Assembly (NCBI GenBank): GCA_963833985.1
Contig: CAWIAD010000002.1
Span: forward strand, 1,536,001 to 1,600,000
Reading direction: 5' to 3'
DNA length: 64,000 bases
Source: an uncultured Planctomycetaceae bacterium
GTDB taxonomy: Bacteria > Planctomycetota > Planctomycetia > Isosphaerales > Isosphaeraceae
Part shown: one piece after another, positions 1-64,000 of the stretch
How the letters are laid out: each line of letters starts with the position of its first letter
How positions within the stretch are numbered: the first letter of the stretch is position 1
Program-made: the position numbers and the translations under genes
Notes under the pieces: generated by a model
Told to the model about the DNA's origin: nothing
What the model saw: only the letters and a program-made list of their open reading frames with translations
Databases searched by the model: none

Positions 1-909
1 ACCAACTCGAACAACACGACGGTCCAGGCGAATTTCCTGGGCGCCGGGGCCAACAACGCCACGGTCGTCGCCAACCGCGGCGACGGCTTGCTTGTCTCGG
101 GGACGTCGGCCAATACCCAGGTCGGCGGCGTGATTCCGCTGGGCAACGTCATCGCCGGCAATGCCATGAACGGTATCGAGGTCCGCGACCGGGCCAGCGG
201 CTTCATCTCGTTCAACACCTTCGCCGGTCTCTTCGCCTTCTCGACCTCGGCGCCGAACCGGCGCGACGGCATCCTGATCACGGCCACCGGCGGCAACAAC
301 GTGGTGCGCACGTCGGTCGTCTCGGGCAACCTGGGCAACGGCATCGAGATCGGCGGCTATGCCACGGGAGTGCAGGTGACCGAGACGGCGGTCGGCACGA
401 ACACCGCGATCCAGACCGCCTTGCCCAACGGCGGCGACGGCATCCTCATCACCGGGCACGCCCACAACAACGCCATAGGAGGCTTCCAGCCATCGATCGA
501 GCCCCAGGTGACAGTCTCGGCCAACAACCGTTACGGCATCGAGATCGCCGGCCAGGCACATGACAACGTGATCTTCCACACCCGGATCGGCACCAGCGCA
601 CTGGGCACCGGGAACCTCGGGAATTTGCTGGGCGGCATCACGCTGGGATCCGGAACGTCCGCGACCACCATTGGCGGGTCGTCTTCCGCTCTGCAAAACC
701 TCATCCGCTACAACAGCGGCAACGGCGTGACGCTGCGGTCCTCACGCGTTGCGAGGATCCTCGGCAATAGCATCCTGAACAACCAGAGCTACGGCCTACG
801 CGCCACCGGCAACTGCGCCGGCTCCCTGCTTCAAGGCAACACCATCGCGGGCAACGGAGCCGGCAACGTCAACCTGAGCGGATCGCGGGGGGTTGTCTAC
901 ACCTCGTGA
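1..909 (+). CDS. C-terminal part of a right-handed parallel beta-helix repeat protein (5' end outside window)
   Basis: Frame 1 is open from base 1 to TGA at 907-909. Repeated N-x-I-x-G-N / GN.G.GI.I motifs (NVIAGNAMNGIEV, SVVSGNLGNGIEI, NLIRYNSGNGVTL). Confidence 0.8.
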   Translation, partial: TNSNNTTVQANFLGAGANNATVVANRGDGLLVSGTSANTQVGGVIPLGNVIAGNAMNGIEVRDRASGFISFNTFAGLFAFSTSAPNRRDGILITATGGNNVVRTSVVSGNLGNGIEIGGYATGVQVTETAVGTNTAIQTALPNGGDGILITGHAHNNAIGGFQPSIEPQVTVSANNRYGIEIAGQAHDNVIFHTRIGTSALGTGNLGNLLGGITLGSGTSATTIGGSSSALQNLIRYNSGNGVTLRSSRVARILGNSILNNQSYGLRATGNCAGSLLQGNTIAGNGAGNVNLSGSRGVVYTS

Positions 910-1008
910 GCAGGCCGGGAAAACCGAGTTCGGCGCTCTCTCGGGCGCCCGACTCCGACCATGCTCGGCCACCGCGTCATTCCCCGGACTACCGCACGAA
1001 GGCCGCCC

Positions 1009-3030
1009 TCATGGTGCCGCCCGCTCCGGCCGCCAGCGGTAGAGCAGGTTCTTGCCCCGGAAATCTTCCTCGACAAGCACCAGGTACTCACCGCTGGACC
1101 GGCGGAACGCCTGCACCGCGTAGGGCATGTCGAGCCAGCCAGCGTTGCCCCCGACGGCGGGGCCAGGGGCGAAGGCGCCCACGCGGCTGCCGTCGGAAGT
1201 CCGCAGCACGTGCACGAGCTGCTTGCCGCCGGTGGGCTTCACCATGCCAAGGAACATGTAGTCGCCCGCGACGTCCATCGCTTGCGGCGAAAGCGGGCCC
1301 TCCTTGGCGTCGGCGTTGCCGTCGCGCGGCAGCGACCGGTTGGTCCACACGAGCGTCGCCTTGCCGGCTAGCCAGCCATCGTAGCGCCTGGCTGACGGAC
1401 CGATGACGCCCCAGGTCTCCACCCGCTGGTCTTCCAGGTAGCCCGTAATATAGAGGGAGTCGGTGCGCCTGTCGTACTGCACGCGGCGGATCACCTCCCA
1501 GCCACCCGGCCAGGGCCAGCTCCTGGGCTTCTTCCAGTCGTAGCGCGGCTTGCCATCAGGTTTCCAGCCCTGGAACGGATAGCAGCGAATGGTCTTGCCC
1601 GGGGCGTCGCCGTGCCAGATGCCGCCGTCTTCATCCACGTCCCAGGCCCAGGCTTCGCCTTCCGGGTGGATCCGATCAACCGCGTGAGCGATCTGGCCGT
1701 GCGGCTCGTCGAAGGTGTAGAGACGGTAGCCGCCTGCGTACTGGCCAATCGTGAACAGCAACCGCCTGCCTTCCAGCCGGCGCACCAGGACCGAGCAGCC
1801 ATGCCGCGCACGGTCGTCGTCCGGATCGGTGACATGGTCGAGCGTCACGCCGCGGAGCGACCACTCGCGGCCTGGCTCGGTGCGGTCCAGATCCAGGTGG
1901 AAGATGGCCGTGCGGCCGTACACCACCGTTCCATCGGCCGCCGGATCGAAACCGAACGTGTCCACGAATGCGGTCGACTCGAGTCCCCAGCGCAGCGCTC
2001 CCTGCGCCGAGAACGACCGCAAAAAGCAGTTGCCGTTGGGTCCATTGCCGAAGCTCATCGCCACGTACAGGTTGCCCTGCGCATCGGTGCCGGCGCCGCG
2101 GAGAGCGAAGAGCTTCTTCGGTACCACCTCACCCGGTGTGCCGGCGCGGAGACCGCCCTGCTCTCCGAACGTCGCCACCAGCCGGGGATCATCGGTCACG
2201 TCGAAGACGAGCACCTGCTGGCGGGCACCGTCGTCGCAGATGATGAGGTGGGTGGGATCGCGGTGGTCGAAAGCCAGGGCGGCCGGTCGGTCGAGCTCTG
2301 GAACCGGCTTGCCGAGCTCGCGGCCGTCGATCGAGAAATGCCGTACGGCACGGGCGGCGATGACCCACACGCTGCCATCGTGCGCCACGGCCACGTCCGC
2401 AAGCTCCGGGACAGAGAACTTGCGGTCCACGCTCAGGTCGCCGGCCTTGCGCACCTCGACCGCGTCCTTGTACGCCACGATGACGCTGCCGTTGCCGGCG
2501 GCCAGCCCGACTGCCTCGGCGTCGGTGCCCACCTCGTCAACGTAACGCGCCGAATCGAGATTGCCGGGTGTCCATGCGAAGCGCAGCAGCCGCTTGCCGG
2601 TGTTCGCGATGTAGATCGTGGGGCCGTCCACCGCGATCGCGTTGTTGCCCGTGTTCCAGCCCCAGGCCGTCTCGCGTGTTCCCTCGGGGCTGCGCACCAG
2701 TACTCGGTTCACCTTGCCGTCCTTGTACAGCCCGACGCAACGGCCCGCCTCATCCCAGGCCACTCCCGCGATCACCGTGCCGTCCGGCGTCACCTCGATC
2801 TCGTCAACACCGTTTTGCACCCAGTACCCGAAGCCATTGCCTCCGCCGTCGCCGCCGAACGAGTTGCCCACCCAGCTTGTCGAGACACTGCCCGGCGGTG
2901 GTGCCAGCTCCTCGTCGGCCAGCGGTAGCGCCGCATGAACGTCGAGTGACGGGAGACCAGCCAGGACACCCAACAAGAACGCCCCCGCGATGAACCGCCG
3001 GAGCCGCCATTGTGTCTGTTGGTTTATCAT
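1009..3030 (-). CDS. Secreted NHL/SMP-30-like beta-propeller protein, function unknown
   Basis: 673 aa with an N-terminal signal peptide (RRFIAGAFLLGVLAG...VHA). Propeller-blade-like motifs (DVAVAHDGSVWV, GAGTDAQGNLYVA, WDVDEDGGIW). Confidence 0.7.
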   Translation of the reverse strand: MINQQTQWRLRRFIAGAFLLGVLAGLPSLDVHAALPLADEELAPPPGSVSTSWVGNSFGGDGGGNGFGYWVQNGVDEIEVTPDGTVIAGVAWDEAGRCVGLYKDGKVNRVLVRSPEGTRETAWGWNTGNNAIAVDGPTIYIANTGKRLLRFAWTPGNLDSARYVDEVGTDAEAVGLAAGNGSVIVAYKDAVEVRKAGDLSVDRKFSVPELADVAVAHDGSVWVIAARAVRHFSIDGRELGKPVPELDRPAALAFDHRDPTHLIICDDGARQQVLVFDVTDDPRLVATFGEQGGLRAGTPGEVVPKKLFALRGAGTDAQGNLYVAMSFGNGPNGNCFLRSFSAQGALRWGLESTAFVDTFGFDPAADGTVVYGRTAIFHLDLDRTEPGREWSLRGVTLDHVTDPDDDRARHGCSVLVRRLEGRRLLFTIGQYAGGYRLYTFDEPHGQIAHAVDRIHPEGEAWAWDVDEDGGIWHGDAPGKTIRCYPFQGWKPDGKPRYDWKKPRSWPWPGGWEVIRRVQYDRRTDSLYITGYLEDQRVETWGVIGPSARRYDGWLAGKATLVWTNRSLPRDGNADAKEGPLSPQAMDVAGDYMFLGMVKPTGGKQLVHVLRTSDGSRVGAFAPGPAVGGNAGWLDMPYAVQAFRRSSGEYLVLVEEDFRGKNLLYRWRPERAAP

Positions 3031-3591
3031 TCGACCCCGATCTTCCTTCTTCGATCACGGTACGTACCCGAAGCTTTCGCCAGCAGCCGGCAGCCCATTG
3101 CCCTGGCCGTGGCGCTGCATTCTCATGTACCACAACAACGACGAGACGCGGTCCTGGCCATGCCAGATCGCGTCAAAGTTGTGGCAAGTTGCGACACGCC
3201 GCGTGGCTGGGCCATTGAGTGCTTTCTGTGGCAGCCGCGCAAAACATCGCTCGACGGGGCGCTCCTGGCGCTGGTCCACCCATCCCGGAGTTCGGGGGGC
3301 GCATGGCCCATGGCCACGTGAGCCAGCGCTTGGTTTTCACGGGCGCAGCCGCCAAGCCCGGGAGTGAGCCCGACCAGCATCTCAGGCCGTCGCACAGTTC
3401 GCCACATCCATATCGCGAACTGCTTCCCGCGCCGCGCAACTGCCCGGGTTCGCCAGATGCGGCCTTGAGGTCCTCATGCCGCATCTGGCGAGGATCCATG
3501 GAATGGCGCGGGCGCAGGTGCTACAGCCTGCCCCAATCGACGACGAGTGCGTGCCGCTCCTGGAGACCGGGTCCGGTCCCGCGACGATATT

Positions 3592-4809
3592 TCATCCCAG
3601 CAGCCGGTGCACATCCTTCAATTTGGCGGCGATGTCGATCTCCTGGGAGCAGGACGGCAGGCAGTCGCCGCAGCCGACGCAGGACGTGCCGTTCCGCGTC
3701 AAGGCGGCGTATTCGCTGCGCGCCCGGTCCATGTCGTGATAATCCCGGGCATACCGCTCGTACCGGAAGATGTCTGAAATCCCGATATGTTCGGGGCAAG
3801 CGGTCACGCACTGGGCACACAGGAGGCACGTCAGTCCCTTGTTGTAGCCGGACAACAGACTGAGCGCCGCGTTGTCCTGCGGGCTCATGGCCAGGCTGGC
3901 GGCCGCGCTCACATTCTCCCGGAACTGATCAAAATTCCTCATCTCGATCACCGCCGAGGTGAGGTTCTGATTCGACTGCAACCACTTGACCATCGCCGCG
4001 CCGGGGGTGGTGCCCTGGTACTTCGGATCGGCGAGCAGTTTCTGGAACTTCTGATCGTGCGCGGCACGTCCCACGCCGCCCATCGTCTTCATGGCAATGG
4101 TGCCCATATCTTTCTTGTGTGCCAGGTCGATCAATTCCCCTACCTCCTTGCGGTCGTTGTAGGTGTAGAAGAACTGGGCCGCCTCGTAGGGCTGATGGTC
4201 CGCCAGGTATGAGAGAATCTCCCACGCCATGTCGCCACCGATATTGGGGTAGTGATGCTGGGAAATGGCCAGGTGCTTGACCAGCCCCTCTTTCTTGAGC
4301 CGCTCGAACGCCCGGACCATGCCCGGGTTGTTCTTCGCATCATCCACGGAGTGGTAGCCGAAATGGAACTTGAAGACGTCGTAGTATCCCACGCCCGCTG
4401 CCTGTAAGCGGTTCTTGACGAACTGGTAGTGCTGCTCTTCATCGATCCGGCCGTGCGAATGGTCTCCGCCCACGCGATCCACGACGCATTCGAGGTAATA
4501 CGACTCTCTCGGCAGACGCTTGAGGGCTGGCGGCAGCGTCTCGGCGCTCCACACCTGGGCCTTGTGCCAGTAATTGACTCCGGCGTTCACGGCCCTGGGA
4601 ACGAGTTCCTTCGGCCAGGTGGACGCGCCCACGAGCCAGCCGATCTCGAGCCCGGTGCGCCCGTATCGCCGCTTTGGCAGTTTGTCGGGGGCGGCCTGCT
4701 CCGCCGCCAACACCGGCAGGCTGGCGATGCTTGCCGCGGCCACACCCGTCGCCCCAAGGCGCATCAGGTCCCGGCGAGAAAGGTTCTGCGCGTCATCAGC
4801 CATGGCCAT
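3592..4809 (-). CDS. Tat-signal aldo/keto reductase with C-terminal 4Fe-4S dicluster domain
   Basis: Start placed at 4809 after an AGGGGAGG RBS. SRRDLM twin-arginine motif, LPKRRYGRTG, IAMKTMGG, and C-terminal CLLCAQCVTACP and CVGCGDCLPSC motifs. Confidence 0.85.
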   Translation of the reverse strand: MAMADDAQNLSRRDLMRLGATGVAAASIASLPVLAAEQAAPDKLPKRRYGRTGLEIGWLVGASTWPKELVPRAVNAGVNYWHKAQVWSAETLPPALKRLPRESYYLECVVDRVGGDHSHGRIDEEQHYQFVKNRLQAAGVGYYDVFKFHFGYHSVDDAKNNPGMVRAFERLKKEGLVKHLAISQHHYPNIGGDMAWEILSYLADHQPYEAAQFFYTYNDRKEVGELIDLAHKKDMGTIAMKTMGGVGRAAHDQKFQKLLADPKYQGTTPGAAMVKWLQSNQNLTSAVIEMRNFDQFRENVSAAASLAMSPQDNAALSLLSGYNKGLTCLLCAQCVTACPEHIGISDIFRYERYARDYHDMDRARSEYAALTRNGTSCVGCGDCLPSCSQEIDIAAKLKDVHRLLG

Positions 4810-5654
4810 GGTCCTCCCCTGTTGCCGTTCAGACAATGGAAACCGCCCCTGCCGCTCACTCATCCAGTCTACGGAGCGCCCAGCGCCGGTCAACACCAAG
4901 ACCTGCGCGAGCCCGGGACACAACCTGCCGTAGCCTCGGTGAGAACCTCAGTGACAAGGCCCGGCCGTGCTCCATTGCCCGCTTCAGATCGCCGGCTGCA
5001 ACATTCCGGCTTGCGCCGCAGAATTCACGGAGCCAGGGAGACCGGCGCTTTCACGTTTTAAGTATTATACACATGAACACATTCATATTTTCCACGGAGA
5101 CGCCTCGGCACACCGGCAGGTCGATTTGGGTTCGATTTGCGGATCTGCCATCGAAGCCATCGGATGCTAACCATTTGCCTGATTGAAGTTAACCCTCCAT
5201 TCTCGGTTGGCTTCGCTTTTCGCTTTTCGCTTTTCTTTCTCGGGATGACTCGATGCGGGCCGGAGGTCCCTCGGACCAGCGCACCGCCTGAATACAAAGG
5301 CGGCGCGCTGGTTTGAACCATCGACCGAATTGTCAAAGAGCTTCGGCCAGTGCCGTCTCATTCAGTCTACGATCGGAACGGCGGGCGCTTGCGAGATTCC
5401 TCGCGGTTTGCTCTGTTTGTTTCGGGAAGGCCGGGTCCCTTCTCCATGGGCGTTCCACGCGTCTGCGCTTCTGCTCGATCCACTGTCATCTCGATCGCTC
5501 CGGCGGCGCGGGGGATGGGCTGCCCGGCACTCAGGGCAGAGATCGCGGACCCCGAGCAAGGAACCACGCTCCATGAGTCCCAGGCCGCGGCTTTCCTGCG
5601 GTGCGCCGTCGCTGCGCTCGACTCACGCTACGGCTCTGCTGTTGACGGTGCCGT

Positions 5655-5786
5655 GGAACGTCGGACAATTGTAGAATGCGTCAAGCGCAGCGACGACGCA
5701 CCGATTCACGGCCCCGGCATCCGCCGCAGGGCCCGGGAACATCCGACAATTGTAGGGTGTGTCCCGCGCAGCGACGACGCACCGAT
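5655..5786 (+). repeat. Two degenerate direct copies (81-bp period) of a GTAG-type REP-like hairpin
   Basis: gacaattGTAGaatgcgtcaagcgcagcgacgacgcacc (GTAG at 5671) and gacaattGTAGggtgtgtcccgcgcagcgacgacgcacc (GTAG at 5752). Confidence 0.7.
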
Positions 5787-5976
5787 CCAATCACCGCCCG
5801 ACCGATGGACCACCAAGCTTCGCTGGCTCGGCGATGATCAGAAAAAGCGGACAGTGCCACAGGATTCACTTGACCGGCACCGACGCCGGATTTACCTTCA
5901 GCGCTTGCCCGATGACGCATCTCCTGATCTGAACTCTGTGACTCGTCCGCTCTCGGCTCTTCGTTCAATGATCACG

Positions 5977-6310
5977 ATGACCGACAACGCCGACAACTAC
6001 TTGAGCTCCGGCGGCGGCTACACGTTCATGTGTGACAACGAGGGCAACACGATCGGCGAGCTGCAACTCTCGAGGGGTGACGCGTGGGATATTGAGCTCC
6101 GACGACCGCATCTGCTACCGCATGGTGAGCGCGGTCGAGAAGTGCTCGGGCGGCACGAAGCTGGAGCGGGTGAACTTGACGTTCGGTGCGCCGGGATGCC
6201 CTTACAGCGCCGACGCCTGGAGCGCCGAGACCGCCGGCTGCCTGGCTTGGAATATGGTCTCCGACCGCGGGGACGGCAGCCCCGAGTGAGACGTGAACAG
6301 GAGCATGATC
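5977..6310 (+). pseudogene. Degenerate RHS/YD-repeat protein fragment
   Basis: Frameshifted peptides DNADNYLSSGGGYTFMCDNEGNTIGELQLSRGDAW and YRMVSAVEKCSGGTKLERVNLTFGAPG resemble RHS repeats (YTYTYDNEGN...YDYRNRL...VTYTYDALG). Confidence 0.6.
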
Positions 6311-6361
6311 ACGGCGGCTATTCCAGATCGCCCAATCGTCGTCGGAGAAAAGCAACGTCCC

Positions 6362-7841
6362 GAATGCCACAAGGTTAGTCAGAAGTGCTTCATTGGCAAC
6401 TGTTTGCGGAGTTCGGATCTGGGCCTAGTCATCCGCATGTATTGTTTTGGTCGTCGCTTTACGACTCGGGGCTCGACGCGTCCACGGCGCAATGGGTTGA
6501 TGACGATCCGCGCGGGCTCAGAACCCCCTTCGGACCCGATCAGCCAGCGCACCGCGTCGATCAAGCCGATCCGATCCGGATCAACGCCGCGCATGCGTGC
6601 CGACTCCAGCATGACCGATCTTACCAGGTTATACGCCAGGCTGAAAATCGCCAGCTCTTTGAGAACCCCTTCGACTGTCTCGCAACGCAGAACATCCATC
6701 TTCATGCTAATCTTTATATGACGAAAATTGAGTTCGACTCTCCACCTCTTGTAGTAGAGTTCGGCCAGCTCTGTCGCCGGGTAGGTCGATGCGTCTAACA
6801 GAGTCGTGACCAGCGTGATTTCGCGCACCCGATACCCGGGTGTCTCGACCCGGTACCTCAGCTCGCGCACGGTGATCTCGGAGGGCAGCACCTCGAACTC
6901 ATCCGCCGACATCCACTTCGGATGGGATTTCGATTTAAACCATGTGACAATCTGATCTGCGGTTCCCTGCGCCAACACCCACCGCGAACTCGGCAGACCC
7001 TGCGGCCTGGGGTACGGACCCTTCCTCCTGGCCATCGGACGACCCGGCGTGAAATCGACGATCTGCTGCTGGTGCACGCGGAAAACCGCATGCAGACCGC
7101 GTTGCAGTAATATCGCCAGATGAGCATACGAGCAAAATCCGCGGTCACCGAGCACGATGTCTCCCGGCTCCAGGCCGTCGGAGATCGGGCCAACCTGGGA
7201 CATCTCGTGGGTCCGCAAAGGGGCCGTCCTCGAACGCAGAAGCATGCCGGTGGTGACGTCGAAGAGGGCCAGCCATTTCGCCACCGGGAAGCCACAGCCC
7301 TTGCGTTGACCGCTGGGTTGGCCGAAGTGACGTTGCAGTTCTGGTTGGTCCGGCATGGAGAAGCTGGAGCTGTCGACGACCCAGATTCGGTGCCCGAGCC
7401 ACCGCGCGCCATCCGAAGCAGTCCGCACGGCGGCAGCGGTCCGCTCCACGAGCCAGTCGAAGACGGCCAGCGGAAGCCGCTTTCGCGCCATGCAGTAGGC
7501 GCTGTCGGTGAAGGTCCAAGCGCCGAAGTGCACCACGTGGCGACAGGCCGTGTTGCCATGAAGGACCTGGAGAAGGAACAGATAAATGGTCGTCGCGGGG
7601 TCGAGAACGCGATTCCGCCAGCGGTGTTTCGCCTGGCGGCAGGCTTCTTCGATCGTCTCCCGGGACAATCCCGCGGCGATATCTTGGCGCAGTCGATCGA
7701 GAATAGGGATGATGCGAGGCGGCATGGGTGGGGCTCCCTCCAGCAACTGTGGGTCCTGGTACTTCCCACAGGATGCCCGGAGCCTCACCCATGGCGCAAG
7801 ATCAAATGGCACAATTAGTTAAAATTAACTTCGCGGCATTC
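6362..7841 (-). mobile_element. Complete IS4-family insertion sequence (1480 bp)
   Basis: Imperfect terminal inverted repeats GAATGCCACAAGGTTAGT (from 6362) and GAATGCCGCGAAGTTAAT (reverse complement, ending 7841). Exact 11-bp flanking direct repeat AGCAACGTCCC at 6351-6361 and 7842-7852. Confidence 0.92.
6379..7725 (-). CDS. IS4-family DDE transposase
   Basis: Start placed at 7725 (GAGGGAG RBS). VVDSSSF, LGDRGF, and YYKRWRVELNFRHIK (YREK signature). Confidence 0.93.
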   Translation of the reverse strand: MPPRIIPILDRLRQDIAAGLSRETIEEACRQAKHRWRNRVLDPATTIYLFLLQVLHGNTACRHVVHFGAWTFTDSAYCMARKRLPLAVFDWLVERTAAAVRTASDGARWLGHRIWVVDSSSFSMPDQPELQRHFGQPSGQRKGCGFPVAKWLALFDVTTGMLLRSRTAPLRTHEMSQVGPISDGLEPGDIVLGDRGFCSYAHLAILLQRGLHAVFRVHQQQIVDFTPGRPMARRKGPYPRPQGLPSSRWVLAQGTADQIVTWFKSKSHPKWMSADEFEVLPSEITVRELRYRVETPGYRVREITLVTTLLDASTYPATELAELYYKRWRVELNFRHIKISMKMDVLRCETVEGVLKELAIFSLAYNLVRSVMLESARMRGVDPDRIGLIDAVRWLIGSEGGSEPARIVINPLRRGRVEPRVVKRRPKQYMRMTRPRSELRKQLPMKHF

Positions 7842-7843
7842 AG

Positions 7844-7885
7844 CAACGTCCCCTTCAGGACTTCCAACGTCCCCTTCAGGACTTC
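7844..7885. repeat. Perfect 21-bp tandem duplication
   Basis: CAACGTCCCCTTCAGGACTTC at 7844-7864 and 7865-7885. Confidence 0.95.
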
Positions 7886-7946
7886 TGATTGGGTTAAAGG
7901 TGCCAATCGAGATTGAATGGTCATTGACGATCTGCGTGGGCTAGGT

Positions 7947-8110
7947 GCCGAATAAGGTCGCCTGGTGAAGACGATCTTTATCCTTCGTTAGCTGGAGAGC
8001 GAGCAGCTCCGCAGCCGGATCAACGCCCAGCTCAACAAGGGCGAGTCCTTGCACTCGCTGCGGGAGTTTCTGTTCTTCGTCCACCGGGGTAAGATCCGGC
8101 GGAAGATTCC
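7947..8110 (+). pseudogene. Tn3-family transposase remnant with in-frame stops
   Basis: Translates as AE*GRLVKTIFILR*LESEQLRSRINAQLNKGESLHSLREFLFFVHRGKIRRKI, matching the conserved GRL.KT.F.LRY...R..I..QLNKGE..H.L region of Tn3 TnpA. Confidence 0.85.
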
Positions 8111-8398
8111 GATAAGTGCTTTATTCTCAATGGCTTGCGTCTTGCCTTTTGAAGCTTCCACGTAAGAAATGGTAGCCATTATTTCTTACAAGCTCAAGGC
8201 CCCCAGCGAGCCAGGATGGCTCTTCCGCCGTATCGGAGTTGTGGGCAGGGTTGTAGAAGGCGAGGCTACGGGAGTATACTCGGACGAAACATGTCTCGGT
8301 GCTCGACCGGATTTACCCGCTTGCCCCCGAACCGAAGGCAGGTTGGTCGACCTAAGTGGCTGATATCTATTGAGATGACAGAAACTGGAGCAACCTAC

Positions 8399-8452
8399 TT
8401 GACTTTCCTGATGATGCAAGCTAAGATGTCCTAAGGACATCTTAGCTTGCAT
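8399..8452 (+). promoter_or_regulatory. Sigma70 promoter overlapped by a perfect 19-bp inverted-repeat operator upstream of abiEi
   Basis: TTGACT (8399-8404), 17 nt, TAAGAT (8422-8427). ATGCAAGCTAAGATGTCCT (8414-8432), A, AGGACATCTTAGCTTGCAT (8434-8452). Confidence 0.85.
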
Positions 8453-8466
8453 ATTATTGGGTTTCT

Positions 8467-9372
8467 ATGTGGGTCAAGACTATTTCGTCGCAGGTTCTCC
8501 GAGACTTGGCAGAGAGCCGGAGGAGGATAGTCTCAGATTGGCGGATCCTGATTACCGCAAGACGGCTGTGCCGCGATCAGAATGCGCCGCTACCAAACGA
8601 AGAGAAGGCCTTAGCGGTACGCAGGCATCTTGAGCAGCAGGGGAGCCTAACGTCAGTCGAAGGTGTGACTGGGGTATTCGAAGTCAACGTCCCTTACGCA
8701 AACTTGCTCGAGACCTCGGAGGAGCAGATCGTCCAGGAAGCAAACCCCTGGGCGGTTTTTGGGTTGCTTACCGCGATGGTTTTCAACGGCCTAACCGACC
8801 TCGCTCCCAAGCAAATTCACGTTTTAAACTTCAAGGATGGGGAACACATCACTCGGATTCCTCTCGGGACTAGTCCAGAGGACTGGGCTGACCTCGATTA
8901 CCCCCCAGGAAAGCGGCCAAAGAACATCCGAGGAATCACGGTCCACTGGACGGATCTGCGAAGTGATCTCGATTTTGGCGTGACCATCGGCTACAGCCTC
9001 GGCGTGCCGATCTACGTGACCGATCCCGAGCGGACGCTTCTTGATGCTCTTCGAATGCCCGAAAAGTCGGGCGGGATCGGAAAGGTCTTGCAGGCCTGGC
9101 GACAGGCAGAGAGTCTCAACGTCGAGCGACTGATCGCCTACACGGAGAAATTCCGAATCCAAAACCTTCGCCAGCGAGTGGGTTATATCCTAGAGCAGCT
9201 AGGGCTGAGCCATCCGCAGTTAGAGCAGTGGAAGCATAGACTCCAACGCGGAGGCTCTGTAAAGTTGGTGGCCAGTGAGCCTTACGAGGCAACCTTCTCA
9301 GCGGAGTGGAATCTCTCGCTCAATGTCGCCCCGTCAGTGCTTGCAATTCTAAATGGAACCATCAACGAATAG
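8467..9372 (+). CDS. abiEi: Type IV toxin-antitoxin antitoxin, AbiEi family transcriptional regulator
   Basis: 301 aa with TAMVFNGLTDLAPKQIHV, YVTDPERTLLDALRMPEKSGG, QRVGYILE and EWNLSLN motifs. Directly upstream of an AbiEii-like gene. Confidence 0.85.
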   Translation: MWVKTISSQVLRDLAESRRRIVSDWRILITARRLCRDQNAPLPNEEKALAVRRHLEQQGSLTSVEGVTGVFEVNVPYANLLETSEEQIVQEANPWAVFGLLTAMVFNGLTDLAPKQIHVLNFKDGEHITRIPLGTSPEDWADLDYPPGKRPKNIRGITVHWTDLRSDLDFGVTIGYSLGVPIYVTDPERTLLDALRMPEKSGGIGKVLQAWRQAESLNVERLIAYTEKFRIQNLRQRVGYILEQLGLSHPQLEQWKHRLQRGGSVKLVASEPYEATFSAEWNLSLNVAPSVLAILNGTINE

Positions 9373-9383
9373 GACGGCATAGA

Positions 9384-10256
9384 TTGGAAGCAGGAAGCTA
9401 TCCAAGATCTATCGAGGAAATCACAAGCTGGCGCAAGAGGACTGGAGCTACCGCGGCTGAGGCTCGGCTCAGGTTCATGCAGTTTGTCGTCCTAGCCTCG
9501 ATTTCGTCGTCACACGTCTTGGCCTCGACGCTTGTCTTCAAAGGCGGAAACGCCCTGCTCTTCTTCTTTGGGAACCCGAGAAGCACGCTCGACCTCGACT
9601 TCACAGCACGGGTTGATTTTCCGGATGACCCGGAGCGTATTCATGAACTCTTAAATCAGGCACTCAAATATGCCTTGAACCGTTTTCAGGTAAAGGCAAG
9701 GTGCCAATCGGTCCACCGAAACCCGCCAGGCCTCGACAAGACATTTCCCACTTACCTTGCCAAAGTCGGTTATCAACTGCCCGGCGACAGGTACTACCAG
9801 AACTTCGACGAAGACCGGAACTACCCGCAAGTCATCGAGCTTGAGATCAGCCTCAACGATGTCATCTGTGAGACCGAAAGCTGGAAGCTGGACGAATCAA
9901 CCGAGGCCCTGTCTCGCTGCTCGCTTGAGGACACCTTGGCGGAGAAACTGAGAGCATTGCTCCAGCAGCCGATCCGTAATCGCTCGCGGCCCCAAGACGT
10001 CTACGACATTGCTTCACGGATTCGTGAGTTTGGCGACAAGCTCGACCACGTCAAGATGTCTACGTTCCTCCTAAGAAAGGCACAGGCTCGCGCGATCGAC
10101 CCGAGGAAGAGCTCCTTTGATGAATCAGTCCGGAGCAGGGCGGCTGCGATCTACGAGACTCAGATTCGCGAAGAGGCGCCGAAGGCCTTCATCAACTTCG
10201 ACGAGGCCTGGGCAGAGGTCCTGCGCCTTGTCGACAAGCTAGACATTCCAGACTGA
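9384..10256 (+). CDS. abiEii: Type IV toxin-antitoxin toxin, AbiEii/AbiGii nucleotidyltransferase
   Basis: LVFKGGNAL, R.STLDLDF, LAEKLRALL and RPQDVYD motifs. Start uncertain: TTG at 9384 chosen, ORF open from 9306. Confidence 0.9.
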   Translation: MEAGSYPRSIEEITSWRKRTGATAAEARLRFMQFVVLASISSSHVLASTLVFKGGNALLFFFGNPRSTLDLDFTARVDFPDDPERIHELLNQALKYALNRFQVKARCQSVHRNPPGLDKTFPTYLAKVGYQLPGDRYYQNFDEDRNYPQVIELEISLNDVICETESWKLDESTEALSRCSLEDTLAEKLRALLQQPIRNRSRPQDVYDIASRIREFGDKLDHVKMSTFLLRKAQARAIDPRKSSFDESVRSRAAAIYETQIREEAPKAFINFDEAWAEVLRLVDKLDIPD

Positions 10257-10553
10257 CGGCCGAGAGGGGACAGTCTGAAAGGGCGGGGGATCTGCCCAAC
10301 CCATTCCCCCACTGCTTCGGAAGAGGGCCGCAGGCTGCGGCACAAATGGCTAAGGGACCCCAAGGGCTCCTGGTGCAAACGCCACTTGCACGATTTCCAT
10401 TTCGACGGGACTTCAACTTCGTCCGCCAAGCCCCGACTATGCGCCTCGCCGGATTTCTGCCACTACCCGTGGCACATCTTCTGCTGCTTGATAAGTCCGC
10501 CAATAACTGGCACCGCTTCTTCGTCGCTATTCGGCACCATGACGCGTTGCTTT

Positions 10554-10859
10554 TCACAAAGACGAGCCGCCACTGACAGCGGACACATTAGCCGCAGACC
10601 GCCATCCCCGGGCGAGCCGGTAGATGCAGCCCCCGATAGTGACCAGGCCGAGCGTTGCGAAGATCAGGAGCGGATCGGTCCATAGCGGCTCGGCCGTACG
10701 AGGCCCGTGCCTCAGGAGCACCGCGGCGAGCGTCACGTACCAGAGGCCGACAGCGATCCCCGGCCACGCCATCCAGCGAGGGGACCCCGAGAGGCTGAAG
10801 GGCACATCCCTCTGATCGCGAGCAAGCTGCGCAGGATGGATAAAGCTTTGAACGTCCAC
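10554..10859 (-). CDS. Small putative membrane protein or C-terminal gene fragment
   Basis: Two hydrophobic segments (WMAWPGIAVGLWYVTLAAVLL, PLLIFATLGLVTIGGCIY). No recognisable family. Confidence 0.3.
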   Translation of the reverse strand: MDVQSFIHPAQLARDQRDVPFSLSGSPRWMAWPGIAVGLWYVTLAAVLLRHGPRTAEPLWTDPLLIFATLGLVTIGGCIYRLARGWRSAANVSAVSGGSSL

Positions 10860-11142
10860 GTACTTCGATTTACGAGGATTCGCGGCAACATGCTGGCTGG
10901 CTCGACCTGGTCGGCGGCGCCGGCGAGCCGAACGTAACGCTCACATCCGGCCGCAACGCGTATCGCGACCGTACCAGCCGGAGCGGCAACATCGCGGGCA
11001 AAAACGGGATCAGCGACGCCTACAACCTGACCACCGGCTGGCCACGATCACGACGAGCTGCACGGTCCGGCGGCATGGCGTGCAACCGCGAAGCGCAAAC
11101 CGATCTGAATGCATCTGAGCACAGAGAGAGAAGTCCATAGGG

Positions 11143-11455
11143 GATCGGATCGAGGAAGACGCTCATTCCAACCTGGATTTGCCTGTGACCTGGGCCAGCG
11201 GACGATCAAGGATCCCGTGGAACTCGTCGTCAACTACTTCTGATTTCGTCCATGGTCTTCCCTCCGTGCTCTCTGTGGTCTCTGTGGTTGCATGGTTTTC
11301 TCGATCGGATCAAGGCAGACGCTCATGCTCTCCTCGCTCTGCCTGGACCAGTGGACGAGCAATGATCCTGTTGAACTTCCATCGTCGATCAATTTTACTT
11401 ACGTCCATTGTCTTCTCTCTGTGCTCTCTGTGATCTCCGTGGTTGCATGGTTTTC
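11143..11455. repeat. Two tandem ~155-158-bp diverged repeat units containing a CACAGAG-type motif
   Basis: Units at 11143-11300 and 11303-11455. The last 54 bp (11247-11300 vs 11402-11455) differ at 5 positions. Both start GATCGGATC(G/A)AGG(A/C)AGACGCTCAT. Confidence 0.85.
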
Positions 11456-11478
11456 CTGACTGCGGTAAAGCGACCGCC

Positions 11479-11625
11479 TCGATCGTGCGCAAGCTCCATT
11501 CCCTGCTCGCACGCTGCCACCAGATGCTCGAGGACATCCCCTCGGTCCTGAACGCCTGCGCCGCGGCGGTGCGGCTCGACCCCGACGACACGGGGCTTCA
11601 TTTCCGCAAGGCGATCCTGCACCGC
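11479..11625 (+). pseudogene. TPR-repeat fragment
   Basis: SIVRKLHSLLARCHQMLEDIPSVLNACAAAVRLDPDDTGLHFRKAILHR has a TPR pattern (A..LDP.D). No credible start or C-terminus. Confidence 0.5.
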
Positions 11626-11747
11626 GTGTTGTGCCGGGCTCTGGACCCCGGGGCGGCGCACGGCGACAATGTGCCCTTGTTCTGGGTTCATCCGCCACCC
11701 CGGGGCTGGGCTAGACTATCCCTCCATCCGGTACAAGAGGATCGTTC

Positions 11748-13529
11748 ATGAATCGACCCGCGTCACGCCGCGCAGCCGCCCTTGCACTCCTGGTTGGCCT
11801 TGTCGGGATCTCCGTGTCTGATGCATGGCCGCAGGCCCGCGCAGGGGATGCCCGCACCGCGAACCACGCGACGCCCCTGGAAATCCATGTCCGTTTCGAG
11901 CCGGGGGTCGAGAAGCGACCGCTCGACGGCCGCGTGCTGGTCATTCTCTCGAAGGACGCCGCGGAGGAGCCCAGGTTCCAGGTGAGCGACAGTCCGAAGA
12001 CGCAGCAGATCTTCGGGACCGATGTCGAGGGGCTCGCGCCGGGCAAGGACGCCGTGATCAGCACCTCGGCGCCCGGGTATCCGATCGAAAGCCTCTCGCA
12101 GGTTCCGCCGGGCAAGTACCGCGTCCAGGCCGTGCTGCACCGCTACGAGACGTTTCACCGGGCCGACGGCCACACCGTGAAATTGCCCATGGACCGCGGC
12201 GAGGGCCAGCAGTGGAACAAGGCGCCCGGCAACCTCTACAGCACGCCCCGCGAGATCGTCTTCGATCCGGCGAAGCCGGCCCCGCTCGAGATCACACTGG
12301 ACAAGGTCATCCCGCCGATCGAGCCCCCCGCCACGACGAGGTACATCAAGCACGAGACGATCCAGAGCGAGCGGCTGACGAAGTTCTGGGGGCGGCCGAT
12401 GCACCTGGGAGCGCACGTTCTCTTGCCCGAAGGCTTTGACACTCATCCCGAGGCCCATTATCCGCTGGTCATCTACCACGGACATTTCCCGGCGACCTTC
12501 TCGGGATTCCGCGAGGAGCCTGCCGATCCCCATCTCAAGCCCGAATACAGTGACCGATTCCACCTGCCGGCCTATAACCGGACCCAGCAAGAATATGCCC
12601 ACAAGTTTTACGAGGAATGGATCGGGCCGAATTACCCGCGCATGGTGATCATCGAGATCCAGCACGCCAACCCCTACTATGATGATTCGTACGCCGTCAA
12701 TTCCGAGAACCTGGGCCCGTACGGCGATGCCATCACCTACGAGCTGATCCCCGCTATCGAGAAGAAGTACCGCTGCCTGGGAGGAGGCTGGGCCCGCTTC
12801 ATGTACGGCGGCTCGACGGGCGGCTGGGAGGCGCTCGCGGCCCAGGTGTTTTATCCCAGCGAGTACAACGGCTGCTGGGCCGCCTGCCCCGACCCGATTG
12901 ATTTCCGGGCCTACACCGTGGTCAACCTCTACGAGGACAAGAACGCGTATCATCTCGACGGCCCCTGGCGCAAGATCAAGCGGCCCGGGATGCGGAACTA
13001 CCTGGGCCACATCAGCACGATGCTCGAGGACGCCAACCGTCTCGAGCTGGTGCTCGGCACGAAAAGCCGCTCCGGGCAGCAGTGGGATATCTGGGAAGCC
13101 GTTTACTCACCGGTCGGACCGGACGGCTATCCCCGCAGGATCTGGGACAAGCGCACGGGTGAGATTGACCGCAAGGTGGCGGACCACTGGCGCGAGCTTT
13201 ACGATCTGCACCACATCCTCAAGCGCGACTGGCCGAAGATCGGCAAGCAGCTCGAAGGGAAGATCAATATCTACGTGGGCGATATGGATAACTATTACCT
13301 CAACAACGCCGTGTACCTGATGGAGGACTTCCTCAAGAAGACCAGGGAGCCCTACTTCGGAGGCGAGGTGAAGTACGGCGACCGTGCCGAGCACTGCTGG
13401 AATGGAGACCCGACTCAGCCCAACGCCATCTCCCGGCTGCGTTACCATCAGATGTATGCCCCAAGGATCGTCGAGCGGCTGCTGAAGACGGCGCCGGCGG
13501 GTGCGGACCTGACGAGCTGGCGGTACTGA
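11748..13529 (+). CDS. Secreted alpha/beta-hydrolase (enterochelin esterase-like putative esterase)
   Basis: Signal peptide, VLLPEGF...YPLV, GGSTGGW nucleophile elbow, YVGDMDNYYL, AEHCW. Confidence 0.85.
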   Translation: MNRPASRRAAALALLVGLVGISVSDAWPQARAGDARTANHATPLEIHVRFEPGVEKRPLDGRVLVILSKDAAEEPRFQVSDSPKTQQIFGTDVEGLAPGKDAVISTSAPGYPIESLSQVPPGKYRVQAVLHRYETFHRADGHTVKLPMDRGEGQQWNKAPGNLYSTPREIVFDPAKPAPLEITLDKVIPPIEPPATTRYIKHETIQSERLTKFWGRPMHLGAHVLLPEGFDTHPEAHYPLVIYHGHFPATFSGFREEPADPHLKPEYSDRFHLPAYNRTQQEYAHKFYEEWIGPNYPRMVIIEIQHANPYYDDSYAVNSENLGPYGDAITYELIPAIEKKYRCLGGGWARFMYGGSTGGWEALAAQVFYPSEYNGCWAACPDPIDFRAYTVVNLYEDKNAYHLDGPWRKIKRPGMRNYLGHISTMLEDANRLELVLGTKSRSGQQWDIWEAVYSPVGPDGYPRRIWDKRTGEIDRKVADHWRELYDLHHILKRDWPKIGKQLEGKINIYVGDMDNYYLNNAVYLMEDFLKKTREPYFGGEVKYGDRAEHCWNGDPTQPNAISRLRYHQMYAPRIVERLLKTAPAGADLTSWRY

Positions 13530-13621
13530 AATGGGCCGTGAGCAGACGGCGGTGGGTGGGCGGTGGGCGCTCGATTCCTTCAGGTTCCAGAGGGGTTCTC
13601 GCGAGCAGGGGAGGAACAGGC

Positions 13622-15031
13622 ATGAGATGGGCAATCGCGTTGCTGCTGGGGATTTCCTGCGTGGTGTTCCCCCGCGCCGGGCAGGCCGGCCAGCCGGACA
13701 CGGCACAGGTCGCGGTGGGTACGGCGGTGGTGGACGTCACGCCCGCGTATCCCATCCGGCTCATGGGGTATGGCAGCCGCAAGACGGAATCCGAAGGGGT
13801 CGCCAGCAGGCTGAAGGTTCGGGCCATTGCCATCGGCGACGGCAAGGGCGAGGGTGCGAGCGCAGCGCCCGCGGTGCTCATCGCGGTCGATAACTGTGCC
13901 GTGAATTCCCGGATCACCGACGAGGTGGCCAGGCGGCTCAGCGCCAGGGCGGGCATCCGCCGCGAGCGCCTGGCTCTCTGCGCCACGCATACGCACTGTG
14001 GTCCGGCGCTCTCCAGCGGCCTGGACTTCATCTTTGGTGTTTCCATTCCGGCGGACCAGAAAGCGCGGATTGATCGATACACCAGCGAGCTCATCGACGG
14101 CATGGAGCAGGCGGCCCTCCAGGCGCTTGCCACGCGGGCGCCGGGCCGGCTCTCATGGGGGCAGGGCACGGTCGATTTCGCGGCGAACCGGCGCGTGCTC
14201 AGGAAAGGCAAGTGGGTCGGCTTCGGCGTGAACCCGAGCGGGCCGACCGACCACTCGCTCCAGGTGCTGAAGGTGGCCGACCCGTGCGGCAAGGTGCGTG
14301 CCGTGGTGATGAACTACGCCTGCCACTGCACGACGCTCGGCGGCGAGTTCAACCAGATCTGTGCCGAGTGGGCCGGTTACGCGTGCGACCACATCGAGCA
14401 GCAGTATCCCGGGTCCACGGCGCTGATGATCATCGGCTGCGGGGCCGACGCCAATCCCGAGCCGAGGCGCAACCTCGACGACGCCAGGAACCACGCGGCC
14501 GCCCTGGCGCACGAAGCCGGCCGGCTGCTCGCAACTTCGCTCACTCCGCTTCCCGGCGCCATCGTCGCACAGTTCCGGCACATTGAATTACCGCTGGCGC
14601 CGCGGCCCGACCGTCATACGCTGGAGTCGCGTGCGAAGCTCCCGGGTTCCGATGGGATGCTCGCCCGCGCCCTGCTGGAGCGGCTCGACCGTGGCGAGAC
14701 GCTCCCCTCGTCGGTTCCCTATCCGGTGCAGACCTGGTGCTTCGGAGACGACCTGGCGATGGTCTTCCTGGGCGGCGAGGTGGTGGTCGACTATGCTCTG
14801 CGGCTGAAGTGGGAGACTGACGCACAGCGGCTCTGGGTCTCGGCCTACAGTAACGACGTTCCCTGCTACATCGCCTCGAAGCGGGTGCTCGTGGAGGGAG
14901 GCTACGAGGCCGACCAGTCGATGGTCTTTTACGGACGCCCGGCGCGGCTCGCTCCGGAGGCCGAAGACCTGATCGTCGAGACGGTGCATCAATTGCTTCC
15001 CGAGACGTTCGATAGTCCGCGCAAGCGGTGA
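13622..15031 (+). CDS. Secreted neutral/alkaline ceramidase N-terminal domain protein
   Basis: Start 13622 after a GGAGG RBS, signal peptide. DVTP...LMGYG.R, CATHTHCGP, NYACHCTT, GCGADANP, GGYEA. Confidence 0.85.
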   Translation: MRWAIALLLGISCVVFPRAGQAGQPDTAQVAVGTAVVDVTPAYPIRLMGYGSRKTESEGVASRLKVRAIAIGDGKGEGASAAPAVLIAVDNCAVNSRITDEVARRLSARAGIRRERLALCATHTHCGPALSSGLDFIFGVSIPADQKARIDRYTSELIDGMEQAALQALATRAPGRLSWGQGTVDFAANRRVLRKGKWVGFGVNPSGPTDHSLQVLKVADPCGKVRAVVMNYACHCTTLGGEFNQICAEWAGYACDHIEQQYPGSTALMIIGCGADANPEPRRNLDDARNHAAALAHEAGRLLATSLTPLPGAIVAQFRHIELPLAPRPDRHTLESRAKLPGSDGMLARALLERLDRGETLPSSVPYPVQTWCFGDDLAMVFLGGEVVVDYALRLKWETDAQRLWVSAYSNDVPCYIASKRVLVEGGYEADQSMVFYGRPARLAPEAEDLIVETVHQLLPETFDSPRKR

Positions 15032-15114
15032 GCGGCAACTGGCGACGGCAACCGCAACCCTCATCCCTCGCCAAGGTGAGCGGCAACCATCATCCCACTG
15101 GAGGCTGTGCCTGT

Positions 15115-15942
15115 ATGTTCGCCCATGAGCTGCGCGTGGCGGAAGAGGCTGCGCGTGCCGGAGGGGCGGTTGCCGCCCGGTTCTTCCGGACCGGCGCAGC
15201 GGTCTTCTCCAAGGAATCCGCGACGGGCAAGGCGTCGAGCTACAACCTCGTCTCCGAGGCTGACCTCGAATCCGAGCGGGTGATCGTCGCGGTGATCCGC
15301 AGGGAGTTTCCCGATCACGCCGTTCTGGGCGAGGAGCTGCACGGCGGCGACCGCGCTTCCAGTGCGCTGCTGGCCAGCGAGCACCTCTGGATTGTGGATC
15401 CGATCGACGGCACCAGCAACTTCGTGCACGGAGTGCCGCACTTCGGGGTCTCGGTGGCTTACTACCATCAGGGCCAGCCAGCCTGCGGCGTGATGGGCAA
15501 CCCGGTGCGCAACGATTGGTTCACCGCGGCGCACGGTCAGGGCGCCATGCACAACGGCCATCTTGTGCAGGTCGCACCGGCCGAGCGGCTCGACGAGGTC
15601 CTCATCGCCTTTGGTTACTACTACGACCGCGGCGCGATGATGGAAGCCACGCTGGCCGCGGTGAGCGACTTGCTGCACAGGAACATTCACGGCGTTCGCC
15701 GCATGGGCGCGGCCACGCTCGACCTGGCGTACGTGGGGCTGGGATCCTTCGGTGCCTTCTTCGAGTACGAGCTTGCCCCCTGGGACTTCGCGGCCGGCCG
15801 CCTCTTCGTCGAGGAGGCGGGCGGCAAGGTGACGGATGGCCGCGGTGAGCCGCTACCCGTGGCGCGCACCAGCCTCATCGCCAGCAACGGGTTGCTGCAC
15901 CCGGCCGTGCTGGAGATCGTGGCCGCGCATCATCCGGGGTGA
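15115..15942 (+). CDS. suhB: Inositol monophosphatase family protein
   Basis: LGEE, WIVDPIDGTSNFVHG, RRMGAATLDLAYV, WDFAAG. GGAGG RBS before ATG 15115. Confidence 0.92.
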   Translation: MFAHELRVAEEAARAGGAVAARFFRTGAAVFSKESATGKASSYNLVSEADLESERVIVAVIRREFPDHAVLGEELHGGDRASSALLASEHLWIVDPIDGTSNFVHGVPHFGVSVAYYHQGQPACGVMGNPVRNDWFTAAHGQGAMHNGHLVQVAPAERLDEVLIAFGYYYDRGAMMEATLAAVSDLLHRNIHGVRRMGAATLDLAYVGLGSFGAFFEYELAPWDFAAGRLFVEEAGGKVTDGRGEPLPVARTSLIASNGLLHPAVLEIVAAHHPG

Positions 15943-15976
15943 GCCGGCCGAGCCAGGTGAGGAAGCGCGGGTACTC

Positions 15977-17134
15977 TCATGCGGCCCATTTCCCCTTGGT
16001 TCGGATGGCCTTCTCCACGCTTTCCCGGTACGGCTCCGGGACCCAGCAAAAGAGCCGCTCGGCAGCAGCACGGGCGGTGCGAGCTTGCTTTCCGAGAGTG
16101 CTCCGGATCATCAACGTCCCGGGCTGGTAGCGCGACCAGCGGCAGTTGTCGATCTCATCCCAGATGAGCAGACCGGGGTACGGTTGCCAGCTCGTCCCGA
16201 ACCAGCGGGGTGCATTGCGTTGGCAGGAGTTCCGGATTCCTTCCTCGGTGACCGCGAAGGCGGGTAGCTTGAGCGAGAGCAGGATCGACCAGGTTGCAGC
16301 CACTCCGAACACCCCGCACACGACGGCGTTGATCCAGCTCGCGGTGGCTGCGACTCGTCCGGGATCATGGCCGGTCCGGGTCATGGAAGCCGAGATGACA
16401 ATTCCCACGTTCGCGAACAGGAGAAGCTCCCCCACGATCCTGACGGCGATCTGGCGTCTGGTGAGTGGAATCTCGACCGGAGAGAACGGTCCCTGATCGG
16501 GCTTGTAGCGGGTCACGGTTGATTCCAGTATCACCTGGTCAACCTGTCTGGCGGCCTGCACATCATCTGGCTCCAGATCGTCATCGAGCCATTTACCCAG
16601 GGCGCGGATGGTCTTCTCGACGCGTGCGCGGTAGAGCTCGGGAACGCGATGGAAAAGCCTTTGCGGAGGAGCAGAGACGCCCGTCCCGATCGGCTCGGGT
16701 ACGACCTGGATGTTCAGAATTCCCGGCTGGTAATGCGACCAGTGGCAGTAGATCACCTCGGGCCAGTCGTAAATGCGCGGTAGGTTGCCGTCGCGGATCT
16801 GGAGACCTTCCTTGCTGATGGCAAGGTCGGGGATGCCATTCACGTTGCGTTGCAACTGCATCCAGAGGGCGACCACCGCAACGAAGAGCAGGACGCCAAG
16901 CCAGAGCGGAGCGTACAGCCCGGCCGCGGGCACCAGCATCTCCACGTGCAGCAAGGCCCACACGAGAAAGCCGGCCAGGACGGCCAGGACAATCGTCTTC
17001 AATCCGTTCAATGCCTTGAGCTCGACTGGAACGGGAACTTCCACCATGGATCCCAACGTACCGCCGAGCTCGTCGAACGCCGATGCCTTGCGACCCATGG
17101 TGCGTTTCTCCGATGCGGTCCGAGCGGGCGTCAT
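15977..17134 (-). CDS. Membrane protein with two tandem TM + PH-like modules
   Basis: Duplicated motif W.E(V/I)..C.WS.YQPG.L.I...RLF..VPE.YR..VEK.IR..GKW, each preceded by two hydrophobic helices. Confidence 0.7.
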   Translation of the reverse strand: MTPARTASEKRTMGRKASAFDELGGTLGSMVEVPVPVELKALNGLKTIVLAVLAGFLVWALLHVEMLVPAAGLYAPLWLGVLLFVAVVALWMQLQRNVNGIPDLAISKEGLQIRDGNLPRIYDWPEVIYCHWSHYQPGILNIQVVPEPIGTGVSAPPQRLFHRVPELYRARVEKTIRALGKWLDDDLEPDDVQAARQVDQVILESTVTRYKPDQGPFSPVEIPLTRRQIAVRIVGELLLFANVGIVISASMTRTGHDPGRVAATASWINAVVCGVFGVAATWSILLSLKLPAFAVTEEGIRNSCQRNAPRWFGTSWQPYPGLLIWDEIDNCRWSRYQPGTLMIRSTLGKQARTARAAAERLFCWVPEPYRESVEKAIRTKGKWAA

Positions 17135-17769
17135 ACCGACCTGGTGTTTTGTGCCAGGCGTTGCCGGCTCACGGCGTCGTCAGCCTGAGCGGGGTCGACA
17201 GGATGCGGAACGGGCCATCCAGCCGAGCAGGAAGATCATCAAAAAGCGAAGGTCGAGAAACACGTGGCTCCGCCTCTCGCGACGATGTCGGTGCGATGTG
17301 CTGACGGCAAGCCGGCACGGGCCCGGCGCCGTTCGTGTGTCCACTGAGAAGACAATGGCCGAGAGCTCTTAACCTGTGCCAGTGGCGCTTCGGGACCACG
17401 GTCGAGACGCGATCTGGGTGCAACCACTCTCTCAGAAGCTATCCACCTGTCCTGACTGGCTGCAAGAGAATCCTCAGGCGTTCATCGGATCTCCACATTT
17501 CCGTACCCGGCAGGCTGCCTGCGGCAACGACCCGGCCGCTCCGGTGGAATCGGCTCGGTTCGAGAAAATGCATCAAGTTGACGGATTGCAAGGACGATAA
17601 GAGTTGTACGGGTCATGTCGGTCGCGTTCTGTCTACAGGGAGACCTCCGGCGGGCGTGCCTGGCAACGGCCAGCGCGCGGACCTCGTGGGCCGCTCGGGT
17701 TGGGAGGGTCGCCGCGGGAGCTCCCAGTTGATCCCTTTTCAAGTGATCCGCCTCCGCGGCATCCGGACG

Positions 17770-19311
17770 GTGAAACAGGGGCCAACCCTCCCTGGCATCC
17801 CGGCGGCCTCGGCCTTGAGGAAAACAACGGCGTGCCCCCGGCTCAAGGTGCTCTGGTTCAGTCTGCTGGTCCTTGGGCTTTCGGGTTGTGCGACGACGAC
17901 GACCATCCGCCACGACGGCCTGAACCCGGGCGCCGCGGACACGGCCCACGTGGTTCGGCTTCAGAACCCCGGCAGCGAAGGGAGCCAGGCGGCCGGCTCC
18001 CTGCCCGTGACGGCCCTGCCTCCGCCACTTCCCGATCCCATCCCGCCGGCGATCTCTCCAGGAGGTCAACCCGCGCCGCTCACTCCTGGACCACCGGCAC
18101 CGGCACCGTCAACGGTACCTGCCGATGCAGCCTCGGCGGGAGCTCCCGTCCCGGTTGGCGTACCTGCGGCCGACGAGTTTCGCGGCCTCAGCTCGATTGC
18201 ACGGAACCGGCTGGCCAATCGTGTGCCAGCGGCTGCTCCGGCGGCGTCGAATGCGGCGCCGAGTTCCAGTCCAACGGCTGGCCCCGGTACCCGAGAGCCT
18301 TCATCGGGCACCGGCAGCCCGATTCTCCGCAACCGGCTACGCGCGTTCCTTGGTGACGAGGAGATCCCCCAGTTCACATATCCGGACATCCACACCGAGC
18401 CCGCCAGGCTCTATCACGAACGTTTCGGACTCGAGGAGGAGCACGACGCGTTCCTTTTCCCCTGGCTGATGACCCTCATCTTCGAGGACCGCTGGCTGCT
18501 CGCGGAGCGTAACCCGGACGAGGCGCTCAAGAACCAGCTACGGCGCCGGCTCAAGATCGACATCCGCGACCCTGACCCGGACACGGCGAACTTTCCGAAC
18601 GGTGCCTACACGCTCCCGAAGGGCCGGATGTACATTGAAAACTCTCCGCTGGGCCTTTACAGCGGTAGCCGCAACGGCAGCCAGCCCCAGACCTACCAGT
18701 GGGGATACCTGCTGCGCTATGGACTGACGGACAACCTGGAGTTCCGGCTCTTCTCCAACGGCCTCACGTACCAGGCCGGCCCGGGTACACACCATTCCGT
18801 TACCGGCTACTCGCCGCTTGCGTTCGACTTCAAGGCGAATTTCTGGGAAGAGAACACGCGTTATCACATCCCCGCCATGGGCATCGAGGTGTATATCCAG
18901 ACGACCTTCGGCTCACCGGCGTTGAACAATGGCACCCAGCCGTCCCTGAACCTCCTTTTCGACCAGAGCCTGCCCTTCGAGATCGGCTTTGAGTACAACT
19001 TCGGCATCACCGGAGTTCAGAATAACGCGGGGCAGATCGTCTACCAGTTCAGCTACCAGTGGTCGTTCCAGCGCCAGGTCGTGAAGGACTTCGACATCTT
19101 CTTTCAAGGTTTCTACAATGCGGCTGCCCTGCCGAGCCTGCTCCAGTTTCGGAGCCCGGCGAACACCGGTATACCCAACGTCACGGCGCTGGGGCTAGGA
19201 GCCATCTGGACGGTGAATGACCGGCTGGCGATCTTCGGCAGCTACAACTTTGGTGTGACGCCCGCTTCCCCCAAAACGATTGCTCTCCTGGGATTCGCGG
19301 TCGGCTTCTGA
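17770..19311 (+). CDS. Lipoprotein-signal outer-membrane beta-barrel 'transporter' (MetA-pathway-like) with Pro/Ala-rich linker
   Basis: Lipobox LLVLGLSGC. DPDPDTANF..GAYTLPKG..YIE and LLRYGLTDNLEFRL motifs, alternating aromatic strands, C-terminal Phe. GTG start at 17770 is tentative. Confidence 0.7.
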   Translation: MKQGPTLPGIPAASALRKTTACPRLKVLWFSLLVLGLSGCATTTTIRHDGLNPGAADTAHVVRLQNPGSEGSQAAGSLPVTALPPPLPDPIPPAISPGGQPAPLTPGPPAPAPSTVPADAASAGAPVPVGVPAADEFRGLSSIARNRLANRVPAAAPAASNAAPSSSPTAGPGTREPSSGTGSPILRNRLRAFLGDEEIPQFTYPDIHTEPARLYHERFGLEEEHDAFLFPWLMTLIFEDRWLLAERNPDEALKNQLRRRLKIDIRDPDPDTANFPNGAYTLPKGRMYIENSPLGLYSGSRNGSQPQTYQWGYLLRYGLTDNLEFRLFSNGLTYQAGPGTHHSVTGYSPLAFDFKANFWEENTRYHIPAMGIEVYIQTTFGSPALNNGTQPSLNLLFDQSLPFEIGFEYNFGITGVQNNAGQIVYQFSYQWSFQRQVVKDFDIFFQGFYNAAALPSLLQFRSPANTGIPNVTALGLGAIWTVNDRLAIFGSYNFGVTPASPKTIALLGFAVGF

Positions 19312-19376
19312 TCGGGCGTGGACTGACTCCTGAGGTTGGCGCCGGCGGCGAAGCACGCGGTCCGGGAGCCGCACGC

Positions 19377-19405
19377 TTGAGGACGCGACGTGCGCGGTCT
19401 AGAAT
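19377..19405 (+). promoter_or_regulatory. Putative sigma70 promoter
   Basis: TTGAGG (19377-19382), 17 nt, TAGAAT (19400-19405), about 120 bp upstream of the ATG at 19525. Confidence 0.45.
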
Positions 19406-19524
19406 CAGGGTCGAGGACGTTCGCTGTACGATCGTCCGCATGCCGCCTGAGCTCCTTGGCACGAACCCCGCCTCATCGAGCTCACCCGAGCCCGGCAGCC
19501 TCTCCTCCGTTGCAGGAGCACACC

Positions 19525-20370
19525 ATGATCGAGCTGGGTATGCACACCGACAACTGGCGCACACTCTGCGGCAACTTCCGCACGGCCGTCGAATCGGCGG
19601 TGAAGTACCGCCTGCCGTACATCGAGTTCGGCGTGATCCACGGGCAGTACTTCGTCCATGGGCTGGGTTACGACCCCGCGGTCTCGCTGCAATCCAATCC
19701 CCGCGCGTTGAAGCGATCGCTCGACCAGTACGGACTGAAGGTTTCGCAGATCGATGCGGCCTACCCGCTCATGGGTCCCGATGGTTCAAGCATCGGCGTG
19801 CCGTACGTGCAGCAGGCGATCCGTTTTGCCGCCGAGATTGGCTGCCCATACGTGGATACCACCGACGGTGCCGCGAAGACCGAGGGCAGCACGGACGATG
19901 AGGTCTTCCGAATCACCTGCGACAACTACCGGCAATGCCTCGCCTGGGCGCAGGACTACGGCGTCGGCATCAATATCGAGACTCATGGTCCCTATACCAC
20001 CAACGGAGACTTCCTGGAGCGGCTATTCCGCCATTTCGACTCGCCGCTCCTGCGATTCAACTTCGACACGGGGAACACCTACATCTCCGGCAACGACCCG
20101 CTGGAATACCTCGAGCGGTTCTATCCGTACCTGGCCCACTGTCACATCAAGGATGTGGCGCCCGAGCTTGCCAGCTCGTCGCGCGGCGAGGAGACGGGCA
20201 TCGCCACCAGCGAGGTGGCCCTGGGGCAGGGCGTGAACGCCGAGAACATTCAAAAATGCGTCAACTTCCTGAAGAGGTCGGGCTGGCGCGGCGTGCTCTC
20301 CATCGAGTGCTCCGGTCAGGACCGGAACATCCGCCAGAGCGTTGCGTTCCTGCGCGAGCTGCTCGGCTGA
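19525..20370 (+). CDS. Sugar phosphate isomerase/epimerase (xylose isomerase-like TIM barrel)
   Basis: AGGAG RBS. INIETHG, FNFDTGN, HCHIKD and LSIEC metal-ligand motifs. Confidence 0.9.
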   Translation: MIELGMHTDNWRTLCGNFRTAVESAVKYRLPYIEFGVIHGQYFVHGLGYDPAVSLQSNPRALKRSLDQYGLKVSQIDAAYPLMGPDGSSIGVPYVQQAIRFAAEIGCPYVDTTDGAAKTEGSTDDEVFRITCDNYRQCLAWAQDYGVGINIETHGPYTTNGDFLERLFRHFDSPLLRFNFDTGNTYISGNDPLEYLERFYPYLAHCHIKDVAPELASSSRGEETGIATSEVALGQGVNAENIQKCVNFLKRSGWRGVLSIECSGQDRNIRQSVAFLRELLG

Positions 20371-20439
20371 AGCTCACGCGCGCGGCCGTGATACACCCTT
20401 TGTGCCCTGCTCCTGGATGCTCTTGAAAGGAGTGCCGAC

Positions 20440-21171
20440 ATGTCCACACACCTCTGCTTGCTGCTTGCCGCGCTGTACTTCACCCCCGCGGCACAGGGCC
20501 TGGCGTTGCAGCCGCCTCCCGTGCGCGTGCTGCTGGTGACGGGCGTGGACCATCCGGCCCACCACTGGAAGGAAACCGCGCCGGCGCTCAAACGGCTGCT
20601 CGAAGCGGATGGACGATGCAGCGTCCGGATCGTCGAGGATCCCGAGGTCCTGGCCACGGATGCGGTGTTCGACTGTGACGTCGTGCTGCTGCACTTTCGC
20701 AATGAGACGCCCCTGCGGAATGAGGCGCAGGCGCGCGCGAACCTCCAGCGGTTGCTGAAGGAAGGCCGCGGCCTCGTCCTCGTTCACTTCGCCTGCGGTG
20801 CCTTCGGCGACTGGCCGTGGTTCGGCGAGGTCGCGGGAATGGTCTGGGACGGCAAGAACATGCACGACCCGCGCGGGCCGTTCGACGTTCGCATTGTCGA
20901 CTCGCGACATCCCATCACCGCCGGCCTGGCAGATTTCCACACGGACGACGAGCTCTACATTGGATTGGACCAGAAGCGGCCGGTGGAGGTTCTGGCGGTG
21001 GCCAGGTCCAGGGTGACTGGACGCGAACACCCGATGGCCTTCACGCTGGAGGTGGGCCAGGGCCGGGTCTTCCACACTCCGCTGGGCCACGACGTCAAGG
21101 CACTGGAGATGCCGGGCGTTGCCGAGTTGATCCGCAGGGGCTGCCGCTGGGCGGCGGGCCGCACGCCCTGA
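20440..21171 (+). CDS. Secreted ThuA-like (trehalose utilisation / GATase-fold) domain protein
   Basis: Signal peptide, VLLVTG.DHPAH, GLVLVHFA, HPITAGL.DF.T.DELY, GRVFHTPLGHD. Confidence 0.88.
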   Translation: MSTHLCLLLAALYFTPAAQGLALQPPPVRVLLVTGVDHPAHHWKETAPALKRLLEADGRCSVRIVEDPEVLATDAVFDCDVVLLHFRNETPLRNEAQARANLQRLLKEGRGLVLVHFACGAFGDWPWFGEVAGMVWDGKNMHDPRGPFDVRIVDSRHPITAGLADFHTDDELYIGLDQKRPVEVLAVARSRVTGREHPMAFTLEVGQGRVFHTPLGHDVKALEMPGVAELIRRGCRWAAGRTP

Positions 21172-21223
21172 GCCCGGTCAGGATGGATCGGACATAAAAA
21201 TACTCTTTTGTCGAGGAACGGCC

Positions 21224-22048
21224 ATGGGGGCAATTCATCTGGGAATCAATCTCGAATTCGTACGCCATGAGGACAAGCCGTTCGAGTGGGGCGTCCGCAT
21301 GGCGGCCGAGCTCGGCTTCACGCACGTCGAACCGATGGTCCACCTGGGACGCGAGCTCCTGAGCGAGGCCGGCTACTTCCACAGCGTCTCCATGCTGGAC
21401 GATCCCCTGCGCATCCGGCGCGCCTGCGAGAACCACGGGCTGAAGCTCTCCGGCCTCTCCGCGCACGCGCCACTCTGCAAGCCAGATATCAGTGTTGATT
21501 ACCTCAAGCAGGCGATCCGCTTCGCCGCGGAATGCGGGGCACCCCTCATCAACACCGACGAGGGCCCCAAGCCCTCGTGGACCACAATTGAAGAGGACCA
21601 TGCGCTGATGCGCTACACGCTCCAGGAGGCGGTCCTGGTGGCGGAGCCGCGCGGCATCAAGATTGGCCTGGAGCCGCACCAGCAGTACAGTCAGCATCCT
21701 GCGGGACTGGACCGGATCTACTCTCTGGTGCGGAGCCCGGCCCTGGGCATCAACTTCGACACCGGCAACGCCTACCTCTGCGGCGAGGATCCTTACTCCT
21801 GGCTGGAGAGCGTGGCCGGTCGCCTGGTGCACCTGCACGCCAAGGACATCTCGCCGCAGCAATCGAGCGCCGATCGAGGCAAGGTGACGGGAACCCCCGT
21901 CGGCTGTGCCTGCGGCGATGGCGTCATTGACTGGGAGCGCGTTGTCGCCATCTGCCGCAAGGCCCCACGCGATATCGTCTTCTCCGTGGAGTGCGGAACG
22001 GTGGAGCAAGCGGAGCGCTCGTCCAAACACCTGGCCACCCTGGTCTGA
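21224..22048 (+). CDS. Sugar phosphate isomerase/epimerase (TIM barrel)
   Basis: IGLEPHQ, INFDTGN, HLHAKD, FSVECG. Paralogue of 19525-20370. Confidence 0.9.
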   Translation: MGAIHLGINLEFVRHEDKPFEWGVRMAAELGFTHVEPMVHLGRELLSEAGYFHSVSMLDDPLRIRRACENHGLKLSGLSAHAPLCKPDISVDYLKQAIRFAAECGAPLINTDEGPKPSWTTIEEDHALMRYTLQEAVLVAEPRGIKIGLEPHQQYSQHPAGLDRIYSLVRSPALGINFDTGNAYLCGEDPYSWLESVAGRLVHLHAKDISPQQSSADRGKVTGTPVGCACGDGVIDWERVVAICRKAPRDIVFSVECGTVEQAERSSKHLATLV

Positions 22049-22064
22049 AGTGTTCAGGCCCGCG

Positions 22065-23538
22065 TCAACTCCCGGGAAATCGCATGTGCTCCGCGAAGCA
22101 GTCCTGAAAGCGCGTGTCGGAGGCAAGCTCGACGTGCTCGGCGGCGGCCAGGATGCCGTCGAGTATGGGCTGGCGACGTGAGCCTGCCAGCAGGAGCATG
22201 CGGGCGCCTCGCAGCGCCGTGTTGCCGGCGGCCGAGGGGTGGTCCGCCCAGGAGGGGAGCAAGCCGATCCCGCGGGCGCTCTGGCCCCGGATGTAATTGC
22301 CGAAGGCCCCGGCAAGGTGGATGCGCGCCGAGGCGACCTTCCGGCCGTCCAGCAGCAGCGCCAGACCGGCGGCCACGGCCCCCTTGGCCAGTTGCAGCTC
22401 GCGGATATCGGCCTGCGACAGGGCCACGGGCCCGGCCAGGGGAAGGGACGACCGGCCCGCGCTCAGGCGTCCGCTCGCCGCGATCCAGCCCAGCTCGAGC
22501 GCCGCGGCTGCCGCGTCGACCAGTCCGCTGCCGCAAAGCCCGCGCGGCGGGCCGCCGCCGATCACGGAGCAAACCAGCGCCTCCATCCACGATCGAGACC
22601 CCGTCGATCGCTCCCGCACCGGCTCGCATGCCACGGCCGATCCGGCCTCCCTCGAAGGCCGGTCCCGCCGCCGTCGAGGCGCAGCGGATCCGGTCCTTGT
22701 TTCCGACCGCGATCTCGCCGTTGGTGCCCAGGTCAAGCAGCACGCTTGGCTCGGCAGCATCGTGCAGGCCCGTCGCCACCAGCCCCGTCAGGACGTCGCT
22801 GCCCACGAACCCTCCCAGGCAGGGCAGGAAGCACGCCGACCGGACGAGCTTCAGCTCCCAGCCCAGCTCGCGTGCCTGGAAGAACCCGGGCCCGAGCACC
22901 AGCGGCCGGAAGGGGACGGCAGCCAGCGGCTCGACGGAGAGGCCGCAGAAGAAGTGGTGCATCGCCGTGTTGCCGACAAGGAAGACGTCTTCCAGGGGCT
23001 GCTCCGCGGCGAGCCTGCGCAGCATGCCGCCGACGGTGCCGCGAATCAAGGCCGTCATGACCCCCGGCTCGGCGAGGTCATGATGAATCCGGCTCATCAG
23101 GTCGGCACCGAAGCGGGCCTGGGGGTTGAGCGCTGTCTCGTGCTTGAGCACCACGCCCGTGCGGCGATCGACCACCTGGACGACCAGGGTGGTCGTGCCA
23201 ACGTCGACCACGGCGCCCAGGCCTTCGGCCGGCTCGAAAGGCACCGGAGCGAGGTCGTCGAGCACGCGCAGCGACCATTGCGCGATCTCGAGCGTGACCG
23301 GCGAGCGTGCCTCGGCCAGGCAGCCCAGCCTCCAGCCGGCCTCGATCTCGGCAGGAGAGAGCGCGGCACGCATCTCCTCGGTGGCGGGCACGTCGCCATC
23401 CAGGACGCGGACCTTGCAGCCTCCGCATTGCGAGATCCCTCCGCAGGGAAATTCGACGCCGCGTTCGAAGAGCAGGTCACGCAGCGACCGCTCGTCGGTC
23501 GGCTCGAGCCGGAGCAGTTCCGATGCAGCGATGGTCAC
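22065..23538 (-). CDS. ASKHA-domain ATP-dependent reductive activator of corrinoid proteins (RACo/DUF4445) with N-terminal 2Fe-2S domain; frameshift near 22581
   Basis: CGGISQCGGCKV, RLGC, VDVGTTT, NPQARFGADLMSRI, DLGTNGE and STAAGPAFEG in one frame. GLCGSG, DIRELQLAKGA and AGAFGNY in a second frame. GTG start overlaps the upstream stop. Confidence 0.9.
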
Positions 23539-24546
23539 GGACGATGACTCTGCGCGAATTCCTTGAAGGCGTTGAGGTTTTCCGTGGGCGTGCCGCGCGG
23601 CACCTCGCACCCTGCGCCGACGATGTACTGCGGGCCAGCGTCCTCGTAGCAGGCCTCCAGGGCGCGCGTGACGCTTTCGGGGGTGCCGTCGCGAACGGCA
23701 CGCACGGGGTCGAGATTTCCCAGCAGCACCTGCCGCGGACCCATGGCCGCCCGCGCTTCCGCCACCGGACTGGGGAAATCGAGATCCACGATGTCCGCGC
23801 CCACGGCGCCCATGCCGCCGAGGATCTTCCGGGTGTTGCCGCAGATGTGCAGCCGGACGCGTGCGCCGGCGGCCTTGATCGCGGCGACCAGTTCCTGCTC
23901 ATACGGCAGCACGAACTTTTCATAGAGTCTTGGCCCGATCAACGACGCCGCGGCGTCGCCGATGCCGATGATGTCGGCGCCCGCCTCGACCTGGCGCTGC
24001 GCGAAGGCGGTCTCCATGGCGACCACGAACTTGAAGAGCCGGTGCACGAACACCGGGTCGTCGTGAAAATCGAGCATGAGCGTATTCATGCCCCTGAGGT
24101 CTGCGCCGATGGCGCAGGGGCCTTCCACCCATCCCTCGACGATGAGCGTACCGGCCGTGCGCTGTTTCAGCATTGCCACCGCGTCGATGCGGTCGCGCAT
24201 GCGTCCTCCCCTCGTCATGAGAGGGATCTCAAGCTTCTCCAGCCGCTCCTTCTCTTGCAGCAGGGCCCGGCTCTCGACGATCGCCGGCGGCTGGTGCTCG
24301 AACCACTCGACGGCACCACCGAGGTCGCTGACCTCGCGCCGGGTCCGAGATCGCCGACACATAATCGAGTCCGTACGTTCCGGCCACCCGCACCTGGGCT
24401 TCGGCCAGCACGCGGTGGTCGGCGGCATAGCCGCGATAGGGAACACCCGCCAGGTCGGCCGCGAACATCATGGTGATGGGCATCAGCGGGAGATGGTCGA
24501 CAGCCCGGCCCTCGATCATGGCCAGCACGCGTTCCTTGCCGTTCAT
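23535..24546 (-). CDS. UroD/MtaA-family (methylcobamide:acceptor) methyltransferase; frameshift near 24336
   Basis: MNGKERVLA...PITMMFAA...ISDPAR|EVSDLG, EGPCA, GIGDAAAS, LHICG, LGNLDPV, GAGCEV. Confidence 0.88.
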
Positions 24547-25286
24547 GGCGAGCTCCTTTCCGCCGCGATGATCCCCTGGCCTGGCCGGGCAACGATCCGC
24601 TGGCCGGGTGGGACGATCAGGAAGCGTTCGGCGTCCCAGTCGCCTGCCAGAAGCTCCCGGAACAGGCTGAGATCGCCGCGTACTTTTTCGAACCGCCAGC
24701 CCTTCTCGGCGGCTTCTGCGCGCGCCTGGACTTCAAAGCGGCCGTCCGGCTCGATGCCCGTCTCGATGAAGGTTAATTGCTGGTAGGCCTGCTGGTAGCG
24801 CGTCAGCTCATCGTACAGGAAGCGGCCGTTCTCCTCGCCGTAGCGATCGATGAGCGCCTCGCGGGTGTAGCCCATGCCGGTCTGCGTGCGCGCCAGGGGC
24901 TCGATATCCGCGCCGCGCTCGACCCAGCCGGTCGAGCGATAGTAGGCTCCCGGATGATCGTGAAAGTACTGCTCGAACGCGCCGGTGCTGCCCATCAGGA
25001 GCGTGATGCAGTCATGAGCCCGCGGCACGACGAGGGGGATCGACCGCGCTTCCAGCCCGGCCAGGCCGTTGCCGCACAGGCCGTAGCCCAGGGCGACCGC
25101 GTCATACCTCTCGGTGCCCAGCTCGGTCTCGTCGATGGCCGCCTGGATCCCGCCGCGCATCGTCCGCGCACCGCGGTCGTGCAGGCCCTTGGAGAGGAAG
25201 CGCGCGTCGATCACGTGCGGCGAGCGGATGACGGCGTCGCACAGTTCCCGGATGATCACCTCGCAGCCGATCAGGAGGATACGCAT
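24543..25286 (-). CDS. DUF1638 domain protein
   Basis: GCEV, GLHD, LGYGLCGNGL, PRAHDCITLLMGS, YY...GW.E motifs. Typical companion of corrinoid methyltransferase clusters. Confidence 0.88.
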   Translation of the reverse strand: MRILLIGCEVIIRELCDAVIRSPHVIDARFLSKGLHDRGARTMRGGIQAAIDETELGTERYDAVALGYGLCGNGLAGLEARSIPLVVPRAHDCITLLMGSTGAFEQYFHDHPGAYYRSTGWVERGADIEPLARTQTGMGYTREALIDRYGEENGRFLYDELTRYQQAYQQLTFIETGIEPDGRFEVQARAEAAEKGWRFEKVRGDLSLFRELLAGDWDAERFLIVPPGQRIVARPGQGIIAAERSSP

Positions 25287-26155
25287 GATGCCGCGTCTCC
25301 CAGCGCGCGAACGAACTCCGGGCCTGTACCGCAGCAACCGCCCAGAAACGAAGCACCGGCCTCCACGAGCACCCGGAGATGGCTCGCGAAGACGCCCGGT
25401 GTCATGGTGTAGACCGCGTGGCCGGCCTCGAGCGTTGGCAGGCCCGCGTTCGGCTTGATCCACACGGGCAGGCCGGAACTCTCCCTGAGCCGCCGGCAGA
25501 TCGCTGGGAACGCATCAGGCCCTGCGCCGCAGTTCGCCCCGACGGCATCCGCACCGGCCTCGGCCATGGCGCGTCCGGCCTGCTCCGGCGTCACGCCCAT
25601 CATGGTGCGATCTTTGGCCTTGCCGCTGTCGAACGCGAACGAGACGACGATCGGCAGCCCGGTGGACTGCGACGCGCGGAGGGCCAGGCGCGCTTCGTCC
25701 ACGTCGCTGAAGGTTTCCAGCAAGAGCGCGTCCACGCCTCCGGACGCCAGTGCCTGGGCCTGAAGCTGGAACGCGGCGAGCACCGCGGCCTCGTCGATCT
25801 CGCTGGTGGCCAGCACCTTGCCGGTTGGCCCCATCGAGCCGAAGACGCGCACCTTGTTTCCCGCGGCCTTGCGCGACAGCTCGGCCCCGCGCCGGTTGAT
25901 GGCCACGGCCTGCTCGTCCCGCCCGAGAGCCCCCAGCGCCACAGGGTTGCCCCGGAACGTGTTCGTGAGGATCACCTGGCTGCCGGCCTCCACATAAGAC
26001 CGCGCCACGGCCTCGACCGCCTCCGGCCGGCTCAGGTTCCAGACGTCGGCCGGCTCGCCGATCGGTAGCCCGCGTTTCTGGAACTCTGTACCCCAGGCGC
26101 CGTCGGTGATGACGGGAGCTGTCCCGAACAGTGGCAATAGCCGGCTCAATTCCAT
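25271..26155 (-). CDS. Homocysteine S-methyltransferase family protein (stand-alone MetH N-terminal domain)
   Basis: TDGAWGT, ILTNTF, GSMGPTG, GANCG, KPNAGLP, GGCCGT (Zn-binding cysteines). Confidence 0.92.
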   Translation of the reverse strand: MELSRLLPLFGTAPVITDGAWGTEFQKRGLPIGEPADVWNLSRPEAVEAVARSYVEAGSQVILTNTFRGNPVALGALGRDEQAVAINRRGAELSRKAAGNKVRVFGSMGPTGKVLATSEIDEAAVLAAFQLQAQALASGGVDALLLETFSDVDEARLALRASQSTGLPIVVSFAFDSGKAKDRTMMGVTPEQAGRAMAEAGADAVGANCGAGPDAFPAICRRLRESSGLPVWIKPNAGLPTLEAGHAVYTMTPGVFASHLRVLVEAGASFLGGCCGTGPEFVRALGDAASCVSS

Positions 26156-26216
26156 CTCCTTACGTCACGCGGGAAGTCCTGTTGCCGCTGGATGACGGCG
26201 GCGCTATGGAGGTCTG

Positions 26217-26358
26217 GAGCGGTTTTCACTCGGATCGAAGATTGAGACCGGGGGGCAGGCATTCCTGCCTGCCGGAGCAGGCCTGTCCTGGCAGACAGGA
26301 ATGTCTGCCCCCCTTCCAAGATCTCAGAAAGTGCCTGCAACCCATCAGAAAACCGCTC
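26217..26358 (+). mobile_element. ~142-bp MITE-like element, copy 1, carrying a REP-like double hairpin
   Basis: Terminal inverted repeats GAGCGGTTTTC / GAAAACCGCTC. Internal GGCAGGCATTCCTGCCTGCC...GGCAGACAGGAATGTCTGCC. Inverted homolog at 35598-35734. Confidence 0.75.
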
Positions 26359-26406
26359 TGATTGTGTGTCCTCTCAGGCATCCTCCGGACGGCAGACCTC
26401 TGCCGT

Positions 26407-27456
26407 TCATCCTCCCATCGCCTCCACCTTTTTCCAGATCGAATCGCTCGCACCGGGGACATGCAGGACATCGCATTCGGTTCCCAGAATATGGGCGTGG
26501 CCGCACGCGCTCATGGCTTGCGTCAGCTCATCGCAGCGCCGGCGCACCTCTTCCACGGGCATGTCGCCGTCGGAGTAGAACGACTTCGACGGGAGGTTGC
26601 CGTAGAGCACCACCGAGTCGGGCACGAGGGCCGCATCCTCCCAGAGCTTGCGGCTGCTGCCCAGGCTGAGCATCGCCGGCTCGAGGCGGTGTGCGAATTC
26701 CTGGACCATCCCGCCAGTCAGCTCACCGCAGTTGTGGAAGATGAGCGCGCAATCCGCGGCACGCAGCATCTGGACCACGCGTGCGTTCGGCTCGATCACC
26801 AGCCGCTCGAAGATCGGCGAGCCGGCCCTGATCTGGCGCGGCGAGAGGAAAGCCGTGCTCGCCGCGGGCTCGCAGACGAGCAGGGCACGCGCCCCATGCG
26901 CGATCTGGCGCCGTGCCGAGGACATGACGATGGCCTCCGCGGCGTCCAGGCAATCGCACAGCAGTTGCACCTGCGAATCAACCTCCGGCGCGGACCCCGA
27001 GCCCAGGAGGGCCACGGCGGTGATCGGGTCGGCCATCAGCTTCGTCGCCAGAGAGAACGGACCGATCGTCATGCCGATCGGCATCATGCCGGTCTTGCCG
27101 GAGAGGTATTGCAGGGCCAGATCACGCGCGGCACTCCCCGGGCAGCGCGGTGCGTCGCCGTGGTGCAGTGCCTCCCTGGTGGGAGTATCGAAGGGTTCGG
27201 GAAAGTGAAACCGATCCGCGGCGCTCTCGTCTACTCCCAGCCTGGCCAGCAGATCGGCCTTCTCGAGGCGCAGATCCATGAGCGGGAAGGCCAGCGCAGT
27301 GCCCCACTGCCGCGCGTTGCGTTCCACGACCTGGCCAAGCCGCCGGCCGTCGCACCGCGCGGCTTCCGGATCTGGCTCCTGATGCAGCACCAGGTCGGTG
27401 GTCATCGGAACTCGCGGGCGTGCGCGGGCGAGTTCAAGAAACGTCGCGCTGGACAT
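26407..27456 (-). CDS. UroD/MtaA-family methyltransferase-like protein
   Basis: MDLRLEKA, IGPFSLA, VCEPAAS, FHNCG, LYGNLPS, GTECDV. Confidence 0.8.
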   Translation of the reverse strand: MSSATFLELARARPRVPMTTDLVLHQEPDPEAARCDGRRLGQVVERNARQWGTALAFPLMDLRLEKADLLARLGVDESAADRFHFPEPFDTPTREALHHGDAPRCPGSAARDLALQYLSGKTGMMPIGMTIGPFSLATKLMADPITAVALLGSGSAPEVDSQVQLLCDCLDAAEAIVMSSARRQIAHGARALLVCEPAASTAFLSPRQIRAGSPIFERLVIEPNARVVQMLRAADCALIFHNCGELTGGMVQEFAHRLEPAMLSLGSSRKLWEDAALVPDSVVLYGNLPSKSFYSDGDMPVEEVRRRCDELTQAMSACGHAHILGTECDVLHVPGASDSIWKKVEAMGG

Positions 27457-27489
27457 GATGGCCTGCCTGTCTCGCGTGGCCTGATTAGT

Positions 27490-28126
27490 CTAGCCGACGC
27501 CGCACATCCGCCGCGCCAGGGCGACCGCGTTGCTGGCGCTCTCGCCATAGCCGTCGGCACCGATCTCGCTGGCGTACTGCTGGGTGACCGGCGCGCCACC
27601 CACGAGCACCTTCACCCGGTCGCGCACGCCCGCTTGCTTGAGCGCCTCGATCGTGCTCTTCATGGAAGGCATGGTGACCGTGAGCAAGGCTGAGAGGCAG
27701 ACGATCTGGACGCCCTGCTCGCGCACGGCCTCGATGAACTTCTCGGGCGGCACGTCGGCGCCGAGGTCGATCACTTCGAAACCGCCCCCTTCCAGAAGCG
27801 AGGCCACCAGGTTCTTGCCGATATCGTGCAAATCTCCCTTCACGGTGCCGATGGCGACGGTCCCCGTGGGCTTCGCCCCGCTCGGCCAGGAGCGGGCGCA
27901 GCAGTTGCAGAGAGCCCTTCATCGCCCGTGCGGCGAGCAGCAGCTCGGGCACGAAGTACTCTTCTTCCTCGTAGCGTTTGCCCACCTCGTCCATCGCCGG
28001 CACCATGGTGCCCGAGATCAACGCGAGCGGGTCCATGTTCTCGGCAATCGCCTCTCGGGTCACCTCGACGGCCGTCCTGGCGTCGCCGTTCAAAACCGCG
28101 TCATAGAGCTTTTTCAGATCGGCCAT
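27490..28126 (-). CDS. Corrinoid (cobalamin-binding) protein, MtbC/MttC-like; frameshift near 27875
   Basis: Cap domain (PAMDEVGKRYEEEEYFVPELLLAARAMK), then GTVKGDLHDIGKNLV (DxHxxG), SALLTVTM, VGGAPVT, IGADGY. Confidence 0.93.
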
Positions 28127-28154
28127 GGGCTGCACCTCATCTTCGGAACTGGCG

Positions 28155-29457
28155 TCAATGGCGACCGTTGAATTCGCGCACGGCGTCGAACATCGCCACG
28201 ATATTCGCCGTCGGCGTACCGGCCTGAATGTTATGGATGGTGTTGAAGATGAAACCCCCGCCCGGCGCGAAGATCTCGCAGCGCCGGAGCACCTGCTCGC
28301 GAACCTCTGCCGGCGTTCCGAACGGCAAGGTCTGCTGGGTGTCCACGCCACCACCCCAGAAGGTCAACCTGCTGCCGTACTCCTGCTTGAGCCCCTCCGG
28401 CTCCATTCCCGCGGCCGAGCACTGAACGGGGTTGACGATCTCGAAGCCCGCCTCGACGAACGATTCATAGAACCGCTTCACCGATCCGCATGAGTGCTTG
28501 AAGCAGCGCCAGGTCGTTTTGGCGTGGATCCAGCCGCAGATCCGCTTGTAATAAGGGAGCCAGAGCTCACGAAACGTAGGCACCGAGCAGAAGGCCGAGG
28601 TCTGGGTGCCGAAGTCGGTGCCACAGAGGAAGACGGCATCGATCGCATTGCCGATCGCCGAGTGCACCTGCGCCAGGTTCTGTACGCGCGATCTCGGTTT
28701 GCCGTTCGTAGATCTGGTGGATGTAGTCGCGCCGGCTCTTGAGCGACATGTACCACTCACCGATATCGCGAATGCCGCGTGGGTCCTTGAGGAACGGCGC
28801 AGGCACCAGCGCGATATCGCCCAGCGCCGTGCCGCCGAAGCTGGCGATCACGGCCCGGCCGGACTGGCAAGCACGATCGACGTCGGCCTTGATGGCGGCC
28901 AGGTCGTTCTCGTTCAGAAGCTGGAATTCCTCCAGGTTGTCCTCGACGTTCAGGTTCTCGTCGTCCAGGGGGGGCTGCCGGATGATCGCGTCAAAGAAGT
29001 GAAATCCTCGGGGCATGCGCCCGCTTGGCCCGGCCGTCAGATCGCCCTGCGGATAGATCAGGATATCGCCATTTTCGCCGACCGTGGTGCGGAACATGCC
29101 GGGAACGAGCACTTCCAGGCCGTTGAAATCCCAGGTCTTCCAGTCCCTGTTCTCGAAACCGAACATGGTCCGCCGGCGGAACACGCCCTCGACGTCGATG
29201 CCCAGTACGTCTTTCAGATCATCGTCGATCATCCCGAGCATCTGGAACGGCTCATGAACCTTCACGGGCCGCTTTTCCAGGCCATAATGATCGCGGAGCG
29301 CCGCGACGCAACTGACGTGGATGCCCGTCACCGAAGTGCCGCCGAAGTCGATGGGGACCTGGTCCGGCTGCGTGTGTGCCAGCGCGTCGAGCACGCGTTG
29401 CCGGCTCGCAGAGAGTCTGGGTTCCGCCTGAAGTGTCGTCATGGTGCTAACCCTCAT
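28155..29457 (-). CDS. UroD-family methyltransferase; frameshift near 28687
   Basis: SRQRVLDAL.H..PD.VPIDFGGT, LGDIALVP, CGTDFGTQ, FKHSCGS, NPVQCSA, FWGGGVDTQ, HNIQ. Start at 29457 or 29442. Confidence 0.88.
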
Positions 29458-29752
29458 CGGTTAGAGGCAGTGACTTCAAGCCTAGCCGTGCCCGCACAGC
29501 GGGTCAACGAGATGGAGCGCCAAGCGGGTGGATCCGACCAGGACGGATCCCGCCAGGGGCCGGATGCTGGTGCTCAACGACTTCTTTTGATTCAGTGCTT
29601 CCGCCCGCAGCGATTCCGAGCCATCAGGCCGTGGGGCCAGCGACGGCGCAGGCCCGCCAGACGCTATCCGGTGACGTCGAAGGCCCCTACCTGGTGGAGT
29701 CGGCCGGCCACCTGAATCCGGATCCTCTCTTCGACGGCACCCTGGCACTGAG

Positions 29753-30361
29753 TGGTGGGCCTCATTTCATTCGACCCACCCTACCTGTAGATCCGAAGCG
29801 CATTTCGGTGCTGCGGGCCCGTATGGTGGGCCTCATTTCATTCGACCCACCCTACCTGTAGATCCGAAGCGCATTTCGGTGCTGCGGGCCCGTATGGTGG
29901 GCCTCATTTCATTCGACCCACCCTACCTGTGGATCTGACTCGTATTCTGTTGACGTGGTATGGTATGGTGGGCCTCATTTCATTCGACCCACCCTACCTG
30001 TGGATCTGACGTGCATTCCGGTGCTGCGGGCCCGTAGAGGCTGCTGAGTGGTGGGCCTCATTTCATTCGACCCACCCTACCTGTGGATCTGACTCGTATT
30101 CCGTTGACGTGGTATGGTATGGTGGGCCTCATTTCATTCGACCCACCCTACCTGTAGATCCGAAGCGCATTTCGGTGCTGCGGGCCCGTATGGTGGGCCT
30201 CATTTCATTCGACCCACCCTACCTGTGGATCTGACTCGTATTCCGTTGACGTGGTATGGTATGGTGGGCCTCATTTCATTCGACCCACCCTACCTGTGGA
30301 TCTGAATTGTATTCTGTTGAGGTGGTATCGTAGGGTGGGTCGAGCGCAGCGAGGCCCACCA
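29753..30361 (-). repeat. REP array: eight direct 32-bp GTAG-REP copies (71-bp period, one 83-bp) plus one inverted REP
   Basis: TGGTGGGCCTCATTTCATTCGACCCACCCTAC starts at 29753, 29824, 29895, 29966, 30049, 30120, 30191 and 30262. Inverted variant GTAGGGTGGGTCGAGCGCAGCGAGGCCCACCA at 30330-30361. Confidence 0.95.
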
Positions 30362-30377
30362 GAGGCGGTGTCGCGGA

Positions 30378-30929
30378 TCATTCCCATCCTGGACCGGTGG
30401 CATCGGGGCAGGGGTCGTGGCCGCCCCAGTCCGGATCGTATTCGCCTTCCTTCACGAACCGATGAAACGTGGACCAGGGATAATCCGTGACCCGCTTGAC
30501 GAGCCCGTGCTTCACCGGGTTCCAGTGAACATAATCCACGCAACGCTTCAGATCATCCTCGTCCCGGCAGGCATGCTCCCAGTAGCGACGTTGCCAGATG
30601 CCGCGTTCCCGATGCCGCATGCGTGACTCAGACACCAGTGCTTCCTCGCCACCAGAGGCCAGGGACAATCGGCTGAACTGCTCCTTGATCTGCGCCCACC
30701 GGAGAGGGTATCTCTCATCTCCTGGAGGCAAGGCCCAGACCGTATGGAGGTGATCGGGCAAGAGCACGATGGCGAGCAAGCCGAACGGCTGTTTCTTTCT
30801 GACCGTCCGGATCGCGGTGCGCAGGCAGGCCCGAGCCGTGTCCGTGGTCAAGATCGGCCGGCGATCCTGCGTGACAACGGTGAAAAAGTACGTTCCGCCA
30901 GGGATGAAGAGCCGGCGGTACTCGGGCAT
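30378..30929 (-). CDS. rayT: REP-associated tyrosine transposase (RAYT/TnpA-REP, HUH Y1 family)
   Basis: M..YRR...PGGTYFFTVVT, LPDHLH (HUH), IWQRRYWEH, DYVHWNPVKHGLV, YPWSTF. Flanked on both sides by REPs. Confidence 0.95.
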   Translation of the reverse strand: MPEYRRLFIPGGTYFFTVVTQDRRPILTTDTARACLRTAIRTVRKKQPFGLLAIVLLPDHLHTVWALPPGDERYPLRWAQIKEQFSRLSLASGGEEALVSESRMRHRERGIWQRRYWEHACRDEDDLKRCVDYVHWNPVKHGLVKRVTDYPWSTFHRFVKEGEYDPDWGGHDPCPDATGPGWE

Positions 30930-30949
30930 GCTCGTTGTCGCGAAAGGAA

Positions 30950-31063
30950 TGGTGGGCCTCGCTTTGCTCGACCCACCCTACAATAGCGAAACTACCGGAC
31001 CATATGCAAAGCATCGATGAGATCCAAAGTTCGGTAGGGTGGGTCGAGCGTAGCGAGGCCCAC
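30950..31063. repeat. Inverted REP pair (REPIN-like) upstream of rayT
   Basis: TGGTGGGCCTCGCTTTGCTCGACCCACCCTAC (30950-30981) and GTAGGGTGGGTCGAGCGTAGCGAGGCCCAC (31034-31063). Confidence 0.9.
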
Positions 31064-31281
31064 ACACAGAACGGTTCGCGACGCGTTTCTTGCAGCGCGG
31101 GCTTGCGATCGAGGAACCTTGGGGTGGTGAATGGGCTCCCCGCAGTCCGAACCTGGGCCGCCCTGGAGGTCCAGCGACAATTCTCGTTCCGCGCGACCGA
31201 CTTCCGGACCGGCCAGGCGCCGGCTATGATCGAGCCGAGCGGAAGACGCGGCAAGCGCGGATAGAATTTGAGAGCCAGTTC

Positions 31282-32181
31282 GTGGACACCATCCTGACGC
31301 TCACCGGCGATCGGCGATCGCTTCAAAACCGTCACCTTCTTGTCCTTGCAACCTCGCTCATACTGATGGCAACGCGAGCGGTCATGACAGCAGAACAAGG
31401 CAAAGTGCGCGGTTCAGAAGGCTGGCGCCTGGCCTGCCGGCTGGCGAGCTACGGCAAGTTCCAGGATGGGGCCTGGGAGCACTTGCCGGCGATCGGCGTG
31501 CACCATGTGTTTCTGAGCGTCCCGGAACCGGAACAGGTCGAATCCGTCCGACGGCAACTCCAGGCGCATGGGCTCACGCCCTTGGTGCTGCGCGGGCAGG
31601 CCGACCTGGGAGACGCCGGCAGCGTGGAGACGCTGGCGGGTCAGCTTGCCGTATGCGAGCAGATGGGTGTTCATTTCATGTTCCTTTCACCCAGGCACAC
31701 CGGCGCCAGCAAGGAGCTTGCTTACCAGCGGCTCCGCCAAGTGGGCGAGATCGCCAGGCGCCACCACGTGACCGTGGTTTTGGAGACGCACCCGGACCTG
31801 GGAACCAATGCGGATGTCCAGCTCGAGACCATGAAGCAGGTCGATCATCCCAACATCCGCGTCAACTTCGACACGGGGAACATCACCTTCTACAACCAGG
31901 GGACCGATGCGGTTTCCGAACTGAAGAAGATCATCGGCTACGTGGCGACCGTCGAGCTCAAGGATCACGATGGGCGCCCAGGCAGCTGGACGTTTCCTGC
32001 GCTCGGCCAGGGAAAGGTCGACCTTGCGGGAGTGCTCGGGGTCCTGGAAGCCCACCATTACGCCGGACCGATCACCATCGAGGTTGAGGGGATCGAGGGC
32101 CAGCCCTGGGACCAGGCGCAGACCCGGCAAGCGATCGCGGATTCGGTCGCTCACCTGCGCAGACTCGCGCCTTTCCGGTGA
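31282..32181 (+). CDS. Sugar phosphate isomerase/epimerase (TIM barrel), possibly exported
   Basis: VLETHP, VNFDTGN, VELKD, ITIEVEG. Start uncertain (GTG 31282 or ATG 31366/31384). Confidence 0.85.
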   Translation: MDTILTLTGDRRSLQNRHLLVLATSLILMATRAVMTAEQGKVRGSEGWRLACRLASYGKFQDGAWEHLPAIGVHHVFLSVPEPEQVESVRRQLQAHGLTPLVLRGQADLGDAGSVETLAGQLAVCEQMGVHFMFLSPRHTGASKELAYQRLRQVGEIARRHHVTVVLETHPDLGTNADVQLETMKQVDHPNIRVNFDTGNITFYNQGTDAVSELKKIIGYVATVELKDHDGRPGSWTFPALGQGKVDLAGVLGVLEAHHYAGPITIEVEGIEGQPWDQAQTRQAIADSVAHLRRLAPFR

Positions 32182-32212
32182 GGACATCCGTAGCTGCCGT
32201 CAGGAGCCGAGC

Positions 32213-33676
32213 ATGTGCAAGAGCAAGTGGGCAGTCAGAACCCTGATCCGCACCGCCATGAGCGCTGGACTGCTCGCCCCGATGCTTCCGGCAGCACCCC
32301 CGATGCCGGTTCCAGGGCCGGCGGCCGGGGCCACGCTGCGGGCCGAGGCGCACGAATCCGGATTTTCCCAGGCGCACGATACCTATAATGGCCTCTCGGC
32401 CGCGAGTGACGGGCGGATTTACTACGTGCTCAGCACCGAGCGGTTCGATGTCGGGGCGCGGATGTTCGTCTTCGATCCCGCCAGCGGGAAGGTTCGCGAC
32501 CTGGGAGGCCTGACAGAGGCCTGCGGCGAGGCCGGAGGAAAGTCCATCGTCCAGGGGAAGAGCCACGTCAACTTCGTCGAGTCCAGGGGCAAGCTCTACT
32601 TCGCCACCCATGTCGGCTACTACTCGATCGTCGAGGGTATGGAGACCATGGGAGTGCCTCCCGAAGGTTATCAACCCTATCCGGGCGGGCATCTCCTGGC
32701 CTACGACATGAACAGCGGCAAGTTCGATGACCTGGCCATCGCACCGCACCGCGAAGGCATCCTGGCGATGAGCATGGACACAACGCGTGGGCGGATCTTC
32801 GGCCTCACCTGGCCGACGGGGCGGTTCTTCCGGTTCGACCTCGCCCGCCGCGATCTCAAGGACTTTGGCCCGGTCCGGGCGCTCGGCGAGCGTGGCCGCG
32901 GGGCGGAGTACCGGACGATCTGCCGGTCGATCGCCGTCGATCCGCGGGATGGGTCAGCCTACTTCACCGATTCGGAAGGGACCATTCACCGCTACCGCGC
33001 GGGCAGCGATGCGCTCGAGGTCGTGCCGGGCGACGACCTGAGGAAAGACTACTTCGGCCTCTACGATCCCACCTCGCCCGGCCACATGGGCTACAACTGG
33101 CGGCAGACGGTCTGGGTTCCGACGGCCGGGATGACTTACGGCGTGCACGGCAACTCCGGCTACCTCTTCCGCTTCGATCCCCGTGCTGGGCAGATCGAGG
33201 TGCTCGACCGCATCACCTCGCTCCCCTCGCGGCGCTCCGGCATGTTTGACCAGTTCAGCTACGGGTATCTCGGCTTCGCGCTCGGGCCCGACGGCCGGAC
33301 GATCTATTACCTGACCGGCGGACCCGTATACGTGGCGGGCAGGCGAGTGGCTGGCAAGTCGAAGACGGCCATGGGCGAGTCAAAGGGGGTCGAGAACCTG
33401 CACCTGGTCACCTACGACATTCCGACGGAGCGGTGTGTCGACCACGGCGCGATCTTCTTCGCCAGCGGGCAACGGCCTTCTTACGTGAATTCGATTGCCG
33501 TGGGGCTCGACGGCAGCGTCTACGCCCTGTCGCGCATCACCACGGATGGCAAGACGCGGACCGACCTGATGAGCGTCTCCGCCGCAGAGATCCAGGACAG
33601 GCTGGTCCGTGCTCGTGCACCGAACCAGGACACCACGCAAGTTCCGGACTTCAAGAACCAGGAGAGACAACCATGA
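32213..33676 (+). CDS. Secreted beta-propeller-like hypothetical protein
   Basis: AGGAG RBS, signal peptide. AHDTYNG...[31 protein letters not shown] blades. Stop overlaps the next start (ATGA). Confidence 0.75.
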
Positions 33677-35010
33677 AGCGTTCCGTCGATCGGCGCTCGT
33701 TCCTGGCAACGTCCGCGGCTGCCGGTGCCGCGCTGGCGGTGACCTCGGCGGCCTCGGCCGAAAACGACAGGCCCGCGCTCCTGGGAGGCAAGCCCATCCG
33801 CCGCGAGGCGTTTCCCGGATGGCCGCGGTTTGACCAGCGCGATGAGAAGAACCTGCTCGACGTGTTGCACAGCGGCAAGTGGTTCCGCGGAGGGGGCGAG
33901 CGCGTGAACCGGTTCGAGGCGGCCTTCGCCAGCCTCAACGGAGCGAAACACTGCGTGGCGACCGCCAACGGAACCAGTGCGCTGTACGCTGCGCTGAACG
34001 CCCTGGGCGTGGAGCCGGGCGACGAGGTCATCGTACCGCCCTACACCTTCATCGCCACCATCAACGCGGTGCTCCTGCAATACGCCCTGCCCGTGTTCGT
34101 GGACACTGACCCGGAGACGTTCCAGATCGACGCCCGCAAGATCGAGGCGGCCATCACCGACCGCACGGTGGCGATCCTGCCGGTGCACCTGGGCGGCAAC
34201 GTGGCCGACATGGACGCGATCCTGGCTATTGCCGGGAGGCACAAATTGACCGTGCTGGAAGACGCCTGCCAGGCACACCTGGCGGAGTGGCGGGGCAAGA
34301 AGGTCGGGACCTTGGGGGCGGCGGGTTGCTTCAGCTTCCAGATCACCAAGAACTTGCCCTCCGGCGAAGGGGGCGCAATCATCACGTCCGACGCCGATCT
34401 TGCCGAGCGCTGCTTTGCCTTCCAGAACAACAACCGGGCAAGGGCCGTCACGGGTTACAACTTCTCCTATCTCGGGGCACGCGGGGCGAACCTGCGGATG
34501 ACGGAGTTCCAGGGCAACCTGCTGCTCGCCCAGATGACGCGGCTCGAGGAGCAATCGCGCACCCGCGAGCAGAACGCGGGTTACCTCGCCGGCATGCTCA
34601 AGGAGATTCCCGGGATCACCCCGGCGAAGATGTACGAGGGTTGCACGCGAAACGCCTTCCATCTTTTCATGTTCCGCTACAAGAGCGAGGCGTTCGGCGG
34701 CCTGCCGCGGGCCAAGTTCCTGCATGCGCTGGACGCCGAAGGCATTCCCTGCTCGCCCGGTTACGCACCGCTGAACAAAGAACCGTTCTTGCAGGTGGCG
34801 TTCGACTCGCGGGGCTTTCGCCGGATCTACCCCAGGGAGATCCTCGAGCGCTACGAGGCACGAAACCACTGCCCGGCCAACGACCAGTTGTGCGAGGAAG
34901 CGGTCTGGTTCACACAGACCATGTTCCTGGGCACGCGCAGCGACATGGACCAGATTGCGGCCGCCGTGCGCAAGATCCGGGCCCATGCGGAAGCGCTGGC
35001 ACGAGTTTGA
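33673..35010 (+). CDS. Tat-signal DegT/DnrJ/EryC1/StrS PLP-dependent aminotransferase
   Basis: DRRSFL twin-arginine motif, [43 protein letters not shown]. Confidence 0.93.
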
Positions 35011-35259
35011 GAATCTCTTTCGCCGTCGCTGAGCGAGTGGAGGGACGCACCCTGCTCCCTCAATTGCCCGGATCAGGTCGCGCCGTTTTCGAACCTGCAA
35101 TACCAAGGGCAACCGCCCGCCATCTGCGGGAGCCGGTGGCTTCTCATTGATGACCAGGAAATGGTATCCGTGATGGACGTTTACCGGGTGCTCATCCAGC
35201 GAGTCACCCTGGCTGAAGATGCCGGGAACATCGACGAGGTATCTGGCTTACCGTCGCCT

Positions 35260-35487
35260 CTATGCGGCATCGACGGCTTCATACACTTTGCCGACTTGCT
35301 TCAACCAGGCGACCTCCCCTTGTTGTGCATGTTCCTCAACCTCTCTGAGCCAGTTTATTGTTTCCGACTCATAACATGGCTCAGTGGGGTCGTCTGGGGG
35401 AATCACCATCTCAACCTCTACGGCCACAACGTAGCGCTCGGAGTGGACCCATCGAGTTGTCTTGATACGCTCTCCTGGAATCCGCAT
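35260..35487 (-). CDS. Small 75-aa hypothetical protein, candidate antitoxin
   Basis: MRIPGERIKTTRWVHSERYVVAVEVEMVIPPDDPTEPCYESETINWLREVEEHAQQGEVAWLKQVGKVYEAVDAA. Lower GC than neighbours. Resembles small 'VH.G.YVAEV.VEL' proteins found downstream of DUF4258-like genes (from recall, unverified). Confidence 0.55.
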   Translation of the reverse strand: MRIPGERIKTTRWVHSERYVVAVEVEMVIPPDDPTEPCYESETINWLREVEEHAQQGEVAWLKQVGKVYEAVDAA

Positions 35488-35597
35488 AGCGGTTAACCTC
35501 GATCGAAGAAATGGACGGTCACCAGTTTTGCAACCTCGCTCCTCGGCAGGTAGGACCAGACTGCCTTGAATTCGGTTCCGTCGGGCAGAGAACCAGC

Positions 35598-35734
35598 GCG
35601 GTTTTCTGACGGTTGCGGCAGTTTGTGAATTCTTGAAAGGGGGGGCAGACATTCCTGTCTGCCAGGGCAGGCCTGCTCCGGCAGGCAGGAATGCCTGCCC
35701 TCCGGTGTCAGTCTGCGATCCGAGTGAAAACCGC
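35598..35734 (-). mobile_element. MITE-like element, copy 2 (inverted relative to copy 1)
   Basis: GCGGTTTTC...GAAAACCGC ends and GGCAGACATTCCTGTCTGCC...GGCAGGCAGGAATGCCTGCC core, collinear with the reverse complement of 26217-26358. Confidence 0.75.
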
Positions 35735-35865
35735 ACCTGTGACCCATTCATGGCCTCTCACCGCATCACGAGCGTCCTGCCCAGATTGCGTAGGTGAGCG
35801 GGTGCCATCGGCCCGCACGACCTACGCACTTATTACTGGTTTGCTCACTGGCGATGCGGCACATC

Positions 35866-36768
<903 letters not shown>

Positions 36769-37152
36769 CTGCGAGTTCTCCTGATACAAGTGCGGCAGGG
36801 GCAAACCTGGACACATTGTCGCAACCCGGGCGGGCTGTCGCCAGAACCCAGCGAGTCGTCCGATCTCACGGGCTGGCCGCGACGGCAGTGTGGCGTTGCC
36901 GCGCAGGTCGCGCGGGAACCCGGGCGGGCAGGGAGGAGCGACGTAAAGATCGCGGCCCCCGGGCACCCAGAACCGGCCGAACGGATAGTGGCGGCAGGCG
37001 TAGGTGAAGTAGGACCACGCGCCCATCTTGATGAGCCGCGGGTCCTGGGTCGTGGCTCCGTTGAACCCACGACGCTCGGGCCCAGCACCGGTTCCCGCGA
37101 GACGCGCTCGAAGTGTTCGCCGTCGCGGCTGGCCGCCAGGCCGAGGGAACGC

Positions 37153-38500
37153 TCAGACCGATTCCACCTCAGGATGAGCATACGGCTGCCGGTAGGCCCG
37201 GCGCAGCAGCCGGTTTGCCTCTTCATCGTCGCGCACGCGTCCCTTGTCGGCGTCCCAGGCGATGGTGCGGCCGAGCTGGAGCGACAGGTTGGCGAGGATG
37301 CAGCTCGCGGTCGAGATGTGCCCCTCCTCGATGTCGGCCACCGGCTTGCCCCGCGACTGGATGGCCCTCAGCAGATCGATCAGGTGGTAGCGAATGGCCG
37401 GCGCGACGTGCCGCTCCAGGTCCTTCTCGGTGCGGTCCTCCGGGTACCGGTCCAGCTCGTAGGTGACATCCTTGTGGATGGGCGTTCCGCCTCCGTAAGG
37501 GATGAAGTCGTAGCTGTAGACGCTCAGCTTGAGCGTTCCCTTGTCGCCGTAGAGGGTCGCGCCCCAGGGATAGTTCGGGTCGACCTCCTGGCCCCAGGTG
37601 CGGTGCTGCCAGACGACGTTCAGATCGTCGAAGTCAAAGGTGGCGATCTGGGTGTCCGGAACGTTGGCCTTGCTGTTCTTGTCGACCAGGATGCCACCAG
37701 CCGAGGAGATCCGCCGGGGCCAGCCCAGACCCAGCATCCAGCGCACCATGTCGAGCATGTGGATGCACATGTCTCCCAGGATGCCGTTGCCATACTCCTT
37801 GAACGACCGCCAGCCGCGCGGGTGGATCATCGGGTTGAAGGGCCGCATCGGGGCCGGCCCGCACCACGCGTTCCAGTCCAGCGAATCGGGCGGTGCGGCG
37901 TCGGCTGGCTGACCTTGTCCGCGCATGTGATAATAGCAATACACTTCGGCATGGCCAATCTTGCCGAGCTTCCCTTCCTTGATGATCCGGTCGCGCGCTT
38001 CGATGAGGTGTGGCGTGCTGCGGCGCTGGGTGCCCACCTGGACAACGCGGCCGTGCTTGCGCCGCGGCGACCATGGCCTGACCCTCCACGACGTCCACGC
38101 TGATCGGCTTCTGGCAGTAGACATCGGCGCCGGCCTCGACGGCGGCGATCATCGTCAGGGCGTGCCAGTGATCGGGCGTGGCCACCAGCACGAGGTCGAG
38201 GTCTTTCTCGGCGAGCATCGCGCGGTAGTCGGTGTAGGTCCGGGGCGTCTTCTTCGACGCCTGACGCGCCGCGGCCATCTCGGCGGCTCTTGCAAGCATG
38301 TTGCGGTCGACGTCGCAGAGCGAAACGATCTCGATGGGTGCCACCTGGATGAGCCGCCAGAGATCACACTTGCCGTACCATCCCGAGCCGATGAGGCCCA
38401 CGCGCTTCGGCCTGTCATCCCAGAGCGCCCGGGCATGCTCTCCGAACGACGATAACGCAAGCCCGGCGGCACCGGTTTGCAGGAACGCGCGACGATTCAT
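37153..38500 (-). CDS. Tat-signal Gfo/Idh/MocA oxidoreductase; frameshift near 38060
   Basis: NRRAFL, VGLIGSGWYG, ATPDHWH, YCQKP, MVAAA|RKHGRVVQVGTQRRS, GDMCIHMLD. Confidence 0.92.
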
Positions 38501-38709
38501 GGCAAGTCTCCCTGGCCGAGGCGATCTGGCACGGACCCAGCTCTTACACTTTAGTGAGGCTCCGGCCCCTCCGCGAGGGGGCAGTCCTCAAACCGGGCCG
38601 ATCGGGGGCGGTGTGCGTTGCGGTCGCCCTCGTGATCCGGCCCGACACAGAAAAACGGCCAGGACAGTTGTCCTGGCCGCGGGATGAACCGGCGTGAGAC
38701 GAGGCGCCG

Positions 38710-39393
38710 TCACCGTGCTCTGGGGCGGAGCGATTCCTCGGCGCGGCGAGCGCCCGTCTTGACGTAGTCCGGCACGTCGGCCTTATCGAGATGCTCGTAG
38801 ATCGCCTGGGCCTCCTTGCGCTGGCCCTGGCTGCGGAGGACGTCCGCACAGCGGAAGAGGCCTTCGCTGACGGCGATGCGGTTGGCCTGGGGCGTGCTGG
38901 CGAGGGTCTTCTCCAGCGCGGTCGCGGCTTCGAGGTTGCCAATCTTGCCGAGCGCCCGCGCGGCCGCCTGCACAACCTCGGGATCGGACTCGCCAAGGCA
39001 CTTGACGAGTGCCGGGACGGCTGTCGGGTCGCGGCGCACGCCAATGCTGCCGATCACCCCAACGAGGAGACGGCCCTTGACCTTGCCGAGCGTGTCGCGA
39101 AGGGCGCTATCCACGGCCGGGTCCGGAATCGGTTCCAGGCCGTAGCGCGCCATGTGAGAGAGTTCTTCGTTGCAGAGCAGCGCGGCCAGGGGTGCTACCG
39201 ATTCACGAGTACCAATGCGTGCCAGCTCGCGGCAGGCGTCGGCCTTGGCCTTGCGGGGCGCATCCGACTTGAGGACGGCGATCAGCCTGGCTTCTTCGTC
39301 CTTGGCCGAGCCCTGGGCTTTCTGGGCGAAGGATTGCGGGGACGCGGCGACCAGCAGGGAAACCGCTGCGAGGGAGACGAGCGTTCTGTACAT
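38710..39393 (-). CDS. Secreted HEAT-repeat protein
   Basis: Signal peptide, ACRELARIG...SVAPLAALL, AVPALVKCL...AAARALGKIG. Lies between two Gfo/Idh/MocA genes. Confidence 0.85.
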   Translation of the reverse strand: MYRTLVSLAAVSLLVAASPQSFAQKAQGSAKDEEARLIAVLKSDAPRKAKADACRELARIGTRESVAPLAALLCNEELSHMARYGLEPIPDPAVDSALRDTLGKVKGRLLVGVIGSIGVRRDPTAVPALVKCLGESDPEVVQAAARALGKIGNLEAATALEKTLASTPQANRIAVSEGLFRCADVLRSQGQRKEAQAIYEHLDKADVPDYVKTGARRAEESLRPRAR

Positions 39394-39419
39394 GAGAGGA
39401 AGTCCTTCCTGAGGGATGT

Positions 39420-40754
39420 TCACATGATCCATGGTTCACGCTGGGCCCGGCTCCGCAGCCGGTTGGCTTCCGCATCGTTGACGAATTCTTCCTTCACGGG
39501 GTCGTAGTGCATGTCGCGCTTCAGCCACATGCAGATATTGGCGGCGTGCACCGTGCTCATCGAGCGGTGCATGACCTCGGGGTTGGCCACGGTCTGCTGC
39601 CGCGACTTGACGCAGTCGAAGAAGTTGCGGACGTGGTTCATGGGCCGCCGGGTGCGTTCCATGTACTCGGCCACGAGTTTGTCGGCCTCGGCGAGCAGTG
39701 ATGGCGAGGAGACTTCGGGCTTGTCGTAGCCGTCGGCGATGGTCACCCAGCCCTCGGTGCCCTCGAACCTCATTCCACACGATCCGTGCCAGCCCTCGCG
39801 CTGGAGGATCATCTGCACGCCGTTTGCGAACCTGGTCACCATGCCGTCACCGCTGTCGTTCTTGACGTAGCGGTATTCGATGGCGGAGGTGTTGAGTGCG
39901 TCGATGCCCGCCTGTGACTGGGCAAAGGTGTGGGCGCCCCATTCACCGATGCAACTGGTGTGAAAGTCGTAATGGCCGCGCCAGCTGCCGCGCACGTACG
40001 CGGGGTTGTAGGGCCGCCAGGGGCAGGGGCCAAGCCAGGTGTCCCAGTCGACTTCCTCCCTGGGCGGCTGAGTCTCGGCGGGGAGCCATGCGTGGTTCAT
40101 CTCGGCGGCATCCCAGGGGGCGATGTGCGCGCGGGCCGTGTGCACCTTGCCCAGCCGACCGGAACGGGCCAGCTCGATGGCAGCCACGAAGTTGCCCTCG
40201 CTGAGCCGCTGAGTGCCCGTCTGGTAGATGCGGCCGTAGTGGCGGGCGGTCTGAACCACGGCGCGGCCCTCGGCGATGGTCATGCACGAGGGCTTCTCGG
40301 AGTAGACGTCCTTGCCGGCCCGCATGGCCATGATGGTGGCCAGCGCATGCCAGCGATCGCCGGTGGCGATGAGCAGGGCGTCGATGTCGCCGCGGGACGC
40401 CAGAAACTCCCGCATGTCGGCGTACATCTTGCAGTCGCTATTGCCGTACTTCTTGTCGACCAGGCTCTTCACGTGTGCGCGACGCTCCTTGCGCACATCG
40501 CAGATCGCCACGAACTGCACGTCCTTCTCGGGCAACATCCAGTTCAGGTCATGCTCTCCCCGACTGCCGATGCCGATCGCCCCGAGGACAATCCGCTCGC
40601 TGGGCGCGACCGCACCGTCCCGGCCGAGCGCCGAGGCCGGCACGATCGTCGGTGCCAGCACGGCCCCGCCCGCTGCCGCGGTGGCCTTGAGACATGCGCG
40701 GCGCGTCAGTCGGGACCGGTCCTCTGTCCCTGTTCCGGATTTCGTTCCATTCAT
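39420..40754 (-). CDS. Tat-signal Gfo/Idh/MocA oxidoreductase
   Basis: TRRACL, PSERIVLGAIGIGSRG, ATGDRWH, YSEKP, QTGTQR, EWGAH. Confidence 0.93.
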   Translation of the reverse strand: MNGTKSGTGTEDRSRLTRRACLKATAAAGGAVLAPTIVPASALGRDGAVAPSERIVLGAIGIGSRGEHDLNWMLPEKDVQFVAICDVRKERRAHVKSLVDKKYGNSDCKMYADMREFLASRGDIDALLIATGDRWHALATIMAMRAGKDVYSEKPSCMTIAEGRAVVQTARHYGRIYQTGTQRLSEGNFVAAIELARSGRLGKVHTARAHIAPWDAAEMNHAWLPAETQPPREEVDWDTWLGPCPWRPYNPAYVRGSWRGHYDFHTSCIGEWGAHTFAQSQAGIDALNTSAIEYRYVKNDSGDGMVTRFANGVQMILQREGWHGSCGMRFEGTEGWVTIADGYDKPEVSSPSLLAEADKLVAEYMERTRRPMNHVRNFFDCVKSRQQTVANPEVMHRSMSTVHAANICMWLKRDMHYDPVKEEFVNDAEANRLRSRAQREPWIM

Positions 40755-41256
40755 TGCATCGCCTCCCTAGAGGTTCCTGGAGTTGGCCACGATGGCTTGC
40801 TTGCAAGGTCTCTTCGAGGCATGGACCCGCAATCCAGATACAGCATTCCCAAACCGGGCATCCCACTTGCAGGGGACGCATTGGGTTCACTTGAACGAGG
40901 AGCCACTGTTCCGAGTGGAACCCTGCCATCAATGGAACGCGATTACGCGGGGTGGGGACGTCCGGCCCGGCGGGTGAGCCTCTTGAAGTACGCGCGCATT
41001 GTCTCTCTTGGACTTCCCGGATACAAGCACCGACCCGGACCCCGGAAGTGAATTGCAACGCGTACCCCATGCGTGGCCGCGACGCATGGGAAGATGGCTG
41101 GGACCTTGGATTCTTGCAGCCCCGAATCCCTGGGGCCAGCGGAATTCTACGCTTATCCGCCGGCAGGATTTCTGTAAGATGAATTCAGGTGCGTGGAACA
41201 CATACGAAGTCACGCGTCAACAGGCCACCAGAGACTTTCACGTGAGGTGCAAGGGA

Positions 41257-41752
41257 GTGGTCGACGAGTCGATTTGCCGCCGCTTGCGTTTCCGGACAGG
41301 AACTCCGATCACCCTGGCTGACCACCAGGTCTGGACTTTCCCCGCGCCCACCGCCGATCTGGAGTCTGCCTCGGTGGCGGCCGAGGGCGAGTATCTCGGG
41401 CTCATCCACGCGATTCTCGACTCCGAGGACCAGAGTGAGCGGCGGCTCGCGGAGCTCGCCCTGGCGATTTTCCTGGTCAGTCTGAACTATCAGCTCAGCT
41501 CGGGCCAGCTCGCCGAGCTGTTCAGTTTCGGGCTACGATCACCCGAGCTGGTTGAATCGCAACGCGCGTTTCGAACGGCTCGCGCACGATCACATCCAGG
41601 CGCTCGCGAGGCGCGACGTGCTCGGTGCAACGGCACCGGCTCACGGCCCGGCCTCGCTGCCTCCCCATCGCCGCGTCATGGCCTGGATTCGCAACCGCGG
41701 CATCCTCCGCAGGTGGCTGACGAGTTGGCGCGGTGGGGAAGCCGTCCCTTGA
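41257..41752 (+). CDS. Hypothetical protein; probable frameshift near 41570
   Basis: GTG start, GTPITLADHQVWTFP...ELALAIFLVSLNYQL. Continues in another frame (FERLAHDHIQAL...GEAVP) to the stop at 41752. Confidence 0.55.
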
Positions 41753-41887
41753 ATCGAAGGGCCGGCGCCGGTACCGGCCAGAGCAATCGATCAGGAATAT
41801 GCGGGAGGTTCCGTTACCGGGGCGAAGACCGGTGATCGCTCACCGGTCCCGCATCGGTCCGCGTCGAGTGACTCAGTGGCCGGTCGG

Positions 41888-42382
41888 TCACCGCGCCGCG
41901 GATTGAACGTTGACGTGTTTCTCGGCGATCTGGTTGAGCAGCTGGTCAGCCTGCTTCTCTTCCTCGAGCGTCTCACCCAGCAGGCGCTTGACCTCGCCAA
42001 GCGAGAGGTGCTCGGCCCAGGTGGACAGGCAGCCGTAGCCGGCGATCTCGTAGTGTTCCACTTTCTGGGCGGCCGCGATGAGACCGGCGTCGCGCACCTC
42101 GGGCTCGGCCTTGGCGTCCATCAACTCCTTGCCTTCCTCGACCAGTCCCTCCATGGCCTTGCAGCTCTTGGCCCTGGGCGAGTGGCTGAGATGCTTGAAG
42201 ACTTCCTCGAGCCTGGTGACGTGGCCCTTGGTCTGCTGGAGGTGGTCTTCGAAGGCTTGCTTTAGCTGCGGCGCGTGCGCCGCTTCGGCCATCTTCGGCA
42301 GCGCCTTGACCAGTTGCTTCTCCGCGTCGTAGAGGTCGCGCACCTGGTCGAGCAACAGGTCTTGCAGGGTCTGCATCTTCAT
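41888..42382 (-). CDS. yciF: Ferritin-like YciE/YciF (DUF892) stress protein
   Basis: DLYDAEKQLVKALPKMA, HLQQT, CKAMEGLVEEG, AAAQKVEHYEIAGYG, ETLEEE...D. Confidence 0.92.
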   Translation of the reverse strand: MKMQTLQDLLLDQVRDLYDAEKQLVKALPKMAEAAHAPQLKQAFEDHLQQTKGHVTRLEEVFKHLSHSPRAKSCKAMEGLVEEGKELMDAKAEPEVRDAGLIAAAQKVEHYEIAGYGCLSTWAEHLSLGEVKRLLGETLEEEKQADQLLNQIAEKHVNVQSAAR

Positions 42383-42545
42383 CAGCCTGGTTCCTTTCGA
42401 TGAGTGGTTGGTGGAGATCTCGCGGCAGCAAGGGGGGCGGCCCCAGGGCCTGCCGGTATTCCGCGTAGCTTCCGCAAAACAGATACCGCCCGGTGATGCC
42501 CGGCCGAACAACGTCTCAAGCATCATCCCCGCCCGCAGGCGAGGT

Positions 42546-43586
42546 TCAGTTTCGCGCTGGCCAGCCGGCCTGTCGTCGAGTGGCGAACCCCAGGGCCAGG
42601 CCGGCCACCGCCGCGCCGGCGACGGCAAACCACCGCCGGTTGAGATCGAGCCAGAGCTGCCAGCTCCCGTTCCGGGAACGGCTGTCGAACGTGCCATGGG
42701 CGCCGTGGTCGCGCTCGACGGGATGCCAGAGGTTGTCGGGCCGATCCGGATCCTCGGGCTCGTCGGTCATCTGGGCGTCATAACCGTGGCGCGCCAGGTA
42801 GTGGTCCAGCCATCCTGGGGCAACCTTGTTGCCCACAATGGCCTCGACGGTGGGCCAGCCCACGGCGATCTCGCGGCGGTCATGGAAGGCCGCCCAGACG
42901 ATGGCCCGGGCCGCGACTTCCGGCTGGAAGATCGGGGGGACCGGCTGCCCCTTGCGCGGCAGGCGGCTCTTGACCCAGCTAAACTGGGGTGTATTCATGG
43001 CCGGCATCTGCACCATCGTGAGCCGGACCCTGCTGCCATCGTGGATCAATTCACAGCGGAGCGAGTCGCAGAAGCCCTGGATCGCGTGCTTGGCAGCGCA
43101 GTAAGCCGACTGAAGCGGGATGCCCCGGTAAGCCAGCGCGGAGCCGACCTGGATGATGACGCCGCGGTCGCGAGGCAGCATCCGGCGCAAGGCGGAAAGC
43201 GTGCCGTGCACATATCCAAGGTAAGTGACCTCCGTCACGCGGCGGTACTCGTCGGCACGCATCTGGGCGACCGGAGAGAAGACCGAGAGCATGGCGTTGT
43301 TGACCCAGACGTCGATCGGGCCGAGCTGTCGTTCCACCTCCCCGGCCGCGGCCTCGACCGCGTCGGCGTCACTCACGTCCAGAGGCAGGACCAGCCCGCG
43401 GCCGCCCATTGCTTCGACTTCGCGGCGTGCCGCCTCCAGCCCTTCGCGACCACGTGCGAGCAGGCCGATCGAAGCGCCGAGTTCGGCGAAGGCACGCACC
43501 GTCGCCCGCCCCACCCCGGCGGACGCCCCCGTGACCACCACGACACGGGGTGTGACCTGTTCCTTGAGCGCTATCCTCTCCATCAT
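42546..43586 (-). CDS. SDR-family oxidoreductase
   Basis: TGASAGVG, WVNNA, SAYCAAKH (YxxxK), NTPQF, hydrophobic C-terminal tail. Confidence 0.93.
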   Translation of the reverse strand: MMERIALKEQVTPRVVVVTGASAGVGRATVRAFAELGASIGLLARGREGLEAARREVEAMGGRGLVLPLDVSDADAVEAAAGEVERQLGPIDVWVNNAMLSVFSPVAQMRADEYRRVTEVTYLGYVHGTLSALRRMLPRDRGVIIQVGSALAYRGIPLQSAYCAAKHAIQGFCDSLRCELIHDGSRVRLTMVQMPAMNTPQFSWVKSRLPRKGQPVPPIFQPEVAARAIVWAAFHDRREIAVGWPTVEAIVGNKVAPGWLDHYLARHGYDAQMTDEPEDPDRPDNLWHPVERDHGAHGTFDSRSRNGSWQLWLDLNRRWFAVAGAAVAGLALGFATRRQAGWPARN

Positions 43587-43637
43587 GCCTCCCGCCCGGG
43601 GGTGTCCTGTTGCTCCGCGGTCTTCCTTCCCGAGGAC

Positions 43638-44378
43638 CTAGAGGCGGATCAGGGCCAGCCCGCTCTGGGGATCGTGCTCCTTGTGAAGATGCTCGGGAGC
43701 TTCCACGAGCATGACCTCGAGGGTTGGCCGGACGTGAGCCTCGAGCAGGTGGCCGCCCCGCGTGCTGCCGTCGGAGCGGCCCAGCACCACGTGGGCATGG
43801 AGCTGCGGCTCGCCATGATCCAGCGCGATGTCCCCCACCAGCGAGAGCACCTCGACCTGCTCGCGGATGGGGATCTTGCGATATTCCTTCGTCTGCCAGT
43901 CAAAGTATCCGAGTGTGGCACCGGAGAAGGCTCCGATGGCCGTGAACCGCGCTCCGCCAAGATTGTTGCGGCGCGCGAATTCGCGCAGGCCGGCCACGGC
44001 CTCGTCGCCGGTCTCGAACACCACCGCGTAGGTCTTCTCGCCCCCCTGGTCCTGGATCAGCTTGGATTTCACGATGGGTTCTCCGCTTGTCGGCTCCTGG
44101 TTGATGGGATCATCGGGCGGGTTGCCCCGGCCAATCCACGTCGCCTTGCAGGTGTAGTAGACGCGTCCTGCGCGGTTGTGCCGCTCTCGGGTCACTCCGT
44201 AGCCATGACGCTGGAGCCGATCGGCGATCTGACGGATCGTGTCCTGGCCCTCGTCGATCGCGTCGAGCTGGGTGTAGCATCCCCGATCGTCCTGGCGGCC
44301 GTGCACCCGGACGCCGTGGTAGGTGTAGATGCGCCGGTCGCGCTGAACCTCGCCGGTTTCCGTGAGGATCTCTGCCAT
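43638..44378 (-). CDS. PPC/DUF296 domain protein with an in-frame ~100-aa unknown N-terminal domain
   Basis: DUF296 from GTG 44072 (FTAIGAF, EVLSLVGD, LHAHVVLG, GGHL, PTLEV). The upstream ATG 44378 with an AGGAG RBS is in the same frame with no stop between. Confidence 0.8.
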   Translation of the reverse strand: MAEILTETGEVQRDRRIYTYHGVRVHGRQDDRGCYTQLDAIDEGQDTIRQIADRLQRHGYGVTRERHNRAGRVYYTCKATWIGRGNPPDDPINQEPTSGEPIVKSKLIQDQGGEKTYAVVFETGDEAVAGLREFARRNNLGGARFTAIGAFSGATLGYFDWQTKEYRKIPIREQVEVLSLVGDIALDHGEPQLHAHVVLGRSDGSTRGGHLLEAHVRPTLEVMLVEAPEHLHKEHDPQSGLALIRL

Positions 44379-44379
44379 C

Positions 44380-47300
44380 TCAGGCTCCTGGTACGCGGCC
44401 GCTCCGGGCAGGGTCCGCCTCGTGTTGTGGAGTGTGAGAACGGCCATTGCGGGCGTGGCCGTTGACTCCGTTGTCCGAGCCCGGCTTCCACTTGCCCAGA
44501 GGCTGGTAACGCTCCTCCGGCGGCACGTCCCCCGGTCCTGCGGGACCGTCGTGGAGCGCCATCTGGAGCAGTTGTGCCAGGTGCAGCGCGCCCCGGCCGG
44601 TGAGTCCGGCAATCTGCTCTCGGCAACTGAACCCGTCAGCAATGATGAGCGTGGTGGCGTCGGCATTGCGGACGGCCGGCAGCAGCACGCGCTCTCCCAC
44701 GGCGACGGAGACGTCGTAGTGTCCTGCTTCGAAGCCGAACGAGCCGGCCATGCCGCAGCAGCCGGAATTGAGGATCTCGAAGTCGAGGCCGAGATCGCGC
44801 AGCAGCATGCCCTCGTCTTTGAACCCCATCACGTGATCATGATGGCAGTGTTTCTGGACCAGGGCCTTGCGCTCCAGCCGGGGCGGGCGGAAGTGGGGTG
44901 CCTTGCGCTGGAGGAACTCGCTGAGCATGAACGTGTTGCCCGCAAGCCGACGCGCGTCCTCGTTCATGGGGAACAGGTTGACCAGCTCGTCGCGGAAGAC
45001 CGCCACGCAGCTTGGTTCCAGGCCCACGATCGGCATGCTGGACTGGATCACGGTGCTCAGGCTGTCAAGGATCTGCCGCAACAGTTTCTTGGCCGTGCCG
45101 AGCATGCCGAAGTCGTAGAGCGGGCGTCCGCAGCAAAGCGAGTGCCGGGGAATCTCGACGGAGAAGCCGGCGGCCTCGAGCACCTCCACCGCGGCGATCG
45201 CCGTCTGGGGATGGAAGTGATTGTTGAAGGTATCGGGCCAGAGCAGCACGCGCGGCCCGCCGGTATGGGGCGGCTGGTGGCGGTGGAACCAGGATCGGAA
45301 CGTTTCCGGTGCGAAGCTGGGCATCTCCCGCTGCCGCGCGATTCCACCCAGGAACTTGAGTGCGCCACCGAGCACGCGGTGATGAGACATCGCGTTGGCG
45401 AGACCCGGGGCGATGGAGGCCATCCTGGCCCACCAGTAGATCCAGCCCATCGCGTACGCGTGCCTGGGCCGCAGCCGCCACTCATAGTAGTGAGAGAAGA
45501 ATTCGGCCTTATAGGTGGCCATGTCCACGTTCATGGGGCATTCCGTGCGGCAGCCCTTGCAGGCCAGGCAGAGGTCGAGCGCCTCGCGCACCGGGTCGCT
45601 CCGCCAGCCTCCGCTCATCGGGTTGCCCTGAAACATCTCGAAGAGCAGGTGGGCGCGTCCGCGGGTGCAGTCCTTCTCCTCCTTGGTCACCATGTAGCTG
45701 GGGCACATGGTCCCGTTCTGTTCCTTGCGGCACTCGCCGATGCCCACGCACCGCTCGGTGGCGTAGGAGAAGCTCCCCTTGTCGTCCGGAAACCGGAAAT
45801 GGGTCTCGAGCTGAGGCGGGTTGTAGTGTGGCCCCAGCCGGAGGTTCTCTCCGGGCAGGTACGGGTCCACCACCTTGTGCGGGTTCATCGCGTTGGTCGG
45901 GTCCCAGATCGCCTTGAACTCGCCGAAGGCGCGGACCAGCTCGCTGCCGAACATCTTGGGCAGGAGCGCCGCCTTGGACTGGCCGTCGCCGTGCTCGCCG
46001 GAGATCGAACCGCCGTAGGCAACCACCATGTCCCCCGCCTCGTCGAGGAACTTGCGGTACTGCTGCACTCCCTCGACGGTCTTCAGGTCAAAATCGATTC
46101 GTGTGTGGATGCATCCCTGGCCAAAGTGACCGTACAGGGAGCAGCCGTAGCCGTACTTCTTGAGCAGCTTGCGGAGATCGCGAAGGTAGTCGCCGACCCG
46201 ATCCGGCGGCACGGCCGAGTCTTCCCACCCCTCCCAGGCGTCTTTCTCACCGGGAATACGGGCCGTGGCTCCCAGGCCCGATTCGCGCACTTTCCATAGG
46301 TGCTCCTCTTCGGCCTCGTCGTCGAATAGCTTCATCGAAGGAGCGTTCTCCTTCGACTTCAGCCGATCCATGAGCTGGTGCGCCTTGTCGTCGGCCTCCT
46401 CCTTGCTCTCACCGCCGAACTCGACGAGCAGCCAGCCCCCGCCCGCCGGGAGAAGTGTGATGTCCTGCGGGTGGATGCCCTTCCGCTTCATGTCCCTGAC
46501 CAGGACGTCGTCCAGCCCCTCGAGGCCGGTCGGACGGAACTCGAGGACATCCGGCACGTGGTCCCCGGCGGCGTAAACGTCGGGATAACCGAGGACGAGC
46601 ACCGACTTGACGGCCGGGCTATGAACCAGGTGCAGGCTGGCTTCGAGCATCGTCACGCACGTTCCCTCGGTTCCCGCCAGCGCCCGGGCCACGTGGAACC
46701 CGCGCTCGGGCAGGAGGTCGTCGAGGTTGTAGCCGGAGACCCGGCGCGGCAGGTTCCTGGGATAGCGGAGGCGGATCTCCTCGGCGTAGCGGTCCCGCAG
46801 GTCGCGTAGCTTGCTGTAGATCTCGCTGCGGCGCGAGCCCTCGGCAATGATCTTCTCGAGCTCCTCCTCCGTGGTGGCTCCCACGGTCATCCGGGTGCCG
46901 TCGTAGAGCAAGATGTCCAGCTCATGCACCTGGTCGGACGTTCGCCCGGTGCCCAGGCCCATGAGCGAATGCACACCGCAGGAATTGTTGCCGATCATCC
47001 CCCCCAGCGTATTGTGCGTGTGCGTGGAGGGGTCCGGGGCAAAGGTGAGGTGGTGTTTCTCGGCATCCCGGCGCAGGACGTCCAGCACCGTACCCGGCTG
47101 AACCCGCGCGAGCTTCTTCTGCGGATCGATCGACAGGACCCTGTTGAGGTACTTGGACCAGTCCATGACCACGGCCACATTGCAGCAACCGCCGGTCAAG
47201 CTGGTTCCGCCACCGCGCAAAGGATCGGAGCGCCGCGGTCCCGGCAGATCCTCACGGTCCGGATCACGTCCTCCACCGTCCGAGGAATGACCACGCCGAT

Positions 47301-47480
47301 GGGCACCTGGCGGTAGTTCGAGCCGTCGGTGGCATAGAGGGCGCGGCTGCCCGCGTCGAATCGCACCTCTCCATCGAGCGCTTCGCGAAGCTGGGCGGCC
47401 AGCGCCGAGGCGTCGACGAAGAGCGGCCCTTTGCGCCGGTCGGCCGCGGTTCTGCCGTTGCTCTCGTTCCCCATGGTCAT
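44380..47480 (-). CDS. FAD-binding and Fe-S-binding oxidoreductase (GlcD/GlpC, YdiJ-like); frameshift near 47217
   Basis: YATDGSNYRQVP, RGGGTSLTG, LGGMIGNNSCG, SGEHGDG, CVGIGEC, CLACKGC..EC, CCG motifs. Confidence 0.92.
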
Positions 47481-47507
47481 CAGGCTTTCCTCATCGCGGG
47501 TCCCGGA

Positions 47508-48629
47508 TCAGACGGAGTAATGCTGAGCGTCCTTGCGCTTCAGCTCGATGCCCAACCCGGGGCGGCTCAGGTCGGGGTACAGCTTGCCGGCTCGCGGCAC
47601 TGGGGCGCCGTCGAAGAGCATGTGCTCGATCCGATCGTGGTCGTGGAAGTACTCGAGATGCCGCAGGTTCGGCAGCGCGCAGGCGGCGTGGAGGTGCAGG
47701 GTCGGCGCGCAATGCCCGGAGAGGGCCAATCCCCGAGCCTGGCAGAGGGCGCCTACCCTCAGGAACTCGGTGATGCCTCCGCATCGTGTCCCGTCTGCCT
47801 GCAACACGTCCACCGCGCCGGCGTCGAGCATCCTCCGGAAATAAAACAGGTCATAACCATATTCGCCGGCGGTGATGTCCATTCCCGCGGGGCCGCGGTC
47901 GCGGATCAGCCGCAGCCCCTCGAGATCGTCCGAGGAGACGGGCTCCTCGAACCAGGAGACGCCCAGCCGGGCGAACGCGTCTGCCTTGTGGAGGGCCTGT
48001 TTTCGGGAATACGCCCCGTTTGCGTCGACGAACAGCTCGGCTTCCCGGCCGATGGCCTGGCGGGCGGCCTCGACCCGGCGCAGGTCCGCTTCCGGCTCGC
48101 GGCCGATCTTCATTTTCACGCGCGGGATACCCGCCGTCACCCAGCCGCCAAGCTGGTTCTGAAGCTGCTCGACGGAATACGAGGTGAACCCTCCGCTGCC
48201 GTAGACCGGTACGGAATCCTGGGCGGCTCCCAGCAGGACCACCAGCGGCAGCCCGAGCAGCCGGGCCTTCAGGTCCCAGAGCGCGGAGTCCACCGCCGAG
48301 ATCGCCATGGAGGAGACCCCCGGGCGGCCGAGATTTCGAATGGCCCCCGCCATGGCCGACCACGCGGCCGGTACGTTCATGGCGTCTCGCCCTTGGACCA
48401 CCCCGGCGAGCATGCTCTGGATGAGCGTGCCCGTGGCCGTGTCGGCATAGCTGTAGCCGAGCCCCGTGATCCCACCGCCGGACGCTTCGACAATGACCAG
48501 CGTGGTTGCCTGCCACTGGTACGTGCCGTCGGATTCCGGCAGATCCGTGGGGACCCTGTACGCCGAAACCCGTAGGGCGTCGATGGCGACTCGCGGATAG
48601 TCCGTCTGGTTCCTGGTTTCCTGACTCAT
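47508..48629 (-). CDS. Mandelate racemase/enolase superfamily protein
   Basis: PESDGT, ALWDLKA, KMKIG, VDANGAY, WFEEP, AGEY, SGHC. Confidence 0.92.
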   Translation of the reverse strand: MSQETRNQTDYPRVAIDALRVSAYRVPTDLPESDGTYQWQATTLVIVEASGGGITGLGYSYADTATGTLIQSMLAGVVQGRDAMNVPAAWSAMAGAIRNLGRPGVSSMAISAVDSALWDLKARLLGLPLVVLLGAAQDSVPVYGSGGFTSYSVEQLQNQLGGWVTAGIPRVKMKIGREPEADLRRVEAARQAIGREAELFVDANGAYSRKQALHKADAFARLGVSWFEEPVSSDDLEGLRLIRDRGPAGMDITAGEYGYDLFYFRRMLDAGAVDVLQADGTRCGGITEFLRVGALCQARGLALSGHCAPTLHLHAACALPNLRHLEYFHDHDRIEHMLFDGAPVPRAGKLYPDLSRPGLGIELKRKDAQHYSV

Positions 48630-48639
48630 GACACCCCGG

Positions 48640-50391
48640 CTACTTCACGAGTTCCATGACCTTGTCGCGGAACAGCGTGGTCGCGATCCGCACGCGGTTC
48701 GGCTCGCCCCGCGCCAGCGATTCGGCCAGGTGCAGCGCCTGCTTGGGCGTGGCACGGGCGGGCAGGGGAGGCTCGAACGGGTCGACAACGGCTTCGACGA
48801 GTGCCGGCTTCTTCGACTGGAAGGCCATCTCGAGCGCCGGGCGAACTTCATCGGGCCGCTCGCAGTGGAAACCAACGCCACCACAGGCTTCAGCGAACTT
48901 CACGAAATCGATGGGTTGGAGCTCGACGCCGTATTCGGGATTGCCCAGGAAGACCATCTGCTCCCATTTGATCTGCCCGAGCACGTTGTTCTTGATGACG
49001 ATCACCTTGATGGGCAGCTTGTGCTTGACTGCGGTGATGAACTCGCAGCCGAGCATGGTGAAGCCGCCGTCGCCGACAAAGGCGACAACTTGCCGATCAG
49101 GGAAGGCCACCTGGGCTGCGTTCGCGTAGGGCAGGCCGGGCGCCATCGTGGCGAGGTTGCCGGAGCACGAGAATTGCATGCCCCGACGGATCTTGAGATG
49201 CCGCGCCGCCCAGGTGGTAATGGTCCCGGAGTCGGTGGTGATGATGGCATTGTCGGCCAGCATGTCGTTGACATGCCTGGCTATCACCTGCGGCTTCATG
49301 GGCGTGTCGTCGCGGGTCTCGCGGGTTCGCATCGAGCTCCCACCACTCTTTCATGCGGTCCTGGGCGGTCTTGAGGAACGAGCGGTCGGACCGGCGCTCC
49401 AGCAGGGGCAAGAGCGCTTCGAGCGTGGCGCCGGCGTCGCCGCAGAGCCCGATGTCGATGGGATAACGCAGACCCAGCCGGGTGGGGTCGCGGTCAATCT
49501 GCACGCCCCGCGCCTGACCCGGCTTGGGCAGGTACGCCATGTAGGGAAAGCTCGTTCCCACGAGCAGGAGGCTGTCGCACTCCTCCATCGCCTGCTCCGA
49601 GGGCAAGGTACCCAGGAGGCCCAGCCCGCCGGTGGTGAACGGGCTGTCGTCCGGAACCACGGCCTTGCCCAGCAGCGCCTTGACGATGGGCGCACCCAGC
49701 GTGTCGGCCACCTTCTCCAGCGTGTCGCCGGCGCCCATCGCGCCCTGACCCGTGAGGATGACCGTGCGCTTCGTACTGTTCAGGATCGCGGCCGCAGTTT
49801 TGATGGTCTCGGCTTCCGGCACGACCGTCGGCGGCCTCCAGGCCACGGCGGTGTGCCCCTTGACCATCATGTCCGACGATTCCTCGTCGGTCAGTTCCTG
49901 CCAGTCGTTGGGGCAGTTCAGATGCGCGACGCCCCGCCGGGAAAGCGCGGTGCGGCAGGCGGCGTCCACCAGCGAGTGAGCGTGCCGGGGGCCGTTGATC
50001 TGCTGGTTGTACACCGTCACGTCCTCGAACAGACCTAGCAGGTTGACTTCCTGCTGATAGTGCATGCCCATGAGGTCGTGATAGGTCTGTCCCGTGATGG
50101 CCAGCACGGGCGCGCCGTCCATCTTGGCGTCGTACAGCCCGTTCAGCAGGTGGATGGCACCGGGTCCGCTGGTGGCGATGCAGACGCCCAGGCGCCGGTG
50201 AACTTGGCGTAGCCGCAGGCCATGAACGCCGCGCCTTCTTCATGACGCACCTGCACGAAGCGGATCCTGTCGCGGCACTCACGCAGACCTTCCATGAACC
50301 CATTGATGCCGTCACCGGGTAAGCCGAAGATGACATCGACGCCCCAGGCCATCAGGCGCTCAAAGATCACATCCGAAGTCGTCTTGGCCAT
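48640..50391 (-). CDS. poxB: ThDP-dependent pyruvate oxidase/dehydrogenase (PoxB-like); frameshifts near 50195 and 49333
   Basis: FGLPGDG, RHEEGAAFMACGYAKFTG, LAITGQ, GLLGT, SGNLATM, GDGGF...NN ThDP motif, spread over three frames. Confidence 0.88.
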
Positions 50392-50691
50392 CTCAGGTGC
50401 GCTCCTTTTCTGGGACATCGACCGAAGCGGAGATCGCGTCCCTTCCATGAACGCGACTTCAGGGCCCGGCCTCTGCGGGTGGGGCGACATGCCGGCTTCG
50501 CCCCCAGCCCCGCCGGTCTTGATGGAAATCCACGTAGAACGAGCAATTCCCGATCAAGCAAACGGCTTGCCAAGGCGCGCCGATCATCAGACGTTGCGGC
50601 ACGCTTCACTTCATGAGCCCCAGGTACCGGCCCGCTGCGGATTGGCACGGAACGTGATGTCCCACTGCACGTGCTCGCGGGGAGGCAAATC

Positions 50692-51573
50692 ATGAGCGGT
50701 GGTAGAGCTTCGGTGACGGTGGTGATGATCACGCATAACCGCCGGGAGGAGGTCTTGCGGTCGCTGGCTCACCTCGAGAGGATGCCCGAGCAGCCGACCA
50801 TCGTGGTCGTCGACAACGGGTCCGGCGACGGGACGGCTTCGGCGGTCGCCAGCCGCTTTCCTCTGGTGAAGCTGGTTCGGCTGGAGGAGAACCGTGGTGC
50901 CGCGGGCCGGACGGTGGGTGTGCATCAGGCAGGCACTCCCTATGTCGCGTTTTGCGACGACGACACCTGGTGGGAGGACGGGGCGCTGGCCCTTGCCGCG
51001 GCACTCTTCACCGCACACTCGCGGCTTGCCGTGATCACCGCACGCATCCTGGTTGGGCCCGAGAACCGTGAAGACCCGATTTGCGCCGAGCTGGCGCGAA
51101 GCCCGCTGCCGGACGAGCCCGAGCTGCCCGGCCATCCGCTCCTCGGTTTCCTGGCGGGTGCCTCGGTGATCCGCTGCTCCGCGTTCCTCGAGGCCGGCGG
51201 ATTCGAGGAGCGCTACTGTATCGGTGGAGAAGAAGAGTTGCTGGCGCTCGATCTGGCCGCCCGGGGTTGGCTGCTGCGCTATGTCCCGGAGCTGGTGGTG
51301 CATCACCATCCCTCTCCGCTCCGCGATGCCGCGGGCCGGCGCCATGCGCTGCTTCGCAATGCACTCTGGTCGGCGTGGCTGCGGCGCCCGCTCGGGAGTG
51401 CCCTGCGGCAGTCGATTCGCCTCATCCGCAGCTCACCCCGCAGCCGGACGGCGATCCTCGGCGTGGGGCACGCGCTGGCGGGGCTGCCCTGGGTCCTCCG
51501 GAATCGCCAGGTCGTCCCGCCCTGTGTGGAGGAGGGCCTGTGTCTGCTCGATTCCCACCGGCCCGCGTCATGA
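50692..51573 (+). CDS. Glycosyltransferase family 2
   Basis: GGAGG RBS, VVDNGSGDGT, YVAFCDDD, GGEEELL, HHHPS. Confidence 0.92.
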   Translation: MSGGRASVTVVMITHNRREEVLRSLAHLERMPEQPTIVVVDNGSGDGTASAVASRFPLVKLVRLEENRGAAGRTVGVHQAGTPYVAFCDDDTWWEDGALALAAALFTAHSRLAVITARILVGPENREDPICAELARSPLPDEPELPGHPLLGFLAGASVIRCSAFLEAGGFEERYCIGGEEELLALDLAARGWLLRYVPELVVHHHPSPLRDAAGRRHALLRNALWSAWLRRPLGSALRQSIRLIRSSPRSRTAILGVGHALAGLPWVLRNRQVVPPCVEEGLCLLDSHRPAS

Positions 51574-51641
51574 GCTGCCGACGTGAGCAACCCGCGGCGA
51601 AGATCACGCGTCGGACGCCCGCGACCGAGGAGCGTTGATAG

Positions 51642-52797
51642 ATGTTCTTTAATACGGATATCAAGGCAAACCTGCTGCCGCGGGGCACGCTCTGCCTGAC
51701 GTACGACGACGGCCCGGGCCAGTCCGCCCAGGAAGGCTCAGGCCCGCGTACGCTCGAGCTTGCGAGCTACCTGCACGAACAGGAAATACCGGCGACGTTC
51801 TTTGTGCTTGGCAGCCACGCCGCGAAGTATCCCGGATACCTCGGCCAGCTCAGTCGGTGGAAGCACACGATTGGCAATCACACGACCAGCCATCCGGGCC
51901 TTGTGGGCCTGGCGGCAAGCGGAGGCGACGTCGTCCTCGAGGTCGCCCGTACGGCCGAACTCATCGCCGCCGAGACGTCGCCGCCGGTCGTGTTCTTTCG
52001 CCCGCCCTATGGAAACTGGAGGGAGACGTCCGGATCGGGCAAGAATGGCGACAAGCCGATGTCGATTGTGGCCCGGGTCCTGAACGGCTCGGCGCTGGCT
52101 CGAACGCACGTCGGCCCCATTAACTGGGACATCTCCGGGCATGACTACGATTACTGGCGGCAGCAACGGTCGGCGGACGAATGCGCTGCCGAATACCTGG
52201 CCGAGATCGATCGTGTGGGCCGTGGCATCGTCCTGCTCCACGATAGTTCCGAGGATCCCGGGATACGCGATCGGAATTGCACGTTCGAGCTGACGCGGCG
52301 GATCATTCCTCCGCTCAAGCGTCTCGGTTACAGGTTCATCGCGCTGGATGCCATTCCCCAGGTGCGTTCCGCGGTGCGGGTGGAACGGCAAATCGCCTTG
52401 CAGGCCGAAAACGGCCGGCTTGTGACCACGGGGACCGGGGACGGCGTCCTGCGCCAGCAGCACGGCGATTGGCCCGGCTGAGCAGTTCGGAGTTGTCAAC
52501 CTGGGAGACAGCCGGTTCGCCCTGCGTGCATCCACCGGGGTATTCATCTCGCTCCGAGAAGCGGATGGTTTTTTCACTGCGGGAGCAGCCGCCATCGGCG
52601 ATCACGAGGTCATCCACGCCATCGCAGCCGACGGCCAGCGAATCGCCCTGAAGAGCGCGACAGCCGGCATCATCGCCATCGATCCGAAGGATGAGACGCT
52701 CCGCTGTGGTGGTGGTCCCTTCATGGCGGATTGCTTGTTCCGGGAGATCGACCTCTTCAGCCCGGACCCGGGAGTACTGCCGCTCTCCGGCTCGTAG
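51642..52797 (+). CDS. Polysaccharide deacetylase (CE4/NodB) with C-terminal fascin-like domain; frameshift near 52453
   Basis: TYDDGP, GNHTTSH, FRPPYG, VLLHD. After the frameshift the frame reads IGPAEQFGVVNLGDSRFALRASTGVFIS...QRIALKSATAG to TAG at 52797. Confidence 0.8.
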
Positions 52798-53275
52798 ACG
52801 ACTCATGCACCTCTTCAAAGCGGCGGATTGTGTCATCATGGTGACACCCTGCGCAGGCCAATGCGCATGCGTGCGAACCATGGCACGCGGCAGATGCCAG
52901 CCGGAATTGACCTGGACGCGGGCGCAGGATAGGGCGGGCCGGTGCGAGCGACCGGGGCGGTTGTCTTCATATGCGTGTTGGTATGAGAATTGCCCTGAAG
53001 ACAGCACCGAGATCGGTTGTCGGTGTCCCGACTCGCCGGTTCGGTGGTGAGATGTCATAGGTGAATGAAGCTTCATCTGAGACCAGGAGAACGAGGATGA
53101 CCTGGGCGCCGGGGCACAAGCGCGTGTCGTCTCCAGGCCCAACTGTAGGTCGCTACAGCCAGGTCAAACCAGCAGGGACGGATCACAACTGCCATTCCTG
53201 AACCAAGATCCGTTCGTCACTCGTTCCTGTTCGCGATTCACACGAGATTTCAGGTCGATACAAGGGGCGATCACG

Positions 53276-54397
53276 ATGGCATTGCACCGTCTCGGGGAGC
53301 GGTCTCCCCGTCGTGTCGCGATTCTCCGCGCCTTGCAGCTCGGCGATATGCTCTGCGCCGTCCCTGCGCTGCGGGCCATCCGCGCCGCGTTGCCGGACGC
53401 GGCGCTTGTGCTCATCGGCCTTCCCTGGGCACGCGCTTTCGTTCAAAGATATTCCATTTATCTCGATGAATTCCGAGAGTTTCCCGGCTATCCGGGCCTT
53501 CCCGAGCGGCCGCCCCGGCCCGACCTGATTCCGCCCTTCCTCCAGGAAATGCAGTCCGAGAGCTTCGACCTCATTATCCAGATGCACGGGAGTGGAACGA
53601 TCACCAACCCGTTGACGGTCCTCATGGGCGCGGTGATGACCGCTGGCTTTTACCAGCCCGGCGGTTACCGCCCCGATCCGGAGCGTTATCTGCCCTATCC
53701 GGAAACGGGCCTGGAGATCGATCGGCTGCTGGCGCTCGTGGAGTTTCTGGGCATCCCCGCACAGGGAACGGAGCTGGAATTCCCGCTCACACCGGCAGAC
53801 CACGCCCGGCTGGAGACGGTCCCCCATGCCAGCGAGCTGGAACCCGGGCGGTACGTCTGCGTGCACGTTGGCGCCAGCACCGCGGCGCGGCGGTGGCAGC
53901 CGGAATATTTTGCCAGGGTTGCCGACTGGCTCCTGGAACGCGGGCTGACGGTCGTGCTCACGGGAACTGCCGCCGAGGCCGGGCTGACCGCCGAGGTTGA
54001 GAACCAGGTCTCCGGTCACGTGATCAATCTGGCCGGGGCCACCGACCTGGGGAGCCTGGGGCAACTTCTGAGCCGGGCGGCCATGCTGGTCTGCAATGAC
54101 ACCGGCGTGTCCCATCTGGCCGACGCGCTGCGGGTGCCCAGCGTGGTGATCTCCACCGCAGATCACCCCGCGCGGTGGGCCCCGCGTGACACGAGCAGGC
54201 ATCGGGTGCTCTGCCGGGCGGAGACGGTGCCCGTGCAGGACGTGATCGAGCAGGTAAGCCTGATCCTCTCCCATCATCGCGAACGCACCGCGGCAGGCTC
54301 TTCGGGCAAGCAGGCGGCCCTGTCCGCCCCGGCCAGCGCTGGCTTCCCAGCGCGCCGCTCTTGCGGCCGCTGGGTCACGGAGACCATATCCCCATGA
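53276..54397 (+). CDS. Glycosyltransferase family 9 (heptosyltransferase-like)
   Basis: RALQLGDMLCAVPALRA, HVGAS..ARRW, NDTGVSHLA. Confidence 0.92.
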   Translation: MALHRLGERSPRRVAILRALQLGDMLCAVPALRAIRAALPDAALVLIGLPWARAFVQRYSIYLDEFREFPGYPGLPERPPRPDLIPPFLQEMQSESFDLIIQMHGSGTITNPLTVLMGAVMTAGFYQPGGYRPDPERYLPYPETGLEIDRLLALVEFLGIPAQGTELEFPLTPADHARLETVPHASELEPGRYVCVHVGASTAARRWQPEYFARVADWLLERGLTVVLTGTAAEAGLTAEVENQVSGHVINLAGATDLGSLGQLLSRAAMLVCNDTGVSHLADALRVPSVVISTADHPARWAPRDTSRHRVLCRAETVPVQDVIEQVSLILSHHRERTAAGSSGKQAALSAPASAGFPARRSCGRWVTETISP

Positions 54398-55385
54398 GAC
54401 CCTTACGAATCCTGACCTGGCACGTTCATGGAAACTATCTCTACTACCTCTCGCACTGCGGGCAGGAGCTGTACTTGCCCGTACGTCCCGGGCGGCCCGA
54501 GGGCCATGGAGGCCGCGGCACCAGCTTCCCCTGGGCCGACAACGTCATCGACGTCCCGGCCGAGGCCGTCGCCTCCATGGACTTTGACTGCGTGCTCTTC
54601 CAGTCCCGGCGCAACTACTGCCAGGACCAGCACGAGCTGCTCTCGAAATCCCAGCGCAGGCTGCCGCGGATCTACGTTGAGCATGACCCTCCCCGCGAAC
54701 ATCCGACCGACACGCGGCACCCCGTGGATGATCCGAATGTCCTGCTGGTACACGTGACTCATTTCAACAACCTGATGTGGAATAGCGGCCGCACGCCGAC
54801 CCGCGTCATCGAGCACGGGGTCGTCGTGCCCCCGAACGTGCATTACCGGGGCGACATCGCCCGCGGTCTCGTGGTCATCAATAATCTTCAGTCCCGGGGC
54901 CGCCGGCTGGGTGCCGATCTCTTTGAGCGCGTGCGCGACCATGTGCCGCTGGATCTGGTGGGGATGGAATCCAAGGCGCTGGGCGGTCTGGGAGAGGTCC
55001 CGCCGCCGGAGCTGCCGGCCTTCGCCGCACGCTACCGGTTCTTCTTCAATCCGATCCGCTACACCAGCCTGGGGCTGGCCGTGTGTGAGGCAATGATGAT
55101 CGGCATGCCGGTCATTGGACTGGCAACCACGGAGATGGTCACGGTGGTGGAGAGCGGGGTCTCGGGATACCTGGACACCGCGGTCGAGCCACTGGTGGAG
55201 AAGATGCGCGAGCTGCTGAACGATCCCGCCGAGGCCCGTGCCCTGGGCAGGTTGCGCGCCGCCACGCGGAGCGGCGCTTCGCCATCAGCCGGTTCGCGCT
55301 TGACTGGAATGACGCATTCGGGCTGGTGACCGGCAAGAAAGCCGGCACGGAAGTGCCTTTGATCACCGGGAGAGCCGCATCATGA
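54394..55385 (+). CDS. Glycosyltransferase family 4; frameshift near 55252
   Basis: LTWHVHGNYL, EHDPPR, NPIRYTSLGLAVCEAM. The corrected frame (ARRHAERRFAISRFALDWNDAF) ends at a TGA overlapping the next ATG. Confidence 0.88.
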
Positions 55386-57316
55386 GACGGCGCGTTGCAC
55401 TGATCAGCGAGCACGCCTCGCCCCTGGCCGTGCTTGGGGGTGTGGACAGCGGCGGGCAGAATGTCTATGTCGGCCAGGTGGCCACTCACCTGGCGGAGCT
55501 GGGCTATGAGGTGGACGTCTTCACGCGCCGCGACGACCGCCTGTTGCCGCGGTTCGTGGACTGGACCCCGGGAGTGCGCATCGTCCACGTGCCGGCGGGT
55601 CCTGCCGCGCCGGTTCGCAAGGAGGCGATGCTCGGCCTCATGGGCCCGTTCACCGACTTCCTCTGCCGCACTTTCCGCCGCCAGCCATACGACCTTTGCC
55701 ACGCGAACTTCTTCATGTCTGGTCTGGTGGCGGCCGAACTCAAGAAGCTGCTCGGAACGCCCTTTGTCGTCACCTTCCACGCCCTGGGCCGGGTGCGCCG
55801 GCTGCATCAGAAGGAAGCCGACGGCTTTCCCGCCGAGCGGCTGGCGATCGAGCAGCGGATCATCGCCGAGGCCGACCGGATCATCGCCGAATGTCCCCAG
55901 GACGAGGAAGACCTGATCCGCCACTATGACGCCGATCCCGAAAAGATCTCCATCGTGCCGTGCGGCTTCGACCCCGGCGAGTTCTGGCCGGTCGACCGGA
56001 CCGTCGCGCGCCAGGAGCTGGGCCTGGACCCGCGTGAGCCGATCATATTGCAGCTTGGCAGGATGGTGCCACGGAAGGGGGTCGAGACCGTGGTCCGTGG
56101 CCTGGCGCGGCTGCGCGGCAGCCATAACATCGAGGCGCGGCTGCTGGTGGTCGGCGGCGAATCCGACGACGCCGATCCGCGCATCACGCCGGAGATCGGC
56201 CGGCTGCAAGCCATCGCCACTGAGGAGGGAGTGGCCTCGCAGGTGACCTTCCTGGGCAGGCGCGGTCGCGATCAACTCAAGTATTACTACAGCGCGGCCG
56301 ACATCTTCGTCACCACTCCCTGGTACGAGCCGTTCGGCATCACTCCGGTGGAGGCGATGGCCTGCGGTACCCCGGTCGTGGGCTCGAACGTCGGTGGCAT
56401 CAAGTTCACGGTGCGCGATGGCGAGAGCGGCTATCTTGTACCGCCCAACGACCCCGAGTCCCTCGCCGAGCGGATCGCGCACCTGTACTTGAACCCCAAG
56501 CTTCTGGGAGTGCTCAGCCGGCAAGCCGTGCGACGTGCCAACGACCTGTTCACCTGGCAGCGCGTCACGGGGGCCGTGGCCGACCTCTACGAGGAAGTCC
56601 TTTCGGCGAGCCAGCCGTGCCGGAGCGACGAGGCGGGCGACCTGGCCGTCATCGACGACTCGTTCGACGACATGCTGGAGACGCTCCAGGAATCGCGCCG
56701 GCGCCTCAGGCCCTCGGTGCTTGCCGTGGCCGAGCTGCTCTGGTCGTCGCTGGCCCGCGATGGCAAGGTGCTGGTGTGCGGCCCGGGCAGAGACGAGATT
56801 GCAGCGCGGCAACTCGCCGCCGAGCTGATCGGCCTGCATCGCGTGATGGGCCGGTCCGGACTGCCTGCCATGGCACTAGACCGGGATGGCGCGGCGATCG
56901 GGCTGGAGCCGGAGTCCATGCCGGGCGGATCCATGCTCGCCAGACAAATCGAGGCGCTGGGACGGCCCGGTGACGTCCTGATCGGCCTGTGCAGCGACCC
57001 GGCACACTGCGTGGAGATCGTCCGGGCCACCCAGTCGGCACGGTCCTGCGGACTGGTCAGCGCGGCGATCCTGGGGGGCGGATGCGAACTCGCTGGCAAC
57101 CCGCCGGACGTGCTGGTTCCAGTCCCCTGTGATCACCCGCACCAGGTGCGCCCGATGCTGTTCATGATCATTCATCTGCTCTGCAAGCTGCTTGCCGAGC
57201 GGAGCAGCCGCCGGCGCCCGCCCGTCCACCGCGGTAGGTCCACCTCGCGCACGACCTGGGAGCTGCGCGTGGTGGGCAGCAGCCGGCGCGATGCTCCGCG
57301 GGTCGCGGCGCGCTAG
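55382..57316 (+). CDS. MshA-like GT4 glycosyltransferase fused to a degenerate GmhA-like SIS domain
   Basis: HASPLA.LGG.DSGGQNVYV, RKG, YEPFGITPVEAMACG. C-terminal GKVLVCG...AAELIG...RQIEALGRPGDVLIG. Confidence 0.88.
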   Translation: MRRRVALISEHASPLAVLGGVDSGGQNVYVGQVATHLAELGYEVDVFTRRDDRLLPRFVDWTPGVRIVHVPAGPAAPVRKEAMLGLMGPFTDFLCRTFRRQPYDLCHANFFMSGLVAAELKKLLGTPFVVTFHALGRVRRLHQKEADGFPAERLAIEQRIIAEADRIIAECPQDEEDLIRHYDADPEKISIVPCGFDPGEFWPVDRTVARQELGLDPREPIILQLGRMVPRKGVETVVRGLARLRGSHNIEARLLVVGGESDDADPRITPEIGRLQAIATEEGVASQVTFLGRRGRDQLKYYYSAADIFVTTPWYEPFGITPVEAMACGTPVVGSNVGGIKFTVRDGESGYLVPPNDPESLAERIAHLYLNPKLLGVLSRQAVRRANDLFTWQRVTGAVADLYEEVLSASQPCRSDEAGDLAVIDDSFDDMLETLQESRRRLRPSVLAVAELLWSSLARDGKVLVCGPGRDEIAARQLAAELIGLHRVMGRSGLPAMALDRDGAAIGLEPESMPGGSMLARQIEALGRPGDVLIGLCSDPAHCVEIVRATQSARSCGLVSAAILGGGCELAGNPPDVLVPVPCDHPHQVRPMLFMIIHLLCKLLAERSSRRRPPVHRGRSTSRTTWELRVVGSSRRDAPRVAAR

Positions 57317-57386
57317 CCAGGCAAGCATCGACCGGACGTCATCCAGGTTCCGGGTTCGTTTCGTCACCCGAGGGGAGAACGCTTCC

Positions 57387-58112
57387 GTGGAGAAACTGCA
57401 TGGCAAGGTCGCCCTGGTCACGGGGGGCGGGGGCGGCCTGGGGGCGGCCCTCTGCCAGACCCTGGCCTCGGCCGGGGCAAATGTGATCGCGGCCGATGTG
57501 AATCGCGAGCGCTGCGAGGCGGTCAGTGCCGGCGTGCGGGCTGCCGGCGGCCAGTGCATCGCGGCGCGACTCGACGTCACGGCGGAGCAAGACGTCGACC
57601 GGCTCATCGATCAGCTCGTCGCCGAGTACTGCACACTCGACATCCTGGTGAACAACGCCGGCGTGGACGTGACCGCACCGGCCGATGAGCTCTCCGTCGC
57701 ACAGTGGGACAGGATCCTGGGTGTCAATCTGCGGGGTCCATTCCTCATGTCGCGAAAAGCGATCGAGGTCATGCGCAAGCAAAAATCTGGCCACATCGTG
57801 AACATCGTCTCGACGGCGGCCAAGCGCGCCTGGGCCAACGCCTCGGCCTACCATGCCAGCAAGTGGGGCCTGCTGGGCTTGAGCCACGCCCTGCACGTCG
57901 AGGCCCGGCCCCACCAGGTGAAGGTGACCGCCGTCATCGCCGGCGGCATGCGCACGCCGTTCTTGACCGACCGATTCCCCGACCTCGACCCCGGAGTGCT
58001 ACAGGATCCGCGGAACGTCGCGGACACCGTCCGCTTCGTCCTGGAAATGCCGGCGGAGAGCGTCGTCCCCGAGATCATGGTCATTCCCATGCGCGAGACC
58101 TCGTGGCCCTGA
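57387..58112 (+). CDS. SDR-family oxidoreductase
   Basis: GTG start after GGGGAG, TGGGGGLG, VNNAG, YHASKWG. Confidence 0.92.
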   Translation: MEKLHGKVALVTGGGGGLGAALCQTLASAGANVIAADVNRERCEAVSAGVRAAGGQCIAARLDVTAEQDVDRLIDQLVAEYCTLDILVNNAGVDVTAPADELSVAQWDRILGVNLRGPFLMSRKAIEVMRKQKSGHIVNIVSTAAKRAWANASAYHASKWGLLGLSHALHVEARPHQVKVTAVIAGGMRTPFLTDRFPDLDPGVLQDPRNVADTVRFVLEMPAESVVPEIMVIPMRETSWP

Positions 58113-58116
58113 GCCC

Positions 58117-58692
58117 ATGAACAACGCATGCATATTTCTGGATAAAGACGGGACGCTCGTGGAAGACGTTCCGTACAACGTGGACCCGGCTCGGATCTGC
58201 CTGTCGCCCGGGGCTGCGGAGGGGCTGTCCTTGCTGCGCACCGCCGGCTTCCGGCTGATCGTGGTTTCCAACCAGTCGGGCGTGGCGCTGGGCCGGTTCC
58301 CGGAATCCGCCCTTCAGGGAGTCAAGGCGCGGCTCGAGGAGCTGCTGGGAGCATCTGGCGTGGCTCTCGACGGATTCTACTACTGCCCGCATCATCCCGA
58401 GGCGTCTGTTCCGGGCTACCGCGCGGCCTGCGGCTGTCGCAAGCCGCACCCGGGCCTGATCACCCGCGCCGCAGCGGAGCACGCGATCGACCTAGAGAGA
58501 TCCTACTTCGTGGGCGACATCCTCGACGACGTCGAGGCAGGCCGGCGCTCCGGCTGCCGCACGGTGCTGATTGATAACGGCCATGAGACCGTGTGGCGGC
58601 GCTCGCCCCTGCGCTGGCCCGACCACGTTGCACCGGACCTGCACGCGGCCGCGCTGCGGATCCTGGCCGAGGCCGGGAGTCCCTTGCAATGA
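58117..58692 (+). CDS. gmhB: HAD-family D,D-heptose 1,7-bisphosphate phosphatase
   Basis: FLDKDGTL, VSNQSG, CPHHP...CGCRKP, VGD..DD. Confidence 0.88.
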   Translation: MNNACIFLDKDGTLVEDVPYNVDPARICLSPGAAEGLSLLRTAGFRLIVVSNQSGVALGRFPESALQGVKARLEELLGASGVALDGFYYCPHHPEASVPGYRAACGCRKPHPGLITRAAAEHAIDLERSYFVGDILDDVEAGRRSGCRTVLIDNGHETVWRRSPLRWPDHVAPDLHAAALRILAEAGSPLQ

Positions 58693-59855
58693 GCACAGCA
58701 GCCGGCTGGAGCACGGCCGAGACGATCCTTGCCGTGCGGCTCGACGCGCTCGGCGATGTGCTCATGACCACCCCCGCGCTGCGGGCACTCAAGGAGGCAC
58801 GGCCCGGCCGGCGGCTCACCCTGCTGACCTCGCCGGCCGGCGCCGAGGCCGCGGCGCTGGTGCCGTTCGTGGATGCGGTGATTGCCTATGAGGCCCCCTG
58901 GATCAAGGCCACTCCGCCCCGGGCGAGCAGCCAGGCCGACCTTGCCCTGATCGAGCGCCTGGCGGCGGCGCACTTTGACGCGGCGGTCATCTTCACGGTC
59001 TATAGCCAGAACCCCTTGCCCGCGGCCATGGTCTGCATGCTGGCCGAGATCCCCTTGCGGCTGGCGCACTGCCGCGAGAACCCGTACCAGCTTCTCACCC
59101 ACTGGGTTCGCGACCCGGAACCCGAACAGCTCGTCCGCCACGAGGTGCGCCGGCAGCTCGACCTGGTTCGAAACGTCGGCTGCTCGGTGAGCGACGAGCG
59201 CATGGCCATCCAGGTGCCTGCGGGTGCCGTCAAGCGCGTCCGGTCGAGGCTACGGGAACTGGGACTCAACCTCCGCCGGCCCTGGGTGGTCATTCATCCC
59301 GGCGGCACGGCGCCGTCGCGGCGCTATCCGCCACAGCTCTTCGCCCAAGCGGCACGGCAGCTTGTCGTGCAAAGCGATGTGCAGCTTGTCTTCACGGGCA
59401 ATGGCAGCGAGCAGGCCCAGGTGGACGAGATCCGCGGCGCGATGGGCGCTCCCTCGATCTCGCTCGCCGGGGAGCTCGGGCTGGGCGAGCTGGCGGGGCT
59501 CCTCTCGCTGGCACCGTTGCTGCTTGCGAACAACACCGGGCCGGTGCACATCGCAGCCGCGGCAGGCACTCCTGTCGTCGACCTGTACGCCCTGACAAAC
59601 CCTCAGCACACGCCCTGGCAGGTGCCGCAGCGCGTGCTCAACCATGATGTCCCCTGCAAGTATTGCTACAAGAGCATCTGCCCCGAGGGGCATCACCACT
59701 GCCTGACCCTGGTTCCACCGGAGGCGGTCGCGGAGGCCGTCCTGTCACTTCTGAGCGAAATCGGCAGGCCGGCAGACGGCCGCGTGGTCGCTGCACCGAT
59801 CAAACCGTCGGGAATCGTCTCCGAGCCATCCACTATCCGAGCGAGGTCTCTGTAG
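58689..59855 (+). CDS. Glycosyltransferase family 9 (heptosyltransferase II-like)
   Basis: RLDALGDVLMTTPALRA, HPGG.APSRRY, NNTGPVHIAAA, C..CYKS.CP..HH.CL. Confidence 0.9.
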   Translation: MSTAAGWSTAETILAVRLDALGDVLMTTPALRALKEARPGRRLTLLTSPAGAEAAALVPFVDAVIAYEAPWIKATPPRASSQADLALIERLAAAHFDAAVIFTVYSQNPLPAAMVCMLAEIPLRLAHCRENPYQLLTHWVRDPEPEQLVRHEVRRQLDLVRNVGCSVSDERMAIQVPAGAVKRVRSRLRELGLNLRRPWVVIHPGGTAPSRRYPPQLFAQAARQLVVQSDVQLVFTGNGSEQAQVDEIRGAMGAPSISLAGELGLGELAGLLSLAPLLLANNTGPVHIAAAAGTPVVDLYALTNPQHTPWQVPQRVLNHDVPCKYCYKSICPEGHHHCLTLVPPEAVAEAVLSLLSEIGRPADGRVVAAPIKPSGIVSEPSTIRARSL

Positions 59856-59857
59856 CC

Positions 59858-61575
59858 ATGCACACCCTGGGCATCAACGCGGTCTATCACGATTCGGCGG
59901 CCTGCCTGGTCCGTGACGGCATCGTGGTCGCGGCCGCCGAGGAAGAGCGGTTCACGCATCGCAAGCACGCCAAGCGGCCCGTCCCCTTCTCCACCTGGGA
60001 ACTCCCCTTCCACGCGATCGACTACTGCCTGAAGGAAGCCGGGATCCATCTCATCGACGTCGATCACGTGGCCTACTCCTATGATCCGAACTTGTTCACC
60101 GCCGGCTACCAGAACAACGCGACGATCACGCTGCCGCTGGAGCCCAGCGCTCACCCGGTTTCCGCAGAGTGGGAAGCCGCGTGGGACCCGCTGTTTCTCT
60201 CCTCGATCGTCAATGCGCCCGGCAGCTTGCGGACGGCGCGCCGCATCATTTGAGGGAGCGCTTTCGCGGCGCCCGGCCCGATGGCCCGTACCGCTGGAAC
60301 TACGTGGCGCACCACCTGGCGCACGCGGTCAGCGCGTTCCACGCCTCGCCCTTCGACCACGCAGCGATCCTCACGCTCGACGGCCGCGGTGAGCGGGCCA
60401 CCACGGGCTATGCCACCGGTGACGGCAACGCGCTCTCCTGGCTGGGCCAGGTCGACATGCCCCACTCGCTGGGCATCCTGTACGAACAGATCACCACTCA
60501 CCTGGGGTTTCTTCACTCGTCCGACGAGTACAAGGTGATGGCCCTGGCCTCCTACGGCAAGCCGGCATTCCTGGCGGCATTCCGCGAGATCGTTCAGGTT
60601 CGAGAAAACGGGCAGTACACGATTGGACCGCTGGCGCTCGAGGAGCGGTTCGGGCCGGCGAGGCAGCGCGGCGAACCGTTCGAGCAGCTCCACTTTGACA
60701 TCGCGCACTCGCTTCAGGTGGTTCTCGAGGAGACCGTGCTCGACCTGGCGCGGTGGCTGCATCAGGCCACGGGACGCCGCAATCTCTGCATGGCCGGCGG
60801 AGTGGCCCTGAACTGCGTGTTGAACGCGCGGCTTCGTGATCGCGGCCATTTTCGACGCATCTGGGTGCAGCCGGCGGCAGGCGACGCCGGGACCGCGCTG
60901 GGCGCTGCGCTCTGGATCGACGCCGCCCAGCGCGGTGGCGACCAGCGCCCTTACCGCATGGATCACGCGTTTCTGGGCCCGTCCTACAGCGACGACGAGA
61001 TCGAGGCGTTCCTGCGCTGGTCCAAGCTGCCGTACCGCCGGATGAGTAACGTGGCGGCCGAGACGGCCGCACTGCTGGCGCACGACCAGGTCATCGGCTG
61101 GTTCCAGGGACGCATGGAGTTCGGGCCCCGGGCCCTGGGGGCGCGGTCGATCCTCGCCTCGCCGATCCACGCCGAGATGCAGGCCAGGCTCAACGACATC
61201 AAGGACCGCGAGGACTTCCGGCCGGTCGCTCCGGTGGTTCTCGAGGAGGAGGCGGGGAACTGGTTCGTCGACGCGGGCGTCTCGCCGTTCATGCTGTTCG
61301 TACATGACGTCCGCCCGGAAAAGGCCGATCGGATTCCGGCGGTCCGGCATGTGGATGGCACGGCACGGATCCAGACCATCAACCGCGCTCAGAACCCGCG
61401 CTATTACGACCTGCTGCGTGCATTTCACGAGCGGACGGGCGTGCCCGTGCTGGTCAACACCTCATTCAACACACGCGGTGAGCCCATCGTGTGCACGCCG
61501 CGCGACGCTGTCGAATCGTTCTGGACATCGCCCCTGGACGCGCTGGCCATCGGCTCGTTCCTGGTGCAGAAGTGA
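59858..61575 (+). CDS. NodU/CmcH-family O-carbamoyltransferase; frameshift near 60219
   Basis: LGIN..YHDSAA, EEERF.H.K, HHLAHA.SAF, DGRGE, EYKVMALA, AGGVALN, EFGPRALG.RS, REDFRP, HVDGTAR.QT, NTSFN. Confidence 0.93.
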
Positions 61576-61596
61576 TGCGGGCGGGGAGACCGGCTC

Positions 61597-62559
61597 ATGC
61601 GTGTCTCGATTGTGGTTCCCACGTTCCGGCGGCCCGAGTTGCTGGACCGCTGCGTGGCGGCACTCATCGCTGCGGATTTCGACGTGAACGACTACGAGAT
61701 CCTCATCGCCGACGACGCCGCCAGCACCGAGACCCGTGCCCAGGTGGAAGGGTGGAAGCACCCTGATGGTCCCCCGGTGCGATACATACCGGTGCGGGGC
61801 GCACACGGACCGGCCGCGGCCCGCAATGCCGGCTGGCGTGCCGCCCGTGGCGCCGTCATCGCGTTCACCGACGACGACTGCATCCCCGACTCAGGGTGGC
61901 TCAGGGCCGGGACCCGCGCCTTCGGCCCGGACGTCTGGGCCGTCACCGGCCGCGTGGTCGTACCGCTCCCGCCTTTCCCGACGGACTACCAGCGCGACGC
62001 GGCCGGACTGGAACGCGGGGAATTCGTCACGGCCAACTGCTTCGTGCAGCGTACCGCGCTGGAAGCGGTCGGCGGTTTCGACGAGCGTTTTGCCGCCGCC
62101 TGGCGCGAGGATAGCGATCTGCACTTCACCCTGCTGGCTCATGGCGGGCGCATCGTCCGGGCCGAGCACGCCGTCGTCGTGCACCCGGTCCGTCCGGCGC
62201 GGTGGGGCGTCAGCCTCACCCAGCAGCGCAAGAGCCTCTTCAACGCGCTGCTCTACAAGAAGCATCCGCGGCTGTACCGGCTGCGGATCAGGAGCGGGCC
62301 GCCCTGGGGTTACTACGCAAGCTGCACCGCGCTGGGGGTCGCCATTCTCTGTGCGGCGGCGCGCCTGCCGCTGGCGACGGGGGTTGCCCTGGCTGCCTGG
62401 CTTGTGCTCACGCTCCGCTTCTGCCTGCGCCGGCTCGCCGGCACAAGCCTTGCCGCTGGCCACGTCGCGGAGATGGCTGTGACCTCGGCCCTGATCCCTC
62501 CGCTCTCCGTCTTCTGGCGGCTCTACGGCGCGTGCCGGTTCCGTGTGCTTTTTCTCTAG
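61597..62559 (+). CDS. Glycosyltransferase family 2 with C-terminal membrane segments
   Basis: VSIVVPT, GPAAARN, AFTDDDC, GGFDERF, REDSDL. The stop TAG is part of the CTAG at 62556-62559. Confidence 0.92.
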   Translation: MRVSIVVPTFRRPELLDRCVAALIAADFDVNDYEILIADDAASTETRAQVEGWKHPDGPPVRYIPVRGAHGPAAARNAGWRAARGAVIAFTDDDCIPDSGWLRAGTRAFGPDVWAVTGRVVVPLPPFPTDYQRDAAGLERGEFVTANCFVQRTALEAVGGFDERFAAAWREDSDLHFTLLAHGGRIVRAEHAVVVHPVRPARWGVSLTQQRKSLFNALLYKKHPRLYRLRIRSGPPWGYYASCTALGVAILCAAARLPLATGVALAAWLVLTLRFCLRRLAGTSLAAGHVAEMAVTSALIPPLSVFWRLYGACRFRVLFL

Positions 62560-64000
62560 TTCTACTGTATCCTGGGGTTGACGAACTGTAAGGTTTTTTC
62601 TGATATTCGCTTCCGTCAAGGATATTACAAGGAAGCGAGGGCGTCATGGATCGACGATACGAAGCACGGTTGGCTGACATGCTGGCACAATCGCAGGTGT
62701 CGCCTGACTTGGTCGATGGTCTGCTGGAACGGTTGGACGTCTTCATCGAGCCGTTCGCTGCGACCCTGAGTGAACCTGAACAACATCGACATGCAACCGA
62801 GTACGTTACCGGTCTGCTGTCGAAGCTTGAGCACAAGACCGGCGAGGGAATCGCTTATCTCCACGATCAAGAACGACAAGGAATCCAAAAGTTCATCGGG
62901 CACGTGCCATGGGATCATCAACCCCTGCTCACGATCCTGGCGCAGCAGGTCGGCGAGCAACTGGGCGAGAAGGATGGGGTGATTATCTTCGACCCTTCGG
63001 GCTTCCCCAAGAAAGGGACTATGTCGGTGGGCGTCGCGCGGCAGTGGTGCGGCCGGCTGGGGAAGGTTGAGAACTGTCAGGTTGGCGTCTACATGGCTTA
63101 TGCGTCTAGAAAAGAGCATACGATTACCAATGTAAGGCTTTACTTGCCCAAGGAATGGGCCAAGGATCGCGACCGCCGGAACAAGGCTGGCGTCCCCAAG
63201 TCCATCAAGTTCCAGACGCGCCATCAATTGGCCCTGGCGATGCTGGATGAGCAAGGTGGGTTGCTGCCACACGCGTGGGTGGCGGGGGACGATGAAATGG
63301 GCCGTCCCGCGAGTTTTCGCCAGGCGTTGAGGGAGCGGGGGGAGCAGTATCTGTTGGCGGTTCCGTCGAACACGACGATCCGCGATCTGGAGGCACCGCC
63401 ACCGGAATATGGGGGGCGGGGTCAACCCCCCAAGGCTCCTTTCATGCGTGTGGATCATTGGCGTGCGGCCCTGCCGGAATCGGCGTGGACGAGGCTCGAC
63501 GTCCGTGATGGCGAGAAGGGACCTTTGGTGGTCGACGCGATCAAGCGGCGCGTCCAATCTCGAGGACCGGGCAATCGTGCAGGTTTCGAGGAGGTCCTCT
63601 TCATCACGCGTGAGCAACAGGCCGATGGAACAGTTAAACATGATTATTATTTATCAAATAGTAAAGCCGAAACTCCGTTGATCGAATTTGGCCGGGTGGC
63701 CAAACTGGCGCATCGGATCGAGGAGTGCCTGGAGCGGGGCAAAGGGGAGGCGGGCCTGGCCGATTACCAGGTGCGGAACTGGATCGCCTGGCATCACCAT
63801 CAAACCATGTCGCTCGTGGCCGCGTGGTTCCTGAATCAGGAGACGCGGCGGGGAAAAAATACAGACACCGGCATTGACGTCACCGCGGTTGCGGCAACTG
63901 ATCGCAGGGATCATCGAGGAACGTCTCAACGTCAACAGCCCCGAGAAGCTCTCCCGGTGCACCACACGTTGGTTGGAACGCAACGAGCTCGCCCGATTCT
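62560..64000 (+). mobile_element. IS701-family insertion sequence (right end outside window)
   Basis: Begins TTCTACTGT immediately after CTAG, with a drop in GC. Transposase ORF from 62646. Confidence 0.85.
62646..64000 (+). CDS. IS701-family DDE transposase (runs off the window; absent from the ORF track)
   Basis: MDRRYEARL..., FDPSGFPKKGTMSVGVARQWCGRLGKVENCQVGV, VAGDDEMG, HRIEECLERGKGEAGLADYQVRNW.AWHHH. No stop before 64000. Confidence 0.92.
   Translation, partial: MDRRYEARLADMLAQSQVSPDLVDGLLERLDVFIEPFAATLSEPEQHRHATEYVTGLLSKLEHKTGEGIAYLHDQERQGIQKFIGHVPWDHQPLLTILAQQVGEQLGEKDGVIIFDPSGFPKKGTMSVGVARQWCGRLGKVENCQVGVYMAYASRKEHTITNVRLYLPKEWAKDRDRRNKAGVPKSIKFQTRHQLALAMLDEQGGLLPHAWVAGDDEMGRPASFRQALRERGEQYLLAVPSNTTIRDLEAPPPEYGGRGQPPKAPFMRVDHWRAALPESAWTRLDVRDGEKGPLVVDAIKRRVQSRGPGNRAGFEEVLFITREQQADGTVKHDYYLSNSKAETPLIEFGRVAKLAHRIEECLERGKGEAGLADYQVRNWIAWHHHQTMSLVAAWFLNQETRRGKNTDTGIDVTAVAATDRRDHRGTSQRQQPREALPVHHTLVGTQRARPI

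What the first reader, a model, noticed from the sequence alone, without database searches (positions are those of the whole stretch)
29753..31063. RAYT transposase beside a CRISPR-like, unidirectional array of identical REP repeats
Seen: eight identical 32-bp repeats, all in one orientation, separated by 39-bp spacers (one 51 bp). The array ends in an inverted REP 16 bp from the stop of an intact rayT, and a second inverted REP pair lies upstream of the gene. Established: RAYTs are HUH nucleases that recognise GTAG-hairpin REPs, and REPs commonly occur as inverted doublets (REPINs/BIMEs). Inference: a head-to-tail repeat-spacer array with CRISPR-like geometry suggests RAYT-driven local amplification, possibly giving a processed RNA or ssDNA substrate. 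The array repeats have a different loop (GAATGAAATGA) from the three RAYT-proximal REPs (GAGCGCAGCGA, GAGCAAAGCGA, GAGCGTAGCGA). This is the best candidate for an undescribed system in the window.
Basis: partly seen in the sequence, partly recalled or inferred. Interest (0 to 1): 0.8.

Follow-up and report, generated by a model that had tools for sequence, protein, structure and literature searches.

The report
Tandem-duplicated REP repeats beside RAYT gene
The CRISPR-looking array is real, but its spacers are two recurring sequences, not unique ones, so it is a tandem pile-up of an ordinary bacterial hairpin repeat (REP) next to its known transposase gene, likely made by replication slippage, and not a new immune or memory system.

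Summary
The coordinates are right: eight identical 32-nt GTAG-hairpin REPs, an inverted REP, an intact rayT and an upstream inverted pair. They are two related types (A x3, B x3) plus one mosaic, and B copies the spacer of the terminal inverted doublet. The 71-nt period equals the distance between two CCCACC direct repeats in that doublet, so the array is a tandem duplication of its outer half. The true CRISPR arrays and cas1 lie on the other contig. Same-strand REP runs occur at 11 places in this genome, 9 away from a RAYT gene, and beside 12 of 177 homologous RAYT genes from other genomes. None has a fixed period with unique spacers. The 'different loop' is a base-pair-preserving variant also found in ordinary REPs elsewhere. 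Tandem REP clusters and a RAYT amplification model are published, and the scan noted similar clusters in other genomes. One point stays open: all seven units resume at the T of the CC|TAC site that E. coli RAYT cuts in vitro, so RAYT-primed amplification (about 0.3) rivals slippage (about 0.6). New member of a known kind; low interest.

The parts
29753..30293 (-). Tandem array of 8 identical 32-nt REPs (GTAG tag, 8-bp stem, 11-nt loop on the - strand); starts 29753, 29824, 29895, 29966, 30049, 30120, 30191, 30262
29785..29823 (-). Spacer type A (identical copies at 29856-29894 and 30152-30190); 14 of 39 positions differ from type B
29927..29965 (-). Spacer type B (copies at 30081-30119 and 30223-30261, 97-100% identical); 4-5 of 36 positions differ from the terminal doublet spacer
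29998..30048 (-). 51-nt spacer s4: A/B mosaic plus 12 extra nt; marks the joint of the 296-nt higher-order duplication; the only junction with a C|TAC join
29748..30339 (.). Two 296-nt blocks of four units each (29748-30043 and 30044-30339), 266 of 296 positions identical
30294..30329 (.). 36-nt spacer of the terminal GTAG-inside inverted doublet; likely template of the array spacers
30330..30361 (+). Inverted REP, the gene-proximal downstream REP (GC-type loop); pairs with the last array copy into a long hairpin (z -6.7); its complement carries the CC|TAC site
30378..30929 (-). rayT / tnpA-REP, 183 aa, open frame; H60-L-H62 and Y133 (aligned to E. coli Y115); W112, Q113, E118, H119, R122 match the E. 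coli GTAG-contact residues
30950..30981 (-). Gene-proximal upstream REP
31034..31063 (+). Outer upstream REP; forms an inverted doublet with 30950-30981 (z -9.5)

Best explanation
This is a RAYT (TnpA-REP) gene flanked by inverted REP doublets, and the outer half of the downstream doublet (one spacer plus one REP) has been duplicated head-to-tail, likely by replication slippage or unequal recombination between short direct repeats. Because each REP is a palindrome, the two partners of a GTAG-inside doublet are also imperfect direct repeats on one strand. Shown: they share CCCACC exactly 71 nt apart, which is the array period. Inferred: mispairing there adds one spacer-plus-REP unit without a new inverted partner; further rounds between the now identical REPs, one 296-nt block duplication and patchy exchange between units would give the order A,A,B,mosaic,B,A,B. 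Inferred: the AT-type loop was in the founding copy and was amplified with it. The array is predicted to be a passive cluster of RAYT-binding hairpins, with no spacer acquisition and no guide function. The identity as a tandem-duplicated REP cluster is about 0.9; the slippage route is about 0.6.
For: Spacers recur: 4 distinct of 7, nearest-neighbour identity 0.94-0.96, against 0.58 for random sets and 0.61 for a true CRISPR array of this genome. Type B matches the terminal doublet spacer at 31-32 of 36 positions. The CCCACC distance in the doublet is 71. The 296-nt block duplication and the mosaic spacer show unit-level recombination. In the genome, 11 of 84 REP clusters have a same-strand run of 3 or more, and 9 of these lie over 600 nt from a RAYT gene; four of them show junction overlaps of 5, 13, 25 and 37 nt. 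The two other arrays anchored on an inverted REP (paralogue L200; L065 with 12 copies) also reuse the doublet spacer, but join at different letters, not at C|T. L046 duplicated the first codons of rayT together with the REP. Six of 7 junctions here have A, not C, before the T, whereas E. coli TnpA-REP strand transfer needs a 3' C (PMC8266576 passage).
Against: All 7 units resume exactly at the T of the CC|TAC site that E. coli TnpA-REP cuts in vitro (iREPII; PMC3333891). The s4 junction is a clean C|T join with only about 1 nt of shared sequence on its left. Simple crossover in CCCACC predicts C, not the observed A, at the next base, so one extra change or a mismatched 3' end is needed. Both RAYT genes that use this REP family have such a run beside them (clusters: 2 of 4 near a RAYT against 9 of 80 elsewhere; Fisher p = 0.08). 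Nunvar et al. doubt that slippage or recombination alone explains BIME variation (PMC2817692 passage). The origin of spacer A (14 differences from B while the REPs are invariant) is not explained by one duplication series.
Confidence: 0.6

Rival explanations
1. RAYT-primed amplification (Ton-Hoang et al. Fig. 7B applied to a GTAG-inside doublet). RAYT bound to the outer REP would nick at CC|TAC in the inverted partner, the 3' end would prime strand-displacement synthesis, and a second nick just 3' of the REP would be joined to the first 5' end, adding one spacer-plus-REP unit each round.
For: 7 of 7 units start at the T of the iREPII-type site. s4 has a C|TAC join. A C|T site lies 1 nt past the REP 3' end in the first and fifth copies. 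The gene is intact with HUH, Tyr and GTAG-contact residues. Both cognate RAYT loci of the genome carry such runs. In vitro iREP-to-linker recombination adding a REP is published (PMC3333891).
Against: The model predicts a 72-nt unit ending in C; the six regular units are 71 nt and end in A. The L200 and L065 junctions are not at C|T. Only 1 of the 15 closest homologues has a run of 3 or more. The enrichment near RAYT is not significant (p = 0.08).
Confidence: 0.3
2. The array is a selected regulatory element: eight hairpins downstream of rayT and upstream of a URO-D-family gene that would stop read-through or stabilise RNA.
For: The array lies between two genes on the same strand. The REPs are invariant while the spacers diverge. 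REPs have such roles in E. coli (introductions of PMC3333891 and PMC2817692).
Against: Both relatives in which the two flanking genes were found on one contig close together (G012, G001) lack the RAYT and the REPs there, so the element is not conserved. The terminator scan gave only 3 weak junction hits on the opposite strand against 1.1 +/- 1.4 expected.
Confidence: 0.05
3. Assembly artefact: fewer real copies, expanded by the assembler.
For: The neighbouring URO-D gene is split by a frameshift relative to relatives, so the assembly may hold uncorrected errors.
Against: The units carry an ordered, non-uniform pattern (A,A,B,mosaic,B,A,B,terminal) with private variants. The genome has 2 contigs, which suggests long reads that span 0.6 kb (inference). 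The same architecture occurs in an unrelated genome (L065).
Confidence: 0.03
4. A CRISPR-like system in which RAYT writes spacers or uses processed repeat-spacer units as guides.
For: Geometry only: a 32-nt palindromic repeat with 39-nt spacers, in one orientation, beside a nuclease gene.
Against: The spacers are two recurring types copied from local DNA, with no hit elsewhere in the genome beyond 14-15-nt chance matches and none in 50,697 phage records. cas1 is only on the other contig. None of 180 RAYT loci showed a fixed-period run with unique spacers.
Confidence: 0.02

Closest known systems
REPtron: TnpA-REP / RAYT of E. coli type (group 2, subclass 2.2) with flanking REPs and BIMEs (PMC2817692, PMC3333891, PMC6006769, PMC8266576)
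   Same: HUH/Y1 protein closest in the PDB to E. coli TnpA-REP (4ER8). The gene is bracketed by two inward-facing GTAG REPs, the commonest layout among homologues (85 of 180 loci). The REPs are long with an irregular loop, the family is dispersed in the genome, and a REP cluster adjoins the gene.
   Different: The cluster is same-strand, not alternating as in BIME-2. The residue matching E. coli K82 is E83. The host is probably a planctomycete (the ten best genome hits are Planctomycetota).
Tandemly repeated REP singlets: evenly spaced GI arrays of P. fluorescens SBW25 (PMC3116915); head-tail dimers and 'singletons reiterated in tandem with flanking DNA' (PMC3733652)
   Same: Evenly spaced same-strand REPs, each repeated with its flanking segment.
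   Different: Here the run is anchored on an inverted partner next to rayT, has two diverged spacer types, and reuses the doublet's own spacer. Head-tail arrangements are said to be under-represented in most genomes but dominate in this one (27 of 39 multi-REP clusters, counted by hand).
False-CRISPR elements, tandem-repeat class (PMC5294841)
   Same: Repeat-spacer geometry, no spacer diversity, no adjacent cas genes, called by Tandem Repeats Finder.
   Different: The repeat has a known identity (a REP) and a cognate enzyme next to it.
CRISPR arrays
   Same: Repeat and spacer lengths, palindromic repeat, one orientation.
   Different: Spacers are not unique and not foreign, there is no cas gene nearby, and the repeat belongs to a dispersed family of about 150 copies.

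Membership tests
REPtron (RAYT with cognate REPs) | Protein belongs to the REP-associated tyrosine transposase family | tested here: met
   NF047646 196 bits, cut-off 80; Y1_Tnp over cut-off; PDB 4ER8 E 1.3e-41
REPtron (RAYT with cognate REPs) | HUH motif, catalytic Tyr and GTAG-contact residues | tested here: met
   H60-L-H62, Y133, W112, Q113, E118, H119, R122 (E. coli numbering from passages)
REPtron (RAYT with cognate REPs) | Gene flanked by two inverted GTAG-hairpin REPs | tested here: met
   30950-30981(-) and 30330-30361(+)
REPtron (RAYT with cognate REPs) | Cognate REPs dispersed in the host genome | tested here: met
   158 hits in 84 clusters, shared with one paralogous RAYT; 72 matches to the narrower pattern against 0-5 in each of 13 same-genus genomes
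REPtron (RAYT with cognate REPs) | Enzyme cleaves and rejoins ssREP DNA at C|T | not testable with these tools
   Needs purified protein
RAYT group 2 / subclass 2.2 | Placement in the group 2 clade | not tested
   No tree or subclass profile was run; inferred from similarity to 4ER8 and from the long irregular REP
BIME-2 / REPIN tandem cluster | Repeated unit holds a REP and an inverted REP (alternating orientation) | tested here: not met
   The unit is one REP plus a spacer; only the terminal unit has an inverted partner. An alternating cluster exists elsewhere, at C2:2048066
Tandemly repeated REP singlets (head-tail cluster) | Evenly spaced same-strand REPs repeated with flanking DNA | tested here: met
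CRISPR array | Unique, mutually unrelated spacers | tested here: not met
   4 distinct of 7, nearest-neighbour identity 0.94; the true arrays of this genome have 98 of 100, 69 of 69 and 18 of 18 distinct
CRISPR array | Associated cas genes | tested here: not met
   cas1 matches only on contig C1, beside the unique-spacer arrays; other cas families were not searched
CRISPR array | Spacers match foreign DNA | tested here: inconclusive
   No match for types A and B in 50,697 phage records; a blank is common for real spacers too, but type B matches the adjacent doublet spacer
CRISPR array | Processing into unit-length RNAs | not testable with these tools
   No sequencing run was listed

The most novel reading that the evidence does not exclude
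The array is a genomic footprint of RAYT-primed amplification: each unit begins at the mapped iREPII cut site (CC|TAC) of the neighbouring inverted REP. It would be a natural product of the amplification model proposed in 2012 for E. coli, and a compact locus in which to show that an active RAYT grows same-strand REP arrays in cis, in a genome where head-to-tail REP clusters outnumber inverted ones.
Probability: 0.3. Interest if true: 0.45.

Novelty: new member of a known kind. Interest (0 to 1): 0.2.

Why it matters
As most likely read, it matters little: it is one more tandem REP cluster at a RAYT locus, and a good example of a false CRISPR. Its one useful property is that the start of the repeated unit can be placed to the base and coincides with a known TnpA-REP cut site. 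The papers read call the in vivo mechanism of REP amplification unknown. If RAYT, and not host slippage, made this array, the locus would be a small, defined substrate for testing that question.

Tried and rejected
Raw reads and RNA: no sequencing run was listed for 29000-31800, so array length and expression are untested; this blank is no evidence either way. Rfam at the E-value threshold gave 3 weak microRNA-precursor matches on the upstream hairpin, far below the gathering scores, and none on the array; rejected as chance. Promoter scan: 0 sites. Spacer search in phages: no match; plasmids were not searched. The best full-length match was 66% identical, so no sister strain was available for a copy-number comparison. 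The 81% match in G009 (L191) is an internally deleted rayT with a single downstream REP. The idea that the AT-type loop marks a special array repeat was rejected. A common C|T junction across arrays was looked for and not found outside this locus; the boundary finder there fails where units differ by indels, so several of its 19 rows are uninformative. The first REP detector missed the paralogue array and was loosened. Supplements of the cited papers were not read; Table S3 and Fig. S8 of PMC3116915 and the additional files of PMC2817692 may describe arrays closer to this one.

Full report
Observation. Eight exact 32-nt repeats start at 29753, 29824, 29895, 29966, 30049, 30120, 30191 and 30262, with six spacers of 39 nt and one of 51 nt; 36 nt further on is an inverted copy at 30330-30361. 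On the - strand each repeat is a GTAG tag followed by an 8-bp stem and an 11-nt loop. The inverted copy ends 16 nt before the stop of ORF 30378-30929(-), and a second inverted pair lies at 30950-30981 and 31034-31063. The ORF is a RAYT: NCBIfam NF047646 at 196 bits against a cut-off of 80, and its only PDB relative is E. coli TnpA-REP, 4ER8, E 1.3e-41. It keeps H60-L-H62, Y133 (aligned to E. coli Y115) and W112, Q113, E118, H119, R122, the positions named for GTAG contact in PMC6006769 (passages). The host is probably a planctomycete, since the ten best genome hits are Planctomycetota.

The spacers are not unique. s1, s2 and s6 are identical (type A). s3, s5 and s7 are 97-100% identical (type B). 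s4 is an A/B mosaic with 12 extra nt. A and B are related, with 25 of 39 positions identical. Type B matches the 36-nt spacer of the terminal inverted doublet at 31-32 of 36 positions. The array is also two 296-nt blocks that agree at 266 positions. As a control, a geometry scan of the whole genome gave six arrays. The three rows beside cas1 on contig C1 have 98 of 100, 69 of 69 and 18 of 18 distinct spacers; this array has 4 of 7, with nearest-neighbour identity 0.94. cas1 matches only on C1; other cas families were not searched. Types A and B match nothing in 50,697 phage records and only 14-15-nt chance words elsewhere in the genome. PMC5294841 (passages) calls such elements false CRISPRs of the tandem-repeat class.

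How the unit arose. On the REP strand, the inverted REP and the first array REP both end in CCCACC, and these two hexamers are exactly 71 nt apart, which is the period. The repeated unit is therefore the outer half of the terminal doublet: the last three bases of the inverted tag, the spacer, and one REP. Two routes give this. Slippage or unequal recombination at the hexamer predicts the right length but C where A is seen, so it needs one more change or extension from a mismatched end. RAYT-primed amplification (PMC3333891, passages and section 25) starts at the iREPII cut site within CTAC, and all 7 units do resume at that T. But it predicts a 72-nt unit ending in C, and E. coli strand transfer needs a 3' C (PMC8266576, passages); six of the 7 junctions have A, and only s4 has a clean C|T join. 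Two other arrays anchored on an inverted REP were found, the paralogue L200 (4 copies, period 72) and L065 (Dokdonella, 12 copies, period about 52). Both also reuse the doublet spacer, but neither joins at C|T. I therefore put slippage at about 0.6 and RAYT priming at about 0.3. The origin of spacer A, 14 changes from B while the REPs are invariant, is unexplained; it may come from a second doublet since lost (inference).

Is it special in this genome? No. A permissive pattern found 158 REPs of this family in 84 clusters. Eleven clusters have a same-strand run of 3 or more; 9 of them lie more than 600 nt from a RAYT gene, one of these about 3 kb from the paralogue. Four of the 9 show junction overlaps of 5-37 nt. 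Of 39 clusters with two or more REPs, 27 are same-strand only (counted by hand; degenerate inverted partners may be missed). Both RAYT genes that use this REP family do have a run beside them: 2 of 4 near-RAYT clusters against 9 of 80 others, Fisher p = 0.08. This is a hint of local activity, not proof.

Does it recur in homologues? I examined 185 loci (L001-L094, L111-L201), leaving out the 16 weaker matches L095-L110; 5 duplicates were dropped, leaving 180, of which 3 are from this genome and 134 have 600 nt on both sides. A same-strand run of 3 or more occurs in 14 of 180 (12 of 177 from other genomes), a run of 5 or more in 6, and a run of 8 or more in 2. An inverted doublet occurs in 82, and the layout of one inward-facing REP on each side in 85. 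Seven of the 12 runs have repeated spacers (identity 0.88-1.0). The other five (L041, L053, L076, L086, L094) have low spacer identity; in the units printed, L041, L053 and L076 hold partial or degenerate REPs, L086 has three copies 121 and 113 nt apart with unrelated intervals, and L094 is a short run at 25 and 24 nt. None has a fixed period with unique spacers. In L046 the unit includes the first codons of rayT, as plain duplication of flanking DNA would give. Only 1 of the 15 closest homologues has a run. The detector keeps one REP family per locus and can miss degenerate copies. At the syntenic site, G012 has 81 nt where the window has about 1.7 kb, and G001 also lacks the RAYT and these REPs, so the whole element is lineage-specific here.

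The loop. GAATGAAATGA differs from GAGCGNAGCGA by two double changes that keep the inner 2-bp stem complementary, although the folding program leaves it open (-6.2 against -7.2 kcal/mol). Among 87 such loops at homologous loci, 84 are GC/GC, one AT/AT, one AC/GT and one non-complementary. The AT loop occurs in an ordinary REP flanking the RAYT of L044, and in one of 13 same-genus genomes (G001), in an inverted doublet and two single REPs. In this genome it occurs only in the array, as expected of a founder variant amplified locally.

Comparison with what is known. [quoted passage not shown] PMC2817692 (passages) finds one third of rayt genes joined to BIMEs and proposes RAYT-driven rolling-circle growth. 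PMC3337134 (whole text) says that no mechanism for tandem clusters had been put forward. In three searches and the passages read I saw no report of a same-strand array whose junction was mapped to the iREPII site in a genome; supplements were not read and most subscription papers are not held. The locus meets the testable criteria of a REPtron and of a tandem REP-singlet cluster. It fails those of BIME-2 (no alternation) and of CRISPR (spacers, cas). Earlier notes of this scan reached similar verdicts for arrays in other genomes; they are unchecked and were not used as support.

Verdict. A real feature, correctly located, and a new member of a known kind. The CRISPR-like reading is rejected (about 0.02). 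The residual interest is the junction at a known cut site, which makes the locus a possible test case for RAYT-primed amplification. Reads and RNA could not be examined. Interest 0.2.

Noticed in passing
window 28155-29457 (-): A URO-D-family gene is split into two overlapping frames (28567-29457 and 28155-28760); seven same-genus relatives have one open frame of 434-494 aa. ORF pairs at 23535-24546 and 27485-28354 look similarly split. Either assembly indels or decay.
   Followed up: partly
G000 whole genome: [quoted passage not shown] Several pairs recur at fixed periods of 89 and about 291 nt, suggesting larger repeated modules that carry one REP.
   Followed up: partly
L200 (G000:C1:528500-532100): A paralogous RAYT (50% identical) has its own same-strand array (4 copies, period 72) anchored on an inverted REP and reusing the doublet spacer; related units lie on both sides of the gene.
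   Followed up: yes
L065, upstream of its RAYT: A Dokdonella genome has 12 same-strand REPs at a period of about 52 nt, anchored on an inverted REP next to rayT: the same architecture in another phylum.
   Followed up: partly
L046, upstream of its RAYT: Five tandem 108-nt units each contain a REP and the first codons of the rayT gene.
   Followed up: no
G000:C2:2427281-2427676 and C2:3098979-3099374: Two distant Y1 transposase genes (24% identical to this RAYT) are flanked by stuttering arrays of a non-hairpin motif on both sides; earlier scan notes describe similar elements in this genome as TIRtron-like.
   Followed up: no
G000:C2:2735352-2735388: A 'double-foot' REP with GTAG and its complement at both ends closes a same-strand run of six, the product expected from a deletion inside an inverted doublet.
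   Followed up: no
L191 (G009:C2:456500-460500): The closest relative of this rayT (81% over residues 136-183) has lost most of its coding region by an internal deletion but keeps flanking REPs.
   Followed up: partly
G000:C1:682112-690698 and C1:1210143-1218182: Two genuine CRISPR loci with cas1 (about 101 and about 90 repeats); the first cas1 is in three pieces.
   Followed up: no
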